Shown here: positions 1 to 30,822 of the stretch, piece by piece
Numbering within the stretch: position 1 is the first letter of the stretch
Layout: each line of letters begins with the position of its first letter
Source: a virus
Lineage: Duplodnaviria; Caudoviricetes
Virus record (IMG/VR): IMGVR_UViG_3300025608_000065
Coordinates: 1-30,822 of that record
DNA length: 30,822 bases
Direction: 5' to 3' (one strand)
Notes under the pieces: model-generated
Told to the model about the DNA's origin: nothing
Databases searched by the model: none
Seen by the model: only the letters and a program-made list of their open reading frames with translations
Translations under genes and position numbers: made by a program

Positions 1-1515
1 TAACAACTGAACCAACTGAGTTACTTCGTATTCCCGTGCAATGATTCCAAGTGAAGAAGATGCAGTGAACTTGTAGTCCTGCACTGGGTACAACTCAGGG
101 TCAAACTGCATATAACGCCATGCAGCCTTCTGAACAAACGGGAGAAGGAATGAGTCTTGGAAGTTAATCAAAGTCCGCTTGTGACGCTTGATAATTGCTC
201 CTAACCCCATTGAGATACCTGCAGCCGTTGACTCCCCATTAATAGAACCTGGGATACCTGCAGCGTCTACTGCGCCGGTTGCTTGTTGTACCATTGCCTG
301 CAAAGATGCAGCCTGATTAAAGGTGTTGCCGTCTAAGTTGCCAAACTTAAATGGCTGTAGAATCTCACGAGGATCACCGTTAGTCAGTAATGTCTTACCT
401 GGACGTACTTCCATCTTCGCACCACGAGGTAGTCTAGAAGCGTCTACAGCGAGCATTGGATGTACTGTGAGTGCTAGCGCATCAATACGTGCACGAAGTT
501 CTGTGTCAAGTGCCTTCTGAGCGTTGTAGCCCTTCTCACAAATACCACGTCCCCAGAAACGCCCTGGAACAACATCCCAAGGGAATGCGATGACAGGACG
601 ATCCTGCATCATGTATGGGTTTTCTTCAACCTTCAGTAACTGACCACCATTCGCAATGACTACAATGGCTTCAATGTACTTACTGTCTTTCTTCTCTCCG
701 AAGTATTCTTCTTCATCTTCTTCTTTAATTGCGTCATAGAACAAATCAGCAGGAACAAGACCGTAGTACTTTGTTAGGCGTACTTTGTCCTCTTCATACA
801 TGGTGAGTTCTTTGTCAGGCTCTAAATCTGTGTCGAGGTATGACGCTTCTAAGTCTACGTCTCTGTAGATTCCTGATTCAATCCCACGCTCAATGGTATG
901 CTTTGGTACATACTCATCAATTGCAACACCAAGTGCCTCTTCAATGTTTGTAGCAACTGGATCAATTAAGAAATTCTGAGGTAGCACAGGACGTAACTTC
1001 ACAACAAAGCGATCCTGCTCCATAACACCGTAGGATTGCATTGCACCATCCATAATCGGCTGTGTTGCTGGACGCATCTCAATGTTTTCTTCCAAGATAA
1101 TCTCAGCCATACCTGTACCGAATACTGCAGAGTTAATCAAACACTCAGCAACAGCCTTACGGATACCAGTACGCTTAAAGTCTTCGTCTAGCTGACCACG
1201 AATCTGCTGAATGTCAATTGGATTCTGATCACCTAAGTCATCTTTAATGTCAAACCATTTCCCACGCCCAAATGTTGCTTCTTCAACCTCAGCAACTGCA
1301 GACTCTACAGCCTGTTGTAATGCCGGTGAGATAATCCGTGAACGTTCTGATTCTCTGAGTTTATCTGAAGGGTCCCAGATACCTCGCCACAAGCGATAGT
1401 ATTCATCAAACTTCTGTTCGTAGTTTGCTTCGTAGTGATCTCTCCACTGGTCACACTTATGGATAACCCAGTTTTCAAGTCCTGCTAACATCATTGAGCG
1501 ATTCTCATAATCCAC
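1..1515 (-). CDS. Portal protein (partial, runs off the left edge; absent from ORF track)
   Basis: GTG at 1515, 3 nt after the TerL stop. My translation begins MDYENRSMMLAGLENWVIHKCDQWRDHYEANYEQKFDEYYRLWRGIWDPSDKLRESERSRIISPALQQAVES, which resembles podovirus portal N-termini. Position directly after terL. Confidence 0.85.
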   Translation of the reverse strand, partial: MDYENRSMMLAGLENWVIHKCDQWRDHYEANYEQKFDEYYRLWRGIWDPSDKLRESERSRIISPALQQAVESAVAEVEEATFGRGKWFDIKDDLGDQNPIDIQQIRGQLDEDFKRTGIRKAVAECLINSAVFGTGMAEIILEENIEMRPATQPIMDGAMQSYGVMEQDRFVVKLRPVLPQNFLIDPVATNIEEALGVAIDEYVPKHTIERGIESGIYRDVDLEASYLDTDLEPDKELTMYEEDKVRLTKYYGLVPADLFYDAIKEEDEEEYFGEKKDSKYIEAIVVIANGGQLLKVEENPYMMQDRPVIAFPWDVVPGRFWGRGICEKGYNAQKALDTELRARIDALALTVHPMLAVDASRLPRGAKMEVRPGKTLLTNGDPREILQPFKFGNLDGNTFNQAASLQAMVQQATGAVDAAGIPGSINGESTAAGISMGLGAIIKRHKRTLINFQDSFLLPFVQKAAWRYMQFDPELYPVQDYKFTASSSLGIIAREYEVTQLVQLL

Positions 1516-1518
1516 TGC

Positions 1519-2772
1519 TTAGTACCCCGATATTTCATCTAGAATTTCAAAGTCATCTTCTTCGTAGTCATAGTAGTAAGCAACTTTTGCTAACTGGTCT
1601 ATGTACGCCAATGCATCCACTAAGTCATCGTGTACTAGCGGATTAGGAAACTGGAATAGTTCGTCCAAGAACTCAGTATTCCAATTACCTTCATTCAAAG
1701 TAATCTGTCCGTGTTCAAAACGTCCTTGTAGCGCCCACACAACTCGATCAGTCTTTTTCTGATTACCGTGTGTCAGTTCTTCAATACGAAAGAACCTTTG
1801 TTTCGACTTCATTAAATCTGTTAAGTATGGAAGTACCGCATTCTTCAATGCACCCTTCTCAATCCCAACAGCAACAGGACGGTATCTGTGTACCGCTTCA
1901 AAGATTTTACGTGCAGTGGTTTTAATTTCCCAACGCCCGTGTACAATATCCTTAACAAACCAACCATCTTCATTTGCTTTGACAATGGCAATGGCGGTGT
2001 TATCCAAGCGTTTACTCTTTGCAGACTTTGCATTGGCAACATCTGCGAAACCTGCCAAGTCCACTGCGATATAGTAATCACCTACTTCAGGTTCTTCACC
2101 AAACTTAACCCAATCCTCTTTAAAGATTTCAGAGCCTAGCGCCTCAAACGATGCCATGAACTCCTGTCTGAATGCATAGGAACTCATTGACTTCTTAGCC
2201 GTATCAATCTCTTCCGGGTCTAGCAGAGGATTGTCGTAGGATGTGAAGTGCCAAGCCTTGTAGGTATCATCTTCTGATAACTCTGCATACTTGTACAACT
2301 CATAGAAGTGATTACGTCCCTTCGGTGTTCCGATGAACAAACACTCACCCTTCTGGTCAGCCAATGCAGGTCTCAGTACTTCCTCCCAAACCTGTGGCTT
2401 CATATCTGCATACTCATCCATTACAAGGAACTTCAGAGAGACACCACGCATCGTGTCAGGTCTATCAGCACCCTTTAGAGATATCGTTGCTCCGTTGATT
2501 AACTTGATCTGCATATTATTCACATGCGAACTACTAATCACTGGGTGTGCAAGTTCTATCAGAGTTCCCCACATAATATCCCGTGCCTGTCCCTGTGTAG
2601 GGGCTACATAGAATACGTGACCTCTCTCAGACTGTAATGCATTCAGTATCAACATCCAAGCAGCCAGTCGTGATTTACCACAACGTCGGCCTGCAGCAAC
2701 TACCTTAAAACGCTCTTCAGCATTAAATACGTCTTGTTGCCAAGGAAGTAACTCAACCTTTAACTCAGACAT
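1519..2772 (-). CDS. terL: Terminase large subunit
   Basis: Walker A VVAAGRRCGKS, YVAPTQGQA, Walker B LVMDEYA, coupling motif IGTPKG, nuclease AVDLAG and HDDLVDA. Likely start MSELKVELLPWQQ at 2772. Confidence 0.95.
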   Translation of the reverse strand: MSELKVELLPWQQDVFNAEERFKVVAAGRRCGKSRLAAWMLILNALQSERGHVFYVAPTQGQARDIMWGTLIELAHPVISSSHVNNMQIKLINGATISLKGADRPDTMRGVSLKFLVMDEYADMKPQVWEEVLRPALADQKGECLFIGTPKGRNHFYELYKYAELSEDDTYKAWHFTSYDNPLLDPEEIDTAKKSMSSYAFRQEFMASFEALGSEIFKEDWVKFGEEPEVGDYYIAVDLAGFADVANAKSAKSKRLDNTAIAIVKANEDGWFVKDIVHGRWEIKTTARKIFEAVHRYRPVAVGIEKGALKNAVLPYLTDLMKSKQRFFRIEELTHGNQKKTDRVVWALQGRFEHGQITLNEGNWNTEFLDELFQFPNPLVHDDLVDALAYIDQLAKVAYYYDYEEDDFEILDEISGY

Positions 2773-3523
2773 TCTGTGGGTTATACTCCGGTACAAGCAT
2801 CGGATCAATAAAGAACTCTTCGTTAAATCCAAGCAATTCATTATCAAATGAACTTACTTGATCTGCTACCGCTTTTGCAGGGACCTGTGCAACCATGTCC
2901 TCAGGCAAAGCGGCTACAGGCTTTTTTATTTCTTCGTCTACCTCCGCCTGTGCAGCCAACGGAATAACACCTTCACCATCCTGCGTCTTATACTTGTCTG
3001 CTCTGAAGGCCCATCCTGGTAGATACTTGACCTTAATCGGATCATTGAGCACCAAGTCTAAGTAGAAACGCTTACGCTCAGTCGAATAATCATTCGTACT
3101 AATCCCTGCGTTATTCACAGCCTCAGTTGTCATTGGTCCAAGAATACCATCAGCAGAAACACCAGCGAGACGTTGTAGTAACTTCGTTGCCTGTGCAGGT
3201 CCTGCGTTGACTGCCATGTCTACAACGTTCTCTCTTAAGTAATCGTTGTCAATCTTGTCAAAGCCAGGAGCATAGTAGTAGTCCTGTGCATAGATCTCAG
3301 TAGCCTCTTTCTCTGTCAACCCTCTGATATCTTCTTCTGTAATCTCACTTACATCGACTCCACGAAACGCAGCCAAGGCAGTGGGTGTAATACCCAAATT
3401 AGTACCCACAAGTACACCATCGGCATAATTGCCAGTGTCGTCAGGATCGTTTTGAAAGCCACCCTCATTATTTAAAATCCCTTGTATGATGTTCCGTACA
3501 CTATTCGGAATCGTCATGCTCAT
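2765..3523 (-). CDS. Glycoside hydrolase family 108 lysozyme with peptidoglycan-binding region and acidic C-terminal extension
   Basis: NEGGFQNDPDDTG, TNLGIT, DMAVNAG, ADGILGPMT and YLPGWAFR are typical GH108/PG-binding motifs. SD GGAGA before ATG 3523. Confidence 0.85.
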   Translation of the reverse strand: MSMTIPNSVRNIIQGILNNEGGFQNDPDDTGNYADGVLVGTNLGITPTALAAFRGVDVSEITEEDIRGLTEKEATEIYAQDYYYAPGFDKIDNDYLRENVVDMAVNAGPAQATKLLQRLAGVSADGILGPMTTEAVNNAGISTNDYSTERKRFYLDLVLNDPIKVKYLPGWAFRADKYKTQDGEGVIPLAAQAEVDEEIKKPVAALPEDMVAQVPAKAVADQVSSFDNELLGFNEEFFIDPMLVPEYNPQNV

Positions 3524-3938
3524 AAACTTCTCCCTCAGGCTCCTCACCACCTACAATTGTTGTTTCACCGCCTACACCAGTGATCGTAATACTCACTGCA
3601 CTACGTCCATTCGTTGCCTTATCCTTTTCAAAGTAAGATACAGGCAATACCCTGTCCATACACATCTTCAGTGCAGCCATCTGACCAGGGTGTTCATCAT
3701 CTAACGCAATGTTGATGATCTTATTAATCACTTTGTCGCCCGATGTTGCTAACAAGCGGGCCTTAAACTCATTAATCCTTGCAGCATCTCCAGGAGGCCT
3801 ACCACGCACACCTCGATTACCACGCTTCTTAGCCTCTACGTCAGCCTTACGAGGCCTACCACGCTTCGCTGGAGGCTTCTTTTCCTTCTCTTCAAGGATT
3901 TCTACAGTCTGTATTGTTGTTTTCTCATCATTTTCCAT
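3501..3938 (-). CDS. Probable terminase small subunit with AT-hook-like motifs
   Basis: First gene of the packaging operon, 145 aa. Basic N-terminus with KRGRPRK and RGRPPG, followed by a helical core (ALDDEHPGQMAALKMCMDRVLP). Confidence 0.65.
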   Translation of the reverse strand: MENDEKTTIQTVEILEEKEKKPPAKRGRPRKADVEAKKRGNRGVRGRPPGDAARINEFKARLLATSGDKVINKIINIALDDEHPGQMAALKMCMDRVLPVSYFEKDKATNGRSAVSITITGVGGETTIVGGEEPEGEVYEHDDSE

Positions 3939-3970
3939 TGGAGTTCAACACTTTACCCAATAACCTGTAC

Positions 3971-3999
3971 AGTCTACCATATTTCCAAGCACAAGTCAA
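3971..3999 (-). promoter_or_regulatory. Sigma-70 promoter driving the leftward packaging/virion arm
   Basis: - strand TTGACT-N17-TAGACT with a TG extended -10, 33 nt upstream of the terS start. Confidence 0.75.
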
Positions 4000-4027
4000 G
4001 TATTTTGTCAAGCCTTTTCTCTAAAAA

Positions 4028-4043
4028 CTGTATAAAATTACAG
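4028..4043. promoter_or_regulatory. LexA (SOS) box 1
   Basis: CTGTATAAAATTACAG matches CTGT-N8-ACAG. Confidence 0.7.
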
Positions 4044-4101
4044 TCTTTTTAGTTTCTAGTTACTTTTCAGTAGGTTATAAAGCATATGTAGCTACTTATT
4101 G

Positions 4102-4117
4102 CTGTATGTTTATACAG
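4102..4117. promoter_or_regulatory. LexA (SOS) box 2
   Basis: CTGTATGTTTATACAG, close to the consensus CTGTATATATATACAG. Confidence 0.75.
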
Positions 4118-4224
4118 TCTTTTTAGTATTTTTAGCCTCTTGCAAGTCTATGTAGCAACTGCAAAAATAATACAGACTACGTAGCCCTCCCCGGGGCATC
4201 GATGACTCCACAGGCTGCGCAGAC

Positions 4225-4410
4225 TTGGCACGGACTTTGCAGTAGCAAAAACTATGCCAACTTTGCAGGCTACGAAACCTGGCACGATTCTTGCTAGTCT
4301 GCAATAACTATGCCAACCCCCACGCCTATAAAATACTATGCAATTTCTATGCCAACTTTGCAGGCTATGTAGTCCTGGCACAGGCTGTGCATTAGCAAAA
4401 ACTATGCCAA
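4225..4410. promoter_or_regulatory. Array of seven sigma-54 (RpoN) -24/-12 boxes
   Basis: + strand: 4225-4241 TTGGCACGGACTTTGCA, 4279-4295 CTGGCACGATTCTTGCT, 4375-4391 CTGGCACAGGCTGTGCA. - strand: 4244-4260 TTGGCATAGTTTTTGCT, 4300-4316 TTGGCATAGTTATTGCA, 4339-4355 TTGGCATAGAAATTGCA, 4394-4410 TTGGCATAGTTTTTGCT. All have GG-N10-GC spacing. Confidence 0.8.
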
Positions 4411-4428
4411 CTTTGCAGGCTATGTAGT
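4243..4428 (+). repeat. Direct repeats within the control region
   Basis: 30-bp exact repeat TAGCAAAAACTATGCCAACTTTGCAGGCTA at 4243-4272 and 4393-4422. 27-bp CTATGCCAACTTTGCAGGCTATGTAGT at 4347-4373 and 4402-4428. Confidence 0.9.
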
Positions 4429-4471
4429 TGAAGTGTGAGAGTCTATGTAGTACCCACGTAGTTTCAAAAGA

Positions 4472-4487
4472 CTGTATAAATTCACAG
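4472..4487. promoter_or_regulatory. LexA (SOS) box 3
   Basis: CTGTATAAATTCACAG matches CTGT-N8-ACAG. Confidence 0.7.
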
Positions 4488-4509
4488 TACTTCCAAGCCA
4501 GGTTATACT
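4481..4509 (+). promoter_or_regulatory. Sigma-70 early promoter whose -35 overlaps SOS box 3
   Basis: TTCACA (4481-4486)-N17-TATACT (4504-4509), upstream of the first early gene. Confidence 0.6.
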
Positions 4510-4585
4510 TTAGTCTAACAAGCGTGCACAGGCTGTAAAAGCTGTTAAAGTGTCCTCATATTCATTAGATAAAGGAATAAACATC

Positions 4586-4936
4586 ATGAACTACGAAACA
4601 TATACAACAATCATCACAGATCTATTTGAATCGGTGAAGGAAGAACAGCGTCAGTCTAAAGAGGCTTGGAAGTTCGAAGACTGGGATGATTATGTTCATG
4701 TCACAGTTGATGGCAGTGAGCACGTCATATATTACGCTAACGCTTGGGACTTGGTTCATTATGTGCGCCAACATGATTTCAAGCTGTACACTGACTGTGC
4801 AGAATGGTTGGATGAGTTAGGCATGGAATTTACAAGTTTAGATAAACACATTACGATGATGGCGTTCCAGATCTTGAAGCATGAAGTGATGCAGAAAGTT
4901 GAACAGCGTTTTAAACCAATTGAGGAAGTAGCATGA
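4586..4936 (+). CDS. Ocr (T7 gp0.3)-like anti-restriction DNA-mimic protein
   Basis: 116 aa, acidic, first early gene. EDWDDYVHVTVDGSEHVIYYANAWDL aligns by eye with the T7 Ocr core ([25 protein letters not shown], recalled from memory). SD AAGGA. Confidence 0.6.
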   Translation: MNYETYTTIITDLFESVKEEQRQSKEAWKFEDWDDYVHVTVDGSEHVIYYANAWDLVHYVRQHDFKLYTDCAEWLDELGMEFTSLDKHITMMAFQILKHEVMQKVEQRFKPIEEVA

Positions 4937-5865
4937 ACGTATTATCACTGTTTGACGGCATTAGTGCCGGACGTGTTGCGCTTGAACGTGCAGGGATTAA
5001 AGTAGATAACTATTACGCTTGTGAAATTGATCCTTATGCGATCAAGATAGCTAATAAAAACTATCCGGACACAGTACAGCTTGGAAGTGTGACAAATATC
5101 TCAGCTGCTGACATCCCACATAAAATTGATTTGATTATAGGTGGGAGTCCTTGCCAAGGATTCAGTTTTGCGGGCAAACAATTAAACTTTAACGATCCTA
5201 GATCACAATTGTTCTTTGAATTTGTGAGATTGTTAAAAGAATGCAAGCCTAAGTATTTCCTGTTGGAAAACGTCAAAATGAAAAAGGAATCAGAGGACGT
5301 AATAACAGACATGCTTGGTGTTAACCCAATAGAAATAAACAGCGCATTAGTATCAGCACAGAACAGAAAGCGTCTCTATTGGACTAACATCAATTTTGAT
5401 TGGAACATCGAAGACCAAGGAATATTGTTAAAAGACATATTAGACGATGAAGGTTGGGTAGATAGAGACAAATCATATTGTCTGGATGCGTCATATTATA
5501 AAGGAGGAAACCTGAAACAATATTTTAACAAGAAACGTAGACAGCTTGTATTTACAGACTGTATCCAAGAAGGCGAAGCTGACTTAAATGGCCATGATAT
5601 TTTGAAGCGTGTTTACAGTATTGATGGTAAAGCACCAACATTAAATACCTGTTCTGGAGGCAACAGAGAGCCTAAAATCATTACTTCAGAGACAACGTAC
5701 AGAAAACTAACACCAACAGAATGCGAACGGCTACAAACGTTTCCAGATGGATATACAGAAGGTGTTAGTAATACCAGACGCTATCACGCTTTAGGTAATA
5801 GTTGGACAGTAGATGTTGTTTGTCATATATTTAATGGACTGAGATGGGATGAGGAAACAATATGA
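4933..5865 (+). CDS. DNA (cytosine-5) methyltransferase
   Basis: Motif I LSLFDGISAG, catalytic GGSPCQGFS, ENV, QNRKR, ERLQTFP and motif X LGNSW. Confidence 0.95.
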   Translation: MNVLSLFDGISAGRVALERAGIKVDNYYACEIDPYAIKIANKNYPDTVQLGSVTNISAADIPHKIDLIIGGSPCQGFSFAGKQLNFNDPRSQLFFEFVRLLKECKPKYFLLENVKMKKESEDVITDMLGVNPIEINSALVSAQNRKRLYWTNINFDWNIEDQGILLKDILDDEGWVDRDKSYCLDASYYKGGNLKQYFNKKRRQLVFTDCIQEGEADLNGHDILKRVYSIDGKAPTLNTCSGGNREPKIITSETTYRKLTPTECERLQTFPDGYTEGVSNTRRYHALGNSWTVDVVCHIFNGLRWDEETI

Positions 5866-5918
5866 TTGAATTGGTGGACTTAATACTACGCCTTGTTGAG
5901 TTGGTCAATATATTATGA
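5862..5918 (+). CDS. Putative 18-aa hydrophobic peptide (MIELVDLILRLVELVNIL)
   Basis: ATGA overlap with the MTase stop; SD GAGGA. Confidence 0.4.
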   Translation: MIELVDLILRLVELVNIL

Positions 5919-6010
5919 TTGAATCCCAACTCCTAGGAATAGATAACGGAGCAGCCCTTATAATCTTTGTGTATTGTGTTGGGTTCTGCTGGTGGATGAT
6001 CAGAGGATAA
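5915..6010 (+). CDS. Putative 31-aa membrane peptide (MIESQLLGIDNGAALIIFVYCVGFCWWMIRG)
   Basis: ATGA-coupled to the previous ORF; one hydrophobic segment; fills the gap to the next gene. Confidence 0.5.
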   Translation: MIESQLLGIDNGAALIIFVYCVGFCWWMIRG

Positions 6011-6013
6011 ATT

Positions 6014-6307
6014 ATGTACTTTGAAGACCGAGAAGAACCACAGTTCATAGACTGGTTCGAGTGGTTAGAAGACGAACAGAGAGAGGAAATATTAGAAATG
6101 TTATTCGATCTAAACGAAGGCTTTGGTAATGATTTCGGAGCCTGGAAGGGGAATCTTTCAGAGGCTGAAGTGGAAACATTGTGCAAAGAGTACTACACAA
6201 ATAACGAAGACTTTACAGACTACTTTAAAGCGTATGACGCAGATTTAGACTGTGAGAAGGGCGAGGTACTATACAGAAACTGGATGGCTGAACGTGATTA
6301 TAATTAA
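6014..6307 (+). CDS. Highly acidic hypothetical protein
   Basis: 97 aa, D/E- and aromatic-rich; SD AGAGGA. Confidence 0.75.
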   Translation: MYFEDREEPQFIDWFEWLEDEQREEILEMLFDLNEGFGNDFGAWKGNLSEAEVETLCKEYYTNNEDFTDYFKAYDADLDCEKGEVLYRNWMAERDYN

Positions 6308-6584
6308 AAACTGGACAGAGGACCAAGTGTGTACACTGCGTCGCATGGTGGCGCAGGGTGCTACGTCTAAACAAATCAGCGAAGCAATTGGCAAAAAGCC
6401 TTCAGCAGTGCGTAAAGTCTTATCGAAGCGTAAAGACGATTTGGAGTTGACGTTACCACCAATCAGAGGACGTAATCCGACACCAAGACCAACAACAACA
6501 GACTTTGAAAAACAATGGTATGGTTCGGTCCCTTACTTGCACTGGTCCATCACTAAGCCTTGGAAGGCCTCTGAGACGCTCTGA
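6294..6584 (+). CDS. HTH DNA-binding protein (GcrA N-terminal/Myb-like pattern)
   Basis: NWTEDQVCTLRRMVAQGATSKQISEAIGKKPSAV pattern. Probable GTG start at 6294. Confidence 0.6.
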   Translation: MIIIKNWTEDQVCTLRRMVAQGATSKQISEAIGKKPSAVRKVLSKRKDDLELTLPPIRGRNPTPRPTTTDFEKQWYGSVPYLHWSITKPWKASETL

Positions 6585-6632
6585 GAGGCTCTGTAAGCGA
6601 TTTAAACGGAAAAGTAATACAGAGGTACTACA

Positions 6633-6707
6633 ATGGACACACAGGCGCTTATAACGGCTCTGCTTTGCTGCTTAACGTTCATGTATTTTTATATTGATGA
6701 CGATTAA
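6633..6707 (+). CDS. Putative 24-aa membrane peptide (MDTQALITALLCCLTFMYFYIDDD)
   Basis: SD GAGGT upstream; hydrophobic core. Confidence 0.45.
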   Translation: MDTQALITALLCCLTFMYFYIDDD

Positions 6708-6773
6708 TTGCTTGGTACTGTGAGCCTGGGTTGCTAATCTTTCTTGATTAAAGACAAAGAGGAGTGAACCTAC

Positions 6774-6959
6774 GTGCGCTGTAAAGCATGCAACAAAGCC
6801 CTAAGCGACTATGAGAGCACAAGAAAATCAGCCATGACAGGGGACTTCATAGACCTCTGTAATGGTTGTTTTACTTATGTGAAGGAAGACTTAATCACGA
6901 TAGAGAACCAAGACATGATTTCAGTTCAAGATTTTTTAGAACTTGATGATGAACTGTGA
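6774..6959 (+). CDS. Small zinc-ribbon protein
   Basis: CKAC...CNGC; SD GAGGAG. Confidence 0.7.
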   Translation: MRCKACNKALSDYESTRKSAMTGDFIDLCNGCFTYVKEDLITIENQDMISVQDFLELDDEL

Positions 6960-6976
6960 GTTTAATCTGTTACCCT
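6952..6976 (+). promoter_or_regulatory. Promoter-like element (shared 13-mer plus extended -10)
   Basis: AACTGTGAGTTTA-N3-TGTTACCCT; same architecture as 11485-11509. Confidence 0.4.
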
Positions 6977-6979
6977 TCT

Positions 6980-7090
6980 CTATATACTATATAGTACTAA
7001 GTAGATACGAAGTAATACTCAGTAACTAGTATTAGTATTAAATATAACTATGAGTAACTGAGAGATACTGAGTATCTAAGTAGACTACAC
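6980..7090. other. AT-rich non-coding segment with AGTA/TACT repeats and palindromes; candidate replication origin
   Basis: TACTATATAGTA, AGATAC-TGA-GTATCT and repeated AGTAA(C)T, located upstream of the primase-helicase operon. Confidence 0.4.
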
Positions 7091-7101
7091 AGAGGACCGA
7101 T

Positions 7102-7293
7102 ATGGACACAATGAACGCAGTTGCTGCGCAAGAAGTTGCTTTACACATGGCGATGTGTGTTAACGCTGAGTATGTACACGCTTGGGGATTACAGAGTTTT
7201 TTAGAGAAACTGTCTGAATATACCGCTATGGACTGTGATCTTGATGATATACAACTGTGCGTGAACCACTTAGAGGACGAAGACGATGAGTGA
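7102..7293 (+). CDS. Hypothetical protein
   Basis: SD GAGGA; coupled to the next ORF. Confidence 0.65.
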   Translation: MDTMNAVAAQEVALHMAMCVNAEYVHAWGLQSFLEKLSEYTAMDCDLDDIQLCVNHLEDEDDE

Positions 7294-7516
7294 AGTAGAT
7301 ACGTATATCCTTATGACAAGTCTCAGAGCACGTATTGATGATTATCTGTATGATCCTGAGCCTCAGTATGATGCGGTGCTTGAAGACCTAAACAGTGATT
7401 TAAGAGCAAACAGAAGTAAAACCTTACTGAGACTCTCTAATGAACTGGACAAGGTCATCAAAGAATACAACCGCATTGTTAACGAACGTATACAAGACAT
7501 GGAGCAATTCTCATGA
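7286..7516 (+). CDS. Hypothetical protein
   Basis: Part of a tightly overlapping ORF chain. Confidence 0.65.
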   Translation: MSEVDTYILMTSLRARIDDYLYDPEPQYDAVLEDLNSDLRANRSKTLLRLSNELDKVIKEYNRIVNERIQDMEQFS

Positions 7517-7752
7517 GTAAACTACCCCCTGTACAACGTCCCTACTTAAGCGACACAGGCTTAACAGGTGAATCAGCCTACCTATGGGCAGTCTTTCTAG
7601 CCAACGAAGCAGACATGGCAGATGACTACATCGCCTATGACAAGTGGAAGGCTGCTGCAGAGACTTTAGCGCCTGCGAAGGGCAAAGCAACACCAGCTGC
7701 AGTACACTACCCAATCCTGGAAGAGGCGATCAAGACCTATGGCATTTGTTAA
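7513..7752 (+). CDS. Hypothetical protein
   Basis: ATGA overlap; SD GGAG. Confidence 0.65.
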   Translation: MSKLPPVQRPYLSDTGLTGESAYLWAVFLANEADMADDYIAYDKWKAAAETLAPAKGKATPAAVHYPILEEAIKTYGIC

Positions 7753-9337
7753 GCACTCAATGGCTTGTGAAGACTGCGGAAGTTCAAGAGGCTTTGCAAT
7801 TGACGATAACGGCTGGGGGACATGTTTCTCTTGTGGAAAGAAAACGCCTCCAGCGTCTACAGAGGCTCACAGTAGTAGGGTAATACCAATGAGACCAAAA
7901 GAATCGCATACAAAGGCTTACAATGCGTCTGAGGGCATAATTCACAGGGCTTTGACGGATAGGAAGATATCTGTGAACGCTATGCAAGCATATGGGGTAG
8001 GGTTCAGAGGTGATGATCTTGTATTCCCGTATGGTGAAGGTGTTGCTGCGAAGGTTCGGAAGAATGGGAATAAAGAGTTTACCATTGAGGGGAACTGGAG
8101 AGAGGCTACAACCCTCTTTGGACAAGAAAGGTTCTCAGGAGGTCAGAAGTATATTCTTGTGGTTGAAGGTGAACTTGATGCCCTATCAGCACACCAGATG
8201 ATGTCCTATAAGACTCCTGTTGTTTCTGTGCGTAACGGTGCGCAGTCTGCGTTGAAGGACTGCAAAGAGAACTATGACTACCTAGACTCCTTCGAGAACG
8301 TAGTCTTTTGCTTTGATGCGGATCAGCCTGGATTAATGGCTCAGGCAAAGTGTGCAGAGTTGTTTAGTCACAAAGCACGTTGTGTGAAGCATGTGAATGG
8401 GCTGAAGGATGCGAATGATTACTTGGTTGATAATCGGTCTGCTGAGTTTGTCAATATCTTTTGGAGGGCTGAGAGATGGACTCCAGATGGTATCGTAGCC
8501 GGTGGTAACCTTTATGACGAGGTAATGAAGCCTTTAGAGAAGGCTGCGTGTGAGTATCCTTTTGATGGCCTGAACAAACTAACCTATGGGATTAGACAAC
8601 AAGAACTGGTCACCGTAACAGCAGGCTCAGGGCTAGGTAAGTCTCAGTTTTTACGAGAGATTATTTGGCATATCCTGCAGAATACTCAGGCCAATATTGG
8701 ATTGATGTTCTTGGAAGAATCAACACGGAAGACTGGGCTGTCTTTGATGTCCTTGGCAGCAAACAAACTACTGCATCTTCCAGACAACGAAGCAACACAG
8801 GCTGAGAAAGATGAAGCATTTAAACAAACTTTGGGTACAGATCGTCTGTTTCTATTTGATCACTTTGGTTCCAGTGATGTGGATAACATTGTTAATCGTG
8901 TCCGCTATCTTGCCAAGGTAGTTGGCTGTGATTACATCTTTGTTGATCACATTAGTATCATCGTCTCTGCGCAGAACAACGGAGATGAGCGTAAAGCCAT
9001 TGACGAGATCATGACGAAACTCAGAATGCTTGTCCAGGAAACCGGAGTTGCATTGATCTGCGTGAGTCACCTAAAGAGACCTGAGAGTCGAGGACATGAA
9101 GAAGGGGCTGCAACGTCTCTGGCACAACTCAGAGGATCAGGCTCTATTGCTCAACTGTCTGATATGGTTATTGGACTTGAGAGAAACGGACAAGCAGACG
9201 ATGAAGCCGAACGTAACACGACGTATGTACGTGTACTCAAGAACAGGTTCAGCGGGATTACCGGCAAAGCCTGTGCATTGCTATACAGTTTAGTTACTGG
9301 TAGAATGACTGAAGTTGATGAAGAGGAGGCTCTATGA
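7739..9337 (+). CDS. T7 gp4-like DNA primase-helicase
   Basis: Zn finger CEDC..CFSC, TOPRIM VVEGELDALS/FDAD and KDAND, helicase AGSGLGKS, FLEE, VDHISI, LRGSGSIAQLSD, KNRFSG. Confidence 0.95.
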   Translation: MAFVKHSMACEDCGSSRGFAIDDNGWGTCFSCGKKTPPASTEAHSSRVIPMRPKESHTKAYNASEGIIHRALTDRKISVNAMQAYGVGFRGDDLVFPYGEGVAAKVRKNGNKEFTIEGNWREATTLFGQERFSGGQKYILVVEGELDALSAHQMMSYKTPVVSVRNGAQSALKDCKENYDYLDSFENVVFCFDADQPGLMAQAKCAELFSHKARCVKHVNGLKDANDYLVDNRSAEFVNIFWRAERWTPDGIVAGGNLYDEVMKPLEKAACEYPFDGLNKLTYGIRQQELVTVTAGSGLGKSQFLREIIWHILQNTQANIGLMFLEESTRKTGLSLMSLAANKLLHLPDNEATQAEKDEAFKQTLGTDRLFLFDHFGSSDVDNIVNRVRYLAKVVGCDYIFVDHISIIVSAQNNGDERKAIDEIMTKLRMLVQETGVALICVSHLKRPESRGHEEGAATSLAQLRGSGSIAQLSDMVIGLERNGQADDEAERNTTYVRVLKNRFSGITGKACALLYSLVTGRMTEVDEEEAL

Positions 9338-9906
9338 GCATTAAGAATCTTAAGAACTATAGCCGCAAAGTAATTGAAATTAAAGGAGAACTTTGGTATG
9401 CAGGCGCTACTAAAGCAGCCCGTCAACGACTTGAATCACATGCAAAGAAAAACCTGACAAGAATGTTTGTAGGTGGTGAGTACATACCGAAATCACATCC
9501 ATTACATAAGCCTGGCCGCTACCCAACTTTCGAGGCTGCATGGTCTCATGAAGACTTAGACAAGATCAATGAAGGTGATGTCTATATTATCAGTAACCCA
9601 GCGTGGCCTGAGTGGTACAAGGTTGGGAAGGCAATTAGTGCTGCAGACCGGTGTCGTGGGTATCAGACCTCAAGTCCGTTTCGTGACTACAAGGTAGAAT
9701 ACTCAGAACACTTTGCAAATCAACACGATGCTGAAACCTATATTCACAACACACTACAAAGCAAAGGAATAGAGTTTCTGAATGAATGGTTTCGTACAGA
9801 CCTAGAAACAATTATCAATGTGATTAAAGAGGTTGATTGTGAAAAAATTAGTGCTAGACATCGAGACGAACACCACCCACAGTACGATTTGGGTCTGTGT
9901 GACTGA
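9334..9906 (+). CDS. T5orf172/GIY-YIG-like nuclease-domain protein
   Basis: VYIISNPAWPEWYKVGKA...R...YQTSSPFRDY...AE..IH..L...EWF pattern. Confidence 0.75.
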   Translation: MSIKNLKNYSRKVIEIKGELWYAGATKAARQRLESHAKKNLTRMFVGGEYIPKSHPLHKPGRYPTFEAAWSHEDLDKINEGDVYIISNPAWPEWYKVGKAISAADRCRGYQTSSPFRDYKVEYSEHFANQHDAETYIHNTLQSKGIEFLNEWFRTDLETIINVIKEVDCEKISARHRDEHHPQYDLGLCD

Positions 9907-11485
9907 AGACGTTGAGACTGGAGAAGTGCTATGTCATACAGAGCCACAAAGTTTAGCCTCTTTGCTGAAGTCTTACGACAAGATAATCGGACACAACCTG
10001 ATTGGTTTCGATGCTCCAGTCCTGAACAGGCTGTGGAATGTTGGAATCAAGCGCTCTCAGGTGGAAGACACGCTGATCATGTCTCGTCTTTTAAACCCCG
10101 TAATCGAAGGAGGACATTCTTTAAGGGCCTGGGGAAAGAGGTTTGGTGATGAGAAAATCGACTTCACAGACTACGATGGTGGTTACTCTGAAGAGATGGT
10201 TGAATACTGTAAGCAGGACGTTGCGCTCACGGTGCGACTCTACAAGTATCTCTCTGAAAACCTCAACAAGTGGAAAGACCCGTCTCTTTCTCTGCAGATT
10301 GAGCACGAAGTTGCTATTGAGTGTGCTAAGCAAGAGCGTCACGGGTTTAAGCTGGATCGTATTGAAGCAGAAGTATTACGTGCTACTTTGGCAGATCGAA
10401 TGGGCGTTATTGAAGATGAGATGCAGAAAGTATTTGAGCCAATCGTAGAGGAACGCTGGTCTGAAAAGACCGGCAAGCAGCTGAAAGATAAAGTCACTGT
10501 GTTTAATCCAGGCTCTCGCAAGCAGATTGCAGACCGGCTGCAGGGCCTTGGCTGGAAGCCTACGAAGCACACAGAGAAAGGTCAACCTATTGTCGATGAG
10601 AGTACTCTTGAAGGATTAGATATTCCAGAGGCTCAATTGATCGCTGAATATTTAATGATTCAGAAACGTGTTGGCTTGATGGACTCTTGGCTAAAGAATG
10701 TTGATGACGACGACAGAGTGCATGGTGCGATTATTACAAACGGTGCAGTGACAGGACGTATGACACACCATAGTCCCAATTTGGGACAAGTACCATCTGT
10801 GACTAAACCATATGGTGTAGAGTGTCGTAAGCTATGGACTGTCGATGAATCTAACGTTCTTGTCGGTACGGATTTATCAGGCATTGAACTACGCTGTCTT
10901 GCTCATTATATGCAGGACGATGAGTGGACAGAGGAACTTCTGAATGGCGACATCCATCAGAAGAACGCTGACGCTGCTGGTATTACAAGACCACAAGCTA
11001 AGACTTTGATTTATGCGACGTTGTATGGTGCAGGTCCTGCTAAGATTGGTAGTATTGTCGGCGGAGGTGCCAAGGAGGGACAACAAATCCTCCGTCGCTT
11101 TTATGCGAACACTCCTGCGTTGTCACGACTCATGGAGAAAGTTCAGAAGCTGGCAGCGAAGGGTTATGTTCCTGGCTTAGATGGCAGAAGAATACTTGTG
11201 CGCTCTGAACATGCTGCGCTTAATTCTTTACTACAAGGCTGTGGTGCTATTATAGCTAAACAGTGGTGCATTGAAGCACATAAAACATTTAGGAAGAGAC
11301 AAGTACCTGTGCAACAGGTTGCGTTTGTCCATGATGAAATACAGATTGAAACAGCAAATCGCTATGGCGAAGACGTTGCGTCAATCATGGTAGACTCTGC
11401 GAAACAAGCAGGGATTAACTTGGGCTTTAGATGCCCAGTAGATGCTGAGAGTAAAATCGGCAACAATTGGTACGAGACTCACTAA
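9839..11485 (+). CDS. polA: Family A DNA polymerase with 3'-5' exonuclease
   Basis: ExoI LDIET, GHNLIGFD, YCKQDV; motif A GTDLSGIELR, motif B AKTLIYATLYG, motif C VHDE. GTG start with SD GAGG. Confidence 0.95.
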   Translation: MKKLVLDIETNTTHSTIWVCVTEDVETGEVLCHTEPQSLASLLKSYDKIIGHNLIGFDAPVLNRLWNVGIKRSQVEDTLIMSRLLNPVIEGGHSLRAWGKRFGDEKIDFTDYDGGYSEEMVEYCKQDVALTVRLYKYLSENLNKWKDPSLSLQIEHEVAIECAKQERHGFKLDRIEAEVLRATLADRMGVIEDEMQKVFEPIVEERWSEKTGKQLKDKVTVFNPGSRKQIADRLQGLGWKPTKHTEKGQPIVDESTLEGLDIPEAQLIAEYLMIQKRVGLMDSWLKNVDDDDRVHGAIITNGAVTGRMTHHSPNLGQVPSVTKPYGVECRKLWTVDESNVLVGTDLSGIELRCLAHYMQDDEWTEELLNGDIHQKNADAAGITRPQAKTLIYATLYGAGPAKIGSIVGGGAKEGQQILRRFYANTPALSRLMEKVQKLAAKGYVPGLDGRRILVRSEHAALNSLLQGCGAIIAKQWCIEAHKTFRKRQVPVQQVAFVHDEIQIETANRYGEDVASIMVDSAKQAGINLGFRCPVDAESKIGNNWYETH

Positions 11486-11509
11486 ACTGTGAGTTTACAG
11501 TGCTATAAT
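11485..11509 (+). promoter_or_regulatory. Extended -10 promoter upstream of SSB
   Basis: AACTGTGAGTTTA-CAG-TGCTATAAT. Confidence 0.65.
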
Positions 11510-11537
11510 GATCTTATCACACCAAGAGGAGAATGTG

Positions 11538-11996
11538 ATGACTGACCGTGTGAAAATCAAAGGCGACATTATGTGGGCTTCTACAGATGTCATGAATCCA
11601 ATGTCTGAAAAGTATCAGATGGATATTTGTAACCTCAGTGACAATGCAGTGAATGCATTAGAAGGTATGGGAATACCTGTCAACCAGAAAGAAGGACAAG
11701 GTTACTATGTGACCTGTAAGTCTAAGTTGCCTATGCGTACCTACGATGCAGATGGTATGCAACTGACTGGATTTCCGCTAAAGGATGATGGTTCTCCATC
11801 TCCACAGGCTGTAAAGATCGGCAATGGTTCAGAGTGTATTGCTTTGATTGAGCCGTATTCTTGGAAGTTCAAGAACAAGGAAGGCGTATCTGCGTCTCTG
11901 AAGAAACTCGTAGTCACCAACTTAATCAAGTTTGGGGATGACGTAGGCGTTGAGGAACTCCTTGTTGAAGAGGATGACGAGGACGAAATCCTTTAA
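11538..11996 (+). CDS. Single-stranded DNA-binding protein (gp2.5-like)
   Basis: Lies between pol and exonuclease; acidic tail EEDDEDEIL; strong SD GAGGAG. Confidence 0.7.
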   Translation: MTDRVKIKGDIMWASTDVMNPMSEKYQMDICNLSDNAVNALEGMGIPVNQKEGQGYYVTCKSKLPMRTYDADGMQLTGFPLKDDGSPSPQAVKIGNGSECIALIEPYSWKFKNKEGVSASLKKLVVTNLIKFGDDVGVEELLVEEDDEDEIL

Positions 11997-12685
11997 TGTG
12001 TTATCATGCGATCATTGATGCAGACATCTTAGTCTACCGTATTGGCTTTGCAGCCAACGAAGAATCGGAAGAGATGGCTATCAAACAAATGGCAGGGTAT
12101 GTTGAAGATATGATTATGTTTGACTTACCTTACTGCATCACGTGGTCACTACACTTAACAGGTAAGGGCAACTTCAGGGATGATATTGCCGTTACAGTCC
12201 CTTACAAAGGAAATCGTAAGGGAACTGTTAAGCCTGTCCATTACCAAGCACTCAGGGATTATCTCGCTTGGTCTTGGGATGCAACAATCTGGGAAGGGAT
12301 TGAAGCAGACGATGCGGTTGCCATTGAGGCAACTGAGAAAGGTGATAAAGGTATCATTGTATCACTGGACAAAGACCTGGACCAAGTTGTTGGCTGGCAC
12401 TTCAACTTTGCTAAAGGTCTCCTGTATTACATTGATGAAGAGACTGCTAAGTTTAACTTCTATAAACAGTTTCTCACTGGTGACCGAGTAGACAACATTG
12501 TCGGTGTACACGGTATCGGAGAGAAACGAGCAACTAAGTTGTTGGAAGGGAAGACTGAGCAGGAGATGTGGGATGTTATCGTAGAGCATTTAGGCTACGA
12601 CAGAGCAATGGAGAACGGACATCTGCTTTACATGTTGAGATCGTTCGGTGATAAGTTTATACCACCAACAGAGACTACAGCATGA
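11996..12685 (+). CDS. 5'-3' exonuclease (T7 gp6-like)
   Basis: IIDADILVY, NFR, YKGNR, EADD, SLDKDLDQ, GDRVDNIVGVHGIG. Confidence 0.9.
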   Translation: MCYHAIIDADILVYRIGFAANEESEEMAIKQMAGYVEDMIMFDLPYCITWSLHLTGKGNFRDDIAVTVPYKGNRKGTVKPVHYQALRDYLAWSWDATIWEGIEADDAVAIEATEKGDKGIIVSLDKDLDQVVGWHFNFAKGLLYYIDEETAKFNFYKQFLTGDRVDNIVGVHGIGEKRATKLLEGKTEQEMWDVIVEHLGYDRAMENGHLLYMLRSFGDKFIPPTETTA

Positions 12686-13026
12686 AAGCACAGTCCGCCA
12701 AAGCAAAAGGCAGAAAACTACAGCAAGCAGTCCGTGATGGTATTCTAAAGCGCTTCCCAACGCTTGAGCCAGACGATGTTCGCAGCACAGGGATGGGTCA
12801 GTCTGGAGAGGACGTTCAGTTGTCTCCTGCTGCTCGTAAACTGTTTCCATACTCTGTTGAGTGTAAGAACCTTGCAAAGATCGCAGTATACAACTACTAC
12901 AATCAATGTGAAGGTAACTCAGCAGAGTATGAGCCTCTTGTCGTTATCAAACAAAACAGATCGAAGCCTTTAGCAGTAGTTGACCTTGAGCATTTTTTAA
13001 ATCTTGTGGAGAAACATAATGGATAG
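12682..13026 (+). CDS. PD-(D/E)XK endonuclease, probable Holliday junction resolvase
   Basis: KAKGRKLQ...GEDV...SVECKN...PLVVIKQNR. Confidence 0.7.
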   Translation: MKAQSAKAKGRKLQQAVRDGILKRFPTLEPDDVRSTGMGQSGEDVQLSPAARKLFPYSVECKNLAKIAVYNYYNQCEGNSAEYEPLVVIKQNRSKPLAVVDLEHFLNLVEKHNG

Positions 13027-13243
13027 TTTTGACTTTTTTGACACTGAAAGGTTCTCTGTCAAACTAGAAATAAAAGCCCATGATAGAACACGTATTCTTG
13101 ATGCAACATATCCTGAAGATGTAAGTTGGAAAGATATTGTAGATGACCTAGTCTCTGTTGTTGAGGCTGCCTATGGATACTCGTTTAATATCAATGAAGA
13201 GATTGGTATCTACTACCCAGGAAAACAAGATGACAGCGAATAA
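13019..13243 (+). CDS. Hypothetical acidic protein
   Basis: SD GGAG; part of an overlapping ORF chain. Confidence 0.65.
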   Translation: MDSFDFFDTERFSVKLEIKAHDRTRILDATYPEDVSWKDIVDDLVSVVEAAYGYSFNINEEIGIYYPGKQDDSE

Positions 13244-13445
13244 TCACCAAGTTGGTGGTGTACATTACACGTCAAAGTCTGTGCAGCCTTGGCAGGCTAT
13301 GGAATCTTGGATGTCTGAAGAAGCCTTCAAAGGATTTCTTTGGGGTAATGCAATCAAGTACTTAGCTAGATGGGAAGACAAAGGTGGGCGATCAGACCTT
13401 GAAAAGTGCAAGCATTACCTTGACAAACTCTTGGAAATCGTATAG
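13230..13445 (+). CDS. DUF3310 (T7 gp1.7-like nucleotide kinase family) protein
   Basis: QVGGVHY...GNAIKYLAR..KGG..DLEKCKHYL. Confidence 0.8.
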   Translation: MTANNHQVGGVHYTSKSVQPWQAMESWMSEEAFKGFLWGNAIKYLARWEDKGGRSDLEKCKHYLDKLLEIV

Positions 13446-13448
13446 AAT
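13420..13448 (+). promoter_or_regulatory. Sigma-70 promoter for the RNR operon
   Basis: TTGACA-N17-TAGAAT. Confidence 0.75.
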
Positions 13449-13457
13449 AGTAGGTTC

Positions 13458-13658
13458 GTGCCCGTGATTACTTTAGAAGAACTCAAAGACAAACTGGCAC
13501 AGTTGGATGAGGTAACTCTATTGGAAACTTTAGAGATTACCTCATTTGATTTAGTCAATCGCTTTAGCGATCTAATAGAATCCAACTACCTAGAACTAAC
13601 TGGAGAATTTGATGAAATCACCCCATTCGACGAAGAACTATCTTGGGATAACGATTGA
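13458..13658 (+). CDS. Hypothetical acidic protein
   Basis: 66-aa ORF directly after the promoter. Confidence 0.6.
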   Translation: MPVITLEELKDKLAQLDEVTLLETLEITSFDLVNRFSDLIESNYLELTGEFDEITPFDEELSWDND

Positions 13659-15384
13659 TTATGGCAGAGACGAAAGACTCAGTGATCAAGCAATTACGCT
13701 CATGCGTGATTACTACATGTACGAGCATGAAACAAGTCCTCAAGAGGCTTTTGCAAGGGCTTCTGTGGCCTACTCAGCCGGTGACTTGGACTTTGCGCAG
13801 CGTATTTATGATTATGCTTCAAAAGGTTGGTTTATGTTTGCGTCGCCTGTGCTGTCGAACGCACCTGACGATGCACGAAACAATCGGGGCCTGCCTATTA
13901 GTTGTTTCCTTACTTACGTGGGGGACAATCTTGATAGCCTTATTGAACATAATGGTGAAGTAGCATGGCTTTCCGTAAAGGGCGGAGGTGTGGGTGGGCA
14001 CTGGTCAGATGTGAGAGGTATCAGCGACAAAGCCCCAGGCCCGATACCATTCATGAAGGTAGTGGACAGTCAGATGACAGCGTACAAACAGGGCAAGACT
14101 CGGAAGGGAAGTTACGCAGCTTACATGGACGTAAGCCATCCTGACATTGAAGAATTTATTTCGTTTAAAGTACCTACTGGTGGTGACATCAATCGTAAGT
14201 GCTTTAACTTGTTTAATGCTGTGAATCTCACAGATGAATTTATGGAGAAAGTAATTAATGACGGACAACACAATCTTACAGACCCAAATACAGGACTTGT
14301 CAGAGATACAATCCCGGCTCGTAAGCTGTGGCAACGAATCCTTGAAGCTAGGTTTAGAACTGGTAGCCCTTACCTTAACTTTATCGACACAGCCAACAGA
14401 AGCCTACCAGCTAAACAAAAAGAACTTGGATTACGCATTAACGGCTCTAACCTCTGCAATGAAATCCACCTCGCAACAAGTGAAGAACGCACAGCAGTCT
14501 GTTGCCTCTCCTCAGTCAACCTCGAAAAGTACGACGAGTGGTGTACATCAGGAATGGTTGGAGACCTTATCAGACTCCTGGACAACGTACTACAATACTT
14601 TATCGACAACGCTCCAGAAGAACTTGGCAAAGCAGTTTACTCAGCCTATAGAGAACGTTCAGTCGGCTTGGGAGCAATGGGCTTCCACGGCTACCTCCAA
14701 AGCAAAGGAATAGCCTGGGAGTCTTGGCAGGCAGCCTCAGAAAACTATCAGATGTTCAAAGCGATTAAGGAGCAAGCTGTCGATGCAACGTATCAACTGG
14801 CTGCAGAACGTGGCGAATGTCCTGATGGTAGTGGCACAGGTGTTAGGAATATGCATCTATTGGCTATTGCTCCTAACGCTAACAGCAGCATCTTATGTGG
14901 TTGTTCTGCCTCTATTGAGCCTAGTATATCTAATTGTTATGTTCACAGAACACGGGCGGGAAGTCATACAGTCCGCAACAAGTACTTGGAGAAACTTTTA
15001 GATGAGAAAGGTCAGAACACCAAGAAGGTGTGGCAAAGCATACTTGAGAACGAGGGCTCTGTACAGCACTTGGGGTTCCTTTCCGATGACGAGAGGGATA
15101 CTTTTAAAACAGCGTTTGAACTGGATCAGACATGGGTTGTCGAACACTCAGCCAAAAGACAAGAGTTCATTTGTCAAGGACAATCGGTTAATGTGTTCTT
15201 CCCGGCGGGTACTGACAAAGCTATTGTTAATCAGACACATCTCAAGGCATGGAAGGAAGGGCTTAAAGGATTATACTATCTCCGGACGACTGCAGGTGTT
15301 ACAGCGGAGAAAGTTGGAACTAAGGTAGATCGTAATGCTCTGAAGGACTTTGAAGGCGAGGAGTGTGTATCGTGTCAGGGATGA
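13612..15384 (+). CDS. nrdA: Ribonucleotide reductase class I alpha subunit (no ATP cone)
   Basis: FASPVLSN, ISCFL, GGGVG, SNLCNEI, LAIAPNANSS, QGQS, GLYYLR and C-terminal CVSCQG. Confidence 0.95.
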   Translation: MKSPHSTKNYLGITIDYGRDERLSDQAITLMRDYYMYEHETSPQEAFARASVAYSAGDLDFAQRIYDYASKGWFMFASPVLSNAPDDARNNRGLPISCFLTYVGDNLDSLIEHNGEVAWLSVKGGGVGGHWSDVRGISDKAPGPIPFMKVVDSQMTAYKQGKTRKGSYAAYMDVSHPDIEEFISFKVPTGGDINRKCFNLFNAVNLTDEFMEKVINDGQHNLTDPNTGLVRDTIPARKLWQRILEARFRTGSPYLNFIDTANRSLPAKQKELGLRINGSNLCNEIHLATSEERTAVCCLSSVNLEKYDEWCTSGMVGDLIRLLDNVLQYFIDNAPEELGKAVYSAYRERSVGLGAMGFHGYLQSKGIAWESWQAASENYQMFKAIKEQAVDATYQLAAERGECPDGSGTGVRNMHLLAIAPNANSSILCGCSASIEPSISNCYVHRTRAGSHTVRNKYLEKLLDEKGQNTKKVWQSILENEGSVQHLGFLSDDERDTFKTAFELDQTWVVEHSAKRQEFICQGQSVNVFFPAGTDKAIVNQTHLKAWKEGLKGLYYLRTTAGVTAEKVGTKVDRNALKDFEGEECVSCQG

Positions 15385-15441
15385 CATCCGCATAAAAGTG
15401 GGAATATATGCATAGTATTCCTATGCAAAGGAGAAGAACAA

Positions 15442-15648
15442 ATGAAAACCAAAGCAGGAAAAATCGACGTAAAGGACTACGTTGAACATGAAGATGGCTC
15501 TGCAACACTGGTTGTTGATACAGACCCAAAAGCCACAAGACTGTTAGTTGAGATTGGACTCAGGCGGTTGCTTGAGATGGCACTAGAGAAGGAGAAAGGC
15601 TATGAGTTTAGCCCTGAAGCTAAAGAAGACGTGGCTGAAACGTCTTAA
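15442..15648 (+). CDS. Hypothetical protein
   Basis: SD AAGGAG; YVEHEDGSATL pattern. Confidence 0.7.
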   Translation: MKTKAGKIDVKDYVEHEDGSATLVVDTDPKATRLLVEIGLRRLLEMALEKEKGYEFSPEAKEDVAETS

Positions 15649-15757
15649 AGCATCGTGTAAAAAGAATTGGGATAAGGCCCGTAAGTTACATGCAAAGATC
15701 ATCGGGTTGGAATCGGAGATTAGAATACTTGAAAAGTCAAACGGAAAACTTAATTAA
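15602..15757 (+). CDS. Small basic protein, 51 aa (not in ORF track)
   Basis: SD GGAG then MSLALKLKKTWLKRLKASCKKNWDKARKLHAKIIGLESEIRILEKSNGKLN. Confidence 0.55.
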   Translation: MSLALKLKKTWLKRLKASCKKNWDKARKLHAKIIGLESEIRILEKSNGKLN

Positions 15758-15920
15758 GCGATTGGAACTCGTGAAGGATATTGATCCTTTTAATAAACAA
15801 CTACTGAATGCTTGTCATCTACACATTCAGAGTTTACAAGACGAAGTTGATAGACTACAGTATCATAACAACAATCTTATGAATGTAATCTATCAGAACC
15901 AAGAATTATTGGAGAACTAA
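15729..15920 (+). CDS. Hypothetical coiled-coil protein
   Basis: Probable TTG start with SD GGAG; abuts nrdB. Confidence 0.6.
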   Translation: MKSQTENLIKRLELVKDIDPFNKQLLNACHLHIQSLQDEVDRLQYHNNNLMNVIYQNQELLEN

Positions 15921-16874
15921 ATGTCACTACTGGAGAGTAATACTACATACAAACCATTCAAGTATCCTTGGGCTGTTGAGTATTCTACGCAGCATGAACG
16001 TATTCATTGGATTGAGGATGAGTTAGAGTTACAGACAGATGTTAACCACTGGAAGTCTGATGTGTTAACGAAGGCTGAGAAGAACCACATAACGCAGATT
16101 CTTCGCCTGTTCACGCAGACAGACGTAGCGGTTGGTACGAACTATCTTGAGTATTATATTCCTAAGTTTAAGAATAACGAGATTCGGGCGATGCTGACTG
16201 CATTTGCCTCTAGGGAATTTATTCATCAACGTGCCTATGCCCTCCTGAACGACACCTTAGGATTACCTGAAGAAGAGTTCAGCACATTTCTTGAGTATAC
16301 TCAGATGTCTGAAAAACTGGAGTTCATGTCCGGATTAGACGTACATTCGCACCAAGGTACTGCCTTAGCAATCGCAAGGTCTGTGCTGAATGAAGGAATG
16401 TCTTTGTTCTCAGCATTTGCAATGCTTCTTAACTATCAGAGATTTGGTAAGATGCCGGGGATGTGTACTGTTGTTGAATGGTCAGTCCGAGATGAGAGTC
16501 AACACGCAGAGGGCATGGCTAAATTGTTTAGGACGTTCTGCGAAGAGCATCCAAGAGTTGTGAATGATGATTTTAAGAAAGATATCTACGAAATGTTTAG
16601 AACTGCAGTCAAACTTGAAGATAAAGTTATTGATCTTGCGTATGAGATGGGTGACTTGGAAGGTTTGTCGGCGGCAGATGTCAAGCAGTACATTCGCTAC
16701 CTCGCAGACAGACGTTTACTCCAACTTGGTCTCAAGACGAATTGGAAGGTTAAGGAGAATCCTCTACCGTGGATGGAGGAGTTGCTTGGAGGTTCCTCTA
16801 TTTCTAATTTCTTTGAGAAAAGAGTAACAGATTACAACGCACATGGTTTAAACGGTGAGGATTGGGGATGGTAG
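15921..16874 (+). CDS. nrdB: Ribonucleotide reductase class I beta subunit
   Basis: FTQTD, EFIHQRAY (radical Tyr present), EGMSLFSAF, RDESQH, NFFEKRVTDY. Confidence 0.95.
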   Translation: MSLLESNTTYKPFKYPWAVEYSTQHERIHWIEDELELQTDVNHWKSDVLTKAEKNHITQILRLFTQTDVAVGTNYLEYYIPKFKNNEIRAMLTAFASREFIHQRAYALLNDTLGLPEEEFSTFLEYTQMSEKLEFMSGLDVHSHQGTALAIARSVLNEGMSLFSAFAMLLNYQRFGKMPGMCTVVEWSVRDESQHAEGMAKLFRTFCEEHPRVVNDDFKKDIYEMFRTAVKLEDKVIDLAYEMGDLEGLSAADVKQYIRYLADRRLLQLGLKTNWKVKENPLPWMEELLGGSSISNFFEKRVTDYNAHGLNGEDWGW

Positions 16875-17053
16875 CAGCACGTTTTCATCATGTATTTGGT
16901 TTGTCTATAGAGACTGTTCAATCTCAACCAGTCCTAGGATGGGCGCAGAACGCTGACATTGAGGATGCTCAGGTGTACTTCTTTGACGGGTTTGTAATCA
17001 ACATCCCTTTCATTAAGATCATGATCGGAGATGTCTTTGAAGTTTTTGAATAA
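16868..17053 (+). CDS. Hypothetical protein
   Basis: Last ORF of the + arm, overlapping the nrdB end. Confidence 0.55.
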   Translation: MVAARFHHVFGLSIETVQSQPVLGWAQNADIEDAQVYFFDGFVINIPFIKIMIGDVFEVFE

Positions 17054-17062
17054 CTAAGATTA

Positions 17063-17090
17063 AAGGCTATGCAGTTTCCTACATAGCCTT
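17063..17090 (-). terminator. Hairpin, probable terminator for the - strand arm
   Basis: - strand AAGGCTATGTAG-GAAA-CTGCATAGCCTT with a GNRA loop and one G-U pair; the downstream U-tract is weak. Confidence 0.6.
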
Positions 17091-17112
17091 CAGTTTCACT
17101 CTCCAGTGATAT

Positions 17113-17134
17113 CCCCGCTTCGGCGGGGTTTTTT
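17113..17134 (+). terminator. Rho-independent terminator
   Basis: CCCCGC-TTCG-GCGGGG-TTTTTT, at the point where the two arms converge. Confidence 0.9.
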
Positions 17135-19145
17135 ATAGCCCTGCTTCTTGTCTAAGAAGTTCTTCTTGAGTCAGTACTGGCTCTTCAGGCTGTGCAGCTT
17201 GTCTAGGCTTCGCAGGCTCAACAGGATCAAGACCGTACTGCTTACGCAGTGCGTTAACCTCAGCAATACGCCTATCATCTTCAATATCTATACCTGCATC
17301 ACCTGCCATCACTAACAAGCCTCTCACAGCCGCTGCAGGGATACGCTTACCTTCGTTCTCTGCTTTAATCACAACCTTCACAATGTTTGACAATCTGTCA
17401 ATTGACGCAGGGTCTGTGATGTTCTTTGCAATGATGCGAGGCATGTTTGCAATCACAACTGCTGAGAATCTCTGTGCAAGTGTACGATCAGGACGAATAA
17501 CAGATTCTGCTGCAGTGGCCTGTCTAGAACGAATAGAGAGTGCTAACTCACCTCCAGGACCACGACTGAGAATATTTGCTTGCTTGATAAGTTTATTAAC
17601 CTTTGCAACAGTCTGCGCATCATAGAGTTCTTCATAAGTTCTTAAGAAATCAGGATCGCCTAAACGCTTCTCAAGGTTAAGCAACTGGTTAATACCTTGT
17701 CCACCTTCACCGGCAAGGGCCTTCTCCATAAAACTTCTACGAAGTCCTGCTAAGACATCACGTCCAGTTGTTGACTTCAGTTTCTTAGCTTCTTTGACGA
17801 GATTACGGATATCCTTAATCGGAGTCACCCGTCCATAGGATAACAAGTGACGTGCAACAAGTTCAGGATCATCCTTCAGCGCAGCCTTCATCGTGTTATT
17901 ATAAAGCGTATCCTGTGCTTGGGAATACTGCTTCATCGCCTTAGTGTACATCTCAACAAGTTCAGGAGATGTCTTCTGAGCCTGCGCAAGCATCTTAGTC
18001 TCAAAGTTATTAACGATACTCGCAAGTTCTGCAACTGCTGGATCATTCTTAGTTGCAGGGTCTCCACGTAATGCTGTTAAGCGCTTCTTTAGATTCTTTA
18101 ACTTAGAAAATGCTGTGGAGAACTTCATATTCGGCGTAAGCGACATAATGTCATCATAAGCCTTCTTAATGGTCCCTTCCAAGAATGGAATCTGCCCTCC
18201 TGCCTTTGCAATACGTTCAGCATTCTTAGTAAGTCCTTCCATTGACTCAGCACGTCCACGAGTGACAACATTACGAATCCCTTGGATATTAATTGTCACG
18301 CCTTTACCGGCTGCATCTAATTCATCAAAGGTGCGCTGGAATGCTTCAGAGGAAGCCACTCGTGTGTTCTCAATTAAGTTCTGCAGAAGTCTACCAGTTT
18401 GCTCAGTAGAAAGAGATGACTGAGTTTTAACCAAGGCATCAATCTGATCATCAATGTACGCCTGCTGAGAATCTGCAATCATCTTAAAGCGCTGCTTAGT
18501 ACCAAGACCACCTTCAGCAGCAGATTCTAAACCTTCACGAAACGCATCTTCTGGTCTGGCCTGTGTTGCTCTCAGTGTAGAGCCACGAGCACGGAGTGCT
18601 TGCTGAAGTTCTTTAACATCTTCAATATCTACAGGCATATCACCTTTAGGTAATAATTTACCAGCTAAGCGTCCTGTGTCGGCAATAATGTCAATAGCCT
18701 TAGCACCGGTAACATCCAGAATACCTTCGTATGACGCAGTCTCTAAAGCCTTCAGTGGATCTGCTTCTTCACCTTCAATTAACTGACGGGCTGATTCGCC
18801 TGCACCACCACCTGCAAAGGCTCCAATAGCACCACCAGCTAAAGCGCCTAACGCAGTACCTGCACCGGGAACGATAGAGCCTGCCTGAGCGCCTAGCAAG
18901 GCACCACTGGCTGCACCACCTAATGCAGACAACTCAGGAAGCATATCAATAGCAGAGGCTTTTAAGCGATCCTGCCAAGATGCTTCCATGTTTTCCATTT
19001 CGCCTTCGTCAGTCTGAATAGGCTGTACTTTAAAATCCTCTTCAGTTGCAATACCAGCGGCAATAGCCTTTCTTTTAATTTCTTCTTTGGATGTCCCTTC
19101 AGGGATACCGTTAATAATTATACCACTAGGTAATCTGACTTGCAT
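17133..19145 (-). CDS. Large internal virion/DNA-ejection protein
   Basis: Likely start MQVRLPSG at 19145 (TAATG overlap). Gly/Ala-rich hydrophobic segment followed by a helical body; last gene of the virion arm. Confidence 0.6.
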   Translation of the reverse strand: MQVRLPSGIIINGIPEGTSKEEIKRKAIAAGIATEEDFKVQPIQTDEGEMENMEASWQDRLKASAIDMLPELSALGGAASGALLGAQAGSIVPGAGTALGALAGGAIGAFAGGGAGESARQLIEGEEADPLKALETASYEGILDVTGAKAIDIIADTGRLAGKLLPKGDMPVDIEDVKELQQALRARGSTLRATQARPEDAFREGLESAAEGGLGTKQRFKMIADSQQAYIDDQIDALVKTQSSLSTEQTGRLLQNLIENTRVASSEAFQRTFDELDAAGKGVTINIQGIRNVVTRGRAESMEGLTKNAERIAKAGGQIPFLEGTIKKAYDDIMSLTPNMKFSTAFSKLKNLKKRLTALRGDPATKNDPAVAELASIVNNFETKMLAQAQKTSPELVEMYTKAMKQYSQAQDTLYNNTMKAALKDDPELVARHLLSYGRVTPIKDIRNLVKEAKKLKSTTGRDVLAGLRRSFMEKALAGEGGQGINQLLNLEKRLGDPDFLRTYEELYDAQTVAKVNKLIKQANILSRGPGGELALSIRSRQATAAESVIRPDRTLAQRFSAVVIANMPRIIAKNITDPASIDRLSNIVKVVIKAENEGKRIPAAAVRGLLVMAGDAGIDIEDDRRIAEVNALRKQYGLDPVEPAKPRQAAQPEEPVLTQEELLRQEAGL

Positions 19146-20095
19146 TACAATGTACTCCATTCACGGATTTCTGAAGTGCCGGTAGAAGTATCTTCGACAG
19201 CACCCGCATCAGCGTTCCATTGAAACCCATACTTAGACTCAAAATCAATATCTTTTGCATACTCTTTCCAAGCATCCTCAACACCTGAAGAGTCTCCGTA
19301 ATTCTGGCTCAAATACTTTGCATAGAATGTCTGATATTCTGATTCAACGACAGAGGCTTTATACAGTCCATCTAGGAATCTTGCAATATAGTTTGGGTTA
19401 TCGTCTTTGTTAGGAAAACGAGACAATGCAAGTTCAACATCTTTATCTGATGCAGCACCTGGAGGGAGGTTAGCCATACCATCTGAGATACGCAGTCCTT
19501 CGTATTCTTTCTTTAAGTTATCAAGTTCAGTTTGTCCACCAACAAAACTTCTGAATGAACCCATAATACTTCCGATGATACCTGACATCGGCTGTTCATT
19601 TAAAAAGCGGTCACGGAGGCCCCGAGACTGAGTAGCCCTGCCACGAGCATCACGAGCAGAAACAGAGGCTTCACGAATGGCTTTTTTATCTGCAGCGCCT
19701 AACTCGCCTGCAGTTCTCTTCTCATCTCTAACAACTTTAGCCTCGTCTAAACGAGCCTGTCTAGCCAATTCTAACGCTTGGTATCCTGCTTTAGTCAGTC
19801 CCTGGTCCAGCATACGCTTAGCCAATGTTGTGTAGTACTCTGACTGATTCTCAGCATCAAACGGTACAGACTTACGAATCTCTTCAATCTGTGTAGCCTC
19901 TGCTTGTCCAGGGAGCATCATACCTTGTTGCTGAGCCACTGCACCGGCTAATTGACCTGCACCACGATAGAGTTGCTGTGTGATAGGATCACTAGAGATT
20001 TGTGTAGATCGTTGTACAAGTTGATCTGCAATAGAACGCTGAATATCACCTGGCGATGTAAACAGTCCTAAGATTTCTGATTGTTTCAGTGCCAT
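19145..20095 (-). CDS. Internal virion/ejection protein
   Basis: Helical and Q/A-rich, with a PGAASDKD motif; position in the ejection cluster. Confidence 0.55.
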   Translation of the reverse strand: MALKQSEILGLFTSPGDIQRSIADQLVQRSTQISSDPITQQLYRGAGQLAGAVAQQQGMMLPGQAEATQIEEIRKSVPFDAENQSEYYTTLAKRMLDQGLTKAGYQALELARQARLDEAKVVRDEKRTAGELGAADKKAIREASVSARDARGRATQSRGLRDRFLNEQPMSGIIGSIMGSFRSFVGGQTELDNLKKEYEGLRISDGMANLPPGAASDKDVELALSRFPNKDDNPNYIARFLDGLYKASVVESEYQTFYAKYLSQNYGDSSGVEDAWKEYAKDIDFESKYGFQWNADAGAVEDTSTGTSEIREWSTL

Positions 20096-20104
20096 GATTA
20101 TTCC

Positions 20105-21400
20105 TTATGGTGAAAGGTAGAAAGACTCTGTCGCACCCTGACCTGGAGTCAATAGTGGTGCAGGCTGAGTTACCATTGGTTGAACCTGATTAAGTGTATA
20201 AGGCGCAGCGTATGATGCACTGTAGCCTCCGTATCCACCTGAGTAGGGTCCAAATGCACCTGCAGGAGCCGGTGTTGGTAATGAGAAATCAAAACCTGCA
20301 GCATATGGATTGTAGCTAGGAGTCTGCTGAGGCATCATAACTCCAGCACCGGGAGGCATTAATCCGCCTGATACTGTAGGTGTTTGTGGAGTGTATTGAC
20401 CTATGATATCACCTACACCGCCAAACAATCCAGCAATACGCTGACCTCGTAGCATTCCAGCCTCACCACGAGTCTGTGCAGCTGCAGACATACCAGAGGC
20501 TAATCGAGACGCTGCAGTCCGTTCGCCTGTACCAAGTGCTGTACCGATATCTAGAGCCTGCTGACCAAGTGCTTCAAGACCTGTTGCTTGTCCTAATAGT
20601 GCTTCATAAGGACTCAGTGCTTGTCCTACACGTCCGGCTGAGTAGCCCTCTAGAGCCTGTGCAGAACTCAGTAGACCACCACCTAATTCAAGATCAGCAG
20701 CAATGTCTCTACGAGCCAAGTCAAGGCTTTCAGCAGCAATCCGTGCATCTTCCTGAGCCTGTGCTTCCTGCAATGCAGCCATGTAAGGATTAACAGTAGC
20801 GCCTGTGCCTGTAGTGACTCCTAAGCCTGTTAAGCCTTTTGCAGCTAAGTTGCTAAATAAACGCTCTTCAGTCTCTGCACGTCCTGGAGCCTGTAGAGTC
20901 TGCATACGTGCAACACGCTCTGCAGCTGCTCTGGTAGGATCAAGTTCAATATCACGAATGAAGGGCTGAGCACGACGTAGATACTGTTCACTGAGGTCTT
21001 GGTATGGCGTAGTAGCAAAGGCTCCTGTAGCCCTCTCTAACGCTGTAGGAAGTAATCCAAGAAGTGAAGCCTGCTGTGCCTGTAGTTCAGGACTCAGAGT
21101 GTAACCAGCTTCTGACAAGAACCCTGCATTAGGATTCTCCACCATGACTGGGTTGCCTGAGGCATCTAATACAGGCTGTCCTGTCTGTGGATCAACTTGT
21201 GGAATGTAATCTGGCTCAACCTGGAAGTCTGCTTGGCCAAACGCAGTAGTGACTCCGACAGGTCTAAACCGTGCCGCAAGTTTAGCAGCCTCTAACTGAG
21301 CCTGTGCTGTCGAGGCAGCTGCCCTTTCTTGACTACGGCCTCCAAGAACCCCTCCAAGAAGGTTTACACCAGCGGCCGCTATCATTGGATTAAGTGCCAT
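20105..21400 (-). CDS. Internal virion/ejection (pilot-like) protein
   Basis: N-terminal AAAGVNLLGGVLGG followed by A/Q-rich helices; low-complexity P/G/Y tail. Confidence 0.6.
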   Translation of the reverse strand: MALNPMIAAAGVNLLGGVLGGRSQERAAASTAQAQLEAAKLAARFRPVGVTTAFGQADFQVEPDYIPQVDPQTGQPVLDASGNPVMVENPNAGFLSEAGYTLSPELQAQQASLLGLLPTALERATGAFATTPYQDLSEQYLRRAQPFIRDIELDPTRAAAERVARMQTLQAPGRAETEERLFSNLAAKGLTGLGVTTGTGATVNPYMAALQEAQAQEDARIAAESLDLARRDIAADLELGGGLLSSAQALEGYSAGRVGQALSPYEALLGQATGLEALGQQALDIGTALGTGERTAASRLASGMSAAAQTRGEAGMLRGQRIAGLFGGVGDIIGQYTPQTPTVSGGLMPPGAGVMMPQQTPSYNPYAAGFDFSLPTPAPAGAFGPYSGGYGGYSASYAAPYTLNQVQPMVTQPAPLLTPGQGATESFYLSP

Positions 21401-21409
21401 AGTATTTCC

Positions 21410-23131
21410 TTATCCGCACATGTAAATGCAAGCAATTTGTTTTACTTCAGTAGGACTGCTGAATGTCACAGCCTCCCGAGCCTTTGCAACTGTATAGCTG
21501 CGTACAACGTCATCTGACTGTTTCATGCCTTTACCGTTGAGTGACGCAGTGACAATTAAGTCACCAACTTCAATGTCTCCGTTTTCTCCACAGACATTAA
21601 TCTGACCTTCACCAACTGAGTTGATTTGGCAGTATGTCTTATTAGTTGTAATGTCTTTAAACAGTCCTTGTGGATCTATGTTAGTTGCAAAGGCATCATC
21701 CTCAAAACTCTTAACAAACACACCAACCACTGCTTTTTGTTCTGCAGCAGTTGATTGAGAGATTTCACCAACTACGTTAGAGACATCAACTTTATGTACA
21801 GTGCCTGTATCAATCACGATATCTCCTACATCGTATGGAGAAGATGTTAAACAGATGTGACTACCTGTAAATGGATTGACTGTGCCGGTAACAACGACAT
21901 CACCAGAAAAGTACCCAGCACGTACACCGCTTGCGAGTTCGGCATAGTTGTTGAAGGTGCTGAAGTTTGCTGATGTTGCGTGATAGAAGCCAGCAGCTGA
22001 TGTCGGTGAGTCGGTGTTACCTACGTTACCAGCAACCAGTGCAGAATACGATGTTGTATTCGCTGCAATCACACCGCCTTTGCTCGACGATGTTGACTTA
22101 AATGCAGCACCGGCAGACACACTACCCACAGAATCGACATCAGAACCAAGCTGGAACTCAACTCCAGATGTAACATCGCCTGATGAAATCTTATCGGCTG
22201 TTAACGTACCTGTTTCAATTGCACTGGCATTCAATGTATTGGTAGTAATCTTACCGCCATCAATAGATGTTACGTTGTCTGCAATACCTTGGGTAATATT
22301 CGTAAACGTCACCAAGCCATCAAAGTTAATCCAGTTAAAGGCAGTGTTACTGATTGTGATGGTCTGGTTACCATCAACGTCTTCTTCAACAGTGTAGTAC
22401 ACAGCCCAGAATCGTTGTCCTGAAACTGCAGAAGGTACTTCAAAAACGTGAGTCCATCCTGCCTTCAGTGTTGAGAATGTACCTGTTGAGAAACTGTAGT
22501 TGGATGTATCAACATCTTCAACCGGTGCAGTTGGTGCAGTTGATGATGAAGTTTCGTAGTAGAGGTAACCACTCGCAAACTTCGTATCAGCCGTTGTACC
22601 GTCTGCACCATTCTGGAATGCCAACACAGGAGTAGACCAAGTCAGTGTACTATCAACGCCGGTAGAGCCGATTGTTGTTGCTGTGGCTGTTGAGATGTAC
22701 ACCGGATCAGTACCGGCTGGTATGTTACGAGTCCATCCTGTTGGAGGAGTAAGGACAAGTGTATCAAAGTCGAAAGAACCTCCAGTAGGATTAGAAGGTG
22801 TAGATGCTGCTCGTTGCCATATAGAGACTGTGAAGAATGAGTTACCGTCTAATCCTTCTGTACCGGCTGTTAAGGTTGCGTTGATCTCTTGCTGTACAAA
22901 AGCTGTTGTTGCTAGTTGTGTCGTGTTTGTATCTGTTGCAGCAGTCGGCGCAGTAGGTGTTCCTGTGAATGCTGGAGAGGCTTTATCAGCCTTTGCATTA
23001 ACTGCGACAGAGATTGCTGAAAACTCAGCATCAAACAAAGCACCAGAGATGACTTTATCTGGGTTTCCAGAATCTAAATCATCTTTTGCGCTGAAGTTGG
23101 ATTCAATAGGAGTATAAGTTGTATCCGTCAT
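21410..23131 (-). CDS. Tail fibre/spike with probable C-terminal autocleaving chaperone domain
   Basis: SPAFTGTPTAPT...TTQLATTAFV fibre motif, T/S/G-rich body, and C-terminal PFTGSH...NSVGEGQINVCGENGDIEVGDLI. Confidence 0.75.
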   Translation of the reverse strand: MTDTTYTPIESNFSAKDDLDSGNPDKVISGALFDAEFSAISVAVNAKADKASPAFTGTPTAPTAATDTNTTQLATTAFVQQEINATLTAGTEGLDGNSFFTVSIWQRAASTPSNPTGGSFDFDTLVLTPPTGWTRNIPAGTDPVYISTATATTIGSTGVDSTLTWSTPVLAFQNGADGTTADTKFASGYLYYETSSSTAPTAPVEDVDTSNYSFSTGTFSTLKAGWTHVFEVPSAVSGQRFWAVYYTVEEDVDGNQTITISNTAFNWINFDGLVTFTNITQGIADNVTSIDGGKITTNTLNASAIETGTLTADKISSGDVTSGVEFQLGSDVDSVGSVSAGAAFKSTSSSKGGVIAANTTSYSALVAGNVGNTDSPTSAAGFYHATSANFSTFNNYAELASGVRAGYFSGDVVVTGTVNPFTGSHICLTSSPYDVGDIVIDTGTVHKVDVSNVVGEISQSTAAEQKAVVGVFVKSFEDDAFATNIDPQGLFKDITTNKTYCQINSVGEGQINVCGENGDIEVGDLIVTASLNGKGMKQSDDVVRSYTVAKAREAVTFSSPTEVKQIACIYMCG

Positions 23132-24645
23132 GAGATTAATTTTCCTGTTTTAGAATAGATATCTAGTTTTTGGAAAGACATCTTCGTGTTGTTAACACTG
23201 AGTTCAAACCCTAGTTGGATTACTGAGCCTTTGCCTCGGAGGTTGATACCAAAACGCTGTATAGCCTCTCCAAGAGAAAACTCGGCAATGCCAAATTCAG
23301 CAGTACCAAACTCTGCAATGTTAAACAAAGTCAACGGAATTGTTTCCGGTGCGTACTTGGTTGTGTAATCCGTAATAAAACGTACTGTCAGGGCTTCCTC
23401 AGAAGACCCATAAACAACAACCTTGAGTTTCTTTAGAATCTTTTCAATGGCTGGGTTACCGAAGTCCATGTGCGAGGTATAATACTTAAACTCATACTCA
23501 TCTTCGTTGTCTAGGTAGCCTGTATGTTGTGCGACGTAAGCAGTCTGTCCCATCAAGATCGTGTTGTCTCGTCTGCGGAGTAATGCAGTTGGGTTAATCT
23601 GCTTCCATACCGTTGCTCGCATAGAACCATCTTGAAGTTGACTTCTGAGATCAAATACATAACTGATACGTGCGCCAGGAATACTGAGAACATAGAATGC
23701 ATCAGTTGGCGAGTACACGGCCTTAATCTGATTAGCATTTGTACCAGATACTGCATCTAATAAGTCATCTCTGACGTTACGAGAGATATCACGAACAGGA
23801 GAAGAGTTTTCTTGGATTGTTCTTCCAAGTGTGCGCACTCCTTCAGCAGACAAGAAGAACACATCTGTGCCTACATTAGCTACTGAGTCTCTTGCAATAC
23901 AGCCGATGCCAGAGATATGGTCCTGCAGCATAAACCCAACCCCTGTAGGGTCTTCGCCACCTGAAAAGACTGCGATGTTACGCTGACCAAAGATAATTAA
24001 CCTGTTATTATGTTCAGTGATTGCAGTGACTGTATCGTCTTCACCGAACACTTCACGCATATTAATGAAACCAGAACCTACATCTGCAAAGTTTGTAGGG
24101 TCTAAAATCTGAGACCAGTAAACTGTATAGTCATCTGCAACCCACATCCTGTTAAAACAAGCAGATGCGCAGGATGGTGTTGTCGAGGCCGGTCCGTTCG
24201 TATATTCAAAGTATTCATCTGCAGAGCCATCGTAGTACACCATCTCGTGACCTTGCTGAACAAACACTGTTTTATTGTTGTACGAAACAATCTGCCAGTC
24301 ATCTGCAGTAATTGTGATTGGTGTGCCGCTATTGGCTGTAAGTTCTACAGGGTCTCTGGCGTTATCAGTAAACTTCCAGAGTTTGTTATTAGCCGCAAAG
24401 AGAATAGAATATGTACCGTCTGTCTCAACATGCTCACCAATTGCTCTGACAGACCCTGTAACTCCATCAGCCTGATTAGAGTATGTTTCCCATCCCTTAC
24501 GAACAGCGATACGCCCATACTTATCAATAACACAATTCTCTGCAACCAATGCAAAAGAAGGGCTGTTCTGTAATCCAGAGTCCTGTGTATTCAGGCCGTA
24601 GAAACCGGGTGCTGAAATTGTTGTAGACTGTAGAACCTCTGCCAT
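23128..24645 (-). CDS. Tail nozzle/stabilisation protein (tubular B/P22 gp10-like)
   Basis: Beta-rich with GIGCIARDSV and VFFLSAEGV; follows the adaptor gene. Confidence 0.7.
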   Translation of the reverse strand: MAEVLQSTTISAPGFYGLNTQDSGLQNSPSFALVAENCVIDKYGRIAVRKGWETYSNQADGVTGSVRAIGEHVETDGTYSILFAANNKLWKFTDNARDPVELTANSGTPITITADDWQIVSYNNKTVFVQQGHEMVYYDGSADEYFEYTNGPASTTPSCASACFNRMWVADDYTVYWSQILDPTNFADVGSGFINMREVFGEDDTVTAITEHNNRLIIFGQRNIAVFSGGEDPTGVGFMLQDHISGIGCIARDSVANVGTDVFFLSAEGVRTLGRTIQENSSPVRDISRNVRDDLLDAVSGTNANQIKAVYSPTDAFYVLSIPGARISYVFDLRSQLQDGSMRATVWKQINPTALLRRRDNTILMGQTAYVAQHTGYLDNEDEYEFKYYTSHMDFGNPAIEKILKKLKVVVYGSSEEALTVRFITDYTTKYAPETIPLTLFNIAEFGTAEFGIAEFSLGEAIQRFGINLRGKGSVIQLGFELSVNNTKMSFQKLDIYSKTGKLIS

Positions 24646-25298
24646 TAGACTTCTCTAAATATCAACTCTTCAGGATGCTTCTCAGCGTCAAAAGCAATCG
24701 CATCACTCATTACACGCTGTGCAGTTGCATAAGCGCTTGTCGCTGAGATACCGCCATCTTCACCACGTTCTTCAATCGCCTTTGCAAGCGCCAACATAAT
24801 AATAGGGCGTGTTGGTGCATAGACCACATCTGTATTATTTGTCAATTCACCAGGGCGAACAAGTAAGTTAAAACGCAATGTATACTCAGCATCTGGCTTA
24901 GGATAGACTTCGACAATTGTATCCTCAGATGAACTAATACCGTTAAAAGAGTAATACACAGGAGCACCAGAGACTACGTTGTCTGTGTTGCGGTACCAGT
25001 TGGTAAATTCCTTTGCAGTGCGATACTGCATAAACCAATCTGACGTATCATTAATGACATCAAGCACTTCCATACGAGTACCTGACGTACTGAGTACATA
25101 ACCAAATGTACCGGAGACTGTGTTGACAGTAATTGTTGTTCTCAGATGTGACCAGTCCCAAGCATTCTCAACTTCTTCTTTCGCATCGTTGACAAACTTG
25201 CTAATTAACTTGGCATACGGGTTCTGTGTTACTGAAGAGACTTCGTCTTCTCGTAACCGAACCAGTACATCATTAACAATATCTAAATACGTAGCCAT
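24645..25298 (-). CDS. Head-tail adaptor (tail tubular A-like)
   Basis: MATYLDIVNDVLVRLRE...FVNDAKEEVENAWDW...YPKPD. Confidence 0.7.
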   Translation of the reverse strand: MATYLDIVNDVLVRLREDEVSSVTQNPYAKLISKFVNDAKEEVENAWDWSHLRTTITVNTVSGTFGYVLSTSGTRMEVLDVINDTSDWFMQYRTAKEFTNWYRNTDNVVSGAPVYYSFNGISSSEDTIVEVYPKPDAEYTLRFNLLVRPGELTNNTDVVYAPTRPIIMLALAKAIEERGEDGGISATSAYATAQRVMSDAIAFDAEKHPEELIFREV

Positions 25299-25585
25299 TA
25301 CCACTTCACCTTATGAGACCAATAGCGAGCGCTGAGTTTACTTGGATTGGAGTCTTGAGCATTGTGGCGAGCATAATAGGATTTACGCCGTGCTTTGTCT
25401 TTCTTTGTCTTAGGGTTCTTACCAGCGCCAGTGACACCTTGTTGACCGAATCGGATTGTTTTGATTTTGTCGCCTTCTTTCGCAACAACGACATGAGACT
25501 TGGTAGGATGATTGGGAGTGCGCTTAGGTTTATTATACCCTGAAACACCTGCTTTGTCAAGTCTTGAATCTTTCTTTGTAGCCAT
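25298..25585 (-). CDS. Basic phage protein
   Basis: K/R-rich with IRFGQQG...RRKSYYARH...SARYWS; TAATG couplings at both ends. Confidence 0.75.
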   Translation of the reverse strand: MATKKDSRLDKAGVSGYNKPKRTPNHPTKSHVVVAKEGDKIKTIRFGQQGVTGAGKNPKTKKDKARRKSYYARHNAQDSNPSKLSARYWSHKVKW

Positions 25586-25926
25586 TAATTTCTACCTGCT
25601 GTCGCATTGTGTTCAATGACAGAGACTAAGATAGTCGCTGCAGTCGATGCACTTGCTTGTATTTTGTCCCCTGCTTCCATCATAATGAACTCATTGTACT
25701 GCCCACCGATTTGAAAGAACTCTTTAGCAGAAAGTGAATATCCGGATAAAATAGGAAGTGAAGCATCTGCTGAGGCATCGTAGTATGTCACACTAAATGT
25801 TTCAGTACTTCCTGAAGTATTGGTTACATACACAAGAATCCATTCTGCACGTTTATTGGCAGGTACTTCATAGATGTCTGTTAATGTTGTTGTAAGTGCA
25901 GCACCTACTGAGCGTTTTGTAGCCAT
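25585..25926 (-). CDS. Small beta-rich putative virion protein
   Basis: 113 aa with IYEVPA...MEAGDKIQA; SD AGGA. Confidence 0.7.
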   Translation of the reverse strand: MATKRSVGAALTTTLTDIYEVPANKRAEWILVYVTNTSGSTETFSVTYYDASADASLPILSGYSLSAKEFFQIGGQYNEFIMMEAGDKIQASASTAATILVSVIEHNATAGRN

Positions 25927-25934
25927 ATCTTATC

Positions 25935-26348
25935 CTAAAATCCGAAGAGACGTATTCCTGTCCGTATAGGCCCTACGAACGGTGCAATTGGTGCTAAAGG
26001 AGTCATCGCTAATCCCGCTTCAATGAACTTGTCCTCTACGTATTGTTGAGTAGCGTTACCGATTCCACGTCCAAGGTTTGTTTGTCCGCCTGTGAGCATT
26101 CCAGGTTGCATTGCATTGTATTGTTGTTCTGCAGTCTGAAAACGATTATAGATCTGGTATGGATCAGACTGAGTAGCCATTGCAATAGCCAGTGGAGAGA
26201 TGTTAGCCTGTTGAGCCGCTTGGTAGTATTGTAGATCACTCAGCCCTGGATTCTGTGCTAGATATTGCTGAATTGCTGGTACTTGTCCTTGCATTCTATC
26301 AATGATCTGAGAGAACATTCCAGATACATACGGCTGGTTAGGATACAT
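25935..26348 (-). CDS. Gln-rich hypothetical protein
   Basis: 137 aa; SD GGAG. Confidence 0.65.
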   Translation of the reverse strand: MYPNQPYVSGMFSQIIDRMQGQVPAIQQYLAQNPGLSDLQYYQAAQQANISPLAIAMATQSDPYQIYNRFQTAEQQYNAMQPGMLTGGQTNLGRGIGNATQQYVEDKFIEAGLAMTPLAPIAPFVGPIRTGIRLFGF

Positions 26349-26350
26349 TG

Positions 26351-26509
26351 TTACTTTGCTCCACGTTTCTTTTTGGCAGTCTTGGCTGCTTTTTTAAATG
26401 CTTTTGCAGTCGGTGCACCTTTGCTACCTGGTTTACGCATCTTTTCGTTACTACCGGCTTTAATACGCTTGCGTTTAGCGTGGATATTCGCATAGAGACC
26501 TTTACTCAT
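26351..26509 (-). CDS. Lys-rich 52-aa protein (not in ORF track)
   Basis: MSKGLYANIHAKRKRIKAGSNEKMRKPGSKGAPTAKAFKKAAKTAKKKRGAK; ATGA coupling. Confidence 0.75.
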   Translation of the reverse strand: MSKGLYANIHAKRKRIKAGSNEKMRKPGSKGAPTAKAFKKAAKTAKKKRGAK

Positions 26510-26625
26510 GACTTTTTCTTCTTCTTACCGTACTGGACTTTCTTTCCAGTCTTCTTAGCTTCTGCTTTTGCTTTAGCCATACCTTTGGCTGTGTATGAAT
26601 AATGTTTGCTTCCGACTTTTGGCAT
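26506..26625 (-). CDS. Lys-rich 39-aa protein (not in ORF track)
   Basis: MPKVGSKHYSYTAKGMAKAKAEAKKTGKKVQYGKKKKKS; TAATG coupling. Confidence 0.7.
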   Translation of the reverse strand: MPKVGSKHYSYTAKGMAKAKAEAKKTGKKVQYGKKKKKS

Positions 26626-26993
26626 TACTTCTTCCCCATGACTTTATCAACACCTTTGATTCCAAAGGACGCTAGTACCGCTGTGTATAACAAGAATTGA
26701 AACCATTCTGGTAGTCCTGCTAACACTTCAAATGCACGATGCACACGTTCAATCACATCCATATCATCTACCGCTACACCGTATCCTACAAAGACAATAG
26801 GCAATGACAACAATATCGTAAACCACTCATCCTTCCAACTATGAGCAGATGCGTCAGCCATTCTAGCTTCCCAGTCTGCATCATTCTTGAGGCGTTCTAA
26901 CTTGACCTCTTGTTTAATCTTAGCCTCGTCTATCCTGCCTTTGATAAATCCTTTGGCAAGGTCTACAACAGGGCCAATGAGTGCTGTCCACAT
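26625..26993 (-). CDS. Holin-like membrane protein (3TM GTA-holin-like)
   Basis: SWKDEWFTILLSLPIVF...LPEWFQFLLYTAVLASFG. Confidence 0.6.
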   Translation of the reverse strand: MWTALIGPVVDLAKGFIKGRIDEAKIKQEVKLERLKNDADWEARMADASAHSWKDEWFTILLSLPIVFVGYGVAVDDMDVIERVHRAFEVLAGLPEWFQFLLYTAVLASFGIKGVDKVMGKK

Positions 26994-27170
26994 TTACATG
27001 GAATCCTTTTTAATAGGTACACAAAGCATACCTCGTGGATCGTCTGTGTCTTGAGCAACAACTAAGGCTTCCTGAAAACAATCCTGTGGATTTGTAAACT
27101 CTTTAGTCTCTACAACTTGGAAGATTCCTTGTTGTAGTGCAATGGCGTAAATGCCTAATGTAATCCACAT
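26994..27170 (-). CDS. 58-aa hypothetical protein with hydrophobic N-terminus (not in ORF track)
   Basis: MWITLGIYAIALQQGIFQVVETKEFTNPQDCFQEALVVAQDTDDPRGMLCVPIKKDSM; fills the gap between neighbours exactly. Confidence 0.6.
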   Translation of the reverse strand: MWITLGIYAIALQQGIFQVVETKEFTNPQDCFQEALVVAQDTDDPRGMLCVPIKKDSM

Positions 27171-27171
27171 A

Positions 27172-27621
27172 CTAAGTGCCTTTAGTTGTTACGAGCCAAT
27201 ATATGAAGTAAGCACATATGCCAACAGCAGAAAGGGTGGCCACGGTAACAACGATACCAATACACCAGTCTTTAATGAGTTTGCGTCTACGGGCTTTCTT
27301 TTTTCGTTCTTCATTCTCTGCCGCTTCACGGCTGTCCTTCATCTGTTTTTGGAATGCAAGCCAGTCTGTCCAAAGATTTGCTCTGCCCTGCCATATCATC
27401 ATTTGTTTCAAAGCATCTTCATATTCTCTAAGTTGCTCTGTTGCTTGGAAGGCTTGCATATCGGACTTGTATCCATGCTCATGTGCCTTCTTCTGTATTT
27501 CAGCCTTGAGGCCAAAGTAGTCTGCTAGTGCGTCACCTGCCTCATAGAGTTGCTTACCGTTTGCTATGGCTTCTTTGATGACACCAAAGGCGGCATTGGC
27601 TGCAGCAAGTTCAGCTATCAC
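27172..27621 (-). CDS. Coiled-coil protein with C-terminal transmembrane helix
   Basis: Basic stretch followed by IGIVVTVATLSAVGICAYFIYWLV. Confidence 0.7.
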   Translation of the reverse strand: MIAELAAANAAFGVIKEAIANGKQLYEAGDALADYFGLKAEIQKKAHEHGYKSDMQAFQATEQLREYEDALKQMMIWQGRANLWTDWLAFQKQMKDSREAAENEERKKKARRRKLIKDWCIGIVVTVATLSAVGICAYFIYWLVTTKGT

Positions 27622-27802
27622 TAGGAGGGTTCCTTCCTAGAAGCCCCTGTACTGTTTTTGTTTCAAATATCCTAATCCCTGTCCACACAAGGGTGAATAA
27701 GGCCGCCAAAGGAGGCAACAATTCGCCTATGGTTCCAACTACGGTGAGTACACTAACTGCATCTACGACTTGCTTAGTGCCTTCTGTTGCCATATCTTTC
27801 AT
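27611..27802 (-). CDS. Small membrane protein (holin-like)
   Basis: SD AGGAGAGG; hydrophobic core; lies directly after the fibre gene. Confidence 0.6.
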   Translation of the reverse strand: MKDMATEGTKQVVDAVSVLTVVGTIGELLPPLAALFTLVWTGIRIFETKTVQGLLGRNPPSDS

Positions 27803-27810
27803 GCCTCTCC

Positions 27811-30800
27811 TTATTGGCCTACAACCGGAAGTTCTGCCGTTGGCGGTGTAAAGTTTGCGGTGTATCGTGCGATGCCTTTGGTGATGCGGAGGTCGTCTAT
27901 GCTTCCTGCTAAGTCATGGTTGTCCCAAACATTTCGCATAATATACAATCCAGTGCTATTACCTACGGACTCAGAAGTATAAGAACTGTTGTCTGTTCCT
28001 TTAACACCATCAATGAAAAACTTAAATGTGCCACTATCACGAACAACAGCTAGGTGACACCAAGTGTTATCTGGAATAGCCGCACCACCGTCCATGTCTC
28101 TGTAGGTACTTCCGTTATAGTAAGTAAATCCAAAGTTTCCATTGTTTTGTGCAGGTCTAACTTGCCACCTACCATTTACATTTTCTGTTTGACCAACAAC
28201 ACCTTTTCTGAAGTTAGATAACGGTGTATCAATTTTTGCCCAGAACTCAACGGTGAAATCGCCTGCACCAAAGTTAAACAAATCAGAAGGCGGAGTCTGC
28301 AGCCAATCCCCAGTCCCATCAAACTCCATCGCACCTGTGCCGTACTTAAACGTAGTCGTGTCAACCTGTGCGTTACCGACAGTCTCTATGACGTTACGGC
28401 CAGTGGCATCAATGATGGATGCGTTGGTGAAGTTGCAGAGGAGTGATGTGCCTGATGTTGGTGTTAGTGGTGCTGTTGGGGGTGTGAAGTTTGAAGTGTA
28501 TAAAGCTGCTCCATTGATAACTCTAGCGTCAGAAATGTAACCATTAAACAAATTGGATGTACTGTAATAACCCCCAACAAACATATTTGTAATAGTATAT
28601 GCTGTGGTTGAGGAAACTGTACCGCCGCTGTCCACCCCGTTAATGTATAACTTTGTTGTACCGCTATTCCTAACCATAGCTACATGAAGCCAAGTTCTAA
28701 TTGGGAATTTACTTCCAGTTGTACTCACATAGTTATTGCCTGAGGAGTAACCCCACTGAAACTCTAGGTTAGGATACATTGATATAAAAATATCAAAATC
28801 TGCAATAGAGTTTGTAGTGGATAACTGGATAACCCCTTGGTTAGTCTGCGTGGTAGCATACACCCAACATTCAATTGTAAAATCTCCGTTTGTTGGGATA
28901 GTCATTGATGCAGAAGAATTAAGATAATCCCCAGTCCCATCAAAATACCCACTACCACCCTGCGGTGATACAGTGAAGGCATCATCAAGATACTGCTGTA
29001 CGCCATAGGTTGTTACAGGTGCGAATGGGATGTTCGTAGATGCTTCAGCGTCTCCATTCACAGTGATGGCATGAGCGTTCCCTGAGTTGTCTTGGAACAC
29101 CGCATCTTGGCAGGTGAGTAGGCTAGTACCGGATACTGCTGTGAGGGGTTCTGTGGGTGGAGTAAATGCGGCAGTGTAGAGTGCAGTGCCGTTTACAATG
29201 CGAGTATTAGAAGCATACCCACCAAAGTAGTATGGATTTGTTGTGTACAGGCTTCCACTAAGGAAAAACGCACCTAGTACACCCACTTTAAAACTAGATG
29301 AAAATGTAGTATTCCAAATTTCTTCACCATCAACAAAGGCATACACTGTCGTACCAGAGCGTGTTAATGCAAAGTGATGCCATTCATTTGTATTTGCTAA
29401 TGCGGTTGCTGTACTACCTGCATTTAATTGAGTCCCGTTGATGTAAACATAAACGCCACCGTTAGTTTGTATGCGAGGTATTTGTACATTACTCTGACTT
29501 GAAGAACTAAATAACAAACGTGTGCCAGTTAAAGATGTTGGTTGCACCCAAGTCTCTAAAGTAAAGTCACCAGATAATGTGGGTTCTGGAAAAGTTAAGT
29601 AATCACCAGACCCATCAAAGTAAACCGAACGCTCACCAAAGGGTAGGTTGGTGGATGCCTGTGGGTCACCGTTGGCTGTAATCGCATGAGCATTACCAGA
29701 GTTATCTTGGAACACTGCGTTCTGACAGGTTAGGAGTGATGTGTTTGTAATAGCTGTCAGTGGTGTTGTGGATGGTGTGAAGTTGGCTGTGTAGACGGCT
29801 GTCCCAATAACTACACGATGATTAGAAATATTACCGTTTAAGTAATAATTATCCCAAGTCTTTCCTATTGAAACTGCTGTTTTAGTTAAATCATTACTAA
29901 CTGAGCCAGAGTTTAATTGCTGTCCATTTAAAAATATTTTTACTGTTCCGCTTTCTCTAGTACAGGCAACATGTTGCCACTTATTGGAGGTATATGTACC
30001 CCCAGTGACTCCTGTTGTTCCACTAAAAAATTCCACTGTTCCAGAGTTTGTAAGCTGAAATGTCATTCCTGCTGAATCAGGATAACCAGTCCGTGTTTCA
30101 AAAATTGTTTGATATGTGTTGGTTACATTTGGATAGACCCAAGCCTCAACAGTAAAGTCACCTGTACCAATAGCTGAATCAATTGTAGTAGTTAAATAAT
30201 CATTCCCATCAAACTCCACAGACCTTTCACCAAATGGAACATTCGTAGTGCGCTCAGGGTTGCCATTGACTGTGATGGCGTGAGCATTGCTTGAGTTGTC
30301 TACAAAGCCATTGGCTTGGCAAGTGAGCAGAGATGTGTTGGTGATGTCCTCTAGGGGTGCAGTCGGGACAGTGAAAGATGTTACAGTTGGGTCTATTGCA
30401 CCACTACCTGTAATAAATCTTACATTTGATAAATACCCATTTAGAAATTGGCTGTTTGTTGAACCTATTTCAATAGATGTTCGTGTTGAAGGTTTTGTAA
30501 TAGCATTTGTTCCCGTAGCTACACGGGTTCCATTAACGAACAATGCAATGTTATTACTGGCATCGGTTGCTACAGCTAGGTGATACCATTGATTTGCAGA
30601 GCGTGTTGTAGGGTCTATTATGACTGTTGGACTACTGTCTCCATCGTTGTAACTTAAAGTTAAAACACCATTATTAAAAGCAAATGCATACTCAATACCA
30701 CTTGTTGTATTCCAAGCAATAGACCCGCCATACTTAACTAACATATTTTGATAAGCACCTAGAGCGACAGGATAATACCAACACTCAAAACTTGCTTGTG

Positions 30801-30822
30801 TGCCACCTAGGTCTAAATCATT
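27811..30822 (-). CDS. Multi-LamG (concanavalin A-like lectin) fibre protein (partial, runs off the right edge)
   Basis: At least five repeats of FDG..DYL...GDFT.E.W...WxHxAx.R...F.NG...GY.S..R...YT.NFTPP. The frame stays open to base 30822. Confidence 0.85.
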   Translation of the reverse strand, partial: NDLDLGGTQASFECWYYPVALGAYQNMLVKYGGSIAWNTTSGIEYAFAFNNGVLTLSYNDGDSSPTVIIDPTTRSANQWYHLAVATDASNNIALFVNGTRVATGTNAITKPSTRTSIEIGSTNSQFLNGYLSNVRFITGSGAIDPTVTSFTVPTAPLEDITNTSLLTCQANGFVDNSSNAHAITVNGNPERTTNVPFGERSVEFDGNDYLTTTIDSAIGTGDFTVEAWVYPNVTNTYQTIFETRTGYPDSAGMTFQLTNSGTVEFFSGTTGVTGGTYTSNKWQHVACTRESGTVKIFLNGQQLNSGSVSNDLTKTAVSIGKTWDNYYLNGNISNHRVVIGTAVYTANFTPSTTPLTAITNTSLLTCQNAVFQDNSGNAHAITANGDPQASTNLPFGERSVYFDGSGDYLTFPEPTLSGDFTLETWVQPTSLTGTRLLFSSSSQSNVQIPRIQTNGGVYVYINGTQLNAGSTATALANTNEWHHFALTRSGTTVYAFVDGEEIWNTTFSSSFKVGVLGAFFLSGSLYTTNPYYFGGYASNTRIVNGTALYTAAFTPPTEPLTAVSGTSLLTCQDAVFQDNSGNAHAITVNGDAEASTNIPFAPVTTYGVQQYLDDAFTVSPQGGSGYFDGTGDYLNSSASMTIPTNGDFTIECWVYATTQTNQGVIQLSTTNSIADFDIFISMYPNLEFQWGYSSGNNYVSTTGSKFPIRTWLHVAMVRNSGTTKLYINGVDSGGTVSSTTAYTITNMFVGGYYSTSNLFNGYISDARVINGAALYTSNFTPPTAPLTPTSGTSLLCNFTNASIIDATGRNVIETVGNAQVDTTTFKYGTGAMEFDGTGDWLQTPPSDLFNFGAGDFTVEFWAKIDTPLSNFRKGVVGQTENVNGRWQVRPAQNNGNFGFTYYNGSTYRDMDGGAAIPDNTWCHLAVVRDSGTFKFFIDGVKGTDNSSYTSESVGNSTGLYIMRNVWDNHDLAGSIDDLRITKGIARYTANFTPPTAELPVVGQ

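Follow-up and report, generated by a model that had tools for sequence, protein, structure and literature searches.

Sigma-54-type sites and other host-factor look-alikes in a variable slot of the probable terminal repeat of a phage family

The window, meaning the whole 30,822 nt stretch of DNA analysed, is a linear virus record (81% complete) of a marine phage with genes arranged in two arms. The minus-strand late arm contains a terS-like gene, an endolysin gene and terL, and the plus-strand early/replication arm contains genes for a methyltransferase, a primase-helicase, a polymerase, an exonuclease and a class Ia ribonucleotide reductase. The terS-like gene at the head of the late arm (3501–3938, minus strand) was named from its position before the endolysin gene and terL and matches no named family; the first gene of the early arm (4586–4936, plus strand) also has no family match. 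Best matches for the primase and polymerase are to HTVC103P-type pelagiphages (<50% identity). A T5orf172/GIY-YIG-type nuclease gene (9334–9906) is inserted between the primase-helicase and DNA polymerase genes. Known anti-RecBCD families were not found among the early proteins scanned, most of which belong to no family. A complete relative, G304, includes portal and capsid genes, and neither an RNA polymerase nor an integrase match was found among its 36 proteins scanned.

The gap between the two arms contains seven sigma-54-type -24/-12 sites, located by pattern match. Sites 1 (4225–4241, plus strand) and 2 (4244–4260, minus) form pair 1, sites 3 (4279–4295, plus) and 4 (4300–4316, minus) form pair 2, and sites 6 (4375–4391, plus, with G instead of T at -15) and 7 (4394–4410, minus) form pair 3, while site 5 (4339–4355, minus) is solo. 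The pattern TGGCAY-N5-KTGCW has 7 matches across the window, every one inside 4226–4409, whereas shuffles averaged 0.26 matches and never exceeded 2, with 0 of 100 reaching 7. All seven sites have TGGCAC and TGC elements at GG-N10-GC spacing, and six face a partner 4–6 nt away. A preliminary description of this DNA had reported seven sites, three convergent pairs, one solo site and differing N5 spacers, and all are present as described. In a second run (X2), a single contig carries the array and differs at three positions within 4226–4409. One difference lies in a spacer and the other two fall in the DNA separating sites; the core bases are unchanged. Pairs 1 and 3 are linked by a 62-nt repeat (85% identity); as the sites are partly related by duplication, they do not represent seven independent inventions. 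Contigs from the RNA runs X3 and X5 cover late genes only and have no bearing on expression of the array.

Three CTGT-N8-ACAG boxes, which we take to be of LexA type, were found by motif scan around the array. Two are upstream of the terS-like gene (4028–4043 and 4102–4117), and the third (4472–4487) forms, with a copy of a motif designated X12 (about 4506–4517), a plus-strand segment (4472–4518) that overlaps a sigma-70-like early promoter (4481–4509, 10/12 consensus match). The boxes flank the probable repeat described below with one atop the early promoter, which is odd for a phage in which no integrase was found. Relatives have 13 such boxes on the terS side, 5 on the early side and none inside the slot.

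The array occupies a variable slot (4195–4430; 236 bp here, 60–337 bp in relatives) that holds look-alikes of host-protein sites and lies between two anchors with an 11-nt word in common. Anchor A (4136–4194, plus strand) is a conserved end element defined by its spacing in relatives, the layout in cobavirus ICBM1 and contig starts. Anchor B (4431–4455, plus strand), defined from relatives and contig ends, is the putative right end of a terminal repeat (about ±10 nt). The left genome cut would fall between 4147 and 4148, with a C-rich tract ending 47 nt later. In relatives, the distance from the putative cut to the end of this tract is 45–49 nt in all 76 rows (76 of 76; a further six loci were too short), and ICBM1 has the same layout (44 nt) at its end, which was mapped with PacBio (PMC6775973). 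Among loci with anchor B, 3 of 13 contig starts lie no more than 12 nt from the predicted left cut and 2 of 13 contig ends no more than 10 nt from anchor B, in combination 5 of 26 compared with 0.54 expected. The slot region is also placed as in T7/Zobellviridae-type repeats, between the late-arm head and the early arm and with a conserved end element. A direct terminal repeat of ~300 bp at about 4148–4455 is therefore likely, on moderate evidence that does not amount to a mapping, and the array would then sit at both virion DNA ends. The anchors, the ICBM1 layout and the contig ends thus lend support to the earlier placing of the array at a genome end, as a probable end. The DNA tip itself would be bare, since sigma-54 sites begin 49–189 bp from the putative left cut. 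The C-tract was also considered as a reversed KOPS, and this was rejected as the resemblance is seen in some relatives and is absent in others.

Zobellviridae/cobaviruses (ICBM1, VpV262) likewise have a two-arm genome, no RNA polymerase gene found and a C-rich tract inside the left end. They differ in that no cultured phage matches the terS-like protein of the window, and blastn of the control region also returned no match in cultured phages.

Loci of relatives were collected via terS (80), from genomes (1 more) and via the DNA anchor (64). Three loci ending inside the slot and eight lacking anchor A were removed, and the remaining 129 slots were grouped into 48 clusters; roughly a dozen rows match anchor B only weakly, which makes some right edges of slots uncertain. 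The 48 distinct slots contain 76 sites in 8.4 kb (9 per kb), compared with 8 sites in the 125 kb of coding sequence from these loci (0.064 per kb) and a total of 0.42 in slot shuffles. At least one site is present in 25 of 48 slots. Clustering near the terS/early junction, proposed earlier as a check, is found in part: sites concentrate in the slot near this junction, but arrays of at least three are confined to 13 of the 48 slots. No sites occur in the slots at six other spacer lengths, and it is the GG-N10-GC spacing that relatives keep. Positions left free by the pattern are Y at -27 (75/76), R at -20 (76/76) and -19 (74/76), T at -15 (71/76) and W at -11 (75/76), while -17 and -16 vary. 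These preferences are those of sigma-54 sites, the elements and spacing being as defined in PMC12316311, and likeness to the strongest E. coli ChIP sites (PMC4591121 Table 1) was judged by eye and not by matrix score. The motif is predicted to be a sigma-54-type binding site that binds host sigma-54, and the free positions strengthen the original assignment. Selection on flanks alone recovers 75 intact cores. Cores with a single change number 3 (shuffles, 0.8) and those with two changes 12 (shuffles, 7.3), so decayed copies are rare.

Orientation is not fixed, the 76 sites being divided between the plus (49) and minus (27) strands. Of 20 convergent neighbours, 17 are separated by 3–6 nt, and 9 of 10 divergent neighbours by 19–21 nt, and between-site spacing clusters at 19–22 nt, although shared descent of slots means that these spacings are not fully independent. 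Site number rises with slot length (rho 0.73). All sites are on the same strand in the L011 and L071 arrays, and a same-strand array also occurs in L015; the head-to-head pair, stressed in the preliminary description, is therefore not the essential unit.

Slot content is exchangeable among sister phages, with look-alikes of sigma-54, DnaA, Fur, NtrC, PhaR and Zur sites recognised from sequence. DnaA boxes account for 26 sites in 7 of 48 slots, Fur-like motifs for 13 sites in 7 slots (20 sites in 9 slots with a wider pattern), NtrC-like for 8 sites in 4 slots, PhaR-like for 10 sites in 7 slots and Zur-like for 6 sites in 6 slots, where the names NtrC, Fur, PhaR and Zur are those of the factors that presumably recognise these motifs. 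X12, a near-palindrome (TAGACTAAAGTA), is present in 23 of 48 slots (34 sites). Two or more named sites are found in 26 of the 28 slots longer than 150 bp and in 3 of the 20 short slots, and 12 of 48 contain none of the six named motifs. X12 is often beside TATAAT- and TTGACA-like hexamers and may be the site of a phage regulator at sigma-70 promoters; it was found in 3 of 121 bacterial genomes, beside unrelated genes, and an assignment as an IscR site was considered but not adopted.

Patterns other than those for sigma-54 and DnaA were shaped after viewing the data and hence were tried in 61 bacterial genomes. A glnA or NtrB-type kinase gene adjoins the NtrC-like motif at 11 of the 22 loci examined (of 36 matches), the Fur-like motif is next to a ferritin or TonB receptor gene in 3 of 6 cases and to porin genes in 2, and a phasin gene adjoins the PhaR-like motif in 2 of 5. 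The Zur-like motif has one match in the 61 genomes, with no adjacent gene. Thus three slot motifs, NtrC-, Fur- and PhaR-like, precede expected target genes in bacteria. Counts over bacterial genomes include G042, a genome flagged as unpublished, which enters the counts alone and whose sequence supports no individual claim. Together with the LexA-type boxes, these three would point to a gamma- or betaproteobacterial host. The rpoN gene is present in 44 of 61 genomes sampled from the class to which the motif vocabulary points. Contigs of the phage family occur in archaeal, verrucomicrobial and betaproteobacterial MAGs (L239, L240, L241), probably through mis-binning; these three genome matches (archaeon, Luteolibacter and betaproteobacterium bins) look like mis-binned phage contigs and were rejected as a guide to the host. 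The motif vocabulary may nevertheless help to assign hosts to uncultured phages.

Over a 36-row terminase tree (FastTree, without shuffled control), slot content changes at least three times for sigma-54 arrays and at least six times for DnaA arrays. A tree of terS and terL (quick method, 36 of 38 rows) places sigma-54 arrays in three separate groups with DnaA arrays scattered, and L032 and L035 have near-identical terminases and different slot content. Sigma-54 sites show no significant association with other slot motifs; NtrC sites occur in 0 of the 13 slots with three or more sigma-54 sites, which is not significant. More distant family members carry up to nine sites, or three DnaA boxes then four sigma-54 sites, right after the C-tract, but these loci were chosen for having a pair and show position, not frequency. 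In the L223, L249 and L275 slots, a different ~22-nt tandem unit precedes a single sigma-54 site. Presumed FadR sites lie beside DnaA or sigma-54 sites in the L028 slot and in VpV262, and palindromes that we take to resemble SlmA sites occur in mosaics and freshwater slots (L116, L120, L335, L353).

Outside the family, the convergent sigma-54 pair was found in at least 126 stretches of viral contigs, and 60 of 77 pair-bearing loci have no terS-like match to the phage family of the window. In 17 of 77 pair-bearing contigs, the pair is no more than 700 bp from a contig end (7.3 expected), but this excess was not counted as support because repeats break assemblies. On contig L116, the pair is mixed with NtrC-, PhaR- and Fur-like sites. 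Cultured VpV262 has six sigma-54 sites at 173–346, adjoining (just inside) its mapped 138-bp left repeat, and three FadR-like sites also near this repeat (L282:400-480). Pakpunaviruses (about 50 records) carry a head-to-head pair within a non-coding block; in C2-10_Ab1 this lies ~13 kb from the end of the record. In PAK_P4, a third site lies near the pair (L373:4001-4038, 4175-4191), over which an antisense RNA is annotated from RNA-seq.

The L062 clade has a second block ~1.7 kb inside, composed of a sigma-54 pair and a tandem Fur-like array, and a lone conserved sigma-54 site that faces the early cassette. In G304 (L417:13650-15260), the early cassette of this clade appears to run toward the genome end and is closed by the lone sigma-54 site, the pair and at least six tandem Fur-like boxes, an arrangement that recalls the T5 first-step region. 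A freshwater sister clade has one sigma-54 site in 65 upstream regions, counted over whole regions as automatic anchor finding failed at many loci; anchor A is kept in many of these loci and many of the slots are filled with short tandem repeats. No sigma-54 array is present in CW02, ICBM1 or HTVC103P, which were covered in full, or in RIO-1, LUZ24 or Klyazma, for which the first 3 kb was covered.

The best reading of the array, though its chance is put somewhat below even, is a generic coat of host protein on the ends of a linear genome. The array would lie inside the direct terminal repeat, such that both ends of the injected genome carry it, and host sigma-54 would bind the sites as closed, non-transcribing holoenzyme or as free sigma, giving both ends an immediate coat of host protein before phage proteins exist. 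Occupancy would be selected and not the identity of the bound protein. The coat may aid end handling by holding or ratcheting the first-entering DNA and may slow nucleases or end-sensing defences. We infer the preference for occupancy over identity, the binding, the end-handling role and the repeat boundaries. Generic occupancy is favoured because the substitutes share tight sequence-specific binding by proteins already in the cell, and sigma-54 itself would be dispensable because sister phages fill the slot with look-alikes of the sites of other factors. On this reading, the ends would be coated with borrowed host proteins and RNA would not be made at the slot. Points against a coat are the bare tip, the arrays away from ends in the L062 clade and Pakpunaviruses, the 12 of 48 slots without named motifs, the near absence of sigma-54 sites from the freshwater clade, the lack of an array in the regions covered of RIO-1, CW02, LUZ24, Klyazma, ICBM1 and HTVC103P, and repeat boundaries that depend on analogy and 5 of 26 contig ends.

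Binding of sigma-54 without transcription is documented for silent E. coli ChIP sites (PMC4591121; PMC12316311). Bacterial RpoN sites have the same sequence, spacing and flank preferences as the array but are single and dispersed, whereas the phage has seven in 186 bp and no activator gene was found. RecBCD is reported to cross arrays of 5–50 tight binders, pausing for 9.5 s at a 5x array, and to evict RNA polymerase (bioRxiv 10.1101/142224). An absolute nuclease block is thus unlikely because such arrays are cleared after seconds; the nuclease roadblock proposed in the preliminary description is weakened in its strict form, and the benefit may be a delay, an anchor or a ratchet during entry. 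In Salmonella, the phage resistance that follows rpoN deletion has been traced to glutamine and RpoS (PMC8744999).

The nearest published case in the literature searched is the T5 injection-stop region, where sites for a host protein are likewise arrayed in non-coding DNA of a terminal repeat; a role in DNA entry was proposed, from in silico work only, for its series of eight DnaA boxes in fixed inverted repeats (Davison, bioRxiv 10.1101/866236). T5 has one kind of site in a fixed order about 9–10 kb in, within a 10-kb repeat, whereas in the family described here the probable repeat is ~300 bp and slot content swaps among at least five factors. The slot of the window contains no DnaA box, and no A1/A2 match was found among the proteins scanned, which sets it apart from a T5 injection stop. 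The new part appears to be the exchange of site type within one slot. The literature searched describes no sigma-54 array or swappable host-site slot in phages; the original papers on VpV262, RIO-1 and YuA, the cobavirus Fig. S9 and the bioRxiv supplements are outside its scope and may mention such motifs. Sigma, Fur and LexA are not mentioned in the available text of the T5 DnaA-box paper (10.1101/866236), nor 'sigma' or 'promoter' in the main text of the cobavirus paper (PMC6775973), nor rpoN in the available text of the JG004 paper (PMC3120641).

A decoy or sponge is unlikely. In this case the terminal repeat, present twice and then multiplied by replication, would titrate a host regulator (sigma-54 in the window; DnaA, Fur, NtrC or PhaR elsewhere) and rewire the host late in infection. 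Each genome would bring in 14 sites, rising to hundreds once replicated, a pay-off is plausible for each factor, e.g. iron uptake for the class Ia ribonucleotide reductase, and arrays are also found away from ends. The multi-copy binding sites of datA act by occupancy but are chromosomal, unlike phage arrays. However, the factors targeted by sister phages are unrelated, Fur is too abundant to be titrated easily, and trapped holoenzyme would lock core polymerase needed by a phage with no RNA polymerase gene found. Synthetic multi-copy decoy sites also act by occupancy and regulate genes in E. coli, but these are engineered and titration by phage arrays is only hypothetical (PMC7826281). With >250 host sites reported (PMC4591121), 14 per genome would have no effect at entry, and a decoy could work only after replication.

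Regulation or sensing is also unlikely. Bound factors would act on the promoters of both arms by repression or insulation, making infection responsive to nitrogen, iron, zinc, carbon or the state of replication, and regulators of nutrient use and stress do make up the vocabulary. On both sides, promoters are overlapped or flanked by LexA-type boxes, and in G304 the replication genes come after a tandem Fur-like array. However, the slot of the window has only one weak sigma-70 match (9/12), and the number, strand and identity of sites vary far more than is usual for operator positions. Sigma-54 is reported to repress in E. coli when overlapping another promoter, but intragenic sites are no transcription roadblock (PMC4591121). 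In a sigma-54-specific form, the decoy and the switch of the preliminary description explain less than generic occupancy, as sister slots hold motifs of other factors.

Working sigma-54 promoters driven by a host activator are very improbable, in spite of the near-perfect consensus, the lone conserved site facing the early cassette in the L062 clade and the antisense RNA annotated over the PAK_P4 pair. Ordinary promoters fit badly because convergent sites cover the start regions of each other, leaving paired sites no free start region, because no activator gene was found and because NtrC sites do not accompany the arrays. The PF00158 activator is absent from the window (81% complete) and from five of five relatives including the complete G304, in agreement with the earlier remarks that no activator gene is present and that ordinary promoters are unlikely. 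Non-promoter sites also substitute in the slot, and the pair was found in only 1 of 301 bacterial genomes. Pseudomonas phage YuA also uses host sigma-54 and has a mapped sigma-54-like promoter, but this is a single working promoter and not an array (bioRxiv 10.1101/2023.10.13.562163).

A site for a phage protein, a hairpin signal or neutral duplication has very little to recommend it, for, while pairs 1–3 fold at -7.9, -5.3 and -5.7 kcal/mol, copies arose partly by duplication and freshwater slots tolerate simple tandem repeats, only motif bases pair, folding of pair 3 is not stronger than that of shuffled sequence (z -0.66), same-strand arrays cannot pair, decayed copies are rare and the motif recurs in unrelated phages. 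Weak hairpins, same-strand arrays and exact spacing bear out the earlier preference for protein recognition over a hairpin.

The coat of host protein may be one form of an exchangeable, cis-encoded docking cassette at the ends of lytic phage genomes that recruits whichever tight host binder is available to coat, hold or pull the entering DNA ahead of all phage protein synthesis. Candidates for the recruited protein are sigma-54 holoenzyme, DnaA, Fur, NtrC, PhaR, Zur and FadR, and this wider proposal is possible rather than probable. If true, the strategy would be a general one, with the DnaA boxes of T5 as a fixed example. Survival and entry of a linear phage genome during the seconds that precede protein synthesis are an old open question, as is the role of the interior of short terminal repeats. 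A slot that swaps unrelated host factors is a natural experiment and predicts that the arrays are functionally interchangeable, which is testable in cultured phages, namely VpV262 and, for the pair, the Pakpunaviruses, a ready experimental model. Another cultured phage, the roseophage ICBM1, has a Zur-like palindrome inside its mapped terminal repeat (L283:143-159).
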